Assembly (NCBI GenBank): GCA_963677485.1
Contig: OY781964.1
Location: 3,200,001-3,264,000 of the forward strand
Length of the DNA stretch: 64,000 nt
Direction of reading: 5' to 3'
Source: Armatimonadota bacterium
GTDB lineage: Bacteria > Armatimonadota > HRBIN16
The notes under the pieces: generated by a model
The model's input: the letters and a program-made list of their open reading frames with translations, nothing else
Databases searched by the model: none
What the model was told of the DNA's origin: nothing
Position numbers and translations under genes: made by a program
In this document: in pieces, positions 1-64,000 of the stretch
Position numbering within the stretch: the stretch's first letter is position 1
Layout of the letters: each line of letters opens with the position of its first letter

Positions 1-471
1 GGAGCCCCATCGGCCACTACCTTCAACCATTTGATATCGTGGACCGAGCATGACGACAAGGCGATCAAGTTATACTCCGGTTCTGCCGTATACTCCTGCG
101 ATTTCAACTTACCAAAAAACTGGGCCTCGGCTGGCAGTGTTGCGGTGCTCGATCTGGGCGATCTCCGCGAGCTAGCTGATGTGACACTCGACGGGCAGTC
201 TTTGGCCACACTGTGGCGACCGCCGTTCCGAGTAGACATCAGCAAGGCGGTGAAAACTGGGAGCAACCATCTGAAGGTGCTGGTGGTCAACACCTGGCTG
301 AACCGGTATGTCGGTGACCGCGGTCTGCCGCCGGAGCAGCGGGTTACGGTGGAAGGGCCGGCGTGTAGTGCCTATACGGCGGCCACGCCTCTGCCCCAGT
401 CCGGGTTGTTAGGTCCGGTCGTGATTTCCAGCGTGCCACGCGTCAAGGTTAATATGCATGAACACAAATAG
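1..471 (+). CDS. C-terminal fragment of a glycoside hydrolase (GH106 alpha-L-rhamnosidase-like / GH2 sugar-binding-type C-terminal domain), 5'-truncated by the window edge
   Basis: The frame is open from base 1. It carries LDLGDL..ADVTLDG..LW.PPFRVDI, N.L.V.VVNTW.NR and the terminal SGLLGPV motif typical of GH106-like C-termini. Confidence 0.7.
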   Translation, partial: GAPSATTFNHLISWTEHDDKAIKLYSGSAVYSCDFNLPKNWASAGSVAVLDLGDLRELADVTLDGQSLATLWRPPFRVDISKAVKTGSNHLKVLVVNTWLNRYVGDRGLPPEQRVTVEGPACSAYTAATPLPQSGLLGPVVISSVPRVKVNMHEHK

Positions 472-619
472 GGTGGGTCAGAGTGGACTGTCGGCTTGGG
501 TTTGCTTGTTCACCGGCTTCACATGGGATCACAGCGATGCCTGCCGGTGAAATAGGCTAGAATAATAACAATAAGTAAGTTATCCCCGATCAACATAGCG
601 ACGCACACAGGAGTGTCTT

Positions 620-2599
620 ATGCGAACATCCGCCTTAGCCGCCCTTCTTGGTATGGCGTGCCTCACCGGCACGATAATCTCAGCACATGCCGCCGTCAGG
701 GATATCTACCCTGATACATGGGTAGCCACCGATGGCATCGGACGCACGATGCCGAGTTATCAGCAGGCAGGCCCCGTGAAGAAGGACCAGCGGCGTGTGG
801 TCGGGATGTTCTACATCACTTGGCATACGGATAATGTCCACCGTGAGCATCCTTACCTGTCGGATGTTGCCAAATTATACCAGGCTACGCCCGAAGCGCG
901 TTTGGATGGCAAGAGCCCGCTGTGGAAAGATAGCGGATACCACTGGGGTGAGCCGGAGCTGGGATACTTCCTGAGCAAAGATGAGTATGTGATCCGCAAA
1001 GATATGTCCATGCTGGCCGATGCCGGCGTAGACGTGCTTGTGATGGATGTGACCAACGCGGTGCGATACTGGGATGAATGGAAAGTGCTGTTCACGGTGA
1101 TGCAGAAGATGAAGGCCGAAGGCAACAAGGTGCCTCAGTTCTGCTTCTGGGCATTCAACGGCCCATGCATCACGGTGGTGCAGGACTTATACGACAAGAT
1201 ATATAAACCGAGCAAGTATAAGAATCTTTGGTTCCACTGGGATGGCAAGCCGCTGATCTTATGGAACGGAAACCCCTCGCAGGACGCCAATGGTGCGAAC
1301 ATCCAAAATCCCAACCTCTATTACGATGCGAAAGCCAAGACAGACAAGAACCACCCGCACTACGGTGATCCCAAATACACCACGGAGTTTTTGACCGAAT
1401 ACCCCGCTGAGATCAAGCGGTTCTTTACCTCGCGCACGATGTGGTGGGGCTACCATGAGTGGGCAGGCAAACGCTTCATCGGCACAGAAGGCAACTGGTC
1501 CTTTGGCTATGACATGGGCGATAAGAAGGTCTCGGGCATGAACCCCGATGAGCTGGTATCGCGACACAACGGCAAGAAGGAAGAGGCGGCCGTCACTCCT
1601 GCACAGCATTCGCACACTCTGATCGGTAAGAGCTGGAGCCGTGAAACCGGCGAACCTGAACTGAACGACCAGGACTTGCCGATCAAGGCCTACGTGCCCT
1701 GGCTGAAGAAGACGGTGAAGAACCCCGAGGGCTATGGCATCTATTTCCAGCAGCGGTGGGACGAAGCACTCAAGGCGAACCCGCAGTTTATCTATATCAA
1801 TGACTGGAACGAATGGTCGGCCGGAAAATACCCAAATGACGCGGGGTTCATGCGACGCCAACACAGCAACTACGCCTTCATTGACCAGTACAACCCGGAG
1901 TTTAGCCGCACAGTGCAGCCGATGAAGGGTGGGTACACCGACAACTACTACATGCAGATGGCCCAGAACATCCGCAACTATAAAGGTATACGACCCATCC
2001 CCGTCAACCGCGGTATGAACACCGTGAGCATCAACGGCCGGTTTGACGACTGGGCATCGGTCAAGGTGGAATACCGTGACACCATTGGCGATGTGGTCCA
2101 CCGCGATTATCCCAGCTATGGCGAAGAACACTATGTCAACACATCGGGCCGCAATGACATCATCACCAGCAAGGCGGCGGTAGATGAGAAGAACCTCTAT
2201 TTCTACGTGCAGACCAACAAGCCCCTCACATCCTACACAGACCCCAACTGGATGCTGCTGTTCATCGATGCCGACCTGAACGCGAATACGGGCTGGTGCG
2301 GTTATGACTATGTGATCAACAAAACAGTCATTGATGGCAATACTACCACCATCAGCAAATACGCACCGGGCAGCGAGGGCTCTTGGCAGGTGGTCGGTGA
2401 GCTGAGCTACCGCCTCGACTGGGACAAGATGGAGATCGCAGTGCCCCGTGCGCTGCTGGGTCTGAAGGGCGATGCGCTGAGCTTTGACTTCAAGTGGGCC
2501 GATAACCCCGCGGATTTGAAGGATGCGATCTCGCTGTGCCTCGACGGCGACACCGCCCCCAACCGCCGATTCGCCTACCGCTTCATTTGGAAGCGGTAG
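620..2599 (+). CDS. Secreted putative glycoside hydrolase (GH99/GH71-like TIM barrel plus C-terminal beta domain), paralog 1 of 4 in tandem
   Basis: Signal peptide; AGGAG RBS; motifs VGMFYITWH, YHWGEPELGY, MLADAGVD, INDWNEW, DQYN.EF, DFKWADN. Confidence 0.75.
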   Translation: MRTSALAALLGMACLTGTIISAHAAVRDIYPDTWVATDGIGRTMPSYQQAGPVKKDQRRVVGMFYITWHTDNVHREHPYLSDVAKLYQATPEARLDGKSPLWKDSGYHWGEPELGYFLSKDEYVIRKDMSMLADAGVDVLVMDVTNAVRYWDEWKVLFTVMQKMKAEGNKVPQFCFWAFNGPCITVVQDLYDKIYKPSKYKNLWFHWDGKPLILWNGNPSQDANGANIQNPNLYYDAKAKTDKNHPHYGDPKYTTEFLTEYPAEIKRFFTSRTMWWGYHEWAGKRFIGTEGNWSFGYDMGDKKVSGMNPDELVSRHNGKKEEAAVTPAQHSHTLIGKSWSRETGEPELNDQDLPIKAYVPWLKKTVKNPEGYGIYFQQRWDEALKANPQFIYINDWNEWSAGKYPNDAGFMRRQHSNYAFIDQYNPEFSRTVQPMKGGYTDNYYMQMAQNIRNYKGIRPIPVNRGMNTVSINGRFDDWASVKVEYRDTIGDVVHRDYPSYGEEHYVNTSGRNDIITSKAAVDEKNLYFYVQTNKPLTSYTDPNWMLLFIDADLNANTGWCGYDYVINKTVIDGNTTTISKYAPGSEGSWQVVGELSYRLDWDKMEIAVPRALLGLKGDALSFDFKWADNPADLKDAISLCLDGDTAPNRRFAYRFIWKR

Positions 2600-2645
2600 A
2601 GGGTGCTGATATGAACTTATTTCGTAACCGTGTAAGGAGTTTTCG

Positions 2646-4631
2646 ATGAGAAGAGCGATCTTGGCACTGCTGCTTGGTGTGTTTTGCGCATCCGCCAGCG
2701 TGCAGTCGGCGGAGCCAAAATTCCGCGACATCTACCCCGATACCTGGGTGGGTTCGGATGCATTAGGACGAACCATGCCAACTATCGAGCAGGTTGGTCC
2801 TGTGAAGAAGGACCAGCGCCGCGTGGTGGGCATGTACTACATCACCTGGCACCGTGATGTGAACAAGAATCTGAAGAGCCCATACGGTGGCGATGTCTCT
2901 AAAATCCTCGCGCAAGACCCCTCGGCACGGCTCGATGCGAAGAACCCGTTGTGGAAGGAGTTCAGCTACCACTGGGGTGAGCCAGAGGATGGGTATTTCC
3001 TGAGCAAGGATGAGTATGTTATCCGTAAAGACATGTCGATGCTGGCCGATGCCGGGGTGGATGTGATTATCCTGGATGTCACCAATGCGGTCGAATACTG
3101 GGACGAGTGGAGCGTGCTGCTGCCCCTGATGCAGAAGATGAAGGCGGAAGGCATCAAGGTGCCCAAGTTCTGCTTCTGGGCCTTCAACGGGCCCGTGATC
3201 ACGGTGGTGCAGGACCTGTATGAGACCATCTACAAGCCCGGCTTGTATAAGGACATGTGGTTCTATTGGGATGGTAAGCCGCTGCTTCTGTATAACAACC
3301 TGGGCGTGAATGACGTCGGCGGTAAGCTGGTCAGTCCAAACCATCATTACGATCCCAAAGCCAAAACCGACCCAAATAATCCTCACTACGGTGACCCAGA
3401 CTTCGCAGAAGAGTTCTACCAGGACTACACCAAAGAGGTGAGGAGTTTCTTCACCACGCGCACTATGTGGTGGGGCTACCATATGTGGGCAGGCAAGCGG
3501 TTCCTCGGCACCGAAGATAACTGGGCATACGGATATGAGCTGCTTGACGCCAAAAACCGTGGGATGAACCCTGACGACCTGCTCTCTACCCATAAAGGAG
3601 TTAAGGAACAGGCGGCCGTCACCGCCGCCCAACACGCCATCTGGGGTGCCGGGAAAAGCTGGTCACGCAAAACATACGATCCCAAATTGAACGACCAAGA
3701 TCTTCCGGTGCCAACCTATGTGCCGTGGCTGGGCAAGACGGTGGAGCATCCTGAGGGTTACGGCATCTATTTCCAGGAACGCTGGGATGAGGCGATCAAG
3801 TCCAAGCCGCAGTTCCTGTATGTGAATGACTGGAACGAATGGACCGCCATCAAGTTCCCGACCCCCAATGAACCGCCGTCGATCACACCGTTCTTGGGCC
3901 GTCAGAACCCGTATTTCTTTGTCGACCAGTATAACGCGGAGTTCAACCGCACCATCCAGCCCATGAAGGGTGGGTATACGGACAACTACTACATGCAGCT
4001 CGCGCAGAACGTGAGGCGGTATAAGGGCGTCCGTCCGATTCCTGTGGTGCGTGGATTGGCCACGATGAATATCGACGGTAAATATACCGACTGGAACAAA
4101 GTGAAGGTGGAGTATCGCGATACATTGGGTGATGTGGCCCATCGTGACTATCCAGGCTACGCCGGCGCGCACTATGTGAACACATCGGGCCGCAACGACA
4201 TCATGACCAGCAAGGTGGCAGTCGATGGCAAGGTTGTCTACTTCTATGCTCAGACCAGCAAACCGCTGACACCCTCTAGCGGTAAAAACTGGATGCTGCT
4301 GTTGATCGACGCTGACAAGAACCCCAAAACCGGCTGGTACGGCTACGACTACCTGGTCAACCGCAGCGTGTTAGACAAGAATAAGACCATCATCATGAAG
4401 TACAAGGGCAAGAATTGGGTGAATGTGGCCAAGCTAGATTATCGCTACTCCGGCAAATCCCTGGAGCTGGCGATACCTCGCTCGCTGCTGGGTCTGAAGG
4501 GCAACTCCCTCAGCTTCGACTTCAAATGGGCGGATAACCCGGCGGATTTGAAGGACCCCATCTCGCTATGCATCAACGGTGACACCGCGCCGAACCGGCG
4601 GTTCAATTACCGCTGCATTTGGCAGAGGTAG
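2646..4631 (+). CDS. Secreted putative glycoside hydrolase (GH99/GH71-like), paralog 2
   Basis: Same motifs as paralog 1; AAGGAG RBS; signal peptide. Confidence 0.75.
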   Translation: MRRAILALLLGVFCASASVQSAEPKFRDIYPDTWVGSDALGRTMPTIEQVGPVKKDQRRVVGMYYITWHRDVNKNLKSPYGGDVSKILAQDPSARLDAKNPLWKEFSYHWGEPEDGYFLSKDEYVIRKDMSMLADAGVDVIILDVTNAVEYWDEWSVLLPLMQKMKAEGIKVPKFCFWAFNGPVITVVQDLYETIYKPGLYKDMWFYWDGKPLLLYNNLGVNDVGGKLVSPNHHYDPKAKTDPNNPHYGDPDFAEEFYQDYTKEVRSFFTTRTMWWGYHMWAGKRFLGTEDNWAYGYELLDAKNRGMNPDDLLSTHKGVKEQAAVTAAQHAIWGAGKSWSRKTYDPKLNDQDLPVPTYVPWLGKTVEHPEGYGIYFQERWDEAIKSKPQFLYVNDWNEWTAIKFPTPNEPPSITPFLGRQNPYFFVDQYNAEFNRTIQPMKGGYTDNYYMQLAQNVRRYKGVRPIPVVRGLATMNIDGKYTDWNKVKVEYRDTLGDVAHRDYPGYAGAHYVNTSGRNDIMTSKVAVDGKVVYFYAQTSKPLTPSSGKNWMLLLIDADKNPKTGWYGYDYLVNRSVLDKNKTIIMKYKGKNWVNVAKLDYRYSGKSLELAIPRSLLGLKGNSLSFDFKWADNPADLKDPISLCINGDTAPNRRFNYRCIWQR

Positions 4632-4644
4632 CATCGGGACAGCT

Positions 4645-4731
4645 GTCGTAGGTGCGTCCCTTGTGGGCGCCCTAATCGTTGTTCATTCGATAGTTAATGT
4701 TTAGGGCGCCCACAAGGGACGCCCCTACGAC
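4645..4731. repeat. REP-like palindromic element, family A (GTAGGGGCG-type arms)
   Basis: Arms gtcgtaggtgcgtcccttgtgggcgccctaa / ttagggcgcccacaagggacgcccctacgac. A reverse-complement copy lies at 39518-39604. Confidence 0.8.
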
Positions 4732-4803
4732 TAGTTATTAATAAGCACCTGCCAGTGCTGACACGGCAGCCCGAAGGTAAATGATATAGCCCCGGCAATT
4801 GCC

Positions 4804-4961
4804 TATGTCCGGGGCGGTCTGTCCGTAGGCTTGCGGTTGCAGAAGGCTCGAGACCGCGCCGGTCTGGCGGTTAGCCTCCCAGGTGGGGTATCGGGAACAA
4901 GACCGGCGCGGTCCGCAAACAGTGGCCTCCGCAGGCGTACTGACAGACCGCCCCGGACATA
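4804..4961. repeat. MITE/REP-like element, family B, with 20-bp perfect terminal inverted repeats
   Basis: tatgtccggggcggtctgtc (4804-4823) and gacagaccgccccggacata (4942-4961). A diverged inverted copy lies at 30584-30742. Confidence 0.75.
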
Positions 4962-4993
4962 ACCAATCTAGTTATTAACGAGGAGAGAATCTC

Positions 4994-6973
4994 ATGCGAA
5001 ATCTATGTGTCATGGCGATAAGCCTTCTATGCTTGTCTGCAGGGGTTCTCTCTGCCGCACCCGCCGTGCGTGACATCTACCCAGATACCTGGGTGGGTAG
5101 TGATGCTCTTGGCCGGGCAATGCCCACCCAGGAGCAGACGGGTCCGCTCAAGCGGGACCATCGGCGTGATGTCGGCATCTTCTATGTCACCTGGCACACG
5201 GAAAACTTCAAGGGGCTGCCCAGCCCATACACCGGTGATGTCACGGAGATATACCGTAAGGACCCCAGTGCGCGTCTTGATGGCAATAACCCGTTGTGGC
5301 AGCATGGCATGTATCACTGGGGGAAGCCTGAGATAGGCTATTTCCTGAGCCAGGATGAATATGTGATCCGTAAAGATATGTCCATGCTGGCTGATGCGGG
5401 CGTGGATGTGGTGATACTGGATGTCACCAATGCCGTGCGCTACTGGGAAGAGTGGGAGGTGCTCCTCCCCGTGATGCAGAAGATGAAGAACGAGGGCAAC
5501 AAGGTGCCGCGGTTCTGCTTCTGGGTGTTCAATGGAGATGCCATCCGGGTAGTGCAGGAACTGTATGACCGAATCTACAAAGACGCCAGGTTTAAGGATC
5601 TATGGTACTACTGGGACGGCAAGCCGCTGTTGCTTTACAATGCCAGCCCGGCCACAGATGCCACCGGCTCCGTTCCGGTCAACAAAAACCTGTATTATGA
5701 CGCGAAGGCCAAGACCGATCCCAGCAATCCCCATTTCGGCGACCCAAAGTACACCACAGAGATACTCACCGACTACCCAGATGATATCAAGAGCTTCTTC
5801 ACCACACGCAACATGTGGTGGGGGTATTACGAGTGGGCGGGCAAGCGGTTTGTGGGCACAGAGGGGAACTGGTCGCTTGGTTATGATCTTGGTGATAAGG
5901 CCGTGCAGAAGATGAACCCGGTCGATCTGGCTGCGACCTGGAAAGGCAAACGCGAGGAGGTCGCGGTCGCACCCGGGCAGCACTCGCATACGCTCATCGG
6001 CAAGAGCTGGAGCCGTGAGCAGGGGGAGCCGGAGCTGAACGAATACGACCTGCCGACAAAGGCGTTTGTGCCATGGCTGGGCAAGACGGTGAAGAACCCT
6101 GAAAACTACGGTATATACTTCCAACAGCGGTTTGACGAGGCGTTAGCGGCCGACCCTCAGTTTATGTATATCAACGACTGGAATGAATGGACCGCAGGCA
6201 AGTGGAAGTGGGAGAGCGGATTTATGCGACGCCCCATCAGCAACTTTGTGTTCATCGACCAGTATAACACCGAGTTCAACCGCACCATCCAGCCCATGGA
6301 GGGCGGATACACCGACAACTACTACATGCAGATGGCACAGAACATCCGTAAGTATAAGGGAGCCCGTCCGGTGCCGGTGAACAGAGGTATCAGCCCGATC
6401 CGTATCAACGGCCGGTTTGACGACTGGAATGCGGTCAAGGTCGAATATCGTGACACCATCGCCGATGTGTTTCATCGCGACCATCCGGGTTATGGGGAGC
6501 CGAAAATCACCAACAACTCCGGCCGGAATGATATCATCACCAGCAAGCTGGCGGTGGATGACCAGAACCTCTATTTCTACGTGCAAACAAGCAAGACGAT
6601 GAGTCCTCATAGCGACCCGAACTGGATGTTGTTGCTGATTGATGCAGATCAGAACCCCAACACCGGCTGGTATGGATATGACTATCTCATCAATAAGCAA
6701 GTTTTGGGAGACGATGTGACGACGATCTGCCGGTATCAACCCGGCCAGCCAGAGCCGTGGCAGGTGGTGGGTGAGTTGAAATACCGTGTCTATGGCGCGA
6801 AGATGGAGCTGGCGGTGCCTCGCGCCTTGCTGGGTCTGAAGGGCAGCAGCTTCACGTTTGACTTCAAGTGGGCGGATAACCCGGCGGACCTGAAAGACCC
6901 GATCTCGCTGTGCCTCAACGGCGACACCGCCCCCAACCGACGGTTCAACTACCGCTGTATTTGGCAGAGGTAG
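4994..6973 (+). CDS. Secreted putative glycoside hydrolase (GH99/GH71-like), paralog 3
   Basis: Same motifs; GAGGAG RBS; signal peptide. Confidence 0.75.
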   Translation: MRNLCVMAISLLCLSAGVLSAAPAVRDIYPDTWVGSDALGRAMPTQEQTGPLKRDHRRDVGIFYVTWHTENFKGLPSPYTGDVTEIYRKDPSARLDGNNPLWQHGMYHWGKPEIGYFLSQDEYVIRKDMSMLADAGVDVVILDVTNAVRYWEEWEVLLPVMQKMKNEGNKVPRFCFWVFNGDAIRVVQELYDRIYKDARFKDLWYYWDGKPLLLYNASPATDATGSVPVNKNLYYDAKAKTDPSNPHFGDPKYTTEILTDYPDDIKSFFTTRNMWWGYYEWAGKRFVGTEGNWSLGYDLGDKAVQKMNPVDLAATWKGKREEVAVAPGQHSHTLIGKSWSREQGEPELNEYDLPTKAFVPWLGKTVKNPENYGIYFQQRFDEALAADPQFMYINDWNEWTAGKWKWESGFMRRPISNFVFIDQYNTEFNRTIQPMEGGYTDNYYMQMAQNIRKYKGARPVPVNRGISPIRINGRFDDWNAVKVEYRDTIADVFHRDHPGYGEPKITNNSGRNDIITSKLAVDDQNLYFYVQTSKTMSPHSDPNWMLLLIDADQNPNTGWYGYDYLINKQVLGDDVTTICRYQPGQPEPWQVVGELKYRVYGAKMELAVPRALLGLKGSSFTFDFKWADNPADLKDPISLCLNGDTAPNRRFNYRCIWQR

Positions 6974-7215
6974 GCAAGAACAGCAATCAACCTAAGCATC
7001 GGACGGATCGCGGACGACGAAACACCGTGGTTCTGCAACCCAGCGACTACCAATGGTTTTACGAAACCGCTGAGCTGTGGGGTTGTGTGGCGCAACTTAT
7101 CACTGCAGACATGGGTTAGAATGAATACAACAGCTGGATGGAAGCGATGTTTCGCATAGTCCAACTCACGCAACCTGTGAAACCACCTGACTAGCTAACT
7201 TGTAAGGAGTTTTCG

Positions 7216-9189
7216 ATGAGAAGAGCGATCTTGGCACTGCTGCTTGGTGTGTTCTGCACATCAGCAAGCGTGCAATCGGCGGAGCCGAAAATCCGTGACA
7301 TCTACCCTGACACCTGGGTGGGTATTGATGCCATTAACCGGACGATGCCTACCTATCAACAGGTTGGTCCCGTCAAAAAAGACCAGCGGCGTGTGGTGGG
7401 GATATTCTATATCACCTGGCATACCAATAACTACAAGGACATGAAAAGTCCATACCTGGCTGATGTGTCCAAGGTTCTGGCCAAAGACCCTAGTGCCCGC
7501 CTGGATGGCAACAACCCTGGCTGGACCGAAGGCAGCTACCACTGGGGTGAGCCTGAGATGGGCTATTTCCTCAGTCAGGATGAGTATGTGATTCGCAAAG
7601 ATATGTCGATGCTGGCCGATGCCGGTGTGGATGTGCTTGTGATGGACGTCACCAATGCTGTTCGGTATTGGGACGAGTGGAATGTGCTGTTTCCCATCAT
7701 GCAGAAGATGAAGGCCGAAGGCACGAAGGTACCGAAGTTCTGCTTCTGGGCTTTTAATGGTCCATGCATCACCGTGGTGCAGGACCTATACGAAAAAGTC
7801 TATAAAGTGAACAAGTATAAAGACCTGTGGTTTATGTGGGACGGAAAGCCGTTACTGTTATACAATGGTTCACCCGCTTCCGATGCCAATGGCGGCGGTG
7901 TGCAGAATCCAAACCCCAACTATGATGCCGCAGCGAAAACTGATCCGAACAACCCGCATTACGGAGACCCTGACTACACCGAGGAGTTCTACAAAGACTA
8001 CACCAAAGAGGTGAAAAACAGCTTCACCTTACGCTCAATGTGGTGGGGATATGACAGTTGGGCCGGTAAGAAGTATGTCGGCGGCGAAGACAACTGGAGC
8101 TTCGGATATGATCTAGGCGATGAGAAGAATAAGGTCAAGAACCCTATCGACCTGGTTTCAACTCACAAAGGCAAGAAAGAAGAAGCCGCAGTGACCCCTG
8201 GACAGCACCCTTCGAGTCTGATCGGCAAGAGCTGGACGCGCGAAAAGGGTGAGCCACAATTAAACGACCATGACCTCCCTGTGCCGACCTATGTGCCATG
8301 GCTGAAGAAGACTGTGAAGAACCCGGAAGCTTACGGCATCTACTTCCAGCAGCGATGGGATGAGGCGATCGCCGCTAATCCGCAGTTCCTGTACATCAAC
8401 GACTGGAACGAGTGGACGGCTGGGAAATACCCAACCACCGGCGAGTTCATGCGCCGCAAAAACCCCGGATATTTCTTTGTGGACCAGTATAACGCCGAGT
8501 TCAACCGCTGCGTCCAGCCCGTGAAGGGTGGTTATACTGACAATTACTACATGCAGATGGCTCAGAACATCCGACGATATAAGGGTGTTCGCCCGATCCC
8601 TGAATTGAAGGGACTGTCGAGCATCAAGCTGGACGGAAACTTCGCCGACTGGGTAAAGTCGAAAGTGGAATATCGAGATACCGCAGACGATGTATTCCAT
8701 CGTGACCATCTAGGTTACGGCGGTATCCGCTACACCAACGACTCCGGCCGCAATGACATCATCACCAGCAAAGTGGCTGTAGACAGCAAGATGGTCTACT
8801 TCAATGCTCAAACCAGCAAGCCATTGACGCCATCTTCAGATAAGAACTGGATGCTTCTGTTGATCGATGCTGACAAGAACCCCAAAACCGGCTGGTACGG
8901 ATATGACTACCTGATCAACCGCAGCGTGTTGAACTCCAACAAGACCACCATCATGAAGTATAAAGGCAAGAACTGGGTGACGGTGGGCAAGCTAGACTAC
9001 CGGTATGCAGGTAAGGCGCTTGAGCTGGCAGTGCCTCGTGAGCTGCTGGGTCTGAAGCGCAATAGCTTTGCGTTTGACTTCAAATGGGCAGACAATCCGG
9101 CTGATCTGAAGGATCCCATCTCGCTGTGCCTCAACGGTGACACCGCACCGAACCGACGGTTTAACTACCGCTGTATCTGGAGTAAGTAG
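7216..9189 (+). CDS. Secreted putative glycoside hydrolase (GH99/GH71-like), paralog 4
   Basis: Same motifs. The RBS and start of the signal peptide are identical in DNA to paralog 2. Confidence 0.75.
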   Translation: MRRAILALLLGVFCTSASVQSAEPKIRDIYPDTWVGIDAINRTMPTYQQVGPVKKDQRRVVGIFYITWHTNNYKDMKSPYLADVSKVLAKDPSARLDGNNPGWTEGSYHWGEPEMGYFLSQDEYVIRKDMSMLADAGVDVLVMDVTNAVRYWDEWNVLFPIMQKMKAEGTKVPKFCFWAFNGPCITVVQDLYEKVYKVNKYKDLWFMWDGKPLLLYNGSPASDANGGGVQNPNPNYDAAAKTDPNNPHYGDPDYTEEFYKDYTKEVKNSFTLRSMWWGYDSWAGKKYVGGEDNWSFGYDLGDEKNKVKNPIDLVSTHKGKKEEAAVTPGQHPSSLIGKSWTREKGEPQLNDHDLPVPTYVPWLKKTVKNPEAYGIYFQQRWDEAIAANPQFLYINDWNEWTAGKYPTTGEFMRRKNPGYFFVDQYNAEFNRCVQPVKGGYTDNYYMQMAQNIRRYKGVRPIPELKGLSSIKLDGNFADWVKSKVEYRDTADDVFHRDHLGYGGIRYTNDSGRNDIITSKVAVDSKMVYFNAQTSKPLTPSSDKNWMLLLIDADKNPKTGWYGYDYLINRSVLNSNKTTIMKYKGKNWVTVGKLDYRYAGKALELAVPRELLGLKRNSFAFDFKWADNPADLKDPISLCLNGDTAPNRRFNYRCIWSK

Positions 9190-9194
9190 CAAGG

Positions 9195-9238
9195 TGCTAG
9201 ATACTACCGGCAGTAAATCCCGCCGGTAGTATCTAGCA
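9195..9238 (+). terminator. Long hairpin ending the GH cluster
   Basis: 17-bp perfect stem tgctagatactaccggc/gccggtagtatctagca directly after the stop codon; no U-tract. Confidence 0.55.
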
Positions 9239-9248
9239 AGTAATGGAT

Positions 9249-9275
9249 TGAAACATTCTGAACGGTGCTACGTCT
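9249..9275 (+). promoter_or_regulatory. Putative ECF sigma promoter TGAAAC-N16-CGTCT
   Basis: Matches the SigW/SigM-type ECF consensus. The same motif and spacing occur at 36028-36054. Confidence 0.55.
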
Positions 9276-9326
9276 GTACTGATGTGACATACTGAATCAC
9301 ATCGCAAATTCTATGGAGGATGTCCC

Positions 9327-10052
9327 ATGAAAAAGAGTCTCACACTGTTTCTGGTATCATTAGCAACCGCGAGCTTGATCTCCATGGCAATGGCCCAGCA
9401 GCCAGATAATGGCGGACAGCAGCAAGGCGGTCAACAACAAGGCGGCCAACGCCAAGGTCAGGGCAACAGGAACCAGGGTCAGGGTATGAACCGCCAAATG
9501 GGTGGCATGAACCGTCAACCATCAGCACCAACCATCAAACTAGGTAACTCTGGCGTGTTTGTGGTGCAGGCCTCAGGCGTCATGAAACTTGACCCGACTA
9601 ACCTTACGCCGATGACTCAGGTGGCCCTTCTACCCGCGAATGCAACGGGAGCCGCAAGTTCTCAGCGCGTGCCCGGACCTGGTGATACACCAGCGGCCCC
9701 TGCAGGGGGCGGTATGGGCATGATGATGTCGGCCAGTTGTGAACTGGGAGCCGATGACGCACTTTACTGTGTGGTAGGCCCATATTATGTGCATATCGAC
9801 GGCAAGACGATGAAGGATGTCGCCCGGTTTGCTCTCTACGCTGTTCCTGCCATGCCCCAGCAGACTGCTGATCCACAGGATCCGCAAGCTCAAAGTCAGC
9901 AGATGATGCAGATGATGCAGATGATGCAGCCCTCACAGTTACAGCTAAAGGGTAATCGTCTGCTGGTTGCTACTGGCGGACGCGTGATATTAATAGACAC
10001 CGCCAGTGACACGATAATCGCAACCTTCCCCGCTGCCAAGCCGGAAAAGTAA
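9327..10052 (+). CDS. Secreted hypothetical protein with Q/G/M-rich low-complexity segments
   Basis: GGAGG RBS; signal peptide (AMA-Q); QQQGG and QMMQMMQMMQ repeats. Confidence 0.7.
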   Translation: MKKSLTLFLVSLATASLISMAMAQQPDNGGQQQGGQQQGGQRQGQGNRNQGQGMNRQMGGMNRQPSAPTIKLGNSGVFVVQASGVMKLDPTNLTPMTQVALLPANATGAASSQRVPGPGDTPAAPAGGGMGMMMSASCELGADDALYCVVGPYYVHIDGKTMKDVARFALYAVPAMPQQTADPQDPQAQSQQMMQMMQMMQPSQLQLKGNRLLVATGGRVILIDTASDTIIATFPAAKPEK

Positions 10053-10069
10053 CTCGACCTGATGATACG

Positions 10070-10099
10070 AACAGGGGCTGAAAACATTCAGCCCCTGTT
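10070..10099 (+). terminator. Hairpin/terminator
   Basis: aacaggggctgaa-aaca-ttcagcccctgtt after the stop codon. Confidence 0.55.
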
Positions 10100-10176
10100 G
10101 ACCAGCGAACAAGCCACATTCCGCCTCCGTTTCCGATAAACTGCATTTGTAGACCACAGAGCAGGAGCCAGACCGC

Positions 10177-11067
10177 ATGACCACCACCGCACCCAGCGAA
10201 CAGACACTGACCCGACAAAGCGTGTTCCGACAGCACCGAGTCGCACTCGACTGTGTGCGGAGCAGTGTGCCCGATGGGAAGGGATACCCCAGGCATCAGC
10301 ACGACTTCAGCGAGCTTGTGATCGTGCTGGAGGGTGAGGCACAGCACGTCACGCAAACAGACCGCTTTCCTATCTCTGCAGGCAGTGTGTTCGTGCTGCA
10401 TCCGGGGGAACCGCACGCCTATCAGCAGTCACATCAGCTTCTGATGGCCAACATCATGTTCCGCCGGGAGGAGCTGCCGTTGTTGTGGTCAGATGTGTCT
10501 CAGATGCCCGGATTCCACACGCTTTTCACACTGGAACCCAACTACCGGCGCAACGCGGGCAATGAGGGGCAGTTGACGCTCGACACCGACCAACTCGCCC
10601 AGCTCAGCGTGATGCTTCAGCACTTGGATGATGAACTAAGTCAACGTGATCCGGGCTGGATCACCGCCGCAATGGCTCACTTCGCTTTGATCGTCACCAC
10701 GCTTTGCAGGGCCTATAGCCACACTCAGCATCCCATCGCACGCCAACTGCTGCGTGTGGGTGAGGTGGTGGGGCACATCGAGACAAACCTTGATGAGGAA
10801 TACAGCCTTCAGGCGATGGCTGATATGGCGAACCTGAGCCCGCGTGGATTCACGCGGTTATTTCGGCAGTTGATGGGAACTTCGCCCATCGACTACCTCA
10901 TCCGGAAGCGCATGGAACGCGCGGCTGAGTTGCTCATGGACCCCAAATTGGGCAACAACGAGGTGGCGCACATGGTGGGCCTCAGCGACGGCAACTACCT
11001 CGCCAGGCAGTTCCGCAGGATCTACGGATGCAGTCCCCGCGCTTACCAGCGCAATAGGCGAGGGTAG
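10177..11067 (+). CDS. AraC-family transcriptional regulator (RhaS/RhaR-like)
   Basis: N-terminal cupin HQHDFSELVIV..G...H. C-terminal double HTH (LSPRGFTRLFR...GTSP.DYL...R; VA..VG.SD.NY..RQFR..YGCSP..Y). Confidence 0.9.
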   Translation: MTTTAPSEQTLTRQSVFRQHRVALDCVRSSVPDGKGYPRHQHDFSELVIVLEGEAQHVTQTDRFPISAGSVFVLHPGEPHAYQQSHQLLMANIMFRREELPLLWSDVSQMPGFHTLFTLEPNYRRNAGNEGQLTLDTDQLAQLSVMLQHLDDELSQRDPGWITAAMAHFALIVTTLCRAYSHTQHPIARQLLRVGEVVGHIETNLDEEYSLQAMADMANLSPRGFTRLFRQLMGTSPIDYLIRKRMERAAELLMDPKLGNNEVAHMVGLSDGNYLARQFRRIYGCSPRAYQRNRRG

Positions 11068-11161
11068 GGCATCGTGTGTTTCGCGTTTGGAGCACCAGCC
11101 TCGCCTGATCAAAGCCTTGGGCCTATAGAGAGGGCCAACCTTTGTGGTGGTCCTGGATAGC

Positions 11162-11253
11162 GGATGTCTGTATGTGCATGGCGTGCCGTGCCCAAACCCC
11201 GCCATGCACATACGCAAATGCGGGCACGGCACGCCATGCCCCTACAGACATCC
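11162..11253. repeat. REP-like long inverted repeat between convergent genes
   Basis: ggatgtctgta.g.gcatggcgtgccgtgccc ... gggcacggcacgccatgcccctacagacatcc. Confidence 0.65.
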
Positions 11254-11291
11254 ACCAACCAAAAAGGTTGTGTTTTGAACTCGACACTAGT

Positions 11292-12179
11292 TTATGGTTT
11301 TAGCAACGTGCGGCGGCGGATGACTGATTTCACATGTGATGCATAAATCCAACGCTGTCCCTTGGCATCAGTGATGATGCGGACATAGTTTGCACGCTGG
11401 TCGGTGGGGTTCGGTATCACTATCGGCGGAGCGTCCGCCGAGAGGATCTGCAGGCCGAGGGCAGTGCCCACGAGGAGCCGACCGTCAGCCAGGGGTGTCA
11501 TGCCGTCAAGCAGGCCCTTGCCGTCTTCAGGCACCTTCGCCTTGAAGGCAATACGCGACGGACCGAGGCGACCATCTGCCCGGATCGGGTAGGCTCGCAC
11601 GGTGTCGGTCATAAATTCGGCGACCCATAACTCGCGGCCGTCGTGGCTCAGGGTGATACCGTTGGGATCGGGTAACTCGGCTACTTTGACAGGCTTCGGG
11701 TCGGCGAGATCGAGTTGATACACGGCGTTTTCCGGCCCCCATGTACAATAGAGCTGGCCTTTCTTTGTGATGACGAGATCGTTGGCGGGACTGGGAAGCA
11801 AGATGCGGCTTGTTTTCCTTGTTTTAAGATCCCAGGCGAGTATGATTGGTTCCGCCATGCAAGCGGCATAAAGCTTGCCGTCAGGGCCGAAGGCGAGGCC
11901 GTTGGCTAGGGAGGTTTTTGCGTCATCCACAGATTCTTCACCAGAAGCGGTGATCTTGTGAAGCTTCGCTTCGGGTACATCCGTCAGGTAGATTGTGCCG
12001 TTGTCCGCTGCGACGATCCCCTCGACTATGTTGTAACCTTCACCAACAGTTTCCCATGCTGACCCCTTCACGAAAACGCCACTCCCCACGGCCTTCAAAC
12101 GTAAGATCATCGCTGTGGCTATAGCGATAGTGGTTACAGTTACCAAGGTGAATCTCATGATGAATATGTCGTTTACCAT
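11292..12179 (-). CDS. SMP-30/gluconolactonase family beta-propeller protein
   Basis: EG, ANGLAFGPDG, ANDL, PNGITLS.DG.ELWV and DGM motifs; hydrophobic N-terminus. Confidence 0.85.
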   Translation of the reverse strand: MVNDIFIMRFTLVTVTTIAIATAMILRLKAVGSGVFVKGSAWETVGEGYNIVEGIVAADNGTIYLTDVPEAKLHKITASGEESVDDAKTSLANGLAFGPDGKLYAACMAEPIILAWDLKTRKTSRILLPSPANDLVITKKGQLYCTWGPENAVYQLDLADPKPVKVAELPDPNGITLSHDGRELWVAEFMTDTVRAYPIRADGRLGPSRIAFKAKVPEDGKGLLDGMTPLADGRLLVGTALGLQILSADAPPIVIPNPTDQRANYVRIITDAKGQRWIYASHVKSVIRRRTLLKP

Positions 12180-12345
12180 ACTGTATTACCACCTTTCAAG
12201 GGGCCTATCGCTATCATCATCATTCTCACTGCCTGCTTCGTCGCGCATTCCATCATGATCACCTCAAGATTGATCGAACTGTCGATTATTTTACTTGTAA
12301 GTCACTGACATAGGGGCACACCTTGTAAGTGATTGGCTGGGGGTT

Positions 12346-12420
12346 CCCTTGTGGGCACCCGAAACACGAACTATCGGATGCGCAAAGGTTAGGGCCGGCA
12401 CAAGGCACGGCCCATACGGC
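12346..12420. repeat. Degenerate family A REP copy
   Basis: cccttgtgggcacccgaaacacgaactatcggatg...ttagggccggcacaagg resembles 39531-39590. Confidence 0.55.
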
Positions 12421-12429
12421 CAGCATCAA

Positions 12430-15009
12430 CTACAGCCTGGGTGCCTTGACCGCCACGGGCACGTGAGTAATGCTATCAACCTTCAGCACCGCACAACCGC
12501 CGGGTTTGATGCTGATCCGCTTCGAGTAGGGCTTGCCCTGTGCGTCTTTTCCCTTGAATTCCACGCTGCTGCGGGTGACACGCACACGCAGGCTCATCCC
12601 GCGCCAGTCGATGTTGCTGACCTCGGCATAACTCAGCTTCGCCGGTAGCTTTGGCGTGACCTGCAGGCTGTCTGGTGTGGCCTCGAGACCGATCACGCCA
12701 TACAAAAAGTATAACGGCACCAGACCGCTTTCGGGGAAGGGGTAGTCCACGCCCACCGAACCTGCATCCTCTTGCTGGGATGTTTCGCCTCGATAGAGCG
12801 GTGACCCACCGCAAAGCCGGTCGGGCATTCGGTACCGGGCCATGATCTCACTGAACCGCGTCCAGGCGTTCTCCACTCCCAGATACTTCACACGCGCCAT
12901 CAGGTCATAGAAGGAGGTGTAGAGGATCGCCCCGCCGTCCTGGCATTGGTCGCCAAACGGGGTGCCGGGCCACCAGTAGGTCCACCACGGCTTCACAGGT
13001 GAGCTTATTTCGGCGTTGGGGTTGTTCTCTCCCCACATTGGGTTGTGAATGGTGGTGGTTCGCGGCGCAAATATCCACTTGGAATACGTGTCGGCGGTGC
13101 CGCTGGAGGTCGGTTCGGTCTCCATCCAATGGTAGATGCGCTTCGCTTTGGCCTCATCACCCAGACCGCAATACATCGCCTCCAGGTTCACGAAGGTGAA
13201 TCCGTAGTCGTGCCGGGCACCATCGATGTCGACACATCCGATGTAACGGCCCTTGGCTTCATCCCAGAACACTTCGTCATACCGGCGGTGGGCCGTCTGG
13301 CGTAAAGTACTATAGTCGGCCAGAGGAGTTGAGCCGAGTGCCTCATCGATCTGCCTCATCGCGGTGAGCGAGTCGTAGAAGGCGATGTTGGCGTAGGCAT
13401 CGAGGTGGCCAAACGGCAGGATGTCCCAGTAGCTGTCGCCCAGGTCCTCATGCCAGCCGGTCTTGAAGTCTGGTGTCACGATCAGTCCCTCTTTGCCCTT
13501 CAGCACATCAAGCTGGTAGGCCATGGCCCGGCGCAGGCGGTCCTGCTGCTTGCGCAGGTAGTTGGCATCACCCGTGAAGAGGTAGTGGCGCCAGCAGCCG
13601 ATGATATATCGCGCGTTGGTGTCGAAGTGCCGAGTGTCGCGGTTTGGCACCAGAGGCCAGCCGATGGTCTGCCCGTAGGTGTAGACATACCCCTCGGCAG
13701 TAATGGGGTTGGTGGTCAGAAAATTCGCCTCGCCGTCATGCAATGGCCCCTTGAACCAGCCGCGCATGATGCCCATCCAGTCGGCCCATTCGATGGTGTG
13801 CTGTGCGGGCGCCGGGTAGGTGAAGCCGCGTTCCCACCAGAACCTGTTGAGCTCACTGGTGAGCCCCGGGTCGCCGCAGCCGAATCGTGGGAACTGGGCA
13901 GGGATGGTGTCATCGCGTTTCTGCACCTCCATGCGCCAGCCGCTTTTCCACTCGCCCTGATCTTTCCGCATGGGGGTGTCGAAGTTCATCGACATCACCG
14001 TGTCAGTCATCGTCCAGTTCATGCCCATGCCGTCACCCATCAGGCGCAGGTCGGCATCGGCATTGCCGTCCATCTCAATCCACTGGCAGCCGGTGAACTG
14101 GCAGCCCTGGCCAAAACCCATATGGGGGCGGCGCTTGAGCTGCTCCACGGGCATATACATCTGGTTGTCTGTGAACAGCCTGCTGAACACGATGCCCGCT
14201 TTTGGCGTGCAGTCGTAGCCCGATTTCGTCCACGTGGTGTTCCAACGCCAAGGAAGGCGCGTGAAGTCATCATCTCCGACGGGCTTCAGAGAGGCTTCGA
14301 CAGATATCACACGCTGGCGTAGCGAGACGCTGAGCGTGCCATGGCCCACCAGCCGCGAGCCGGATATACGGATCGCACGGTCACCGGCCACTGGCTTACC
14401 GTCCGCCAGCGCACCGCCTTGCGGATATACATCGCCGTCGCTGCACCACCAACCGACAGTACCCACCGGATCGGAGATCACGACGGTATACTCGCCGCCC
14501 ATGCGCGGCTTGTCGAGCTCTAGAATCTGCCAGGCGCTGTTGACCACCTTCTCGATCTTCTTGGTCACCAGAAGCACGTCCTGCTGGTAAAGGCTGATCG
14601 TGACGCCGGAGCTGTCGGAATTCCAGGTTGGCAGCTTCATCGACACTGCCTTGAAGGACACATCGTCGGGGATTCTGAAGCTCTGACCCAAGGTGTGTCC
14701 AGAGGTCAGCATGACGGGTGTATCGGTACCGCCTGTGGCACCATAAGTCTGCTCTCTCCACTCTTCGAGGGACGCAATCGATGCGGTATTGTCCTTCACA
14801 GTGATGCGAGTTTGAGGGGTATCACGCCAGTTGGACGGCTTGAGTTCCTTCACGAAGTCCAGCGTGCCAGATCCGGCTTTCAGCGATGTGATGCTCGTGC
14901 CGCTGATGGCGAGTTTGACATACCGGTTCTTGAGCACCGCGTCGGCTCGTGCCGAGTCTGTGGCGATCAATACGCCAATGGCGACCGTGATCATGATGAC
15001 TGGCTGCAT
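12430..15009 (-). CDS. Secreted six-hairpin (alpha/alpha)6 glycoside hydrolase (GH116/GH78-like)
   Basis: Signal peptide; DTNA.YI....HYLFTGD..YL, SYWDILPFGHLDAYAN, FWDE..GRY; C-terminal GL......L.V.P.LP. Confidence 0.65.
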   Translation of the reverse strand: MQPVIMITVAIGVLIATDSARADAVLKNRYVKLAISGTSITSLKAGSGTLDFVKELKPSNWRDTPQTRITVKDNTASIASLEEWREQTYGATGGTDTPVMLTSGHTLGQSFRIPDDVSFKAVSMKLPTWNSDSSGVTISLYQQDVLLVTKKIEKVVNSAWQILELDKPRMGGEYTVVISDPVGTVGWWCSDGDVYPQGGALADGKPVAGDRAIRISGSRLVGHGTLSVSLRQRVISVEASLKPVGDDDFTRLPWRWNTTWTKSGYDCTPKAGIVFSRLFTDNQMYMPVEQLKRRPHMGFGQGCQFTGCQWIEMDGNADADLRLMGDGMGMNWTMTDTVMSMNFDTPMRKDQGEWKSGWRMEVQKRDDTIPAQFPRFGCGDPGLTSELNRFWWERGFTYPAPAQHTIEWADWMGIMRGWFKGPLHDGEANFLTTNPITAEGYVYTYGQTIGWPLVPNRDTRHFDTNARYIIGCWRHYLFTGDANYLRKQQDRLRRAMAYQLDVLKGKEGLIVTPDFKTGWHEDLGDSYWDILPFGHLDAYANIAFYDSLTAMRQIDEALGSTPLADYSTLRQTAHRRYDEVFWDEAKGRYIGCVDIDGARHDYGFTFVNLEAMYCGLGDEAKAKRIYHWMETEPTSSGTADTYSKWIFAPRTTTIHNPMWGENNPNAEISSPVKPWWTYWWPGTPFGDQCQDGGAILYTSFYDLMARVKYLGVENAWTRFSEIMARYRMPDRLCGGSPLYRGETSQQEDAGSVGVDYPFPESGLVPLYFLYGVIGLEATPDSLQVTPKLPAKLSYAEVSNIDWRGMSLRVRVTRSSVEFKGKDAQGKPYSKRISIKPGGCAVLKVDSITHVPVAVKAPRL

Positions 15010-15032
15010 GTGAATACCCCTCTTGTTGCTTG

Positions 15033-16784
15033 CTACCGCGAAGTGACGCTGAAGATACCCTTGGAAGCGCTGAGCGGCTCTTCGATCATGAACTTCGCCA
15101 GGAACCCCTCGAGATCGGATTCTAGAGCCACGATTGCCTGCTCCATTTCCGGCCAGTCGGGCACGGTTTGCCCGGCGGATGCCGCGGCCTGTTCCTCAAG
15201 GTGGTTCTGCTGGTCGGCGCGGAGCACCGCCAGAAGCTCATCCACCGAGTGCTGTGGCATGGGCAATTGCAGCTCCATGGCTTTGCGCAGGATGGTGGCC
15301 AGGTTGGTCTCGCGCAGATGATATGCGTATGCCAGTGCCCGTCGGCGGATGGCGGCGGTTTCCCGCATCGTCAATTGGAACGCCTCAGCCAGTGCTTCCG
15401 GCACCGATCCTTGGATGGAGGCTCCGATTCCGAGTGCTGCTCCCCATCGGTCGGCCGCTTTCTGGCAGCGGAGCTGCACATCTTCCAGCATCCAGGGGTG
15501 CGGTTGACGGCTGTCGGTCTTCATGAAGATGGCGGCGCGTGTGGAATCCCAGCTCGGTGTGTGGCACATCTCGCCTCGGATGGTGCCAGCGGACATGCTG
15601 TGGTCGGTGCGGCTGCGGCCGATCTCGCGGATCATCCAGGCGGTCTCCCATGGGAACAGCTCCATGCCCTCGCTGCAGAGCCGCCAGAACTGCTGCGTGG
15701 CCTCCGTGGCAGCTCCATATGGCGCCGCGAGTGCCTGTAGTGCCTCCTGCTCGGAGATACCTGGGTTGTTGAAAAACAGACCGGTCATGCGCAGGTTGGC
15801 GTCCTCGACGGTGGGGTTCAGGCCGAAATACTCCTTGATACCGCACACGCCAGGCACGTTGGCGATCGCATTGAGGCCGCGCAGGGTGACCAGCGGATGG
15901 GCCAAACTCTTGAACGACTCCAGCTCCTCACTGGGGCCACCCAGCCAGTACTCCACAATCGCTGGCATTCCGCGCCGTTCGGCGATGGTGATGGTGTTCT
16001 TCAGCCAGCGGTCGACGGGCAGCGTGGCCTGCACCTCGGCGATGTTGCAGTGCAGCGATAGGGCAAATCCCCTTGGGTTGATCTTCTCCACGCAGTTGTA
16101 GACCTGTCCCGCCGACAGCTCCCATGGCTCCCACCAGAGCAGGCCCTTCGGACTGATCTGCTGCCATTTGGCGGTCAGACCGTCCAAGAAGGGGACGACG
16201 CGCTCAGACAGCGGGATACCGAGGCAGCGCGGGCATGGCCCGAACTCGCTGCATAGCCAGGCATCTTGATCGTAGGTGTAGATCAGGATGTCGTCCACTC
16301 CTGGGAACTCCTCGGCGAACTTTTCCAGCAGCAGCTCGTAACGGCTCTGCACTTTGGGGTCCATCAGGCAGTTGGGTGGACCATCGCCGAACACCGCATG
16401 TGCGTTGTAGGGGGCACCGAAGTGGAAGATCGTGCGTAAGCCAGCCTCTTTACACAAGGCGATTCTGTGGCGCAGATCGGCACGGCGTTTCTCTCTGGCA
16501 TCGTCACCAGGACGGCAGTTCAGCTTCACCACCTGCGGATATTCCATGTTGAGCTCTGCATCCAGCTCCACGATGTCTTCCAGATTCAAGGGCTCATCGC
16601 CAGGGCGCGCGCCCCAGGCGACGTTCAACTGGATGGTGTTGAAGCCCAGGTTCTTCAGTTTTGCCAGGGTTTCGTGCGTCCAGGACACAGCGACCGGCAT
16701 GTCTACCAGCCGGTACAAAGACTCGGGGATACCAAGGAAACCGACCTTGTATTGCAGGAAGGCCGGGTCAAGTGATGAGGCCAT
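15033..16784 (-). CDS. Hypothetical protein, probable TIM-barrel glycoside-hydrolase-like fold
   Basis: 583-aa ORF with AGGAG RBS; LKNLGFNTIQL N-terminal strand; C..CPRC motif; operon-like with the downstream GH. Confidence 0.55.
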   Translation of the reverse strand: MASSLDPAFLQYKVGFLGIPESLYRLVDMPVAVSWTHETLAKLKNLGFNTIQLNVAWGARPGDEPLNLEDIVELDAELNMEYPQVVKLNCRPGDDAREKRRADLRHRIALCKEAGLRTIFHFGAPYNAHAVFGDGPPNCLMDPKVQSRYELLLEKFAEEFPGVDDILIYTYDQDAWLCSEFGPCPRCLGIPLSERVVPFLDGLTAKWQQISPKGLLWWEPWELSAGQVYNCVEKINPRGFALSLHCNIAEVQATLPVDRWLKNTITIAERRGMPAIVEYWLGGPSEELESFKSLAHPLVTLRGLNAIANVPGVCGIKEYFGLNPTVEDANLRMTGLFFNNPGISEQEALQALAAPYGAATEATQQFWRLCSEGMELFPWETAWMIREIGRSRTDHSMSAGTIRGEMCHTPSWDSTRAAIFMKTDSRQPHPWMLEDVQLRCQKAADRWGAALGIGASIQGSVPEALAEAFQLTMRETAAIRRRALAYAYHLRETNLATILRKAMELQLPMPQHSVDELLAVLRADQQNHLEEQAAASAGQTVPDWPEMEQAIVALESDLEGFLAKFMIEEPLSASKGIFSVTSR

Positions 16785-17057
16785 ATTCGTTGCTCCTGTA
16801 TTGTTATGACGGCGTGGAATTACCGTCGGTGTTTGTTGCGTGCATTTTGTTGTTCATATTGTATCTGTTATTCCCTGTTATTAACAGGGCCGTTACCATC
16901 TCCAGAGGAGATGCTGTGCAGCATTCGTGTTATCGTGGAGTGTCACAGAGGCGAACCAGGGGGCTGACTTCACCTTCACTCGCGATCACCTGATAGCTTG
17001 TAGAATATAGGTGTGCTTTATGCATCGCACCAATCTTTCTCGTTCACTGGAGTTCAC

Positions 17058-17798
17058 ATGAAAATCGTCGGTATCATTCCCGCTCGTATGGCATCCACTC
17101 GACTGCCCAACAAACCGCTGGTGGATATCTGCGGCTTACCCATGATCGTGCGCGTCTGGAAGAACGCCTGTCAGGCCAAAACCCTCAGCGAAGTGATCGT
17201 CACAGCGCCTGACCAGCAGATCATCGACATCGTGCGCTCTTTCGGCGGCCGTGCGGAGCTGACCTCGGACAAGCACCGCAGCGGGACCGACCGTCTGGCG
17301 GAGCTGGCAGAACGCATTGAGTGCGACGCGGTGGTGAACATCCAGGGTGACGAGCCGCTTCTTCCCGCGGAGCTGATCAACGCGGCCGCCGCCCCCCTGT
17401 TGGAGGACTCCAGCGTGCAGATGGCTTCGCTGATGTGCCCCGCCACCCCCGAGGAGCTGAAGAACCCCAACAACGTGAAGGTGGTCACCGCGTTGAACGG
17501 GGATGCGCTCTATTTCACCCGCAGCGAGGTGCCTTATCGGCGCAACGAGAGCGGCGTGACCAGCTTCAAGCATATCGGAGTGTATGCCTACACCCGGCAG
17601 ACATTGTTGCAGCTCAGCCAGTGGGCTCCCACCCCGCTGGAGATGGCCGAATCGCTGGAGCAGTTACGCGCGCTGGAGAACGGCATCCGCATCCGCATGG
17701 CCCGCGTGGCGTTCAGCCTTGTGGGCGTGGATACCCCAGCGGACCTGGAGCGCGTGCGGCAGGTCTTTGCCCGGAAAGGCGAACGCGACCTGAGCTAG
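17058..17798 (+). CDS. kdsB: 3-deoxy-manno-octulosonate cytidylyltransferase (CMP-KDO synthetase)
   Basis: IIPARMASTRLPNKPL, SGTDR, VNIQGDEP, HIGVYAY, LEQLRALENG, VDTPADL. The ATG at 17058 follows GGAG. Confidence 0.95.
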   Translation: MKIVGIIPARMASTRLPNKPLVDICGLPMIVRVWKNACQAKTLSEVIVTAPDQQIIDIVRSFGGRAELTSDKHRSGTDRLAELAERIECDAVVNIQGDEPLLPAELINAAAAPLLEDSSVQMASLMCPATPEELKNPNNVKVVTALNGDALYFTRSEVPYRRNESGVTSFKHIGVYAYTRQTLLQLSQWAPTPLEMAESLEQLRALENGIRIRMARVAFSLVGVDTPADLERVRQVFARKGERDLS

Positions 17799-19955
17799 TG
17801 AGGGTTCTTTTTAACGCAATGGCGCAAGGATGCAAAGGGGTTGTTGGTATTCAACCGTGTGTAGGGGCAACCCCCTGTGGTTGCCCTGTTCTATGGTGGG
17901 GCATCATGTGCGCTGCCCACGGGATGTGTGAACCGCGGATGAACGCGGATAAACGCGGATGGGGAGGGGTTCTGTCCGCTGTCGCCTCATCGGTCGGATT
18001 CGACCAATCCGTCCGATGAATCCTCACCAAAACAAGCGACGCCCCCATGGTAGCTATGCCCCCTAAGGGCGTCCGCTGGATACCTCTATGCTTGCCTGTT
18101 TGGGCGCCTTTAAGTTAAAAGCCCTTCTGGTCACAAAACGTCACAGACCATACCATCAGCTACAACCAGTAATTTTGGTAACAGTCCTTTATACCGATAT
18201 AACATGAATCACAAACTGCAGGTATACTGATGGTTGATATGTTTTTGTTGCCCTGGTGTATCTAGATAAAGGTAAAGGAGCCACTATCGTGTATTGGAAG
18301 ACCAACCGTGCTAATTGGATTTTTGTCCTAAGCTTCGTATTTGCGCTGATGCAGCTTATCACGTGCCAAATCGCGTTTGCACAAGGCGGCACTATCGACG
18401 GCTGGGGTGATAGGCGCATAGCCTCGGGTGATCTCACTGGCTTCAAAGCAGTATCGGCAGGCTATGCTCATACCGTTGGTCTGAAACGCGACGGCTCGGT
18501 GGTCTGCTGGGGATTGAACTCATCTAGCAAATGCAGTATACCTGCACCTAACCAGGACTTCACCGCCATAGATGCTGGAAACTACTATTCCGTCGGTTTG
18601 AAGCGCGACGGCTCGGTGGTTTGTTGGGGTGATAACTCATATGGTCAGTGCAGTGTGCCCGAACCCAACCAGGATTTCATCGCTATCGCAGCAGGAGATC
18701 AGCATACAGTCGGTTTGAAACGTGACGGTTCCGTAGTCTGTTGGGGCTTTAACAGCTACAGCCAGTGCAATGTGCCTGCTCCTAACCTGGATTTTATAGC
18801 CATCGCGGCAGGAGACTGCTATTCCGTCGGTTTGAAGCGCGACGGCTCGGTGGTTTGTTGGGGTGCTAACACATACAGTCAGTGTAGTGTGCCCGCACCC
18901 AACCAGGGGTTCACAGCCATCGCAGCAGGCGGGCAGCACTCTGTCGGCTTAAAGAGTGATGGTTCGGTGGTCTGCTGGGGTTACCAAGATTACCGCCAGT
19001 GCAATGTACCCGCACCCAACCAGGATTTTACTGCCATCGCTGCAGGCTGGCATCATACTGTCGGTATTAAGCGTGACGGTTCCGTGGTTTGCTGGGGTGA
19101 TAATGACGAAAATCAATGTAATGTGCCTGCACCCAACCAGGATTTCGCCGCCATCGAAGCAGGAGGGCGGCATACCGTCGGCTTAAAGCGCGATGGTTCT
19201 GTAGTTTGCTGGGGTGATAATGACGATTTCCAATGTAATGTGCCCGCACCCAACCGAGACTTCATCGCCATGGTCACGGGTGCAAAACATACCGTCGGAC
19301 TGAAGATTGATGGTTCGGTGGTTGGCTGGGGTGACAACTGGTATGGTGAGTGCGATGTGCCTGCACCCAACCGAGACTTCATCGCCATCTCTGCAGGTAA
19401 TAGTTACACCGTCGGCTTGAAGAGTGACGGTTCAGTGGTCTGCTGGTATGATAACTCATATGGTAAGTGCAGTGTGCCCGAACCCAACCAGGATTTCATC
19501 GCTATCGCAGCAGGAGATCAGCATACAGTCGGTTTGAAACGTGACGGTTCCGTAGTCTGCTGGGGCAGTAATTCTGAGGGTCAATGCAATGTACCCGCAC
19601 CTAACACGGATTTCGTCGCCATCGCGGCAGGATACAACTACAGCGTTGGGTTGAAGCGCAACGGATCAGTCGTCTGTTGGGGTTATAACTACAACGGCCA
19701 GTGTGATGTGCCCTCGCCTAACATGGATTTCACCTCCATCGCGGCTGGTCGGTTCCATACCGTAGGCCTGAAGAGCAACGGTTCGGTGGTCTGCTGGGGG
19801 CCTTCCTATCTCAGTCAATGCAAGGTGCCTGAGCCCAACCAGGATTTTACCGCAATTACGGCGGGTATTTGGCATACCGTCGGACTGAAGAGGGATGGCT
19901 CGTTGGTTAGTTGGGGTGATAACGAATGGGGCCAGTGCGATGTACCTTCACCTAA

Positions 19956-21611
19956 GGCGGCTTAGCCGCAACCAAAAAAGGAATGATTGCATTCGCCACG
20001 TAATATACATTCAAACACCCTTTCGTGAGGTTGCCCAGAATGACATCACTTCAAGAACGCTATGCAAAGCAGATAGCTGGGGTATATTCATGCTTCGACC
20101 GCATAGTTATCACCGGTACAATCCCAGGCTGGTGTCATAGCGACGGAATGGGCATCTATCTTCATCAACGCAACATCAGGCTATTTGACTTTCCTAAGGA
20201 ATTTGCCGAACCTCTACGAGATGAGATCAAAGCCAATGCGGAACGCCTTGCCGTTACCAACAGCATTGAAATTGAGTATATACGCCGTGCCTCTTCATTT
20301 CGAAAAGAAGACCGCATCAAAGAGATCATTAGTAGTCGAGGGTGTCACCCCGGTCTCGTCCACATATTCTCAGTGTTGGAAAAATGTCCTGCATACACCC
20401 CGTGGCACGACAAGATTACCCACAAAACCCGGCTGAATATCAAGGAGACCAAGTGTCTTCATTACTACTTCTATTTCATCGATGCAGAGTTTGGACTGTG
20501 CTATCTACGAGTTCCGACCTGGGTGCCCTTCCGTCTGCAATTCTATTGTAATGGACACAATTATCTCGCGCATTGCCTTCAATCCGAGGGAGTAGTTTTC
20601 ACTCCACTGGACAACGCCTTTGTAAAAATCGACGACTTTAGCTGTGCTCAGAGGCTGGCAGACGCTTTTCCTGCTGATAAGCTGCACCATGCGCTGGATG
20701 CATTTGCCAGAATGTATTGCCCCGTGATACGGCTTGCTGACAATTCATATCATTGGTCGCTAATGCAGGTGGAATATGCTACAGACATCGTGTTCAAACG
20801 CGCCGAAGACCTCAAAGCCATCTACGATAATCTAGTCAAAACAGCGATACATACGGTAACGCCAGAGTCTATCGCGATGTTTCTTGGTAAGAAACTTGAT
20901 GGGCGAACACTCGCTGAGATCGGCACTGACTACAAGTTCGATCGCCGCATACAAGGCACGCGCATCAAACACTACATGGGATGGGCTTCTATCAAAATGT
21001 ATGACAAGCAAGGGATAATCTTGCGTATCGAGACGACTGTGAATGACGTCTCTGAATTTAAACACTACCGTGAGGTAGAACATCATGATGGGACGACTGA
21101 GATTAAATACGCCCCTATGCAAAAGACCATCTACAGCCTTCCTCCATTGAGGGAACTGTTATTATCTGCAAACAACAGATATCTTGACTTTCTTTCCGCC
21201 CTTGATGACAACAGCGATGGTGAACATCAGATCATCAAAATCGCGACCTCGACCACCCGTGATCATCGCTCGTATCGAGGATTCAACCTTTTCCTCAAGA
21301 AGGATTTGGAATGTCTCATTGCACTTGCTCGCGGAGAGGGATGCATCAGCGGGATCACAAACCGTATGCTTCAAAAAGCCTTACCGCAGATGTCCAGCTC
21401 TCAGATATCATACTTCATCAAGCGATGCCGAGTATTCCGGCTCGTTAAAAAATGCGGTAAACGCTACAAATACTACCTCACTGCACTTGGCAAGCGTATC
21501 ATCATGGCAGCACTTGCTATTCGCCAGATCGTTGTGCCTAACGCTTTGTGTGGTGCGTAATATCAGAATATTCTATACACCGTGTTCAAAATATGGTTGG
21601 TAAGATACTAA
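19956..21611 (+). mobile_element. 1656-bp insertion element, copy 1 (unclassified; target ACCTAA^C)
   Basis: Reads the same as 24651-26306. Its boundaries are defined by two different flanks and by exact restoration of the host ORF. CTAA is present at both junctions. Confidence 0.92.
20040..21560 (+). CDS. Putative transposase of the insertion element (Rep_trans-like motifs plus C-terminal winged helix)
   Basis: Only long ORF in the element. The ATG at 20040 follows GAGG (alternative GTG at 20025). Motifs SCFDRIVITG, QVEYATD and IKMYDK...LRIETT; wHTH-like C-terminus. Confidence 0.8.
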   Translation: MTSLQERYAKQIAGVYSCFDRIVITGTIPGWCHSDGMGIYLHQRNIRLFDFPKEFAEPLRDEIKANAERLAVTNSIEIEYIRRASSFRKEDRIKEIISSRGCHPGLVHIFSVLEKCPAYTPWHDKITHKTRLNIKETKCLHYYFYFIDAEFGLCYLRVPTWVPFRLQFYCNGHNYLAHCLQSEGVVFTPLDNAFVKIDDFSCAQRLADAFPADKLHHALDAFARMYCPVIRLADNSYHWSLMQVEYATDIVFKRAEDLKAIYDNLVKTAIHTVTPESIAMFLGKKLDGRTLAEIGTDYKFDRRIQGTRIKHYMGWASIKMYDKQGIILRIETTVNDVSEFKHYREVEHHDGTTEIKYAPMQKTIYSLPPLRELLLSANNRYLDFLSALDDNSDGEHQIIKIATSTTRDHRSYRGFNLFLKKDLECLIALARGEGCISGITNRMLQKALPQMSSSQISYFIKRCRVFRLVKKCGKRYKYYLTALGKRIIMAALAIRQIVVPNALCGA

Positions 21612-22260
21612 CAAGGGTTTCACCGCCATCTCCGCATCGGAATATCATACAGTTGGAATCCGCGGTGTTCAGTCAATCGACGGAAAGCTGCAACTAGGGC
21701 AATTCTTGGGCAGTATTACTGCGCGGCAGCTCACAGCTTCTATCAGCAATACAGCTGACTCCAGCAGTACTCAATGCCTCAGTATAAACCCTCAGGCTAA
21801 CGGTGAATACTCCCTCTCCACCTACCTTTTACCACCATATAGTCTTCGTGTCAGCAGCCCGCACTTCCTCACTGCGAAGGCGACCAATGTGGGCATCGGG
21901 CAACGCGTCAACATCATTCTCACTAACGGCGACGTGGATGGTGACGGCCAAATCAATCTGTTTGATATGGTGGCTCTAGATTCTAAATTCGGCTCCTCAG
22001 ATACCATTGCCGACCTTGATGGTGATGGTATAGTCAACCTGTTTGACTATGTAGTCATCGATCAGAACTTCGGTGCGCAGGGTGATTGATCACAAGCACT
22101 ATCTGATGCAAGCGAAGAGAAACCCGCTAGGGGTGACTCTATGACGGAGTGTCATATCACCCTCCAGCTTAGGAGTGAGGCCTGCTCTCCCTTGCCGTTG
22201 TTTAGTATTGGAGAGCTCATCATATATAGGTACTAAGTGCGTTTGCCGGACGCTCTACGC

Positions 22261-23439
22261 TCACGGCTGATTGACCACGCCCGTGAAGAGTATCTCGCCG
22301 GTGGGATCGTGCCGTATGAGAAACACGAACGGCCGGTTGAACTTGATTTTCGGTGGATTTGGAGAGATGCCCAACATCATGCCAATCCCGGAAGCCGCGG
22401 AAGCGACCGTGCCTCGCTCATTCACTTCAACCATGCATTTTTGTTTCGCTTCGCCAATCCAGAGGTCTTGAGACACTCTTGCCAGCATGCCGCTAAAATC
22501 GGCATGTGCCCCAAACGGCAACGGCATGCCCATTTTGGTAAGCGGTGGGATCAACTTGGTCTCTACATCCATCTTGAACCTGGGTAACGAGAGCTCCGCA
22601 TGACTGGTATCAAGGTTAGCCACCATATCGTGAAGTGCCTTGCCAGTCAGGATGCCCAAGAGCTTCTGGGGAGAGGAATTCGGAGCCGGCAATATAAGAT
22701 ACATCGCTAGCGTCTGCTGAAGTTGCATGATTTTTCGAAAGCCTTCGCTGCTAGTCGTGCTTCCTGGTTTGATTGCTGAGGCGAGGCGGCTAAGGTTGTA
22801 TGGCAGTCGGACCATGTCATACTTACTGGTCTGGGAAAACCCCATGTCCTCATCTTTACACATGTAGGTAGCAGTCGACCGCTTACCCTCGCTGCCATAC
22901 CAGACCGCTTTGACGTTTGCTTTCGGGTTGAACGGGTCTAGCCACTCGCCATGGAACAGCACCGTGTTGATGATGATCATCGCTATCTGTGAATCGATGC
23001 TGTCATACATCCGATTGATACGTCCATTAGTGTTTTTCGTCACCCACTGGTTAATCAAGTTCACAGTCTGGCGATCATGTAGATCAACCGTGTTCACCGG
23101 TGCGTGATACACGCTGTTCACTTTACGGGCATATCCTGGATCAAGACGATAGAGTTGGTGCAGCCACAATGAGTTTGCGACCAGCATTTCCGCTGGTGTC
23201 AGAGCACCACTGATTTGCCTGATAGTCTTCACGTTGCTTTGGTTCACTTGTTCGATAGAGCTGCTGCCGAAACCCAGCACCTTCGTCATCTGGCGGAGGG
23301 TTTCACCCCGGGCCCCGTTCAGCGTCATGCTGAGCGCGATGCGGGCGCTGTAGGGCGAGAGGCACAGGTTCTGACCGTCTTGGTTGCACTGCTGAGTGAG
23401 CCTCAGCGCGAAGTCGGACGATGCGTAATTAGGCTGCAT
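22261..23439 (-). CDS. Serpin (serine protease inhibitor)
   Basis: NLCLSPYS...ALSM..NGARGET, INTVLFHGEW..PF, LPRFK, hinge EVNERGTVASAAS, FNRPFVFLIRH..TGEILFTG.V.QP. Confidence 0.95.
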   Translation of the reverse strand: MQPNYASSDFALRLTQQCNQDGQNLCLSPYSARIALSMTLNGARGETLRQMTKVLGFGSSSIEQVNQSNVKTIRQISGALTPAEMLVANSLWLHQLYRLDPGYARKVNSVYHAPVNTVDLHDRQTVNLINQWVTKNTNGRINRMYDSIDSQIAMIIINTVLFHGEWLDPFNPKANVKAVWYGSEGKRSTATYMCKDEDMGFSQTSKYDMVRLPYNLSRLASAIKPGSTTSSEGFRKIMQLQQTLAMYLILPAPNSSPQKLLGILTGKALHDMVANLDTSHAELSLPRFKMDVETKLIPPLTKMGMPLPFGAHADFSGMLARVSQDLWIGEAKQKCMVEVNERGTVASAASGIGMMLGISPNPPKIKFNRPFVFLIRHDPTGEILFTGVVNQP

Positions 23440-24650
23440 ATTGAAACCCCTCTACTTTTCTATTAAAGCGTCCAGGCGCCCTACGCTTGCGGTTGGTTGA
23501 CCACGCCTGTGAAGAGAATCTCGCCGGTGGGATCGTGCCGTATGAGAAACACGAACGGCCGGTTGAACTCCAACTTCGGTGGATCTGGATTGATTCCCGC
23601 TATTGTCATCAGGCCGGAAGCCGCGGACGCGACCGTGCCTCGTTCATTTACTCCAAGCACGCATTTCTGTTTGGCTTGATCGATTTCGATCGGGCTGGCC
23701 ATTTTGGTAAACATGCCGCTAAAATCGGCATGCTTCTCAAACGGCAACGGCATACCCATTTTCGACAGCGGGGCGATAAGGTCAGTCTCCACTTCCATCT
23801 TGAACCTGGGCACTGACAGCACTACATGACCAATATTCAGGCCGTCGATCATCTGGTCTAACGAAGGACCGGTTAAGCTGTTCAGGAGCTTCTGGGGCGA
23901 GGATCCTGAAGCGGGCAATATCAAATACATCGCTAGCGTCCTGTTCAGCTGCATTGCTTGATGTAATGTTTCACCAGTTATACCGCCGGGTTTGATGGTA
24001 ACTGCGAGGCGGCTCAGGTTGTATGGAAGCCTCACCATGGCGTGCGTTTTGGCCTGTGAAAACTCCATATCCTTGTCTTTTTTCATAAAGTTGATGTTTT
24101 GCCGTTTGCCTTTAAAACCATGCCAGGTCGCCTTGACATTTTTCTTGGGATCAAATGGATCAATCCATCCTCCCTGGAACAGCACCGTGTTAAGGATGAT
24201 CAACATCGTCTGTGGGTCAAGGAGGTCATACATCCGTGTGACCCTTCCGTTGGTGCTTTTCGCCACCTACTGGTTGATCGTATTTACAGTACGGCTGTCA
24301 CTCATGCTGACCAAGTTGACAGGGGCATGGTACACGCTGTCGACTCTGCGGGCATAACCGGGATCCAAGCGATAGCGTTGTTCCAGCCACAACGCGTTTG
24401 CCATCAACAGCTCCTGTGGTGTCAGATGGTCACTAATCTGTTTCATGAGCTTCGTATTGCTCTGGTTGATCTGATCGATGGAGCTGCCGCCGAAACCCAG
24501 CACAATCGTCATTTGGCGGAGGGTTTCACCCCGGGCCCCGTTCAGCACCATGCTGAGCGCGATGCGTGCGCTGTAGGGCGAGAGGCACAGGTTCTTGCCG
24601 GTTTCGTAGCATTGCTGCGTGAGCCGTAGGGCGAAATCGGAACTACCTAA

Positions 24651-26306
24651 GGCGGCTTAGCCGCAACCAAAAAAGGAATGATTGCATTCGCCACGTAATA
24701 TACATTCAAACACCCTTTCGTGAGGTTGCCCAGAATGACATCACTTCAAGAACGCTATGCAAAGCAGATAGCTGGGGTATATTCATGCTTCGACCGCATA
24801 GTTATCACCGGTACAATCCCAGGCTGGTGTCATAGCGACGGAATGGGCATCTATCTTCATCAACGCAACATCAGGCTATTTGACTTTCCTAAGGAATTTG
24901 CCGAACCTCTACGAGATGAGATCAAAGCCAATGCGGAACGCCTTGCCGTTACCAACAGCATTGAAATTGAGTATATACGCCGTGCCTCTTCATTTCGAAA
25001 AGAAGACCGCATCAAAGAGATCATTAGTAGTCGAGGGTGTCACCCCGGTCTCGTCCACATATTCTCAGTGTTGGAAAAATGTCCTGCATACACCCCGTGG
25101 CACGACAAGATTACCCACAAAACCCGGCTGAATATCAAGGAGACCAAGTGTCTTCATTACTACTTCTATTTCATCGATGCAGAGTTTGGACTGTGCTATC
25201 TACGAGTTCCGACCTGGGTGCCCTTCCGTCTGCAATTCTATTGTAATGGACACAATTATCTCGCGCATTGCCTTCAATCCGAGGGAGTAGTTTTCACTCC
25301 ACTGGACAACGCCTTTGTAAAAATCGACGACTTTAGCTGTGCTCAGAGGCTGGCAGACGCTTTTCCTGCTGATAAGCTGCACCATGCGCTGGATGCATTT
25401 GCCAGAATGTATTGCCCCGTGATACGGCTTGCTGACAATTCATATCATTGGTCGCTAATGCAGGTGGAATATGCTACAGACATCGTGTTCAAACGCGCCG
25501 AAGACCTCAAAGCCATCTACGATAATCTAGTCAAAACAGCGATACATACGGTAACGCCAGAGTCTATCGCGATGTTTCTTGGTAAGAAACTTGATGGGCG
25601 AACACTCGCTGAGATCGGCACTGACTACAAGTTCGATCGCCGCATACAAGGCACGCGCATCAAACACTACATGGGATGGGCTTCTATCAAAATGTATGAC
25701 AAGCAAGGGATAATCTTGCGTATCGAGACGACTGTGAATGACGTCTCTGAATTTAAACACTACCGTGAGGTAGAACATCATGATGGGACGACTGAGATTA
25801 AATACGCCCCTATGCAAAAGACCATCTACAGCCTTCCTCCATTGAGGGAACTGTTATTATCTGCAAACAACAGATATCTTGACTTTCTTTCCGCCCTTGA
25901 TGACAACAGCGATGGTGAACATCAGATCATCAAAATCGCGACCTCGACCACCCGTGATCATCGCTCGTATCGAGGATTCAACCTTTTCCTCAAGAAGGAT
26001 TTGGAATGTCTCATTGCACTTGCTCGCGGAGAGGGATGCATCAGCGGGATCACAAACCGTATGCTTCAAAAAGCCTTACCGCAGATGTCCAGCTCTCAGA
26101 TATCATACTTCATCAAGCGATGCCGAGTATTCCGGCTCGTTAAAAAATGCGGTAAACGCTACAAATACTACCTCACTGCACTTGGCAAGCGTATCATCAT
26201 GGCAGCACTTGCTATTCGCCAGATCGTTGTGCCTAACGCTTTGTGTGGTGCGTAATATCAGAATATTCTATACACCGTGTTCAAAATATGGTTGGTAAGA
26301 TACTAA
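24651..26306 (+). mobile_element. 1656-bp insertion element, copy 2
   Basis: Same sequence and length as copy 1; flanks aactacctaa | cgcattagccat. Confidence 0.92.
24735..26255 (+). CDS. Putative transposase, identical to 20040-21560
   Basis: Identical translation in the ORF track. Confidence 0.8.
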   Translation: MTSLQERYAKQIAGVYSCFDRIVITGTIPGWCHSDGMGIYLHQRNIRLFDFPKEFAEPLRDEIKANAERLAVTNSIEIEYIRRASSFRKEDRIKEIISSRGCHPGLVHIFSVLEKCPAYTPWHDKITHKTRLNIKETKCLHYYFYFIDAEFGLCYLRVPTWVPFRLQFYCNGHNYLAHCLQSEGVVFTPLDNAFVKIDDFSCAQRLADAFPADKLHHALDAFARMYCPVIRLADNSYHWSLMQVEYATDIVFKRAEDLKAIYDNLVKTAIHTVTPESIAMFLGKKLDGRTLAEIGTDYKFDRRIQGTRIKHYMGWASIKMYDKQGIILRIETTVNDVSEFKHYREVEHHDGTTEIKYAPMQKTIYSLPPLRELLLSANNRYLDFLSALDDNSDGEHQIIKIATSTTRDHRSYRGFNLFLKKDLECLIALARGEGCISGITNRMLQKALPQMSSSQISYFIKRCRVFRLVKKCGKRYKYYLTALGKRIIMAALAIRQIVVPNALCGA

Positions 26307-26432
26307 CGCATTAGCCATTGTTCTTGATAACCTCCTGTGGGTAGTCGTAAAAAACGAGCTTTGCTATTATTGACGCCGGAGAGGGTGGGAATGTTTCCTG
26401 TTTACCATATTCCTATCTGAGATATATGGCCA

Positions 26433-27485
26433 CTACGGAATATACTGCGCGTTCTTCAGGCCGTGTTGGTCAATGTTGGTCATAATCTTCGCATCGTCGT
26501 TGGAAATGGCGTACGAATTATCGACACCCTTGACGGTCGCAGCTACCAAGTCCGAGCTGCCCACACGGTAGACATCAAATCCGGCCATGTAGGTGAGATT
26601 GTATAGGTATTTATGTATGATAAAGTCATCAACTATTGATACTTCGTTGAACATCGCCCCGATTTCTCCGTAACGAGGTCGAATCACCGATATCTTTTTG
26701 ACAGAATTACCCTCGTACCGGTACACAGTGCTGCCATTGATCAATATCTGCCCACTGGCCACAAAACTCCGAGCGTCCCGTTTCATACCCAAACTCCCGG
26801 TATCGTGCCTTTTCCATGTACCAAGATCGATACGCGTGATCGAGCCATCTCCAGAAACCAGCAATAAACTGTTGCCAGAGAACCAGCCATACGAATCCTG
26901 AAATTCCTTGTAGAGGTGCCTATGTTTGACATCAAACTTATACACCGTCGTGACGGTCCTACCATCGCCATATCGCCCGTTGATGCATATCCAGTTGCCG
27001 GAAATGTGATTGTCCACAGGCCAAGGCAGGAGCTCTACAGCACTTGGCGACAGGGTGTATATCTTGTGGTTTTTAATGGCGATGGAGGTAGACGGACCAT
27101 CGACGTCCTTCCATATGCCAGACTTCATCTTTTTGTCGGTGACAATAAACTCTTTGTTGCTGTGTCTGATGTTCACCCATATTTCATTCTTCGCACGGAT
27201 GGCGGTTTGCTGCCGTGTATCAGTTTTCAACGCTTTACTAAATGTGTAACTCTTGCGGGACTGTGGCCAGTATATGTAGTTATTCTCTACACCGGCCACC
27301 AGTATCGCGACCTCGTTGTCTGGCCAGGTTTGCGCAAGCCGCTTGCCGGTGAAGTAATACCACCAGGGCAGCGCACCACTCAGTGTGTAGATGATGAGCG
27401 AGACCGGGAGGGCAACTAACACAAGTGCGATGGTGATAACTACCCTTTGCTTCAGGGTGAGCTTCTTCCTGGGTGCATTATTCAT
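26433..27485 (-). CDS. Hypothetical membrane-anchored protein
   Basis: 350-aa ORF with a basic N-terminus, then a transmembrane helix and a beta-rich remainder; AT-richer than its neighbours. Confidence 0.6.
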   Translation of the reverse strand: MNNAPRKKLTLKQRVVITIALVLVALPVSLIIYTLSGALPWWYYFTGKRLAQTWPDNEVAILVAGVENNYIYWPQSRKSYTFSKALKTDTRQQTAIRAKNEIWVNIRHSNKEFIVTDKKMKSGIWKDVDGPSTSIAIKNHKIYTLSPSAVELLPWPVDNHISGNWICINGRYGDGRTVTTVYKFDVKHRHLYKEFQDSYGWFSGNSLLLVSGDGSITRIDLGTWKRHDTGSLGMKRDARSFVASGQILINGSTVYRYEGNSVKKISVIRPRYGEIGAMFNEVSIVDDFIIHKYLYNLTYMAGFDVYRVGSSDLVAATVKGVDNSYAISNDDAKIMTNIDQHGLKNAQYIP

Positions 27486-27624
27486 ATGATTTGCCTTCCG
27501 TTAACAGCCGTGTATTGCTTCATCGCATTGGCTGCATTATGAACCGATTATTGTATTTTGTCAACAAGCCCGACCGGCACGTAAGGTCCAGGGTTTTCCC
27601 GTCCTGGGTGCAGGGACCGCACCC

Positions 27625-27826
27625 CTTGGCGTCTTTGCGTTCCTTGCGCCTTTGCGTTGGAAGCCCCTTTCCCATTTACGTTCATTCGTGGTTAGTGAGG
27701 ACAAGTAAGATGAGTAGGACGAGTAGGACAGCTGCCTCACCCGACCGCTGGCTATTCCCATTCGCGTTCATTGGTGTGCATTCGTGGTAAAATGACCCTT
27801 CGCGAACTTCGCGGCTTCGCGTGAGA
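27625..27826. repeat. Cluster of short imperfect ~9-10-nt triad repeats
   Basis: cttgcgcctttgcgtt, gagtaggacgagtaggac, cattcgcgttcattggtgtgcattcgtggt and cttcgcgaacttcgcggcttcgcgtgaga. Related motifs occur at 17814-17960, 42301-42350 and 59232-59295. Confidence 0.6.
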
Positions 27827-27929
27827 CAGCACCAAGACCCCACATTGGCCTTCGGAGCAGCCTGGGCGTACAATGGTATCTAGCAGTGCCGTTCGTCAAG
27901 GCGCTGACTACGCAAAGAGGTAACAACTC

Positions 27930-29675
<1,746 letters not shown>

Positions 29676-29678
29676 GCT

Positions 29679-29756
29679 GCCGATGGTAGGGGCGACCGGC
29701 CGGTCGCCCCTACCATCGGCGTTCTGGCATCCAAGGGCGCCCACAAGGGACGCCCC
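29679..29756. repeat. Perfect 42-bp palindrome (family A REP-like) plus half copy; probable bidirectional terminator
   Basis: gccgatggtaggggcgaccgg|ccggtcgcccctaccatcggc (29679-29720), followed by agggcgcccacaagggacgcccc. Confidence 0.75.
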
Positions 29757-29795
29757 GACCAGCTTACAAAGCAAGCCCAATCGGGCCTATGTAGA

Positions 29796-30179
29796 TCATT
29801 CCTCGGGCGTGTTCATCTGGCTGTCCAGGTTGGTGTTCGTCGTGAGGTTGGTCACAGGCGCGGTGATTTTGGTATATGAGTCACCTTCTACGTTATCGGC
29901 GTTCATCGTCACTATCACATTCTCACACTGCGATGCAACCATGCAGCTCATATCACCTTCTACGCTGTCCAAAAACATCTGAACGGCGGAGGAGCCCTGG
30001 CTGTTGAGCACAACGCCGTAGTCGCCCTCCACCACGTCGCTGTTCACGGTGACCGGGCCATTGGAGTTGACCGTGATCTGTATATCGCCCTCCACCTGCG
30101 AGATGCTGATCGCCTCTACGAGCTGGCGCAGCTGCTGCACTTCCGCCTCCAGGGCGATGATGCGTTCTTCAAGTGTCAT
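29796..30179 (-). CDS. Hypothetical protein: N-terminal coiled coil plus four VEGD repeats
   Basis: AAGGAG RBS; MTLEERIIALEAEVQQL; VEGDI/VEGDY/VEGDM/VEGDS. Confidence 0.7.
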   Translation of the reverse strand: MTLEERIIALEAEVQQLRQLVEAISISQVEGDIQITVNSNGPVTVNSDVVEGDYGVVLNSQGSSAVQMFLDSVEGDMSCMVASQCENVIVTMNADNVEGDSYTKITAPVTNLTTNTNLDSQMNTPEE

Positions 30180-30280
30180 ATGGTTCTCCTTGTTGATTTA
30201 TAGGTGGTCATGAGCCTGAGTACAGTTGCCTCACTAAAACATGGTTTTGAGTTTGACGGCTTGCTACCCATCGGTGCCTT

Positions 30281-30510
30281 CCGGTCACCCACGAAGTGGG
30301 TTCTTTCTTATAGCCACGGGTGAGCGGAGCGTAACCCGTGGTGCAGGCCCCTGAATCCCTACCCCGAAGTGGGTCATACCTATTCGTGGTTGCAGTTCAT
30401 AAGGGCACTGATGACGACCCCTGTTCAGGGGTAGAGATACTGGCTACTGTCCAGGGGTATCGCTTCGCTACCCCTGGCTGTAAGAATCATACCCACTCCG
30501 TGGGTGCCGG
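30281..30510. repeat. Multi-hairpin palindromic element, family C
   Basis: Ends cacccacgaagtggg / cccactccgtgggtg with internal hairpins. Copies lie at 54669-54890 and 59065-59156. Confidence 0.75.
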
Positions 30511-30583
30511 AGGGATGTCAGTTACAACACTAGCTGTCTTGCATTCACGTTCGGCTGCTTGTCGGTAACCCGGCTTCCACTGA

Positions 30584-30742
30584 CCGGGGCGGTCTGTCAG
30601 TACGCCTGTGGAGGCCACTGACTATCAACCGTGTCGGTCTTGTTCTTGACACACATCTTTCATGGCTAACCGCCAGACCGGCGCGGTCTCGAGCTTTCAG
30701 CAACCGCTAGCCTATGCACAGACCGCCCCGGACTTAGGCAAT
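30584..30742. repeat. Family B MITE/REP-like element, inverted copy
   Basis: Reverse-complement similarity to 4798-4957. Confidence 0.7.
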
Positions 30743-30783
30743 ACGATCGACTGATACGTTACGGACTGGTCACGGCTTGTTGG

Positions 30784-32223
30784 TCACACGATGTATTCCT
30801 CGCCGACACGGTAGATGCGCACGGCGTTGTTGTGCAGCATATCGGCGGCGGCCTGAAGCATCTGCTGGTGGCTGTATCCCAGCTGGCTGGCCTGCTGGGA
30901 TAGGGCTTCACCCAGGATATTCCTTGTGATCACGCCGCTGCCCACCGCCATTTCGACCGTGGTGCTGTCGTGCGAGCACATCAGCTTGTGTAACGGCACA
31001 TAGTTCAGCCACTTCTGGAAGCTTTCCTGCAGGAAACCCGGGTTCAGCCCGGGCTGCCAGCAGGTGTCGATCGCCATGTTGGGCGTAGTCTGCGCTAGAT
31101 AGCCGCACTCATTTTGAAAAGGCCAGTTGTGCAGCATCACGATGGTCACTTTCGGGTAGCGTGCCGCCAGGTTCTTCAAGGGCAGCGGGTTGCTCTGCGG
31201 CATGTTGTGCGTGCCGGTGTGGCACTGCAACGGCCACCCCCGCTCACTAGCCAGCTTGCAGCACTCATTCACAATCCAGTTCTGGAAGGTGCGCACCTCT
31301 GTCGGGCTGAGCTCCCCACGGAACTTCACCTCCGCGTCGCTGACCGCTTCGAAGTCGAGGTCACGGGTGTAAGCCTGCAACTGCTTGATACCGGTGTTTC
31401 GGAACTTCGTGCTTTGCTGGAAGATGGATTGCAGGAATGCTTGCCAGCTTGCGGCATCGGCGGGATCGACGCCGGTTTGTGCTGCCAGCCAGTCACGTGA
31501 TTTGTCGTTAGTTTTCCACATCTCGCAGAAGGGGTCGATGCGTAGGATGGTATTGGTGATGGCCATCTCGGCCGTGGCCGATTCGACGGTGTGTTGTTTG
31601 TAATAGAAGTCGGGATGCACCGGGCGGATCAGATGGCTGAAGCTGGCTTTCTTCATCGCTTGCGCGTACCACCCGAATATCTGCAGGTAGTTGCGGCCGA
31701 TCTGCTCATCGAGCTTTTCGATCTGCTCGGGTTTGGCGTGTTCGATGTCTACGCCATACAGCCGTTGAATACCCAGCCGGGTGCATTGGAAGGCACCCTG
31801 CAGTCGATGGTAGCGCAGAACGGGTTGCAGCACCTCCATTTGCCGCGCTGGAGCCTTGCTGGCCACCTCCAGAACGTTGTCAAAGCCAAACGTCTTGGCC
31901 ACCAGATTGGGTTCCGAGCCGCTGCTCCACACAAACCCGCCAAAATAGGCGTCAAGAATCAAATGCATCAGGTGGACGGGTTGATTGGGCAGCATCCCGC
32001 GCACGATGTCGGCTGGGAAACCGCCTTCGGTTTGGTCGAAAACCGTGATGCTGCCCCAGTGCTCGTGTGCGCAAAAGTTGGGGATGCGGCTGATATCTAG
32101 CTTGTTCATTTGTGACCCTCCAGATTTGATGTATGGGGTTGCTGCTGCGGTGGGCAAGGGGGATAATGCTGCCATCGCCGAGAGTCCGCTACTGTATATA
32201 AACTGTTTGCGTGTGAGTTTCAT
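30784..32223 (-). CDS. Amidohydrolase-superfamily metalloenzyme with Tat-like signal
   Basis: LTRKQF leader; CAHEH, QCHTG, MLHN, DTCW and SHDS metal motifs; NA.RIY end. Confidence 0.75.
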   Translation of the reverse strand: MKLTRKQFIYSSGLSAMAALSPLPTAAATPYIKSGGSQMNKLDISRIPNFCAHEHWGSITVFDQTEGGFPADIVRGMLPNQPVHLMHLILDAYFGGFVWSSGSEPNLVAKTFGFDNVLEVASKAPARQMEVLQPVLRYHRLQGAFQCTRLGIQRLYGVDIEHAKPEQIEKLDEQIGRNYLQIFGWYAQAMKKASFSHLIRPVHPDFYYKQHTVESATAEMAITNTILRIDPFCEMWKTNDKSRDWLAAQTGVDPADAASWQAFLQSIFQQSTKFRNTGIKQLQAYTRDLDFEAVSDAEVKFRGELSPTEVRTFQNWIVNECCKLASERGWPLQCHTGTHNMPQSNPLPLKNLAARYPKVTIVMLHNWPFQNECGYLAQTTPNMAIDTCWQPGLNPGFLQESFQKWLNYVPLHKLMCSHDSTTVEMAVGSGVITRNILGEALSQQASQLGYSHQQMLQAAADMLHNNAVRIYRVGEEYIV

Positions 32224-32232
32224 GCTGCGTTC

Positions 32233-33144
32233 CTATTTGATATCACCCCGCTGCACATCGCGAAGGGCCATCAGGGCTGCTGCCTGTGCGGGTGGCATCA
32301 CTACCTGATGCACATCCGCCTTCAGATAAGCACCCGCAAACGCCTTTTGGATGGGATCGATCACCCGGTGTCCGCTTTGGAACACCCCTCCGCTCAGCAC
32401 CACAGGGAAGGCATCATCGGGTTGGAACAACCGACCGGCTACGTAGAGCGCGTCGGAAGCCAGACTCTCGCCGGCTTCCCGCATGATGCGCTGAGCCACC
32501 TCATCGCCCGCATCGGCCAGCCTCGATACCACTGCACTGAAGCCGGCAAACTCGTGCCGCATGATGGTCTGGTGACTGAGCGCAGTCGGCATGGCCCAAA
32601 GGCTCTGGATGTTGAAATATTTCAGCAGCTCCGGCAGCAGTTCGGTCATCGGGCCGCGGCCATCGTTCGCCCGTACCGCTGCCTTAAAAGCCTGCACGGC
32701 GATGTCGGTGGCTCCACCCTCATCACCAAGGGTCATTCCCCATCCACCGACCCCAACATGGTTTTCCAGGCCGTTCCAGCCAAACACGCCGCTTCCGGTC
32801 CCGGCGATGACGGCGATGCCCCGTGGCTCCAGATCGCCTCCAGCCGCCAAAGCGCACAGATATTCGCCCACTCCAGACAGATGCGCGTGAGGGAAATACT
32901 GCGACAACAGCTCATCAAACTCATGCCCCACCATCACGGTGTATACGCATGATACCTCATCCATATGATGGAACAGATGGTTGATTTCAAGCAGAACCTG
33001 TGATAGGTTCCGGTGGCATTGCTCTTTGGGTATGAAGCAGGCATTCATGCCGCCGCCCCGGGTTTGAGCCACCACCTGACCCGCGTTGTCGACCACGACC
33101 AACTCTGTCTTTGTCCCGCCGCCATCGATACCCACGGTATACAT
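32233..33144 (-). CDS. BadF/BadG/BcrA/BcrD-type ATPase, N-acetylglucosamine kinase-like
   Basis: GIDGGGTKT, IAGTGS, GGWG..LGDEG, LSGGVF. The ATG at 33144 is preceded by AGGTG. Confidence 0.88.
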   Translation of the reverse strand: MYTVGIDGGGTKTELVVVDNAGQVVAQTRGGGMNACFIPKEQCHRNLSQVLLEINHLFHHMDEVSCVYTVMVGHEFDELLSQYFPHAHLSGVGEYLCALAAGGDLEPRGIAVIAGTGSGVFGWNGLENHVGVGGWGMTLGDEGGATDIAVQAFKAAVRANDGRGPMTELLPELLKYFNIQSLWAMPTALSHQTIMRHEFAGFSAVVSRLADAGDEVAQRIMREAGESLASDALYVAGRLFQPDDAFPVVLSGGVFQSGHRVIDPIQKAFAGAYLKADVHQVVMPPAQAAALMALRDVQRGDIK

Positions 33145-33472
33145 ATTCTTAAAACACCTGCCTGACATGTTGGTTACTGAAACTGGTTTAGAATGGCACG
33201 TCGCGCCGTATTGTTGGCTTTTGGTTTCGGTGACCATGTTAGGTGTAGCGTAGTGGAGCGCAGATGTCAAGCCCAGCTCTTCACGGGCGCGCCCATCGTG
33301 CCTCCACTATGTGAAAAACCCGCACTGCTGTAAAAACTAGTAGAAATGACAGAAAAATGATGTTTAAAAAGCGTACTGATTCTGGATAGTAGAAAGTATG
33401 ATTTATACAAGTCAGAAGGCATAAGCTTTTTGCGCTTGTACCACCAATATCTACACAGGAGTGAGATCATCA

Positions 33473-34183
33473 ATGCGACATTGGATACTGTTTTTGCTGT
33501 TTGTTCCCTACGTAATATCCTCCACCACACACGCCGCCGATTTTGAGAGTACCTGGCGTGTTGAGTTTCAAAACGTGACCGACCCATCAGCGAGCTTCGA
33601 TGCCGGCACCAACACTTACAGCATTGGATCAGGGCAACAATTCCGAGCCAATGTGTTTGTGAATTCTACCCAAGCCTTCGATGGACTAAACCTGACCTTT
33701 GGCTGGGGTAGTGCTGAGAGTAAGGGCGAAGAGGCTACCAATCTCGATAACTCCTTCACCATGAACAGCGTGAGCATAGATGACGGCAAGCTGTTTGACA
33801 CTGACGGAATACCTGCGACACTAGGCGGTTTCAAGCAGATCGGTGATGTAGACACAGGACTACGTCCATACGGCTACTACTTGACACTGTTAAAATTGGA
33901 TGGGACGATCGCCGCAGATACGGACGTCAAGATTGCCTCGTTCTTGTTTACGAACAATCTGGCTCATGGGGGCAGCGGTTCGCTAGTGTTATGGGATGCA
34001 GGCTCGGGCACAAGCTGGACCAGTCAGTTGCTAGATCATTCCTTGAACGGCAGCCGTCCGAAGGGTGGCTCTCAGAGCTACAATATCAACTCTGTACCGG
34101 AACCGGGCAGCCTCATAGCGATGGGTTGTGCCGGGATGGGCGTGCTGTTTAGTATGCGTAGGCAGCGTCGGAAGGGGGCGTGA
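33473..34183 (+). CDS. PEP-CTERM sorting-domain surface protein
   Basis: Signal peptide; C-terminal VPEPGS, a hydrophobic helix and RRQRRK. Confidence 0.88.
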   Translation: MRHWILFLLFVPYVISSTTHAADFESTWRVEFQNVTDPSASFDAGTNTYSIGSGQQFRANVFVNSTQAFDGLNLTFGWGSAESKGEEATNLDNSFTMNSVSIDDGKLFDTDGIPATLGGFKQIGDVDTGLRPYGYYLTLLKLDGTIAADTDVKIASFLFTNNLAHGGSGSLVLWDAGSGTSWTSQLLDHSLNGSRPKGGSQSYNINSVPEPGSLIAMGCAGMGVLFSMRRQRRKGA

Positions 34184-34209
34184 TGACGTAAAAATCATAA
34201 ATATACATG

Positions 34210-35008
34210 TGCCGGTGGTGTGTATCGTAACTGCTCATCCACATTGCCGCGGGTTTAGTCACCTCATGGGACTGCGTCCCTGAATGGGGTTCCCTCACCG
34301 CGCGTCTAGGTATTTGCAACCCGTAAGTGGGCGCAGGGTGCCTTCCGCCAGCGCCCGCAGGAGCGAAGCGACGCGGGCAGCCATCTGATCAGCGACGGGT
34401 GATGGAGCCCCTTGGGGCGATGGAACCCGTCGACGCGGGGTATGTCAACCTGGGTCGCAGGAGAAGGGCGAATTGCGAATCGCGCTGGGCCACCGAACCC
34501 GTCGCCAAGTGCCGGCAGCGTGTATCGTAACTGATCAGCCACGTTGCCGCGGGTTTAGTCACCCCATAAATGGGGTTCCCTCACCGCGCGTCTAGGTATA
34601 TGCAGCCCGCAAGCGGGCGCAGGGTGCCCTCAGCGAGCGCCCGCAGGAGCAAAGCGACGCGGGCAGTCATTTGATCAGCGACGGGTGATGGAGCCCCCTG
34701 GGGCGATGGAATCCGTCGACACGGGCATGCCAACCTGGGTCGCAGGTTACCAGCCGCATAGCCGCGGGTTTGGTTACCCCACGGGACTGCGTCCCTGAAT
34801 GGGGTTCCCTCACCGCGCGTTTAGGTAGTCGCAGCCCGCAATCGGGCGCATGAAGCTGTCCGCCCGCGCACGCAGGAGCGAAGCGACGCGGGGAGCCATT
34901 TGATCAGCGACGGGTGATGGAGCCCCCTGGGGCGATAGAACCCGTCGACAGGGGCATGCCAACCTGGGTCGCAGGTTACCAGCCACGTTGCCGCGGGTTT
35001 AGTTACCC
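34210..35008. repeat. Tandem array of three 215-300-bp structured repeat units, family D
   Basis: The motif gccgcgggttt(a/g)gt(c/t)acc occurs at 34246, 34546, 34761 and 34990, and the units are homologous throughout. A partial copy lies at 48896-49035. Confidence 0.8.
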
Positions 35009-35956
35009 TATCTGGCGCACAAAACATCTCTCTACCAGCGACAGCACGTCGGCCATCCCAGGCATCTGTTGCGCGGGGGTGCAGGCTCTGGCTGCGGCCG
35101 CTGCACAGGCCCACTGCAGTTTTTCGGGTGCGGACATCCCCATGCTGTGTGCCATCAAGAAGCCTGCCAGCGCACTGTCACCACAGCCTACGCTGCTATG
35201 AAGCTCGATAGGAATAGAAGGACAATGCCAGCAACCACTGGCACAGGCTAGTACCATGCCGGCGGCACCCATCGTGGCCATCACATATTCAGTCTGCTCG
35301 TTGACGAGTTGAGATGCTAGATCGGCGGCATCGTCAGGGGTGCGTGGTGTATGCCCGGTAAGCTGTGTCAGCTCATCAAGATTTGGCTTCAACATCCAGG
35401 GCTTGGCGGCAGCGCCTTCACGCAGCATCTCTCCGCTAGCGTCCAGCACCACACGGATAGGGGTGTTCTGCAGGGCAGTGATGACCTGTGCGTAATAGCT
35501 GTCTGGGATGCCACGGCAGGCACTTCCGCTCAGCACGATGGTCTTGTAGCGGATGCACAGCTCGGTGAGTTTCTGCTTGAGCTGGTCTATCTGTTCTGCG
35601 CTGACCTCAGGGCCAAGCTCATTAAGCTCCGTCAGCGAGCCCGTGGCGGGGTCGCTGATCTTCAGACAGAGCCGGGTTTCGCCATGGTCCAGCCACACGG
35701 CATCGTATTCCACGCCTTGCTGCAGTGCACGATCCGCTACATACCGGCCGTTATCGCCCGCCAGAAATCCTGTGGCTTTGCTGCGTCCGCCCATGGCGAC
35801 CAACAACAGCGACACGTTAAGGCCTTTTCCACCGGCTCGCACACTGAAGTCTGCGCAGCGGTGCAGCTCACCCGGTTGGAAATTGGGCACGATATATGTT
35901 CTATCAATGGATGGGTTTAATGTGACAGTCAAAACTCGGATGGGTGTGAAGCTCAT
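35003..35956 (-). CDS. 1-phosphofructokinase-family (PfkB) hexose kinase
   Basis: TVTLNPSID, AGGKGLNVS, LSGS, LDASG, KPNLDEL, SSVGCGDSALAGF. The ATG at 35956 follows GAGGTG. Confidence 0.9.
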   Translation of the reverse strand: MSFTPIRVLTVTLNPSIDRTYIVPNFQPGELHRCADFSVRAGGKGLNVSLLLVAMGGRSKATGFLAGDNGRYVADRALQQGVEYDAVWLDHGETRLCLKISDPATGSLTELNELGPEVSAEQIDQLKQKLTELCIRYKTIVLSGSACRGIPDSYYAQVITALQNTPIRVVLDASGEMLREGAAAKPWMLKPNLDELTQLTGHTPRTPDDAADLASQLVNEQTEYVMATMGAAGMVLACASGCWHCPSIPIELHSSVGCGDSALAGFLMAHSMGMSAPEKLQWACAAAAARACTPAQQMPGMADVLSLVERCFVRQIG

Positions 35957-36027
35957 GAAACACCTCGATTTACGCTTTACCGGTGTCTTCATTTTACCGC
36001 GAACAATATTGTACTTGTGCAAAATGG

Positions 36028-36054
36028 TGAAACCTTGAGAGCTGCCAGTCGTCT
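36028..36054 (+). promoter_or_regulatory. Putative ECF sigma promoter TGAAAC-N16-CGTCT
   Basis: Same motif and spacing as 9249-9275, upstream of a secreted protein. Confidence 0.55.
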
Positions 36055-36078
36055 CAACCTAATGGAGGACCACGCTAA

Positions 36079-36732
36079 ATGAGACGACTTTTTGCTATTA
36101 TCTTGGCTACAATCGCTGCCAGTACGGCGATGGCTCAGATTACCCCATCACCGGATATGATCAACCGCATCAGCCTGCAGACACTGTCTGATCCTGCGAT
36201 TCAAAGAGAGATTAAGTTCACAGATCAGCAGAAGCTGAGCCTTACTCGGCTTCAAAAGGTTTTCCAGGATGAGATGGTAGAACGTAATCGTGAAGCCGTT
36301 GACCTTTCCTTTCAGGAACGTCTGGCCATGATTAACGAGCTGACTTATTACATGGATATCGAAGTGCGGAAGATACTGACCAAAACGCAGATCACGCGAC
36401 TAAGCCAGATACGGATGCAGGCTCAGGGGCCATTCGCGCTGGGTATCACGGAAGTCCAGGTCTCCCTACAGCTCACTAAGGAGCAGCGAGAACAAGTTAA
36501 CGGCTTGATCTCTGCATACACCATAGAGCAAGAGGAACTATTCAAAAAGGTTCAGGCTGGCGAAGCCAAAGTCATGACGAGTGAAGAGCGTACCACACGG
36601 CGGGCTAAGCTTGATAATGATCTGCTGTCTGTGTTAACCCCTGCACAGGTCACGGCTTACACAAAACTTCAAGGAACTCCATACATTGATGGGACGAAAA
36701 AACCAGCGCCTGTCAATAAGCCCAAATCGTAA
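36079..36732 (+). CDS. Secreted helical protein with LTxxQ-like motifs (Spy/CpxP-like)
   Basis: Signal peptide; FTDQQ, LTKTQ, LTKEQ and LTPAQ motifs. Confidence 0.65.
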   Translation: MRRLFAIILATIAASTAMAQITPSPDMINRISLQTLSDPAIQREIKFTDQQKLSLTRLQKVFQDEMVERNREAVDLSFQERLAMINELTYYMDIEVRKILTKTQITRLSQIRMQAQGPFALGITEVQVSLQLTKEQREQVNGLISAYTIEQEELFKKVQAGEAKVMTSEERTTRRAKLDNDLLSVLTPAQVTAYTKLQGTPYIDGTKKPAPVNKPKS

Positions 36733-36749
36733 TTATCCTCCCAGAGTTA

Positions 36750-36773
36750 ACCGGCGCAGGCAACTGCGCCGGT
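36750..36773 (+). terminator. Hairpin/terminator
   Basis: accggcgcag-gcaa-ctgcgccggt with a GNRA loop. Confidence 0.55.
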
Positions 36774-36858
36774 GGCAATATCGCCTCACAAAAACACATT
36801 CAGTATCCTTACTCTAGCGATGACGCACATACGCTACTATGACATATCGAGGTATGGT

Positions 36859-39318
36859 ATGAATCGAAATCTTGGAATCGCCGTCGCGAGCATTATGATG
36901 ACCGGTCTTTGCGGTGTTACACAGTCGGCACCGGCACCTTCCACAACCGTGGACAGTTACGAGACGATAGCTAAGATGGGTCAGGGATTTATCATTTGGG
37001 AGTCCAACCGATCAGGTTCATGGAGACTTTGGCGAATCGGCCTTGATGGAAAGGGCTTGAAGCAGATCAGCCCCGATGAATCAGCACGCGATCACTACTG
37101 CCCCCACATATCACCCAATGGCCGCAAGGTCGTCTACCTAAGCTACCCTAAAGGTCAAGATGGATACCATGCATATAATGTGAACAAACCGGCACCCATG
37201 CACATCATGAATACCGATGGTACAGGCGACCGCGTGATTTTGCCCAGCGCGCGTGCCTATAGTGAGGACCGTGCGGTGGTGTGGGTGGATGACGATACGT
37301 TTCACTACATCAATGGAGATGGCATCAGCAGCGAATATCATCTGTCGACTGGCCGTAGCGTGCCACTGTCTAAGCAGAGCATTGAGGGCGGTGGATGGCT
37401 GATCAATGCGCAAAGAAACTTTGCTGTGCCAGGCTCACCGGTATTCAGTCGGTATGATCCTACCACCCAGACCATCAAAGTGGGGAAAGAGTTCGATGGC
37501 TGTCAGCCATATTTCAGTGCTGATGGTAAGTGGGGCTTCTGGATGGGTGGCGCAGGCGGTCCTATTAACCGCTATGATCTGGCTACCGGGAATGTGTCGA
37601 AAGTGTTGTCAAATAATGACCCTCGTATGCCAAAAGAGCGAAACTACCTATACTTTCCTATGCTGTCTCGAAACGGACGTTTACTGGCGTTCGGGGCATC
37701 ACCTGGCCAGCATGATCACTTCACTGCTGACTATGATATCTTTGTAGCACGCACCGATCCGGCTACATTTGAAGTGATCGGCACACCGGTTCGGTATAGC
37801 TTCGATCCTGCCTGTGACCGCTTTCCGGATGTCTATGTGTCCGACCTGGATCTAGGTAGCCATCAGGGAGAGGCGCCCTATACGATGCAGCTCAAAGCTC
37901 CGGCAGGCGTGACCATAGCCAACTGGAGTTTTGGCGATGGTTCTAAAGGAACTGGCACTGTGGTGAAGCACACCTACACCAAAGCTGGCAATTATTCACT
38001 AGAGATATACGGCAAAGATCGCAGCTATTTCGGTGAGGTCAGCGTGGCGCCAGCCTCTGCACCCACAGTAACAGCCGTGGCTTTGCGTGGCAGTAACAAG
38101 GTGAGTGTGAGCTTTTCGGAGCCTGTGGTGACCGCCAAAGCGAAGTTCATTCTAGACGGTAAACAAGCCAAAACTGTGGTTCCAGACCGTGACGGCATGG
38201 GTGTGGAACTGAGTTTTGCTGCAAACATCACCAAGGTGGCCACACTGCGAATGGAGGGCGTCCGTGACCGGGCTCAGGTGCCCAATGTCATGACGGCTCA
38301 GCAGCTTGTGGTGCAGCCTCACCAATGGCCTATAGACCCCAAGTCTGTAGTGTTGATCTGGGATGACGTGAAGAAAGGGTGTATCGCGGCAGGCGATGTC
38401 GGCTGCCAAACGCAGGCGGTGGGACGTGCTTTCCCTGACCGTAATAATGCGATGCAGACCTCAGGCGGGCACTTCAACATCACGGGTGCAGATGATATTC
38501 TGCTCAAAGCACTGAAGCAAAGCGGTAAAATGACAGTAGAGGCCGTGCTGACGACGCCTGATGCCAACCAGTCGGGGCCGGCCAGAATCATCTCGTTCTC
38601 CTCCGATGCTTCCTCCCGCAACTTCACCATCGGGCAGCAGGGTAACCTGCTGGTGCTTAGGCTGCGCACACCCGAAACCGGTGAGAACGGCACTGATCCC
38701 GAGATCGAATTGGCGGCGATACAGCCTAACCGCCCCACACATATCATGTTGTGCTACTCTCCCGGTTCACTGCAGTTCTATGTGGATGGTAAGTTGAGCC
38801 TGAACAGCAACCTTGTGCAGGGTGACTTCAGCAACTGGAGCGCCCACCACCTGATCCTGGGTGATGAATGGGTTGGCAACCGCGTCTGGAAGGGTACCAT
38901 CAGCGGACTGGCCATATATAACCAAAAATACGGAGCCAGCCAGGCAGCACGCAGCTACGAGAGTTACCGTGCTCTGCACCCAGTCAAGCCAGCGAACACT
39001 GTTAAACTAACCGCAAAACTGCTGAGCAGCTCCAAAACACCTACGCTGTCCGAGATTGTCCCATACCGCGAGGGACTCGTGACCAGCCTGTACGAGGTGC
39101 TGTCGGTACAGCAGGGTCAATGCGAGGCGAAACAGATTGTGGTGGTGCAGTGGGCAATTGTGGGCGGCCAGGAACTGAACAATATGCCAGCGGTCAACTC
39201 GCAGCAGACGCTGGTCTTGGAGCCGTATGCAGAAAACCCGCAGCTAGAAGGCCTCTACATGTCTGACACCATCAATGCGGATCCAACGATCCCGTTGTTC
39301 TTTGCACCTTCATTATAG
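36859..39318 (+). CDS. Secreted TolB-like propeller + PKD + LamG-like jelly-roll protein, paralog 1
   Basis: WESNRSG.W.LW and P.ISPNGR.VVY (PD40-like); WSFGDG....G..V.HTY..AG.Y (PKD); GPARIISFS...RNFTIGQ (LamG-like). The ATG at 36859 follows GAGGT. Confidence 0.75.
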   Translation: MNRNLGIAVASIMMTGLCGVTQSAPAPSTTVDSYETIAKMGQGFIIWESNRSGSWRLWRIGLDGKGLKQISPDESARDHYCPHISPNGRKVVYLSYPKGQDGYHAYNVNKPAPMHIMNTDGTGDRVILPSARAYSEDRAVVWVDDDTFHYINGDGISSEYHLSTGRSVPLSKQSIEGGGWLINAQRNFAVPGSPVFSRYDPTTQTIKVGKEFDGCQPYFSADGKWGFWMGGAGGPINRYDLATGNVSKVLSNNDPRMPKERNYLYFPMLSRNGRLLAFGASPGQHDHFTADYDIFVARTDPATFEVIGTPVRYSFDPACDRFPDVYVSDLDLGSHQGEAPYTMQLKAPAGVTIANWSFGDGSKGTGTVVKHTYTKAGNYSLEIYGKDRSYFGEVSVAPASAPTVTAVALRGSNKVSVSFSEPVVTAKAKFILDGKQAKTVVPDRDGMGVELSFAANITKVATLRMEGVRDRAQVPNVMTAQQLVVQPHQWPIDPKSVVLIWDDVKKGCIAAGDVGCQTQAVGRAFPDRNNAMQTSGGHFNITGADDILLKALKQSGKMTVEAVLTTPDANQSGPARIISFSSDASSRNFTIGQQGNLLVLRLRTPETGENGTDPEIELAAIQPNRPTHIMLCYSPGSLQFYVDGKLSLNSNLVQGDFSNWSAHHLILGDEWVGNRVWKGTISGLAIYNQKYGASQAARSYESYRALHPVKPANTVKLTAKLLSSSKTPTLSEIVPYREGLVTSLYEVLSVQQGQCEAKQIVVVQWAIVGGQELNNMPAVNSQQTLVLEPYAENPQLEGLYMSDTINADPTIPLFFAPSL

Positions 39319-39517
39319 GCCGAAATAGGGTATGGTTAATAAGTAATACCGCGCTATCCGAGTCGGACACTGCCCCCGCCACCAGGTGAGGGGCAGTGGT
39401 GTTCCAAAAATCAAACAATGGGTATATGGCCTCCGATTCCGCGACATAGATGTCTCGGCTATTGATCAACAAGCAACCGTCGGTGCTGGCACGGCAGCCT
39501 ATACCGTAACGGATACG

Positions 39518-39604
39518 GTCGTAGGGGCGTCCCTTGTGGGTGCCCTAAACACGAATTATCGAATGAACAACGATTAGGGCGCCCACAAGGGACGCGCCTG
39601 CGGC
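39518..39604. repeat. Family A REP-like element
   Basis: Reverse-complement copy of 4645-4731. Confidence 0.75.
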
Positions 39605-39817
39605 CAGCTACAGGGCTTCGCCCTGTAAGTGTGCTGCTGATGCAGACGGCTTTTAGCCGGCTTTTCGGATAATAAGCCGTGTCCTTCAGGGCGCGGCGGT
39701 GAGCATTTGATTTGTGGGTAATAAGCTGTCCGTCAGGTGAGGGGCAGTAGTTTATCAATATGCAACTAGTCAGCAATCCGCATACATTGATATCGCGATA
39801 AGACCCCGGAGGTATGA

Positions 39818-42274
39818 ATGAACCGTATCCAAACGATCCTGGCTGTTAGCCTGATTTTCACGGGGCTGAGCCCGGTGGCCTTTTCGCAATCACCGCAGAC
39901 CGCAAACGCAGACAACTATGCAGCGATCACTAAGCTGGGTAGGGGATTCATTATCTGGGAATCCAACCGAACAGGCGCCTGGCGTTTATGGCGCATCGGG
40001 CTAGATGGTCAGGAACTCAAGCAGATCAGCCCGGATGAACCGGGCCGCGACCATTTCTGCCCTCATATATCTCCAAACGGACGCCGGGTAGTCTACCTCA
40101 GCTATCCTAAGGGCATCAGCGGGTATCATGAACATCAAGCCGACCAACCGGCGGCAATGCATTTGATGAACGTGGACGGCACTGGCGACCGCGTGATCCT
40201 GCCCAGTGCTCGCGCCTATTGCGAAGACCGTGCGGTGGTCTGGGTGGATGATGACAGGTTTCACTACATCGACGGCCAGGGAATCAGCCGCGAATACAGC
40301 ATTTCTAGCCAGCGAAACCATCCCCTCACAAAACAGATGAAGGTGGGATATGGATGGCTGGTCAACGCCACCAGCACTTACGCTATCACGGGAGACCCCG
40401 CTTTTTGCCCGTATAACCCGGTGACTCAGAAGATATCCGTGGCGAAAGAGCAGTATGGTTGTCAGCCGTATTTCACCGCCGACGGCAAGTGGGGGTTCTG
40501 GATGGGCGGCAACGGCGGGCCTGTTGATAAGATCAACCTGGCCACTGGGAAGGTCTCACGCATCTTCAGATCTCGTGATAATTGCATGCCGAAAGAACGC
40601 AACTATATCTATTTCCCGATGATCAGCCGCAACAACAGGCTGATCGCCTTTGCCGCTTCGCCACGACATCACGATCACTTCAAATCGGACTATGATATCT
40701 TCGTGGCGCGCATGGACCCCGCCACGCTGGAGGTGGTGGGCACCCCGGTGCGCTACAGCTTCGATCCCGGCTGCGACCGGTACCCGGATGTTTACGTCTC
40801 TGACCTGCAGTTGGGCAGTCACCAGGGCGAGGCCCCGTATACGGTGCAGTTCAAAGCGCCGGCAGATGCTAGCACCGCCAACTGGAGATTTGGTGATGGC
40901 GGCACGGGCAAGGGGGCGGTGGTCGAGCATACCTACCGTAAGGCGGGTTCATACACGGTGGAGGTATCGGGTGCAGACCGGAGTTACACCGGTGAGGTCA
41001 ACGTGCAGGCAGCCACCATCCCTTCTGTTGTTTCGACATCATTACGAGGTGACCGAAGCGTGGTAGTCACATATGACGAACCGGTGGCGATTACCGGAGC
41101 GGTTTTTACGCTCAATGACAAGTTAACAGCGAAAGAAGTGGTGCTCTCCAGCGATGGTCTGAGTGTGATCCTCAGATTTGACCAGTCGTTGCCGATCGAC
41201 GCCGAACTGCGCATCGAAGGGGTAACCGATCGTGCGCAGGTGCCCAACATCATGCCTACCCGGCAAATTACCATACCACCACATATCTGGCCTTTGGACC
41301 CTGCCTCTGCGGTACTGGTTTGGGATAACGCCAAGTCAGGCTGCACCACGGCTGACAACGCACCTTGCGAGGTGAAAGCCGTGGGAAAAGTGTTTGCAGA
41401 CCACAACTATGCGATGCAGACATCGGGAGGTTACTATCAGGTTTTGGGAGCCGACGAGGCGATCCTCAAGGGCTGTCAGTCGACCAATCAGCTTGCGGTT
41501 GAAGCGGTGATCACGACCCACAGCATCGACCAGACCGGTCTTGCCCGGACTATCAGCTTCTCCTCAGGGACATCGTCACGCAACTTCACCATCGGGCAGA
41601 AACTCAACCGGCTGATACTCAGTCTGCGCAGCTCGGATACCGGGTTGAACGGCACGGAACTGGAGCTGGCGGACATGCTGCCGAATCGCCCCATGCGCGT
41701 GATGCTGTGCTATGCTCCGGGATCACTGCAGTGCTATGTCGATGGTAAGTTGAAACTCAACACGACGGCGATCAAAGGCGACTTCCGCAACTGGAGTGCT
41801 CAGAACTTGCTTCTAGGAAGTGAGTCTGGCGGTAGTCTTCCGTGGCAGGGCACCGTGAACGGGGTGGCAATCTATAATCGAAGTTTTAAGGCAAACGAAG
41901 CGGCACAGAGTTATGATAGCTATCTGGCATTACATCCCAGCAAGGACGTTGGTGTGGTGAGGTTGAAAGCCAGACTTCTCAGCAGCTCCAAAATGCCCAC
42001 TTTGAAAGAGATACTGCCGTATAGGGATGCCTTGGTTACCAGTCTGTATGAAGTGCTGTCCGTGCAGCAGGGCCAGTGTGAGGCGAAGAGGATACTGGTG
42101 GTGCAATGGGCGATTGCGGGCGGTGAGGAGCTGGGTAAGCTGCCTGAAGTGAACTCGCAGCAGACGCTGGTTCTGGAGCCATACGCCGACAACCCACAGT
42201 TGGAGGGCATTTATATGTCCGACACGCTGGACGCCGCCCCCGAGATCCCGCTGTACTTCTCACCGAGATTGTAG
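39818..42274 (+). CDS. Secreted TolB-like propeller + PKD + LamG-like protein, paralog 2
   Basis: Collinear with paralog 1 over its full length; GGAGG RBS. Confidence 0.75.
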   Translation: MNRIQTILAVSLIFTGLSPVAFSQSPQTANADNYAAITKLGRGFIIWESNRTGAWRLWRIGLDGQELKQISPDEPGRDHFCPHISPNGRRVVYLSYPKGISGYHEHQADQPAAMHLMNVDGTGDRVILPSARAYCEDRAVVWVDDDRFHYIDGQGISREYSISSQRNHPLTKQMKVGYGWLVNATSTYAITGDPAFCPYNPVTQKISVAKEQYGCQPYFTADGKWGFWMGGNGGPVDKINLATGKVSRIFRSRDNCMPKERNYIYFPMISRNNRLIAFAASPRHHDHFKSDYDIFVARMDPATLEVVGTPVRYSFDPGCDRYPDVYVSDLQLGSHQGEAPYTVQFKAPADASTANWRFGDGGTGKGAVVEHTYRKAGSYTVEVSGADRSYTGEVNVQAATIPSVVSTSLRGDRSVVVTYDEPVAITGAVFTLNDKLTAKEVVLSSDGLSVILRFDQSLPIDAELRIEGVTDRAQVPNIMPTRQITIPPHIWPLDPASAVLVWDNAKSGCTTADNAPCEVKAVGKVFADHNYAMQTSGGYYQVLGADEAILKGCQSTNQLAVEAVITTHSIDQTGLARTISFSSGTSSRNFTIGQKLNRLILSLRSSDTGLNGTELELADMLPNRPMRVMLCYAPGSLQCYVDGKLKLNTTAIKGDFRNWSAQNLLLGSESGGSLPWQGTVNGVAIYNRSFKANEAAQSYDSYLALHPSKDVGVVRLKARLLSSSKMPTLKEILPYRDALVTSLYEVLSVQQGQCEAKRILVVQWAIAGGEELGKLPEVNSQQTLVLEPYADNPQLEGIYMSDTLDAAPEIPLYFSPRL

Positions 42275-42422
42275 GGCGGATTTATAGTATACGGGATTCA
42301 TCTCACGCGAAGGCGCGAAAGGTTCACAACGCAAAGGCTCAAAGGACGCAGTGGACGCAGAGTTGAGCGATGGCAGGCCATCCGCATTGTCCGTGGTTCA
42401 GACTGACCCCCGCCTGATGCCG

Positions 42423-42473
42423 ACAACGCTACAAGCCCAGCTCCTTGCGAAGGAAGTCCGGGCGGTTGGTGGT
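42423..42473 (-). repeat. Displaced copy of the last 14 codons and stop of the glycerophosphodiester phosphodiesterase gene
   Basis: 47/51 identical to 47921-47971; both encode TTNRPDFLRKELGL*. Confidence 0.8.
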
Positions 42474-42666
42474 AGTCGATGCCTCGCCGAAATCTTTAAA
42501 AGCTATCCCCCCTCTGCGGCGTTATTAGATGTTTATATGTACACCAATTATAGAAAATAGGTAAATATACTACAAAACAGCTTATCATTATGCAACAATT
42601 CCATCACTTAAGGGTACAATCATGAAAATGCAGCGCTCTCATCAACTCACACCCTGAGGTCATGAA

Positions 42667-45600
42667 ATGAAACACCTTCGATGGACGGCCCACTTCACCG
42701 CACTACTGTGTTCACTATGTATATCACTCATCGCTTCGTGTATCCCCTGCTTCGCCCAGGGTGGCACCCTTGAAGTATGGGGCAGCCAACGACAGGTGCC
42801 CGGTGCATTGACCGGATTGACCAAGATATCTGCGGGATATTCCCATACGCTTGGGCTGAAGTCTGATGGCTCCATCGTTGCATGGGGGCTGAATATATTA
42901 GGCCAGTGCAATGTGCCGGCACCTAATCAAGATTTCGTGGACGTTGCAGCAGGTCGCGACCACTCCGCTGGGCTTAAGCGTGACGGCACTGTCGTCTGCT
43001 GGGGTGATAACAGTAGCGGGCTGTGCAACGTACCCTCTCCTAACCAGGACTTTATCGCACTCAGTGCTGGAGAGAGCTACTCCACTGGTTTAAAACGTGA
43101 CGGCTCTATTGTTATATGGGGACGCATAGACAGTTTGTCTGTGCCTGCGCCTAACGAGAACTTCATTGCGGTCACAGCAGGATCAGGCCACATCGTCGCT
43201 CTAAAGCGAGATGGATCCATAATAGCCTGGGGAAGTAACTATTACGGCCAGTGCAATGTACCTTCACCCAACCAGGATTTCACCGCCGTTGCGGCCGGAG
43301 AAAGGCACACCGTGGGACTGATGATCGATGGTTCGGTCGTCTGCTGGGGACGGAACGATAATGGCCAGTGTAATGTGCCGACACCCAATCAAGACTTCGT
43401 TGCCATCAGCGCTGGTGGCTACCACACCGTCGGGGTGAAGCGTGACGGCTCTGTAGTAGCCTGGGGTAGCAACGGAAATGGCGAGTGTAATGCGCCTGCA
43501 CCCAACCAGGATTTCATCGCCGTTGCAGCGGGAGAAAACTACACCGTGGGACTGAAGCGTGATGGCTCGGTCGTCTGCTGGGGCTACAACGGCTATGGCC
43601 AGTGCGGAGTACCTGCAACTAATCAGGACTTCACCTCCGTCTCAGCGGGAGAGACCTACACCATCGCACTCAAACGCGACGGCACCACAGTGGCTTGGGG
43701 TGTGGGTATGTATAACATAATTGGATTGCCATCCCCCAATCAAGACTTCATCGCAGTCTCCGCAGGATATCAACACGCGGCATGGTTGAAACGTGATGGC
43801 TCTGCAGTCTCATGGGCCAACGGGACTTACCTGACCGTGCCTCTACCCAACCAGGATTTCAAGGCGGTCGCAGCAGGATCTGGCTATGATATTGGTTTGA
43901 AGCAGGACGGTTCTATCGTCGCCTGGGGTGGTAATACCAGTGGTCAGTGCGATGTGCCTTCACCCAACCAGGATTTCATTGCCATCTCAGCGGGACAGGG
44001 CCACGCCTTGGGGCTCAAGCGGGATGGCAGCCTGGTAGCTTGGGGTATGAATGATTACGGACAATGCAATGTGCCTTCTCCCAACCAGGACTTTGTTGGT
44101 ATGGCAGCAGGATTCAGATTTACGGTAGGACTCAAACGGAACGGTTCCGTGGTCTGCTGGGGTCTAAACGACTATGGCCAGTGCAGTGTGCCTTCGCCTA
44201 ACCAGGACTTTACCACGGTTTCAGCAAAATACGACTATGTACTAGGACTGAAGCGAGACGGTTCTGTGGTCGCTTGGGGTAATAACAACGATGGCCAATG
44301 CAATTTACCTGAGCCGAACAGCGGGATCATAACCATCTCCGCTGGATATAGACATTCTGTGATTATTCGCGGTGTTCCTGTACCCACCATCTCCTCCTTC
44401 ACACCAGCCAGCGGCGAGGCGGGCGATAGCGTGACGATCACGGGCACGAATTTCACCGGTGCGACCGCCGTGGCATTGAATGGCAGCACCGCGGCCTACA
44501 CCGTCGTGAGTGCGACCTCCATCACCACCACAGTGCCTGTTGGTGCTACCACTGGCAAGATAGCGGTCACCACACCGGGAGGCACCGCCACGAGCGCGAG
44601 CGACTTCACAGTCTACCAGGCACCCACGATTAGCTCCTTCACGCCAGCTAGCGGCAAGGCAGGCGATGGCGTCACCATCACGGGAACAAACTTCACCGGC
44701 GCTACAGCCGTGACATTCAACGGCACCACGTCGGTCTACGCCGTCGTGAGTGCCACATCCATCTCCGCCACGGTGCCTGCAGGCGCGACGACAGGAAGGA
44801 TAGCAGTCACTACACCGGGAGGCACCGCCACGAGCCCGAGCGACTTCACGGTCAATCAGGCACCCACCATTTCCTCCTTCACTCCCACAGCCGGCAAGGC
44901 GGGGGATGGTGTCACGATCACTGGCACGAACTTCACCGGTGCCTCCGCGGTGACATTCAATGGCACCGCCGCGGTCTACACCGTAGTGAGCGCCACCTCC
45001 ATCACCGCCACGGTACCTGTTGGTGCTACCACCGGCAAGATTGCGGTCACCACGCCTGGCGGTATAGCCACCAGTGCGAGTGACTTCACCGTGTATCAAG
45101 CGCCCACCATTAGCTCGTTCACGCCTGAAAGCGGCAAGGCGGGCGATGGTGTCACCATCACGGGTACGAACTTCACAGGCGCCACAGCGGTAACTTTTAA
45201 CGGCACCACCGCGGTCTACACCGTGGTGAGCGCCACCTCCATCACCGCTACGGTGCCCGCAGGCGCGACCACCGGTAAGATAGCGGTTACTACACCGGGT
45301 GGCTCCGCCACCAGTGCGAGCGACTTCACGGTGTATCAAGCGCCAACGATCAGCTCCTTTACGCCAGCTAGCGGCAAGGCAGGCGATGGCGTCACCATCA
45401 CGGGAACAAACTTCACCGGCGCGACTGCCGTGACTTTCAACGGCAGCACCGCTGTCTACACTGTCGTGAGTGCCACCTCCATCACCGCTACGGTGCCCGC
45501 AGGCGCCACGACTGGCAGAATAGCGGTCACCACGCCTGGCGGCACAGCCACCAACGCGAGCGAATTCACAGTCTACCAGGCACCCACGATCTCCTCCTTC

Positions 45601-47847
45601 ACGCCTACAAGCGGCAAGGCAGGCGATGGCATTACCATCACTGGCACGAACTTCACCGGTGCCACTGCCGTGGCGTTTAACGGCAGCACCGCGGTCTACA
45701 CCGTAGTGAGCGCTACCTCCATCACAGCTACGGTGCCTTTAGGGGCGACGACCGGCAGGATAGCGGTTACCACGCCGGTCAGCACAGCAAACAGTGCCAT
45801 TGACTTCACGGTCACTACACCCATTATCAAGAGCGGAACCGTCGAATCATGGGGTATCCTGCGCATTCCGGCTGGTGAACTTAACGGCTTCAGCTCCGTG
45901 GATGCGGGTGATTACCACTCAGTCGGGCTCAAGTCTGATGGTTCTGTAGTCTGTTGGGGATACAACTACATAGGCCAATGTAATGTGCCGGCCCCTAACT
46001 CTAACTTCAGTGCTGTCACCGCAGGTTACGACCACACTGTGGGGCTAAAAAGCAACGGCTTAATAGTCTGTTGGGGAAACAATGACAAAGGTCAATGTAA
46101 CGTGCCATTGCCTAACCAGGACTTTACCGATGTATCAGCAGGGCTCTACCACAACATCGGTTTAAAGCGAGACGGATCAGTGGTTTGTTGGGGCGATCTT
46201 AATGCCCAACCGGAAGTGAACCAGGATTTTGTGGATGTCACAGCCGGCGAATACTTCAATGTGGGGTTGAAGCGTGACGGATCTGTGGTTTGCTGGGGAA
46301 ACCTGGCATATGGCATCGACAACATCCCGTTACCTAACAAAGATTTCATTGCCATCGCCGCGGGAGGCTACCATGCCTTAGGTCTTAAGCGTGATGGCAC
46401 AATAGTGTGCTGGGGATACAATGTGCAAAAACAGTGTGATATCCCAGGGCCTAACCAGGACTTCGTGGCGGTGGCGGCAGGCACTTACCATTCGATGGGA
46501 ATCAAGCGCGATGGAACGATTGTCAGTTGGGGCCGAAATGACACTGGTCAGTGCAACATTCAAAGTCCCAACCAGGATTTTGCCAGCATAGCAGGTGGGT
46601 TAGGGCACTCCATCGGTCTCAAACGAGATGGCTCCGTCGTCTGCTGGGGAGACAATCAAGTCAGCCAATGCAGCATGGCCTCTTCAAACAGCGATTTCGT
46701 CGCCGTGAAAGCCGGAGGGCAGCATGGAGTCGGGTTGAAATCCGATAGTTCCGTGGTCTGCTGGGGCTATAACTACTTTGGCCAATGCAACGTTCCCTTA
46801 CCGAATTCGGAATATACTGCCGCCGATGCTGAAGCTAACAACACGGTGCTGCTGAAGAGTGACGGATCTGTTCGTTGCTTGGGACGTATAAGCGATCCCT
46901 ACACTAATCAGGGCTTCACCGCCATCGCCGCAGGATCGCGTTGGTGGAGTGGGCTGAAAAGCGACGGATCGATAGAGGTGTATGGAGGCCCATTTGCACC
47001 TTCTGCTCCCTATAACTGGATGAACATCGACTTTGTGGCAATAGCCGGTGGGTATGATCAACTCATTGGACTAAAGAAGGACGGTTCTGTATTGTGCATG
47101 CAAGAGAATTATCAACCTTCAACACCTGAAAACAACCAAGACTTCGTGGCTGTGGCCTCAGGAGCTAGCCACTTTTTAGGGTTGAAGCGTGATGGCTCAG
47201 TGGTCTGTTGGGGACGTCAAAGTGCTGATGTCCTGACTATACCTGAACCCAATACAGGTTTTGTTGCCATCTCTGGTGGAGCAAATCACAGTATCGGTCT
47301 GAAGAGTGATGGTTCCGTGGTCTGCTGGGGCAAAAATGACTACGGCCAATGCAACATTCCTGAACCTAACAGTGGTTTCACGGCTATCTCGGCGGGAGAC
47401 AACTTCACCCTTGCAGTCTGAGGTGTTCAGCCGATTTCTGGGCAAGTGCAACTGGGTAGCTTCTACGGTAGTCTACCCGCGCAACAGCTTGCGGTGTCGG
47501 TCAGTAATCACCAAAATCCATCAATCACCCATTGCCTGAGCTTGCTGCCGCAGTCTGATGGCCGCTTCTCGCTATCTACCTACCTGCAGCCGCCGTATGA
47601 CCTTCGCGTGAGTAGCCCCCACTTCCTCACGGCAAAAGCGATGAATGTGGTCATTGGGCAAAACTCGAACTTCGCGTTAACCAATGGTGATGCGGATGGC
47701 GATAACCAGATCAACCTGTTCGACTTCGTGGTGCTCGATCAGCACTTTGGCTCATCAGACATGATGGCAGACCTGAACGGCGATGGGCAGGTGAACCTGT
47801 TCGACTACGTAGTCATCGACCAGAACTTCGGAGCACAGGGAGACTAA
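42667..47847 (+). pseudogene. Large secreted RCC1-repeat / 6x IPT-TIG / RCC1-repeat protein; its C-terminal dockerin-like domain is cut off by an in-frame TGA at 47419-47421. The 1584-aa product may still be made.
   Basis: Reads NFTLAV*GVQPISGQVQLG in frame into the 47446-47847 ORF. The paralog reads TVGIRGVQSIDGKLQLG at this point. Confidence 0.8.
44383..45815 (+). repeat. Six tandem 240-bp (80-aa) IPT/TIG domain repeats
   Basis: PTISSFTP.SG..GD.VTITGTNFTGATAV.FNG...repeats every 240 bp. Confidence 0.9.
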
Positions 47848-47859
47848 GGCAGGCCAGAC

Positions 47860-47889
47860 GATAGGGGCGAGTAGCCATTCGCCCCTATC
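47860..47889. terminator. Hairpin between convergent genes (family A-like arms)
   Basis: gataggggcga...tcgcccctatc. Confidence 0.55.
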
Positions 47890-47926
47890 AGTTGATTATG
47901 TTGGGCCTATCCCACCATCAACAACG

Positions 47927-48721
47927 CTACAGACCCAGCTCCTTGCGCAGGAAGTCTGGGCGGTTGGTGGTGATGCCCGCCACGCCAAATGAAGCCAGGC
48001 GCTTTGCTTCCGCGGCGTCATCCACCGTCCAAACATAAAGCTTCATGCCTGCGGCCTTGACTGCGTCTGCTAGGGTTTGGTCGACGCCGCCGAAGTGCAG
48101 GTCCAGACCATCCAGTTTTCGCTCTTTGGCCATCTCAATCAGCTTGGGCCCGTATGGGGTCGCCGGGTTGTTGGATGCCAGCCAGTAAGCCGGTATTTCG
48201 GGCATGACCTTTTTGCAGGCGGTCATGACGTCCAAGTTGAAGCCGATGATGCGCATCTGTTTGGCCTTTCGGCTTAGCTTGATCGCCTGTCGCAGGGCAG
48301 GCAGCACTTCGGCTCCGCATTTAATCTCGATGTAAAGCTTGCCGCCACGGGGCACTTCCTTTAATATCTCCTCAAAAAACGGAATACGCTCATTGGCGTA
48401 TTTCGCGCCTTTCCATGATCCGGCATCCAGCTCACGAAGCAACATCGAATTGGTTTTGCTGAACTCGAAGTTGACGCCGGTGGTCCTGGCTGTGCTGCCG
48501 TCGTGCATCACCATGATCCGGCCGTCGTTGGTCAGGTAGATATCCAGCTCCACAGCATCGGCCTTTTGCTTCCAGGCTAGTTTGTTGGAAGCCACTGTGT
48601 TTTCAGGCGCTTCATAGGATGAGCCGCGGTGGGCGATGATCTCCATCGGCTCGGATGCGGACCCAATCACCGGAAACAGTCCGATCAGCAATGCGGTGAG
48701 GAGCATTATAAGCAGGTTCAT
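47927..48721 (-). CDS. Secreted glycerophosphodiester phosphodiesterase
   Basis: IIAHRG, APENT, ELDI..T.DG...VMHD, IEIK, YVWTVD, GITTNRP; signal peptide. Confidence 0.92.
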   Translation of the reverse strand: MNLLIMLLTALLIGLFPVIGSASEPMEIIAHRGSSYEAPENTVASNKLAWKQKADAVELDIYLTNDGRIMVMHDGSTARTTGVNFEFSKTNSMLLRELDAGSWKGAKYANERIPFFEEILKEVPRGGKLYIEIKCGAEVLPALRQAIKLSRKAKQMRIIGFNLDVMTACKKVMPEIPAYWLASNNPATPYGPKLIEMAKERKLDGLDLHFGGVDQTLADAVKAAGMKLYVWTVDDAAEAKRLASFGVAGITTNRPDFLRKELGL

Positions 48722-49116
48722 GTCAATCTCCTTTGAATATCACATATATCGATGCAACCGTAATATGCACCTTAAGCCTCATTATACACCTCATAAACGA
48801 AACTGCTCAACCATGAACGATATGAGGCGCGATGTTCCGTTGCCAGTGGATGCCAGGGCCGGTTAGCTCATATCTCACGGTGGCCTTCCGCGTCCGCCCG
48901 CCGGAACGCGGGCCGGTAATGATCAGCGACGGGTGACAGTGCCCGTACCGGGACGCAGTCACGGACGGGCCACCGAACCCGTCGCCAAGGGCCAGGGGCG
49001 TGGATCGCAGGTGGTCAGCCACCCTGTTGCGGGAGTTGAGCATTACCTCCACACTCGCAATTCGCGCATAATCGGTCAAGATATAAGAGTGAGATCACTA
49101 CCTTGGGGGCACCATT

Positions 49117-52100
49117 TTGCGTAAACTACCGGCAATCCTAGTCATACTTCTTGCCTTTATGTGTATCAACACAGCTCATGCTCAGCAGATCATTCCGTTG
49201 CAGGCGGAGGGGATGCCGGCTTCATGGGTCTTTGGGAACGGCGGGGAGTTTCCGGGTGCCAAAGGCGGTCTGAAGCACGATAGCCGCACGGTGACCCTCG
49301 ACTACGACTTCACCGGCGGCGGAGCGTATGTCTGCGCGAACTACAACGGCATCACACCACCTCAGACCGAGTCATTCAGCATCTCCGTAAACCCAGAGCA
49401 GCGTTGCCACATGAGTTACCGTACCACAGACACCAATGGCCGCGTGTTTCAGGGGGCGACCAGCACACTGGAGGCCAACCAGCCGCAGACCATCACGATG
49501 CCATGCCGCGGGAGCTGGCAATCGGCCTGGGGCGGAGCGAAGCCAACCGATCAACCTGAACAGCCTTTTCAGATTCTGTGGATACTGGCTTACAACGAGC
49601 CAGGCATGTCCAAGACGGGCCGTGTGGTGTTGAGTGAGCTCAAGGCCATCAGCACGGCTGTGGAGCCAGTCGAGATGCTGGGAGCCAAGCGACCTACCTC
49701 ACCTTTCGGTAGTGCAAAGCTTGAGCTGTTGAAAGACAATTGGTGTGTATTCCCGAAGGAGCGTAAGCTTGGTCGCAACCGCGTGCTGATGGGATACAAC
49801 GAGCCCGGCGAGGCGGAGAACGACGCGCGTGACCTGCGCATCATCTCACCCCAAGGCGAGACCATCACCGGGATGTGGGGGCGGATTCAAGTGACCGGCG
49901 AACCTGAGTATGTCACACCGACGGACTTCCCGATCCAGTCACGCGAGCAGCAGGAGCACCTGATCTGGCAGTGGACACAACTCGACCAGCGGTTGGGATT
50001 CCAACAGATGGTTCATACGGATGTGAGCGAGGGTGGCGTGAACTCCACCATCTATGTGCGCTTTCTGAAGCCACACAAGGGCACCATCCGGATGCCGTTC
50101 GCGCTGCCGAATGGGCAGGTCGATATGCTGGCGGGTGCTGGGAGTGCTCAGAACCCGTATACCAAGGTGCTGTTTCCTTCGCAGGTCAGCCGTCTGGACT
50201 ATCAAGGGGTCGATGGGGTCATCAGCACGCATATCGTCTGCGCCAACCCGAGCGGAGTGAGCCTGAGCATCGAACCTAAGCTGTTTTCACATGTCTTCCG
50301 CAGGGAGCTTCGGATGGCGGTTCTGGAGCTGACGCCGCCAACGAACGGCGTGTTCCCCGCGGGATACGTAAACGCCGTGCAACTGAGGGTGGGCTATCCT
50401 GCGGAAACTCCGCTGCCGAAGCAGATCGCCGCGCCGAACTGGCCGGATCGCATCGATGTCGCCTTCATGGAGCGGGATAATGCCAAAGGCTGGACTCTGG
50501 CCCGCGTGAATCAGCCGCGTGTTTACACGCCCGGCGAAGTGAAGCAGCTGGGGGTTTCACTCTACCAGGCTGGTCAGAACACTCGGAAGCTCACATTGAA
50601 GGCTGAACTGCGGGACTACACCAACCGGCTGGTGTGGCATTCTGATGATGTGCTGTCGCTGATGGCACGGACGCCCACCCAGCGGGTTTTGAAGCTGCCG
50701 GTGAAAGCCAAGGGCATTTACAGCCTGAGTGTGAAGGTATTGGAAGCTGGCAGTGTGCATGGCGAAAGATTGTGCCGCATCGCCGTGGTGCCCAAACCAG
50801 CCGTCATCACCGCGGAGAAGAGTTACTTCGGCATCGACCCCGTGTTCTACGAGGGCTCTGACGAGAATATCCGCTTCCTGCGCAAGATCGGTGTGCGTTG
50901 GCTGAGACTGGGCGGCGGTGTATGGTATCCGGCTGAGGGCGACCGGGCGTTTCTGACCAAGCTGCGACAGTATGACATCGGCTCCTTCCTGCTCATCAAT
51001 AGCCCGGAGGAGGTCAGGCCCGCCAGTTACAATGACTTGATCGACTACTACGAAATCGGGAATGAGCCTGATGCCTGGATTACCCCCGAAGACTACGCGG
51101 GCCTCGCGGCCAGAGTGGCTGAGAAGATTCGTCAGGTCAACCCCAAAACCAAAATACTCGCCTGCTCCGTGTCTGGCGGTGACAGCGACGGCGGATTCGC
51201 GTTCACCAAGCGGTTGCTGGCAGCCGGCGGGGCGAAGTCATGCGAGATCATCCCGTTCCATCCCTATGCGGGCATACGCGCGTTCGGGCCTGAGCTGGAA
51301 CCGGTCAGCCCTGAAGATAACTCGATGTATGAGAAGTTGATGGAGGCCAGCCAGCTCACCAAGCAACAAAACCTCGAAATATGGCTGGGCGAGATCGGCT
51401 ACCTGATGGTCAATGGATACCGGCAGCCGCGGGCCAGCTTCCACGAATACGAGAAGAGCTTCGCCAACACCTTGACAAGGCTGATGCTGATCAGCCGCAC
51501 CAGCCCCGGGATGAAGCGGGTGATCTGGTTCCACCTGTGCTCCGATGACACCCCGCTGCGGCTGTATCCCACTTACCAGTCGACCTACGACAACCTGGGG
51601 CCCAACAACAATATCACTCCCAATCTGGCGGCCTATGCCAATCTGGCCAGCTTGACCGACGGCGGTCAGTTTGTCCGCAAACTGAAGCTCACCAACCCGA
51701 AACTCTGGGGCGTGCAGATCCGGCAGGGGACCCGCGACGTGCTCGCCTTGTGGAGCTCGAAAGGGCAGATCAAGCTCAACTGGCCCGGCAAAGAGGATAT
51801 CCACACCGTCTCGATGGTGGGGACAGATGGTCTGCTCAAACCGCAGCGCGGGCAGATGAACCTCACACTCAGCGAAGAGCCGGTCTACCTGCTTGTGCCC
51901 AGCAGCAAGGCCGCGGGATTGGTTAAGTCGATCGAATCAGCCACTCTGAGTGTGCTCAAACCCGTCGTCGCCGGTATGGCTAACGCCAAATCATCGGCCA
52001 ACCTGAAGCCGGATATTATCGCGACACGCGCCTCCAAACCGCCGGTCATCGATGGTGAGTTAGGTGAATGGGGCAATGCGAGTTCGGTGGTACTCGACCG

Positions 52101-52629
52101 GCAGCAGCAGGTGGTACCCCCAGACCCGGGCTTCTGGAAAGGCCCCGATGACCTGAGTGCCACGGTGAGCTGGATGTATGATAATAATAACCTGTATATG
52201 GCATGCAGGGTCAAAGATGACATCCATAGGAACATCGAGCCGATGGCAAAAATCTGGGCCGGGGACAGCATGCAGATCGCCTTCGCGAACGCGCAGTTCC
52301 CCTATGGCTACACCGAACTGAGTGTGGGACTGTCCAGCATTGATGGCAGCGGCCAGTGGGTCGGTGTGGGAGCGGGTAACGGCAAGCCTCTGCCAGGCAT
52401 GAAGGTGGTCGTCAAACGGCTGGATGGCGTGACCAACTATGAAATGGCGATCCCGATGGCGTCGTTGAGCAGTCTGTCGATCGTACCGGGCTCATTGGTC
52501 CGCGTGGCGTTCATCGTCAACGATGTGGACCAAACCGCGCGCAAGTGGATCGGCTTCAAAGTGCCCGGGTTGATCGGTGCGGTCAAGGAGGGCAGCCAGA
52601 TGCCGGTGATGCTGTTGAAAGCGAAATAG
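49117..52629 (+). CDS. Large secreted multidomain clan GH-A glycoside hydrolase (GH39/GH5-like) with C-terminal CBM9/DOMON-like domain
   Basis: Signal peptide; YEIGNEPD acid/base, FHPY and IWLGEIG nucleophile motifs; PVIDGELGEW...YD..NLY....V.DD...W.GDS.Q (CBM9-like). Confidence 0.75.
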   Translation: MRKLPAILVILLAFMCINTAHAQQIIPLQAEGMPASWVFGNGGEFPGAKGGLKHDSRTVTLDYDFTGGGAYVCANYNGITPPQTESFSISVNPEQRCHMSYRTTDTNGRVFQGATSTLEANQPQTITMPCRGSWQSAWGGAKPTDQPEQPFQILWILAYNEPGMSKTGRVVLSELKAISTAVEPVEMLGAKRPTSPFGSAKLELLKDNWCVFPKERKLGRNRVLMGYNEPGEAENDARDLRIISPQGETITGMWGRIQVTGEPEYVTPTDFPIQSREQQEHLIWQWTQLDQRLGFQQMVHTDVSEGGVNSTIYVRFLKPHKGTIRMPFALPNGQVDMLAGAGSAQNPYTKVLFPSQVSRLDYQGVDGVISTHIVCANPSGVSLSIEPKLFSHVFRRELRMAVLELTPPTNGVFPAGYVNAVQLRVGYPAETPLPKQIAAPNWPDRIDVAFMERDNAKGWTLARVNQPRVYTPGEVKQLGVSLYQAGQNTRKLTLKAELRDYTNRLVWHSDDVLSLMARTPTQRVLKLPVKAKGIYSLSVKVLEAGSVHGERLCRIAVVPKPAVITAEKSYFGIDPVFYEGSDENIRFLRKIGVRWLRLGGGVWYPAEGDRAFLTKLRQYDIGSFLLINSPEEVRPASYNDLIDYYEIGNEPDAWITPEDYAGLAARVAEKIRQVNPKTKILACSVSGGDSDGGFAFTKRLLAAGGAKSCEIIPFHPYAGIRAFGPELEPVSPEDNSMYEKLMEASQLTKQQNLEIWLGEIGYLMVNGYRQPRASFHEYEKSFANTLTRLMLISRTSPGMKRVIWFHLCSDDTPLRLYPTYQSTYDNLGPNNNITPNLAAYANLASLTDGGQFVRKLKLTNPKLWGVQIRQGTRDVLALWSSKGQIKLNWPGKEDIHTVSMVGTDGLLKPQRGQMNLTLSEEPVYLLVPSSKAAGLVKSIESATLSVLKPVVAGMANAKSSANLKPDIIATRASKPPVIDGELGEWGNASSVVLDRQQQVVPPDPGFWKGPDDLSATVSWMYDNNNLYMACRVKDDIHRNIEPMAKIWAGDSMQIAFANAQFPYGYTELSVGLSSIDGSGQWVGVGAGNGKPLPGMKVVVKRLDGVTNYEMAIPMASLSSLSIVPGSLVRVAFIVNDVDQTARKWIGFKVPGLIGAVKEGSQMPVMLLKAK

Positions 52630-52733
52630 AATATTGGTGCGAAACCCGATGTGGCAGGGTGAATTTGCAGGGATTTTCGAACTGTGGCACTAACTATACT
52701 TCATGAACGCATTGCCATCACAGGAGGCAACGT

Positions 52734-54527
52734 ATGCCACACAAGCTGATGCTCGCAGCTGCATTTCTGGCGATTCTTTGGCAATCCTGCGCGTACGCGG
52801 CGGATACCGCAAAAACTGGAGGTAAACTCAAACCTATGCAAGGAAACTCAGTGATACAGGGCAACCCATGGCCCGCCATCGACGAACTCGGGCGCACTCT
52901 GCCGTTAAACGGTGAGGTGCCTGCACCGCGTGAAGGTAAATTCGTGGGCATCTTCTATTTCCTCGTCCATAGCGACACTAAGGAAGTGGGCAACCCCGAC
53001 GGTGGCCCCTACGATCTATCCAAAATCCTGGAGAAAGACCCGGATGCTCTGAAGCACCCCGATTCTCCATACTGGTCGCCCATCAGCGGAACCAGCTATT
53101 ACTGGGGTGAGCCGCTTTATGGTTACTATCTGAGCACAGATGAGTGGGTGATCCGCCGCCATGCCAAGCTGTTGGCTGAGGCCGGTGTGGATACGCTGAT
53201 TTTTGACACCACCAATGCGGTCACCTACAAAGATGTGTATATGACCATATGCAAGGTGTTTACGCAGATTCGAAAAGAAGGTGGGCAAACCCCGCAGCTT
53301 TGCTTCATGGTCAACACCGAGGCCGGTAAATCCGCGCTGGAAATCTACAACGATCTGTATAAGCCGGGCCTGTATAAACCGCTCTGGTTTATGTGGGAGG
53401 GCAAACCCCTAATCATCTGCGACCCCAAAGAGGCGCTGCCGGAATACAAAGAGTTCTTCACGCTGCGCCGGGCGCACTGGCCCTTCACCATGGAGAACAC
53501 CGAGAACGCCTGGCACTGGGAGGCCACCTACCCGCAGCCATATGGCTACACCACCGACCCCAAGGTGCCCGAGCAGGTCAACGTCTCTGTGGCAGCCAAT
53601 TTGAGCTCCGTAGATGGCTCCGTGACCAACATGAGCAGCGGAATCGCCCGCGGTCGCGGCTTCGCGAACGGCTATCTGGACCACTCCAAGGAGGCGATCG
53701 ACTCCGGTCTGAACTTCCAGGAGCAGTGGCAGCGTGCGTATGAACTTGACCCGCCGTTTGTGATGATCACCGGCTGGAACGAGTGGCAGGCTGGCCGATG
53801 GCACTGGGGCGAGGACTGGGTGTTTGTCGATCAATACAACCAGGAATATTCGCGTGACATCGAACCGGCGAAGGCCAGCCACGGCGACAACTTCTACAAC
53901 CAGATGGTGGCGGGCATCCGCAAGTATAAAGGCGCGCCGGCTCTGCCGAAGGCGTCTTCACCGATCACCATCGACATCGAAGGCGACTTCAGTCAGTGGT
54001 CGCGAGTTCAGCCTGAGTATAAGCAAACGGTGGGCGAAGCCAAGCCGCGCAAGTTCCTGGGCTCCAACGGCACCTCCTATGCCGACAGCTCATTGCGTAA
54101 CCAGTTTGCCAGCATGAAGGTGGCACGCGACGGTAATTACCTCTACTTCATGGCGGAGATGGCCGGTCTCTTGACGCCTCATGCCGCGGGCACATGGCTG
54201 CTGTTGGACACCAACCAGGCCAAAGGCAGCGGCTGGGAAAGCTACGACTACCTGGTTCGCAGCGATGCTTCCACCGGTGAGATGTGGCTGGAAAAGAGCA
54301 CTGGCGGATGGAACTGGCTGCGTGTGCACAAGCTGGATTTCACTGTGCAAGGTAATCGGCTGATGGTGGCTGTGCCGAAAGAGGCCCTTGGCTTGACCAC
54401 GAACAGCTTCACCGTGGACTTCAAGTGGGCTGACAACCTGCAGAAGCCCGGCGAGGTTCTGGACTTCTACGTCAGTGGTGACGTGGCCCCGATCGCCCGC
54501 TTCAACTACCGCTACAGCGCAAAATAA
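52734..54527 (+). CDS. Secreted putative glycoside hydrolase (GH99/GH71-like), second subgroup, paralog 1
   Basis: VGIFYF, YYWGEPLYGYY, HA.LL..AGVD, ITGWNEW, VDQYNQEYSRDIEP, DFKWADN. Confidence 0.75.
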   Translation: MPHKLMLAAAFLAILWQSCAYAADTAKTGGKLKPMQGNSVIQGNPWPAIDELGRTLPLNGEVPAPREGKFVGIFYFLVHSDTKEVGNPDGGPYDLSKILEKDPDALKHPDSPYWSPISGTSYYWGEPLYGYYLSTDEWVIRRHAKLLAEAGVDTLIFDTTNAVTYKDVYMTICKVFTQIRKEGGQTPQLCFMVNTEAGKSALEIYNDLYKPGLYKPLWFMWEGKPLIICDPKEALPEYKEFFTLRRAHWPFTMENTENAWHWEATYPQPYGYTTDPKVPEQVNVSVAANLSSVDGSVTNMSSGIARGRGFANGYLDHSKEAIDSGLNFQEQWQRAYELDPPFVMITGWNEWQAGRWHWGEDWVFVDQYNQEYSRDIEPAKASHGDNFYNQMVAGIRKYKGAPALPKASSPITIDIEGDFSQWSRVQPEYKQTVGEAKPRKFLGSNGTSYADSSLRNQFASMKVARDGNYLYFMAEMAGLLTPHAAGTWLLLDTNQAKGSGWESYDYLVRSDASTGEMWLEKSTGGWNWLRVHKLDFTVQGNRLMVAVPKEALGLTTNSFTVDFKWADNLQKPGEVLDFYVSGDVAPIARFNYRYSAK

Positions 54528-54668
54528 CCGTGATCTGCGGGCGTCCATCTGAACGGATGGACGCCCGCAAGGCATATGGTTCGTAGCCCACGATGCCAAT
54601 CTCGGGTTATTGGTAGGGCTGAAAGCCTCAGGCCATTGACCAATAGTGTAGTACCCATGGTAGATATC

Positions 54669-54890
54669 GTCCGGGCACCCACGAAGTGGGTAGCAACTCT
54701 TATAGCCAGGGGTGAGCGAAGCGATACCCCTGGTAAGTCGGACACCATTCCTACCCCGAAGTGGGTCGCACTCCATTGGATCCACAGAAGACCCCTGTTC
54801 GGGGTAGATATATCGGGGCTGCCCTCCACGGGTTTCGCTGGCGCTCACCCGTGGCTATAAGAATCTTGCCCACTTCGTGGGTGTCCGGAC
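54669..54890. repeat. Family C palindromic element
   Basis: gtccgggcacccacgaagtggg ... cccacttcgtgggtgtccggac; homologous to 30281-30510. Confidence 0.8.
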
Positions 54891-55084
54891 TAGCAGATGT
54901 ACATAACTTGGTCTGTCTATACCATCACCTGTAACTAAACCCAATAAACGACTGGAGCTTTCAACCCGCGGCAGGCTTGCGATCGTTAATAATGACATCT
55001 GGTCTCCTCCCCAGCCAGAAGGTATCGGCAGCCTTCACGGCTAAACCTAATCTGACACAGCACAGCCACCAGAGGTGATGACCA

Positions 55085-56881
55085 ATGAACGCGACGCACC
55101 TGTTTCTGGCCGCAGCGGCAGCCCTGCTCATGCAGTCATGCAGCGTAGCCCAAAGTAATACCACAACATCCGGAGGCAAAACACCCAAAATGTATGGCAA
55201 ATCCGTGAACACCGGTAATCCCTGGCCGGCCATCGATGAGCTCGGCAGGAAGCTGCCCCTCGAAGGGGAGGTGCCCGCACCGCGTGAAGGCAAATTCGTC
55301 GGCATCTTCTATTTCCTTTGGCACAACGACACCAGTGATGTGGGCAACCCGGACGGCGGTCCTTACGACCTCACCAAGATAATAGCCAAAGATCCCAACG
55401 TTCTGAATAACCCCAACTCACCATACTGGTCACCGATAAATGGGCAGAGTTACTACTGGGGCGAACCGCTTTACGGCTACTATCTCAGCACGGACGAGTG
55501 GGTGATCCGCCGTCATGCGAAACTGCTGTCTGAGGCCGGTGTGGACACGTTGATTTTCGACACCACGAACTCAGGCACATACAAAGATGTGTATATGACG
55601 CTCTGCAAGGTGTTCACTCAGATACGTAAAGAGGGTGGGCATACCCCGCAGATTTGCTTCATGGTCAACACCGGAGCAGGTGAGAGAGCGATGCAGATTT
55701 ACAACGACCTGTATAAGCCTGGCCTCTACAAACCGCTCTGGTTCATGTGGGATGGCAAGCCGCTGATGATCTGCGACCCCAAGCTCGCGATGGCGGAATA
55801 CAAAGACTTCTTCACCCTGCGCCGGGCCCACTGGCCGGTGGTGATGGAGAACACCGAGAACGCATGGCACTGGGAGGCCACCTACCCGCAGCCTTACGGC
55901 TACACCACCGACCCCAAAGTGCCAGAGCAGGTGAACGTGGCCGTGGCACAGAATCTGAGTGCCATCGACGGCAAGGTTGCCGATATGAGCAGCGGTCACG
56001 CCCGCGGGCGCGGTTTCGCCAACAAGGTCGCCGATCATTCGCAAATAGCCATCGATTCTGGGGCGAATTTCAATGAGCAGTGGCAGCGCGCCTACGAACT
56101 GGACCCGCCGTTTGTGATGATCACCGGCTGGAACGAGTGGTGGGCTGGCAGATGGCAGCGCGGCAAGAACTGGGTGTTTGTGGACCAGTATAACCAGGAG
56201 TATTCGCGGGATATCGAGCCGGCGAAAGCCAGCCACGGCGATAACTTCTACAACCAGATGGTGGCCGGGATCCGCAAATACAAGGGTGCCGCGCCGATTC
56301 CCGAGGCGTCTGGTGCGAAGAGCATCAAGATCGAGGGCGGTTTCGATCAGTGGGATGGCGTCAAACCGGAATACAAGGTTCCTGTGGGTGTGAGTTCGCC
56401 CCGCGAATACGCTGGTCAGAACGGCACGCATTACACCAACGCCACCCAGCGTAACCAGTTCGCCACGATGAAGGTGGCGCGTGACAGTAGGAACCTCTAT
56501 TTCATGGCGGAAACCACCCGGATCATGGCCCCGCACGCAGCCGGCACCTGGCTGTTACTGGATGTGAACCAGACCAAGGGCAGCGGCTGGGAGGGCTACG
56601 ACTACATGGTGCGCAGCGATGCCGCCACAGGCGAAATGTGGCTGGAGAAGAGCACCGGCGGCTGGAACTGGCAGCGCGTGCAGAAGCTGGAATACAGCCT
56701 GCAGGGCACGCGGCTGATGTTTGCGGTGCCCAAGCAGGCACTGGGTCTGACCGCCAGCGGCTACACCGTGGACTTCAAGTGGGCCGATAACCTGCAGAAG
56801 CCCGGTGAGATCATGGACTTCTACGTCAGCGGCGATGTGGCCCCGATCGCGCGGTTCAACTACCGCTACAGCGTCAAGTAG
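55085..56881 (+). CDS. Secreted putative glycoside hydrolase (GH99/GH71-like), second subgroup, paralog 2
   Basis: Closely collinear with 52734-54527; possible lipoprotein signal (MQSC). Confidence 0.75.
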   Translation: MNATHLFLAAAAALLMQSCSVAQSNTTTSGGKTPKMYGKSVNTGNPWPAIDELGRKLPLEGEVPAPREGKFVGIFYFLWHNDTSDVGNPDGGPYDLTKIIAKDPNVLNNPNSPYWSPINGQSYYWGEPLYGYYLSTDEWVIRRHAKLLSEAGVDTLIFDTTNSGTYKDVYMTLCKVFTQIRKEGGHTPQICFMVNTGAGERAMQIYNDLYKPGLYKPLWFMWDGKPLMICDPKLAMAEYKDFFTLRRAHWPVVMENTENAWHWEATYPQPYGYTTDPKVPEQVNVAVAQNLSAIDGKVADMSSGHARGRGFANKVADHSQIAIDSGANFNEQWQRAYELDPPFVMITGWNEWWAGRWQRGKNWVFVDQYNQEYSRDIEPAKASHGDNFYNQMVAGIRKYKGAAPIPEASGAKSIKIEGGFDQWDGVKPEYKVPVGVSSPREYAGQNGTHYTNATQRNQFATMKVARDSRNLYFMAETTRIMAPHAAGTWLLLDVNQTKGSGWEGYDYMVRSDAATGEMWLEKSTGGWNWQRVQKLEYSLQGTRLMFAVPKQALGLTASGYTVDFKWADNLQKPGEIMDFYVSGDVAPIARFNYRYSVK

Positions 56882-56888
56882 TTCCATC

Positions 56889-56914
56889 CCAAGGGGCGGG
56901 TCACCGCCCCTTGG
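56889..56914 (+). terminator. Hairpin/terminator
   Basis: ccaaggggcgg-gtca-ccgccccttgg after the stop codon. Confidence 0.55.
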
Positions 56915-57086
56915 TGGGTGGGGAGGGGGGGAGGGGAAGATTGCCATCGATGAAATAACAGACCGGAAACCCCGACATTCGGGGCAAGGGACACAGATTG
57001 TTTTATAATCTAAGCAGGTACGAGCAGAAGGATTGCTTTAAGCCTTCATGCTGCGGGTATGAGGTCTACCGGTAAGGGAGTAAGTC

Positions 57087-58430
57087 ATGAAAATCACTCG
57101 GGTCAATGTGGGAAATATTCGAGGCATCTCAGACCTAACCATCGACATGGGATACCCTTTAACGGTGATAGCCGGTGTGAATGGTGCTGGGAAAAGCACG
57201 GTAGTAGACTCCATTGCGGTGATGCTATCTTGGTTTACTGCGCGGATTGGCAGCACAAAGTCGAGAGGACGCGAACTTCGCAAGGACACCGATATCAGTA
57301 ATAACGCCATATTTGGCGGGATTAGGTTAACTCTTCAAGTTGCCAATGGTGGTATAGATACAGCAATCACCATCAAACAAATCGTGCTTAAGAGAGGCAC
57401 GAGGTTGGAGGGCGATCGCAAGCCGGAAGATTTTGATTACTCAGATTATAAACCCATGATGCCGTACGTCAATTCCATCCAGGATGCGATCACAGCGACC
57501 AACTACCAATGCTCGGTTCCTGTTCTAGTCTACTACCCGGTTAATCGGGCAGTGCTAGATATCCCGTTGAGGATAAGGGAACGACACCAAGATGATCTGC
57601 TCAGTGTATATGACGAGGCACTCACCAGCGGAGCGAATTTCCGACGTTTTTTTGAATGGTTTCGTAATCGCGAAGATATTGAGAATGAGAACTACCGGCT
57701 TTACGGGCCGGAGGTGAATCACAGCGATACCGATTTCCCAGATCGGCAGCTTCAAGCTGTTCGACAAACGCTTGCCAAGATACTGCCGGACTATTCGGGT
57801 CTTGAGGTTCGACGAAATCCACTCCGGATGGTTGTGAAAAAACTAGGTGTAGAACTTCAAATCAACCAACTATCGGATGGGGAAAAGTGCCTGATCGCGA
57901 TGATAGGCGATTTGGCCAGACGCCTAGCCATCGCCAACCCTACGCTAGTTGACCCCCTCGCCGGCGAAGGTATTGTGTTGATCGATGAAATCGACCTTCA
58001 CCTCCATCCCGACTGGGAACGCCGCATTCCGTCGCTATTAACGGAGACTTTCCCAAATTGTCAGTTTATAGTCACCACTCACAGTCCGCAGGTTCTTGGC
58101 GAGATTGATCCGCAGAATATCCGGTTGATGTCTAGGGATGATAAGGGCAACATTATCTGCACCATCCCCGAGCAGAGTTTCGGATTAAGCACTAACCAGA
58201 TCATTGACGAGTTGATGATGCCTGATACATTTAAGGGCACGATTCTTTCCCGCAACCCGGAAGTTGAAGCCAAGCTGAATGAAATGGCTGAGCTGGTCGA
58301 TCAGGAACGCTATGACGAAGCACGCAAAACCATCGCTGACTTAAAGATGATGGTGCATGGCTCACTTCCCGATATTGTGAGTGCAGAGACAATGATGGAA
58401 CTGATGGAGCCGGGGCATGATTCCAATTGA
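57087..58430 (+). CDS. ptuA: ABC/AAA-type ATPase, PtuA-like (Septu / retron I-A effector type)
   Basis: Walker A GVNGAGKST, LSDGEK signature, Walker B VLIDEIDLHLHP, TTHSPQ; overlaps the HNH gene. Confidence 0.75.
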   Translation: MKITRVNVGNIRGISDLTIDMGYPLTVIAGVNGAGKSTVVDSIAVMLSWFTARIGSTKSRGRELRKDTDISNNAIFGGIRLTLQVANGGIDTAITIKQIVLKRGTRLEGDRKPEDFDYSDYKPMMPYVNSIQDAITATNYQCSVPVLVYYPVNRAVLDIPLRIRERHQDDLLSVYDEALTSGANFRRFFEWFRNREDIENENYRLYGPEVNHSDTDFPDRQLQAVRQTLAKILPDYSGLEVRRNPLRMVVKKLGVELQINQLSDGEKCLIAMIGDLARRLAIANPTLVDPLAGEGIVLIDEIDLHLHPDWERRIPSLLTETFPNCQFIVTTHSPQVLGEIDPQNIRLMSRDDKGNIICTIPEQSFGLSTNQIIDELMMPDTFKGTILSRNPEVEAKLNEMAELVDQERYDEARKTIADLKMMVHGSLPDIVSAETMMELMEPGHDSN

Positions 58431-59055
58431 TAAACAGACGGAGCCACACGAGCTGACTGAATACCGGCTATCTGGTGGGACCTATGATGATCTCGATGCT
58501 GCCACAAAATCAGCGGTTCGAGACCGATTGCTATCTGAGCAGGGCTTCTTGTGCGCCTATTGTATGGGGCGTATCACGAAAGACAAGATGAAGATCGAGC
58601 ACTGGCACTGCCAAAGCACCTATCCGGGTGAGCAGTTGAGCTATGGCAACTTGCTCGGTTGTTGTATGGGAGGTGAGGGTTGCAGTAGAAGTGGGCAGCA
58701 TTGTGATACGCATAAAGCAGATACCGAGCTTACATACAACCCCGCCCGAGCTCAAGACCACCCCCATCTTGGGATCCGTTATACCACCCGAGGGATGATA
58801 TCTGCTGACAATACTCAGTTTAATGCCCAGATCAACGATGTACTGAATTTAAACTACGTACGCCTAACCGAAAATCGGAAGGCTGTGATAAGAGATACGC
58901 AAAAGTTGCTTGGTATGAAGGCCGGTAGAGTTTCCAAGGCTGAACTAACAAGACTACTGGACCGCTGTATGACTCGAGACAGCAATGAGCAGTTAGTTGA
59001 ATACTGTGGAGTGGTGCAGTATTACCTGAAGAAACGCCTCAAAGCTTTGGCGTAG
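58417..59055 (+). CDS. ptuB: HNH endonuclease, PtuB-like
   Basis: LL.EQG.LCAYC, IEHW..Q, LSYGNLLGCC, HCD..K, LNLN. Confidence 0.75.
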   Translation: MIPIDKQTEPHELTEYRLSGGTYDDLDAATKSAVRDRLLSEQGFLCAYCMGRITKDKMKIEHWHCQSTYPGEQLSYGNLLGCCMGGEGCSRSGQHCDTHKADTELTYNPARAQDHPHLGIRYTTRGMISADNTQFNAQINDVLNLNYVRLTENRKAVIRDTQKLLGMKAGRVSKAELTRLLDRCMTRDSNEQLVEYCGVVQYYLKKRLKALA

Positions 59056-59064
59056 TTGTATGTA

Positions 59065-59156
59065 GACCCCCGGGGTATACTCTGTGGCCCATTACCACGG
59101 GTATCGCTTCGCTGACCCGTGGCTATAAGAATCATACCCACTTCGTGGGTGCCGGG
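59065..59156. repeat. Family C element, right half only
   Basis: ccacgggtatcgcttcgctgacccgtggctataagaatcatacccacttcgtgggtgccggg. Confidence 0.7.
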
Positions 59157-59303
59157 CTAGATCCTGGCTCCTAACCATTTTACTGTCGTTAGTAGCATCG
59201 CGTGAGGTGGCTGCCAAGGTAGCTAAGACCGGTCTGACGAGTAGGACGAGTTGGACAGCCTCCCCTCTTCGCGCCTTCGCGTCTTCGCGTGAGAATCCTT
59301 AAC

Positions 59304-59690
59304 CTACCCCCGCAAAGCACACCGTGCGGCGTGCTGGCAAGCCTCGCTGCGGTTCTCATCACCCGCCAGCTTGTAATACCGTGCGGCCAGGCTGTAGCGC
59401 TCGGCGCGGTGATAAGCCCAGAACTCCGCCTCTGCACTGGCTTCCATGCACTTCGCCGCGGCCAGCATATCGCCTTGTGCCACGTGGTGCTCCGCCATGC
59501 AGCGGTTGGCCTCAGCCGGTTCGGCCGCCATCTGCCAGGCCTCTGCGGCTTTGAGGGGCTCTGCATTGCGTTCGAAGCAGCTCGCGGCCTGCGCATGGGC
59601 TCCGGCTGCGGAGTAGTGCAGAGCGGCTGTGGCGAAGTCGCCTTGTTGCTCTGCCTGCCTGGCGAGTGCCATTAGTTCGGTGTGTGACAT
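59304..59690 (-). CDS. Small TPR-like helical-repeat hypothetical protein
   Basis: Ala-rich repeats AA..Y..AG, AA.CF, AA..W and AARYYKLAG. Confidence 0.6.
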   Translation of the reverse strand: MSHTELMALARQAEQQGDFATAALHYSAAGAHAQAASCFERNAEPLKAAEAWQMAAEPAEANRCMAEHHVAQGDMLAAAKCMEASAEAEFWAYHRAERYSLAARYYKLAGDENRSEACQHAARCALRG

Positions 59691-59889
59691 GTTTTTACCG
59701 TTCTCTCAGCAGGCCGATACAAGGTATAACGTCATGATTGGCAACATAATCTCGATATCAACCTCCAGAATGGCGTATGAACACATTTTACCGGATGTGC
59801 AAGTAACGATGCTTGTGTATAATAGAATTGGTATGGCTATTAATAGCCAGGAACAGCTTTATTTCATGAATACTGGATAATATACAGAT

Positions 59890-60570
59890 TTGCATCCCGA
59901 TACGCCCACCGTTCGTTGCGCGCTATTCGATATCGACGGCACTCTGGTAGATACCGTTGAGGCCATAGTACGCGCACTGCACGATACCTTCAGCAAACAC
60001 CTCCAACTCGACATCTCTCGCGACGTCATACGGCACTCCATTGGCCTCCCACTCAAAACTCAAATGCGGATGTTTGATACTGATGTGTCATTCTCACCCG
60101 ACCACAAGGCCATGGAAGACGATACCGTAATTGCGTATGACCGCTACCGCCATTTGGAGACTCTGTTTACCGAAGCTGTACAAACACTTGATGTCGCCAA
60201 ACAAGCTGGCATCAGTGTGGGGCTAGTGACATCGAAGAACGCTCAAGAGTGTGCTGAATTTCTGCCGCGTATGCATGTGGCGGATAATGCAGACACCGTT
60301 GTATGCTCCTCAGACACAAAGAACCCAAAACCTCATCCAGACCCAGTTCTGGAAGCTATGAAACGGCTGAATGCATCGCCAGATGAGACCATCTACATAG
60401 GTGATGCCACGTACGATATCGAAGCCGGACATCGAGCAGGAGTGAAGGTTGCTGCGGTATGCTGGGGTGCTCACACCCAGGAGATGTTAGAAGCGAAGAA
60501 CCCAGAGTGGTTGTTCAAATCTCCTAATGAGCTGTTATGTTTCTTTGAAAAGCTAGCTGAATCGCGCTAA
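59890..60570 (+). CDS. HAD-superfamily hydrolase (PpaX/phosphoglycolate phosphatase-like)
   Basis: FDIDGTLVDT, VTSK, KPHPDP, YIGDATYDI.AG..AG. Confidence 0.9.
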   Translation: MHPDTPTVRCALFDIDGTLVDTVEAIVRALHDTFSKHLQLDISRDVIRHSIGLPLKTQMRMFDTDVSFSPDHKAMEDDTVIAYDRYRHLETLFTEAVQTLDVAKQAGISVGLVTSKNAQECAEFLPRMHVADNADTVVCSSDTKNPKPHPDPVLEAMKRLNASPDETIYIGDATYDIEAGHRAGVKVAAVCWGAHTQEMLEAKNPEWLFKSPNELLCFFEKLAESR

Positions 60571-60632
60571 TCCGTGGGCATCGGGCCATCCTGCGGCATG
60601 TGCCGCGCCTATACTAAGGAGACATTGCGCCG

Positions 60633-63600
60633 ATGGCCACTCGCCGAAGCACTAATTCTGTAAATGACACCTCGGAGAACACCTCCGCAGATGAACCGCA
60701 GGCAACCAACCAACCCGAGGCTGCTGCCTCCGATGCGGCAAAACCGCGTCCTTCCCGACGTCGCCCCACACAGAAAGCACCCCAATCTCAACCGGTTGAG
60801 ACCGCTGATGCAGCCGCACCGGTAGTTCCCGCGGTTGTGGCTGCTGCTCCGGTGGCCGCTGCGCCGGCTGAGCCTGCCCCATCTGCAGCACCTGCCGATG
60901 GCGGCGATGCCTCCGCCGAGGCGCCGCGTGCGCCTCGCCGTCGCCCTGCACGCCGTAGAACTGAGCGTCCTCAGCGCGCCAATCCTGTGTCCGATGAGAA
61001 CCCACCTGAAGCATCCGCCCCTGCTGTAGTCGAGGTACCGCAGCCACAGCCAGAGGCTGATGCCCCCGTGATGGCTGAGGGTGAAGATTCCGCACAGCAT
61101 TCCAGCCGGCCCAGCCGCAACTCGCGGCGCCGTGCCAAGCGTAAATCCGCACGTGACCTGCCCGGGGGTGAGGCATCGGTAGAACAGCCGGTGGAAGCCG
61201 CGGAGTCAGAGCCCGCGTCTGCAGAAGTGTCCCAAGACACCCAGACCTTGCGGGTCAACCTTCAGCCACGCGGACGGAACCACCGTCGCCGTCGCGAACC
61301 AGTCAAAGTGGATATTGATGAAGCAACGAGTGTTGAAACACCCGCACAGCCTGTGCCCATGCCAGAAGCTGTCGGTGATGTGACTCCGCGGGTGTTGATA
61401 CCTGGTCTAGACACCATCCCTGCAGAGCCTCAGAACCGATCGCGTCGTGACCGCAGCCGACAGAGGCGCGTTCGTCCGCGTGCTGAAACACCCGCACAGC
61501 CAGATGCATTGCCTACACCACCAGTTGTACCGGAAGTATCCAAGCCCGTTGAATCTGCTGGCACCGATGCACCGGCACCAATCCAAAGACCAAGCCGTAC
61601 CCGCAATCGCAGACCAGCCAGAGCACAGTCTGGGCAGCCCCAGCCAATGGCGCAGCCTGCTGAAGCTAAGCCAGAAGTTCGGTCTTCTGATGCTCGTCCT
61701 ACAGGTGGTCGGCATGCAGGTAATCGTCCTACTGGTAGCCGGTCTGAGAATGCACGTCCTGAGGCTGCGCGTCCTGAGGCTGCGCGTCCTGAGGCTGCGC
61801 GTCCTGAGGCTGCGCGTCCTGAGGCTGCGCGTCCTGAGGCTGTCCAGCCTGTGGCTACGGAAGCACCCAAACCGGCTGTCGCACCCAAAGCGGTACCGGT
61901 CAAGCGTGCGCGTCGTCCTGAGCCGAAGATCAAAGTGGTTGTGCCAAAAATCACGCTTCCCAAGCGTGAAGCCATCAAGCTTGGTATGCGCAGAGGTCAC
62001 ACAGAAATTGTGATCCGCGGTAATGCGGTACCCCCGATGTTCTTCTTCGGATACATCAGCGGTGGAGCCAGCGAGCGGCGGGTTCTGGACCAGGTGCGCA
62101 TGGCGGCCGCTGCCGGAGTTCATCTGCATATGATGCTGATGGAGCTTGTCATTGATGTCAAAGCGGTCGATTCCGCAGTAGAAGAGGCACGCCGTCAGAT
62201 CAGACTCGTCACAGAGCATGACCCTGAAGCTTATGTGATGATCCGCCTGATGTTCACTCCTCCGCAAGATTGGAAGAGCCGCTATCGTGACGCGGTCTCG
62301 CTGTATGCCGACAACACCACTGGTGAGCCGTCGTTCTTCAGCGACGAATATTGGGCAGAGGCGGAAGCGGTGGTGACGGATCTATCGCAAAAGATGGAAC
62401 TGCACGACGAAGCCGAACGGCTGCTCGGATACCATCTAGACTGCCGCGAATGGTTCCACGAGTATGAGCGCGGGTATGACACCTGCAAAGCGGCCGTGGA
62501 ATGCTTTAGGCGATGGCTGCGAGCCAAGTATAAGGACGATCCGGTATTGCTTCGCGCTTCATGGCACAACGGCACCGTCAATATCGATGATGCACCGATT
62601 CCCGCTAAGGTAAAAGATAGCGGCGTGGCATTATTCGAGAACCACCGTGAAAGGCCATGGGTCGACTTCCTACAGTTTGCCAGCGATACAGTGGCCAAAC
62701 GACTGGTCTCGCTAAGCCGTGCCTCTAAGAAGGCGTGTGATTCCCGCCGACTGATCGCGGTGCCCTACGGCTATACGCTGGATTTCCCCACCGCATATAG
62801 CGGTCACCTTGATCTGGCTGAGGTTCTCTCTACCAGCAGCATCGATATGGTATGTGCTCCGCCCAGCTATCGCGACCGTTTGGTGGGCAGCGGTTCCAGT
62901 ATCCCTGCGCCAATCGACAGTGTGCTTCTGCACGAAAAGCTGTTTATCATGGAAGACGATACTAAGCCCTATTTCGCCAAGCGTGATACGCCCGATACCT
63001 ATAACCCGAAACATCCCGACCGCGAAAGCACCACCGGCGCACGGCTGCGTGCCATCGGCAGCGCTTTGGCCCGTCAGACCGGCATCAGCTGGATGGATTT
63101 ATGGGGTGAGGGCTGGCTGGCAGACGAAGAGCATTGGCAGCATGCCGCGAAGGCGGTTGCAGTCTATCGCAAGCTGATGGAGTGCCGGAATATGAACTCC
63201 ACTCCTGACGTAGCTTTCATCGTAGACGAGTGCAGCATCACCCACATACGCAATGTCGAAAAACTGCTGCTGCCATTGCTGCTGCAGCAACGCGATGTGG
63301 TGCTGAAGTCGGGCGTGAATTTCGGCATGTATCTTCAAAGCGACCTGACGCGAAAGGCCTTCCCTGAGGCCAAAGTATACGTGTTCATGAATGCACTGCA
63401 GATCAGCACCGAGGTGCGTACCGCCATCAAGGAGAAGCTGCAGAACGACAATAAGACACTGGTATGGGTCTATGCCGCCGGGATTTATGATGAGAATGGC
63501 GAGCACAAGGACGGTATCCGCGAGGTGACGGGACTACAGCTCAGGCAGCAGCCCTGGAACAGCGAGACGGGTTCTATCATCGTCAGCGACCGAAGCCCGA

Positions 63601-64000
63601 TTGCAGAGCACCTGAAAGCGAAGCAGTTTGGTGTTCGCGAACGCTTGAATCCCAGCTACTACAGCAATGAACAGGGCACATCGGTCATCGCTGAATATGT
63701 GCAGACGGGCTTGCCCAGCATGGTCAGTAAAGACATGGGTACCTGGAAGAGCATATTCATCGGTGAAAGACAACTCAATCTGGAACTTCTGCGCAACATA
63801 TTCAAACTGTCTGGCGTGTCTGTATTCCAGCACGGTTCAGATATCCTGCGTGTAAGTCAGCCATTCATCTGCATCCATGCAACCGAGGATGGATCGAAAA
63901 GCATTGTCTTGCCCATGAAGATGATGATATACGACCTGATAGAAGACCGCGTGCTGGCGGCCGGCACCAATAACCTGAAGTTAGGCATGAAGAAGGGGCA
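60633..64000 (+). CDS. Large protein, 3'-truncated by the window edge: ~440-aa disordered P/A/E/R-rich N-terminus fused to a GH42/beta-galactosidase-like domain
   Basis: AAGGAG RBS then ATG at 60633. I read the frame open from MATRRSTNS through the RPEAA repeats into VRMAAAAGVHL, PSFFSDEYW, GYHL...EWF and FRRWLRAKY. It is absent from the ORF track, consistent with no stop before the window end. Confidence 0.75.
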   Translation, partial: MATRRSTNSVNDTSENTSADEPQATNQPEAAASDAAKPRPSRRRPTQKAPQSQPVETADAAAPVVPAVVAAAPVAAAPAEPAPSAAPADGGDASAEAPRAPRRRPARRRTERPQRANPVSDENPPEASAPAVVEVPQPQPEADAPVMAEGEDSAQHSSRPSRNSRRRAKRKSARDLPGGEASVEQPVEAAESEPASAEVSQDTQTLRVNLQPRGRNHRRRREPVKVDIDEATSVETPAQPVPMPEAVGDVTPRVLIPGLDTIPAEPQNRSRRDRSRQRRVRPRAETPAQPDALPTPPVVPEVSKPVESAGTDAPAPIQRPSRTRNRRPARAQSGQPQPMAQPAEAKPEVRSSDARPTGGRHAGNRPTGSRSENARPEAARPEAARPEAARPEAARPEAARPEAVQPVATEAPKPAVAPKAVPVKRARRPEPKIKVVVPKITLPKREAIKLGMRRGHTEIVIRGNAVPPMFFFGYISGGASERRVLDQVRMAAAAGVHLHMMLMELVIDVKAVDSAVEEARRQIRLVTEHDPEAYVMIRLMFTPPQDWKSRYRDAVSLYADNTTGEPSFFSDEYWAEAEAVVTDLSQKMELHDEAERLLGYHLDCREWFHEYERGYDTCKAAVECFRRWLRAKYKDDPVLLRASWHNGTVNIDDAPIPAKVKDSGVALFENHRERPWVDFLQFASDTVAKRLVSLSRASKKACDSRRLIAVPYGYTLDFPTAYSGHLDLAEVLSTSSIDMVCAPPSYRDRLVGSGSSIPAPIDSVLLHEKLFIMEDDTKPYFAKRDTPDTYNPKHPDRESTTGARLRAIGSALARQTGISWMDLWGEGWLADEEHWQHAAKAVAVYRKLMECRNMNSTPDVAFIVDECSITHIRNVEKLLLPLLLQQRDVVLKSGVNFGMYLQSDLTRKAFPEAKVYVFMNALQISTEVRTAIKEKLQNDNKTLVWVYAAGIYDENGEHKDGIREVTGLQLRQQPWNSETGSIIVSDRSPIAEHLKAKQFGVRERLNPSYYSNEQGTSVIAEYVQTGLPSMVSKDMGTWKSIFIGERQLNLELLRNIFKLSGVSVFQHGSDILRVSQPFICIHATEDGSKSIVLPMKMMIYDLIEDRVLAAGTNNLKLGMKKG
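61755..61842 (+). repeat. 15-bp coding tandem repeat (RPEAA), five perfect copies plus a partial one
   Basis: cgtcctgaggctgcg x5 + cgtcctgaggctg. Confidence 0.9.

Follow-up and report, generated by a model that had tools for sequence, protein, structure and literature searches.

A target-specific insertion sequence with a protein of unrecognised catalytic family in an Armatimonadota genome

Two seemingly identical segments of 1656 bp, each lodged in a different gene, raise the question of what kind of element an Armatimonadota bacterium carries and how that element moves. Both lie in the window, the whole stretch of 64,000 nt that we analysed, and the first-pass annotation took them for a target-specific transposon with a Rep_trans-like initiator protein. 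The explanation that we favour, with a fair degree of confidence in its parts taken jointly, is that the element is active and autonomous, an insertion sequence belonging to a very widespread family, and that it moves by the course of tyrosine nicking and joining proposed below. The family is real and apparently undescribed so far, being without a name in the libraries and literature that we searched.

Copies, mobility and interrupted genes

The two window copies, both on the forward strand, are identical over 19950-21612 and 24645-26307, a 1663-nt span that includes shared flank letters, and the impression of two equal 1656-bp segments was thus correct. From this span and the crossover register, we infer that copy 1 runs from AA to ACT at 19954-21609 (1656 nt) and that copy 2, offset by 4695 nt, occupies 24649-26304; for copy 1, the register is ambiguous only within a shared C-T, and the limits of 19956-21611 given at first describe an element of the same length. 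The G+C content of the element is 46.4% vs 55.2% in the window. The genome, a single contig of 5,220,040 bp, holds 22 copies: 16 are 100% identical over 1656 nt and three over 1655 nt; the other three comprise two at 99.94% identity and one at 99.2%, and identity is at least 99.94% in 21 of the 22. These near-identical copies stand at unrelated loci with sharp boundaries common to all 22, as expected of a mobile insertion sequence. In the contigs of four public runs, element-to-flank depth ratios are ~15-21 and contigs of the flanks extend into the element, and the copies are therefore not a product of misassembly, a worry raised at the outset; all of these contigs carry the tested insertion, and they contain no circle, excision product or empty site. 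Within the phylum, the distribution is patchy, with the element in 12 of 201 genomes and in none of the 17 further genomes from the bacterium's own taxonomic family, two of which belong to its genus.

Each window copy interrupts a gene, and deleting it restores the reading frame, as had been claimed for both. The RCC1-like gene, built of 117-bp repeats, is cut by copy 1: its 5' part (18256-19953, forward strand) can be read as far as ...DVPSP at the element edge, and from 21610 the 3' part carries on in the same frame as (N)KGFTAISASEYHTVGI. Copy 2 cuts a serpin paralogue (23481-24648, reverse strand) near codon 5, leaving the RBS, the ATG (26318-26316) and the first codons on the far side of the element. 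In a tblastn search, residues 6-392 of the intact neighbouring serpin align in one frame to 24647-23490, the alignment beginning at the element edge (24647). The paralogue also has an in-frame stop at 24267-24269.

Target site, crossover register and element ends

The left junction is constant. CCT stands directly 5' of 40 of 40 copies in five genomes, 22 of them in this genome and 18 in four others (for copy 1, at 19951-19953 on the forward strand, where it belongs to the target). In the 22 genome copies, the word directly 5' of GGCGG... is always CCTAA, and the earlier description of a target-specific insertion in fixed orientation holds. Of the 7-bp site ACCTAAC that it had reported for the window insertions, the CCTAA is constant; since nothing else is constant across the 22 copies, the 7-bp identity is partly coincidence.

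The right junction varies, reading GATACTAA in 17 genome copies, GATACTAT in four and GATATTAA in one. Over the 40 copies from five genomes, the two bases after ACT are AA in 30, AT in five, TA in two, CA in two and AG in one. One other genome has seven copies with only three internal differences in 1725 positions, yet the base that follows ACT in them is A, T or C; in another, five copies without internal differences carry G, A or T as the second base. Ten uninterrupted REP-like sites of another genome read CCT-(C/T/G)-A-CGGTCGCGG, with C in seven, T in one and G in two, and never CCTAACGG, and three occupied REP-like sites read ACT-CA or ACT-TA, then CGG.... At a pair of paralogous sites within the genome of the window itself, the uninterrupted one is ...ttttcCCTAA followed by ccgcgcc, and the occupied one is ...ttttaCCTAA, the element, and ccgcgcc. 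As the bases after ACT vary between otherwise identical copies and match the uninterrupted targets, the crossover lies at (C/A)CT^AA, the left AA being carried by the element and the right two bases by the target; in copy 1, the latter would be the AA at 21610-21611 (forward strand). The CTAA seen earlier at both junctions is indeed present at both. It is not a duplication, however, and the element supplies only part of it, the right bases differing between copies.

A conventional DDE cut-and-paste insertion sequence with a 4-bp CTAA target duplication would agree with CTAA on both sides of 17 of the 22 copies, and a 1652-bp element plus 4-bp duplication would give the 1656-nt periodicity. However, the supposed duplicates differ in five of the 22 copies here and in four of seven and two of five copies in other genomes, and the left CTAA belongs to a 26-nt block conserved across phyla; there is no true target duplication. 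Nor does any DDE transposase family match the element protein or 68 members of its family, and terminal inverted repeats are absent, in agreement with the first reading: among the 25 longest of the 53 inverted pairs of at least 9 nt, none joins both termini. The DDE reading is disfavoured, and we consider it very improbable.

The geometry initially read from the window was strictly IS200/IS605-like, an element GGCGG...CTAA inserted 3' of an invariant CCTAA and bearing its own right-hand cleavage word. It accommodates the CCTAA before every genome copy, the ACTAA at most right ends, and the asymmetric, hairpin-bearing ends. Set against it, the variation between otherwise identical copies is concentrated in the first base or two that follow ACT, CCTAA is lacking at all ten uninterrupted REP-like targets, and the occupied ones keep the CA or TA of the REP after ACT. 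A conserved H-hydrophobic-H motif and a Y1/Y2 match are also lacking in the protein, as is a lagging-strand bias in the insertions, and we find this geometry improbable. An orientation bias (lagging-strand template) has been reported for single-strand transposons. No replication-strand bias was found here, the top strand being on the G-rich strand, as such a bias would predict, in only seven of the 22 copies (two-sided binomial ~0.13); the count becomes eight of 22 if the origin is placed at dnaA. The hairpin propensity of occupied-site flanks is not above that of 1500 random CCTAA sites.

Only 86 and 49 nt at the two ends are non-coding, and both ends have features conserved in relatives. The left end has a hairpin, GCGG-CTTAG-CCGC, with a 4-bp stem and a 5-nt loop (19957-19969, forward strand; 24652-24664 in copy 2). 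Pairing across 56 related left ends is complete (224 of 224 cells); 12 cells, spread over two of the four pairs, are compensatory, and none of 500 shuffles reaches the covariation score. Next to the hairpin lies the box AACCAAA(n)AGG (19970-19982, forward strand), its AACCAAA invariant in the 56-sequence alignment, and the left-end motif was found at 72 of 80 related loci, with proteins only ~50-60% identical. The right end (21561-21609, forward strand; 26256-26304 in copy 2) closes with the ten bases GTAAGATACT (21600-21609); in the right-end alignment (n=56), AG and ACT(A) are invariant or almost so, and related elements have the terminus TAAGnnACT in common. A hairpin upstream of this terminus is frequent in relatives and weak in the window copy, the end folding energies of which are not unusual.

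Read-mining for a circle-type junction had been proposed, and precise right-end/left-end joints are present in metagenomes: a scan gave 83 in 79 stretches, each with AGnnACT directly followed by AA and then the hairpin. Among them are two diverged full-length copies arranged head to tail (73% identity) and three 211-nt miniature units in tandem, of which the first and second are 99% identical. At 26 of the 79 joint loci, a CCTAA-type left end lies upstream of the ACTAA-type one, at a distance of 64-260 nt in 18 and of ~1.2-2.1 kb in eight. Every insertion remakes a perfect target at its own left edge, which would account for the head-to-tail arrays.

The element protein and the Rep_trans question

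The single ORF (20040-21560, forward strand; 24735-26255 in copy 2) encodes the presumed transposase of 506 aa from the ATG at 20040, identical to a cluster representative of that length; a GTG at 20025 is an alternative start giving 511 aa, and residue numbers count from the ATG. Relatives fill more than 6500 clusters at 50% identity, in many bacterial phyla and some archaea, and the homologues are mostly on contigs of 1.6-2.4 kb. The family searches bore out the claim of one ORF without a match to any named transposase family. Searches of Pfam, NCBIfam, PHROG and PDB gave the 506-aa protein no match other than a C-terminal MarR-like winged helix, the window protein itself gives zero Pfam matches at E<=1, and the ESM Atlas holds no model of it. 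The Pfam families matched by at least two of the 68 members (E<=10) include neither Y1/Y2 (HUH) transposase families nor DEDD_Tnp_IS110 or Transposase_20. The winged helix, already suspected in the first-pass annotation and placed at approximately 21300-21540 (forward strand), emerges from the comparison of the family profile with PDB entry 3bj6 (MarR; E 0.011) and from Pfam matches to HVO_A0261_N in 31 and to HTH_45 in 13 of the 68 members. Judged by its sequence, the protein would, rather more probably than otherwise, comprise a catalytic region of ~400 aa from an unrecognised family followed by this helix.

In the putative catalytic region, conservation points to an invariant set of D20/R21, Y143/Y145, E245, K319-x-Y321-x-K323 and R329-x-E331. 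D20, E245, K319, Y321, R329 and E331 are present in all 68 homologues and K323 in 67; at residue 322, 52 homologues have D and 15 have N, and K-x-Y-x-K is retained in relatives of only 22-25% identity. The codon of Y321 (21000-21002, forward strand), in K-M-Y-D-K, specifies the candidate catalytic tyrosine. V, I or L stands two residues before R329, the position two before E245 is Q in 55 and E in 12 of the 68, and E114 and D249 are kept in at least 90%. The conservation alternates at K-x-Y-x-K, R-x-E-x-T and Q-x-E-x-A-x-D, the pattern expected of strands with one functional face. Rep_trans proteins have a TBP-like fold, with the Tyr on a beta-sheet and a D-D-E metal site; in the element protein, the alternation is a hint of strands. 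Among the 68 homologues, there is no invariant His pair (H141 78%, H311 87%, H173 51%) and no conserved H-hydrophobic-H motif.

The proposal of a Rep_trans-like initiator fared less well: the order of the motifs matches, but the HMM and profile tests are negative or weak, and homology is not established. The review PMC5714925 lists the Rep_trans motifs N' (Asp), I (R-x-D), III (Y-x-K-x-x-E) and IV (W/L-x-R-x-E), the order in which D20, E245, K319-x-Y321-x-K323 and R329-x-E331 occur. The acid, acid, Tyr, acid of RepDE, D46, D142, Y191 and E214 (PMC13107129 and PMC5714925), follow each other as in the element protein. Assigned by order only, motifs N' and IV would be present as D20 and as R329 and E331; at motif I, the family keeps the acid, E245, and neither the Arg nor the Asp, and at motif III, it has Y321 and K323 and, in the 68 homologues, no conserved Glu at +5. 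Compared with Rep_trans and MOBT relaxases (PF02486: pT181 RepC/RepD, Tn916/ICESt3), the likeness extends to a conserved Asp near the N-terminus, an acid in mid-protein on a strand with the alternating pattern, and [K/R]-x-Y-[D/N]-K followed by h-x-R-x-E (PMC5714925), and the element's substrate looks like a nicking site with a hairpin next to it. Against this stand the Q-x-E in place of R-x-D at motif I, a predicted catalytic region about twice as long, and the lack of HMM or profile-profile support. The Pfam model PF02486 matches none of the 68 members at E<=10 and nothing in the element's own genome; with the unfiltered HMM, the element ORF ranks 337th of 8922 ORFs at -0.3 bits, and full-length hhalign gives a probability of 0.3-1.5%. 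Local comparisons of sub-regions do align YDK and RxE (P 0.002-0.025, probability 2-13%), and the YDK windows are the top five of 80 window/orientation comparisons with the Rep_trans core, scoring ~22; in that set, comparisons not pairing the motif region in like orientation score at most 18.7. With more distant homologues added, hhalign chose a different alignment that is not significant, making the result unstable. The function of the element is transposition, which no paper among those found ascribes to the Rep_trans family.

Rep-Arvir (DUF7845, PF25227), a replicon initiator from archaeal viruses and plasmids, has a link to Rep_trans that is visible only by structure, according to PMC13107129. 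It is like the element in having an N-terminal catalytic region of 300-400 aa and then a MarR-like winged helix, a hairpin downstream of the gene, and a similar spacing of acid, acid, Tyr and acid (E25, D207, Y283, E303 vs D20, E245, Y321, E331), whereas the element is an insertion sequence. PF25227 has no match in the element's genome at E<=10, and hhalign against 29 DUF7845 proteins gives a probability of 0.5-0.8%. None of the profile methods connects the catalytic region with Rep_trans, DUF7845/Rep-Arvir or anything else.

A proposed course of transposition and its counterparts

In the joint explanation that we find the most convincing, and on balance probable, the recombination site is fixed and short, 5'-(C/A)CT^AA-3'; targets and the left junction have it in the form CCT^AA, and the right end has it as ACT^(A)(A). 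The protein would recognise the asymmetric ends by the left hairpin and AACCAAA box and by the right hairpin and TAAGnnACT. Its tyrosine would make a nick in one strand, 3' of the T, at each end, with acidic residues binding metal, and ACT-3' would be joined to 5'-AA, so that the copy, circular or rolling-circle, contains an ACT-AA joint. Transfer of that strand into a CCT^NA target would consequently always give CCT+AA at the left junction, the AA coming from the element, and ACT plus the target's two bases at the right junction. The data show the mobility, the target, the ends, the crossover register, the joints and the breadth of the family; tyrosine chemistry, single-strand or rolling-circle intermediates and the choice of catalytic residues are inferred. 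The junction data are equally compatible with a double-strand, site-specific exchange at the CT core.

IS110/IS1111 elements employ a DEDD recombinase, a CT core and a circular intermediate. Recombination in their manner, through a circular double-stranded intermediate and an unrecognised, possibly RNase H-like fold, would exchange strands at a two-base CT core, present both in the circle joint (A-CT-AA) and in the target (C-CT-nA). CT is the only strictly common part of both junctions, and the flanks on either side remain with the target; like those elements, ours is site-specific and has no inverted repeats, no duplication and precise joints equivalent to a circle junction. The missing replication-strand bias fits as well, and D20, E245 and E331 with E114 and D249 could form the metal site of another fold. 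Nevertheless, no IS110-type or other transposase, neither DEDD_Tnp_IS110 nor Transposase_20, is among the Pfam families of at least two of the 68 members (E<=10), the non-coding ends are short, and such chemistry has no use for an invariant K-x-Y-x-K strand. IS110 targets are long, element-specific and RNA-programmed, whereas one fixed 5-nt word serves this family in many phyla. We regard this alternative as possible, if unlikely, and prefer tyrosine nicking and joining.

IS200/IS605 elements transpose by single-strand 'peel and paste' with an HUH Y1 transposase. They too are small, free of inverted repeats and duplications, with subterminal hairpins at asymmetric ends, inserted in fixed orientation beside a 4-5-nt word and accompanied by miniature non-autonomous derivatives. 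The element differs in its 506-aa protein, which has a winged helix and no HUH motif or Y1_Tnp match, in the crossover inside the word (CCT^AA), part of which is element-borne, and in the absence of a replication-strand bias.

The rolling-circle elements IS91/ISCR and Helitrons (HUH Y2) share with ours the lack of inverted repeats and duplications, two distinct ends and a 3' hairpin; IS91 has separate ori and ter ends, its 3' terminus being preceded by a hairpin, and head-to-tail arrays with precise joints are a further likeness (PMC5714925). The element protein has no HUH/Y2 motif or family match, however, and the 1.6-1.9 kb elements consist of one ORF, with no captured flanking genes in the loci examined. 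The arrays of the element may also have arisen by repeated insertion into the CCT^AA site that each insertion regenerates.

Copies of the element and the genes they interrupt

The two identical copies reported by the first-pass annotation were recovered as such (19950-21612 equals 24645-26307), and their G+C content of 46.4% lies below the 55.2% of the window. The closed genome of 5,220,040 bp contains 22 copies, and these are nearly uniform: 16 are 100% identical over 1656 nt, three are 100% identical over 1655 nt, two are at 99.94% and one is at 99.2%. Misassembly, which the annotation had named as a possible refutation, is excluded by the contigs of four public runs, in which the element is covered 15-21 times as deeply as the sequence around it and contigs from the flanks enter the element. 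The claimed restoration of reading frames was confirmed. At copy 1, the RCC1-like gene breaks off at ...DVPSP and resumes past the element as (N)KGFTAISASEYHTVGI; at copy 2, a serpin paralogue is split at about codon 5, its intact neighbor aligning from residue 6, exactly at the element edge, and a ribosome-binding site and ATG lie on the far side of the copy. The 22 copies occur on either genome strand and are sense or antisense relative to their host genes, so the element is not an intron. No additional solo ends or miniature copies were found in this genome, which has 21 occurrences of the left-end 24-mer, 20 of the right-end 24-mer and 22 of a family-type left end.

The RCC1-like gene (18469-19938) consists of at least 11 tandem 117-bp (39-aa) repeats, 66-79% identical, several of which carry the P-N codons CCT AAC or CCT AAT, and the gene thus offers many potential target words. 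The two tandem serpin paralogues (22261-23439 and 23481-24648, minus strand) share 68% protein identity; besides the insertion near codon 5, the second has a Trp codon of the intact copy replaced by an in-frame stop (24267-24269). Elsewhere in the genome, a 262-aa ORF is present in nine identical copies (e.g., G000:C1:830584-830910 and eight other places) and hits the DnaA model in the AAA+ region (E 2.4e-10); we take it to resemble the helper ATPase of another multicopy IS, of the IS21-like kind. The dnaA gene itself (1,204,144-1,204,629) lies ~0.95 Mb off the cumulative GC-skew minimum at ~2.15 Mb, the maximum being at ~4.75 Mb and the skew flat between 1.0 and 2.3 Mb, and the offset may reflect rearrangement between repeated elements.

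Target, crossover register and end structure

In all 22 copies, CCTAA stands directly 5' of the common left end, and the orientation of the element relative to this word is uniform. The shared target proposed earlier is therein confirmed in its core, but the full 7-bp match exceeds the true requirement. At the right end, 17 copies have ...GATACTAA, four have ...GATACTAT and one has ...GATATTAA, and the following base is never G. When 40 copies from five genomes are compared, the left junction is always CCT-AA, while ACT at the right junction is followed by AA in 30, AT in five, TA in two, CA in two and AG in one; the CTAA flank described for both junctions is thus constant on the left only. 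These differences occur in copies that hardly vary internally: 3 positions in 1725 nt among seven copies in one genome, none in 1668 nt among five copies in another and, apart from the right junction, a single substitution among 21 copies in the element's own genome. Three copies in an acidobacterial genome sit inside a REP-like palindrome. This palindrome is uninterrupted at ten sites, which have CCT-(C x7, T x1, G x2)-A-CGGTCGCGG and never CCTAACGG, and the occupied sites read ACT-CA-CGG... or ACT-TA-CG.... It follows that the target supplies the bases after ACT and the element supplies the AA after CCT. As read from these junction sequences, the exchange point is at (C/A)CT^, with no finer placement within the shared C-T, and the right end takes the form hairpin...TAAGATACT^AA at the crossover. 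The length of 1656 nt stands, but the register shifts to 19954-21609 and 24649-26304, because the post-ACT bases vary and match the targets. Among the paralogous sequences of the own genome, the only empty site was that of an ACTAA copy; for the four ...ACTAT copies, same-genus genomes were 65-67% identical in the flanks.

Repetitive targets recur in the family. In the acidobacterial genome G201 (e.g., L114-L123), the element has inserted repeatedly into the REP-like palindrome CCTNACGGTCGCGGNTC...GANCCGCGACCGTNAGG, and the flanks of L043 and L048, from other genomes, are similar to it. At L055 (~3040-3130), the element lies within a short tandem repeat, (GTACCTAA)n, that contains the target word, and on the ANME-2 contig L094 (128-145 and 1805-1830), it lies among TACC(T/C)AA repeats that also contain it.

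The termini are joined by no inverted pair, in agreement with the reported absence of terminal inverted repeats. Upstream of the ORF, the pattern CCTAA-N-(4-bp stem)-(5-nt loop)-(stem)-AACCAAA was found in 72 of 80 related loci. When 56 distinct left ends are compared, 224 of 224 stem cells are paired and 12 of them are compensatory, with C-G replaced by U-A or G-C at two pairs; the GCGG/CCGC stem of the window is one of these variants. None of 500 shuffles scored as high for covariation, and in slid controls no more than 50% of cells pair. The right end has the consensus ...A(T/A)nT...(G/T)TA(A/G)Gnn-ACT and usually an imperfect hairpin ~22 nt upstream, weak in the window's own copy. The hairpin left end and the distinct right end thus make the ends asymmetric and structured. 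The ends of the own copy fold with ordinary energies (z -1.3 to +0.9), and RNAalifold gave no column-consistent hairpin at the right end; folded one by one, the right-end segments average -3.9 kcal/mol against -1.9 for shuffles, with z<-2 in 15 of 56 mutually related sequences.

Joints between a right and a left end were sought in metagenome contigs with the pattern AGnnACT|AA-N-hairpin-AACCAAA, and 83 were found in 79 stretches. Judged by eye, the sequences upstream look like genuine right ends beyond the letters of the pattern, with hairpin and spacer. Five joints have the element's ORF on both sides. One contig holds two full-length copies, 73% identical, head to tail, with CCT|AA at the left outer junction and ACT|AC at the right one; another holds three tandem ORF-less units of 211 nt, the first two 99% identical. 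A CCTAA-type left end lies upstream of the ACTAA-type at 26 of the 79 loci, in 18 cases at only 64-260 nt. The joints, the tandem units and the nearby left ends therefore indicate that the family has miniature derivatives and forms arrays. Arrays are expected, since each insertion leaves a perfect CCT^AA at its left edge; unterminated rolling-circle copying would produce them as well. ORF-less miniatures of ~180-420 nt with family-type sequences at both ends, in head-to-tail arrays, are seen at L163 (minus strand, 6092-6730 and 8711-8930), L187 and L223.

Our best reading of these patterns is site-specific nicking and joining by a tyrosine enzyme. Such an enzyme would read the asymmetric hairpin ends, nick and join at (C/A)CT^AA and form an ACT-AA joint, either as a circle or as a rolling-circle copy, which would then insert at CCT^NA. 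The main rival is a double-strand exchange at the CT core, IS110-like in its logic, and the DNA data fit it equally well. Several null results speak against a single-strand route: the copies have no significant replication-strand bias (7 or 8 of 22), no hairpin preference was found in target flanks and the contigs of four runs on L017, a locus of the family, carry the insertion in four of four cases and contain no joints, although rare circles or excisions would escape contigs, as opposed to reads. Single contigs in runs X1, X4 and X5 exit the element internally, at L017 positions 1584, 2189, 2600 and 2787, into unrelated sequence; in those samples, they may mark copies that are truncated, rearranged or themselves interrupted by an insertion.

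The protein and its possible kinship with Rep_trans

The ORF encodes 506 aa from the ATG at 20040. Searched singly against Pfam, NCBIfam and the PDB, the protein has no match outside its C-terminus, which profile and family searches identify as a MarR-like winged helix. The catalytic region gave no match when the family profile was compared with the PDB or when 68 homologues were searched against Pfam and PHROGs; the ESM Atlas contained no model of the window protein or of the homologue P0116, and its feature search returned unnamed clusters only. A TBP-TOTE match was rejected, as it concerned one of 68 members at E 0.05, within chance expectation. The 68 homologues, 28-77% identical, are invariant at D20, R21, G105, Y143, Y145, G152, P163, N171, N192, E245, F252, K319, Y321, R329 and E331, and conservation alternates along K-x-Y-x-K, R-x-E-x-T and Q-x-E-x-A-x-D. 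Even plasmid homologues of 22-25% identity retain D-R, Y-x-Y, E245, K-x-Y-x-K and R-x-E.

The first-pass annotation had proposed that such residues form the motifs of Rep_trans rolling-circle initiators. Passages of PMC5714925 describe the latter as N' (Asp), I (RxD), II (T/SxY/ExG), III (YxKxxE) and IV (W/LxRxE), with a D-D-E metal site and the tyrosine on a beta-sheet, and part of PMC13107129 gives D46, D142, Y191 and E214 for RepDE. The order of residues in the element family (acid, acid, Y-[D/N]-K, R-x-E) is that of Rep_trans, and matching blocks are seen in the Rep_trans alignments made here. HMM and full-length profile tests lend the proposed kinship no statistical support: Pfam Rep_trans matches none of the 68 members at E<=10 and nothing in the own genome, an unfiltered Rep_trans HMM ranks the element ORF 337th of 8922 and full-length hhalign gives probabilities of 0.3-1.5% with inconsistent alignments. 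Only in local comparisons are the YDK and RxE motifs aligned (P 0.002-0.025), and in a set of 80 window and orientation comparisons, the YDK windows score highest (22.4 vs. at most 18.7). Rep-Arvir (DUF7845) is laid out like the element protein, with the catalytic region ahead of a MarR-like winged helix and with a hairpin downstream of the gene; PMC13107129 ties it to Rep_trans by structure only. Neither PF25227 in the own genome nor hhalign against DUF7845 gave a profile signal. On balance, we hold the Rep_trans/TBP-fold reading of the protein as a tentative one, which we would sooner doubt than accept.

Breadth, annotation and significance of the family

Among the 8000 candidates scored, 7998 are relatives of the 506-aa protein, and clustering at 50% gave 6552 representatives at E<=1e-3. 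Among the 120 relatives listed, none has a Pfam domain and the contigs are mostly 1.6-2.4 kb. Species-representative genomes yielded 214 confirmed loci, of which the 80 kept span, judged by record titles, more than a dozen bacterial phyla and include two archaeal MAGs, one Bathyarchaeia-type and one ANME-2. Within Armatimonadota, 12 of 201 genomes carry the family; the 17 other genomes of the window organism's taxonomic family, two of the same genus included, do not. Homologues are recorded as hypothetical, MarR or ArsR and, on plasmids, as "ArsR family regulator" or "hypothetical."

In the literature searched, mostly outside subscription journals, neither the element nor any CCTAA-targeting IS or Rep_trans-type transposase was found described, and the abstract of the Replitron paper counts only HUH-based Rep transposons. 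We class the element as an apparently new IS family. It is possible, though less likely than not, that the family is the first transposon with a Rep_trans/TBP-fold, non-HUH tyrosine nuclease: a 1.65-kb rolling-circle replicon, with initiator, winged helix and hairpin origin, turned into an IS that nicks and rejoins at (C/A)CT^AA. Were this true, it would add a chemical class to the DDE, DEDD, HUH, serine and tyrosine recombinase transposases, one that thousands of bacterial and archaeal genomes already contain under the labels "hypothetical" or "MarR/ArsR regulator," and a Rep_trans-like protein would connect the rolling-circle initiators of plasmids or viruses with transposons that are not of the HUH kind. 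With another fold, it would still be an unclassified recombinase. The family is currently invisible to transposase annotation; its status as an IS alters the annotation of thousands of genomes and accounts for many assembly breaks. With its fixed 5-nt target, its precisely mapped crossover and a left end of which 26 nt are conserved across phyla, the family is a simple, testable system, and a small element that needs a single protein and inserts at a short, defined word may also attract interest as a tool.

A distant clade on plasmids of Rhodococcus, Burkholderia, Paraburkholderia and Mycobacterium (L241-L244 and L161; 22-25% identical, 450-570 aa, annotated as hypothetical) is multicopy in some records and keeps the core residues; upstream of the L161 gene, the CCTAA/hairpin left end is absent. 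In the Bathyarchaeia-type MAG (G203, L126-L129), a single full copy is accompanied by several decayed fragments that contain many stop codons, a pattern suggesting that this archaeal genome keeps the remains of older copies, now dead.
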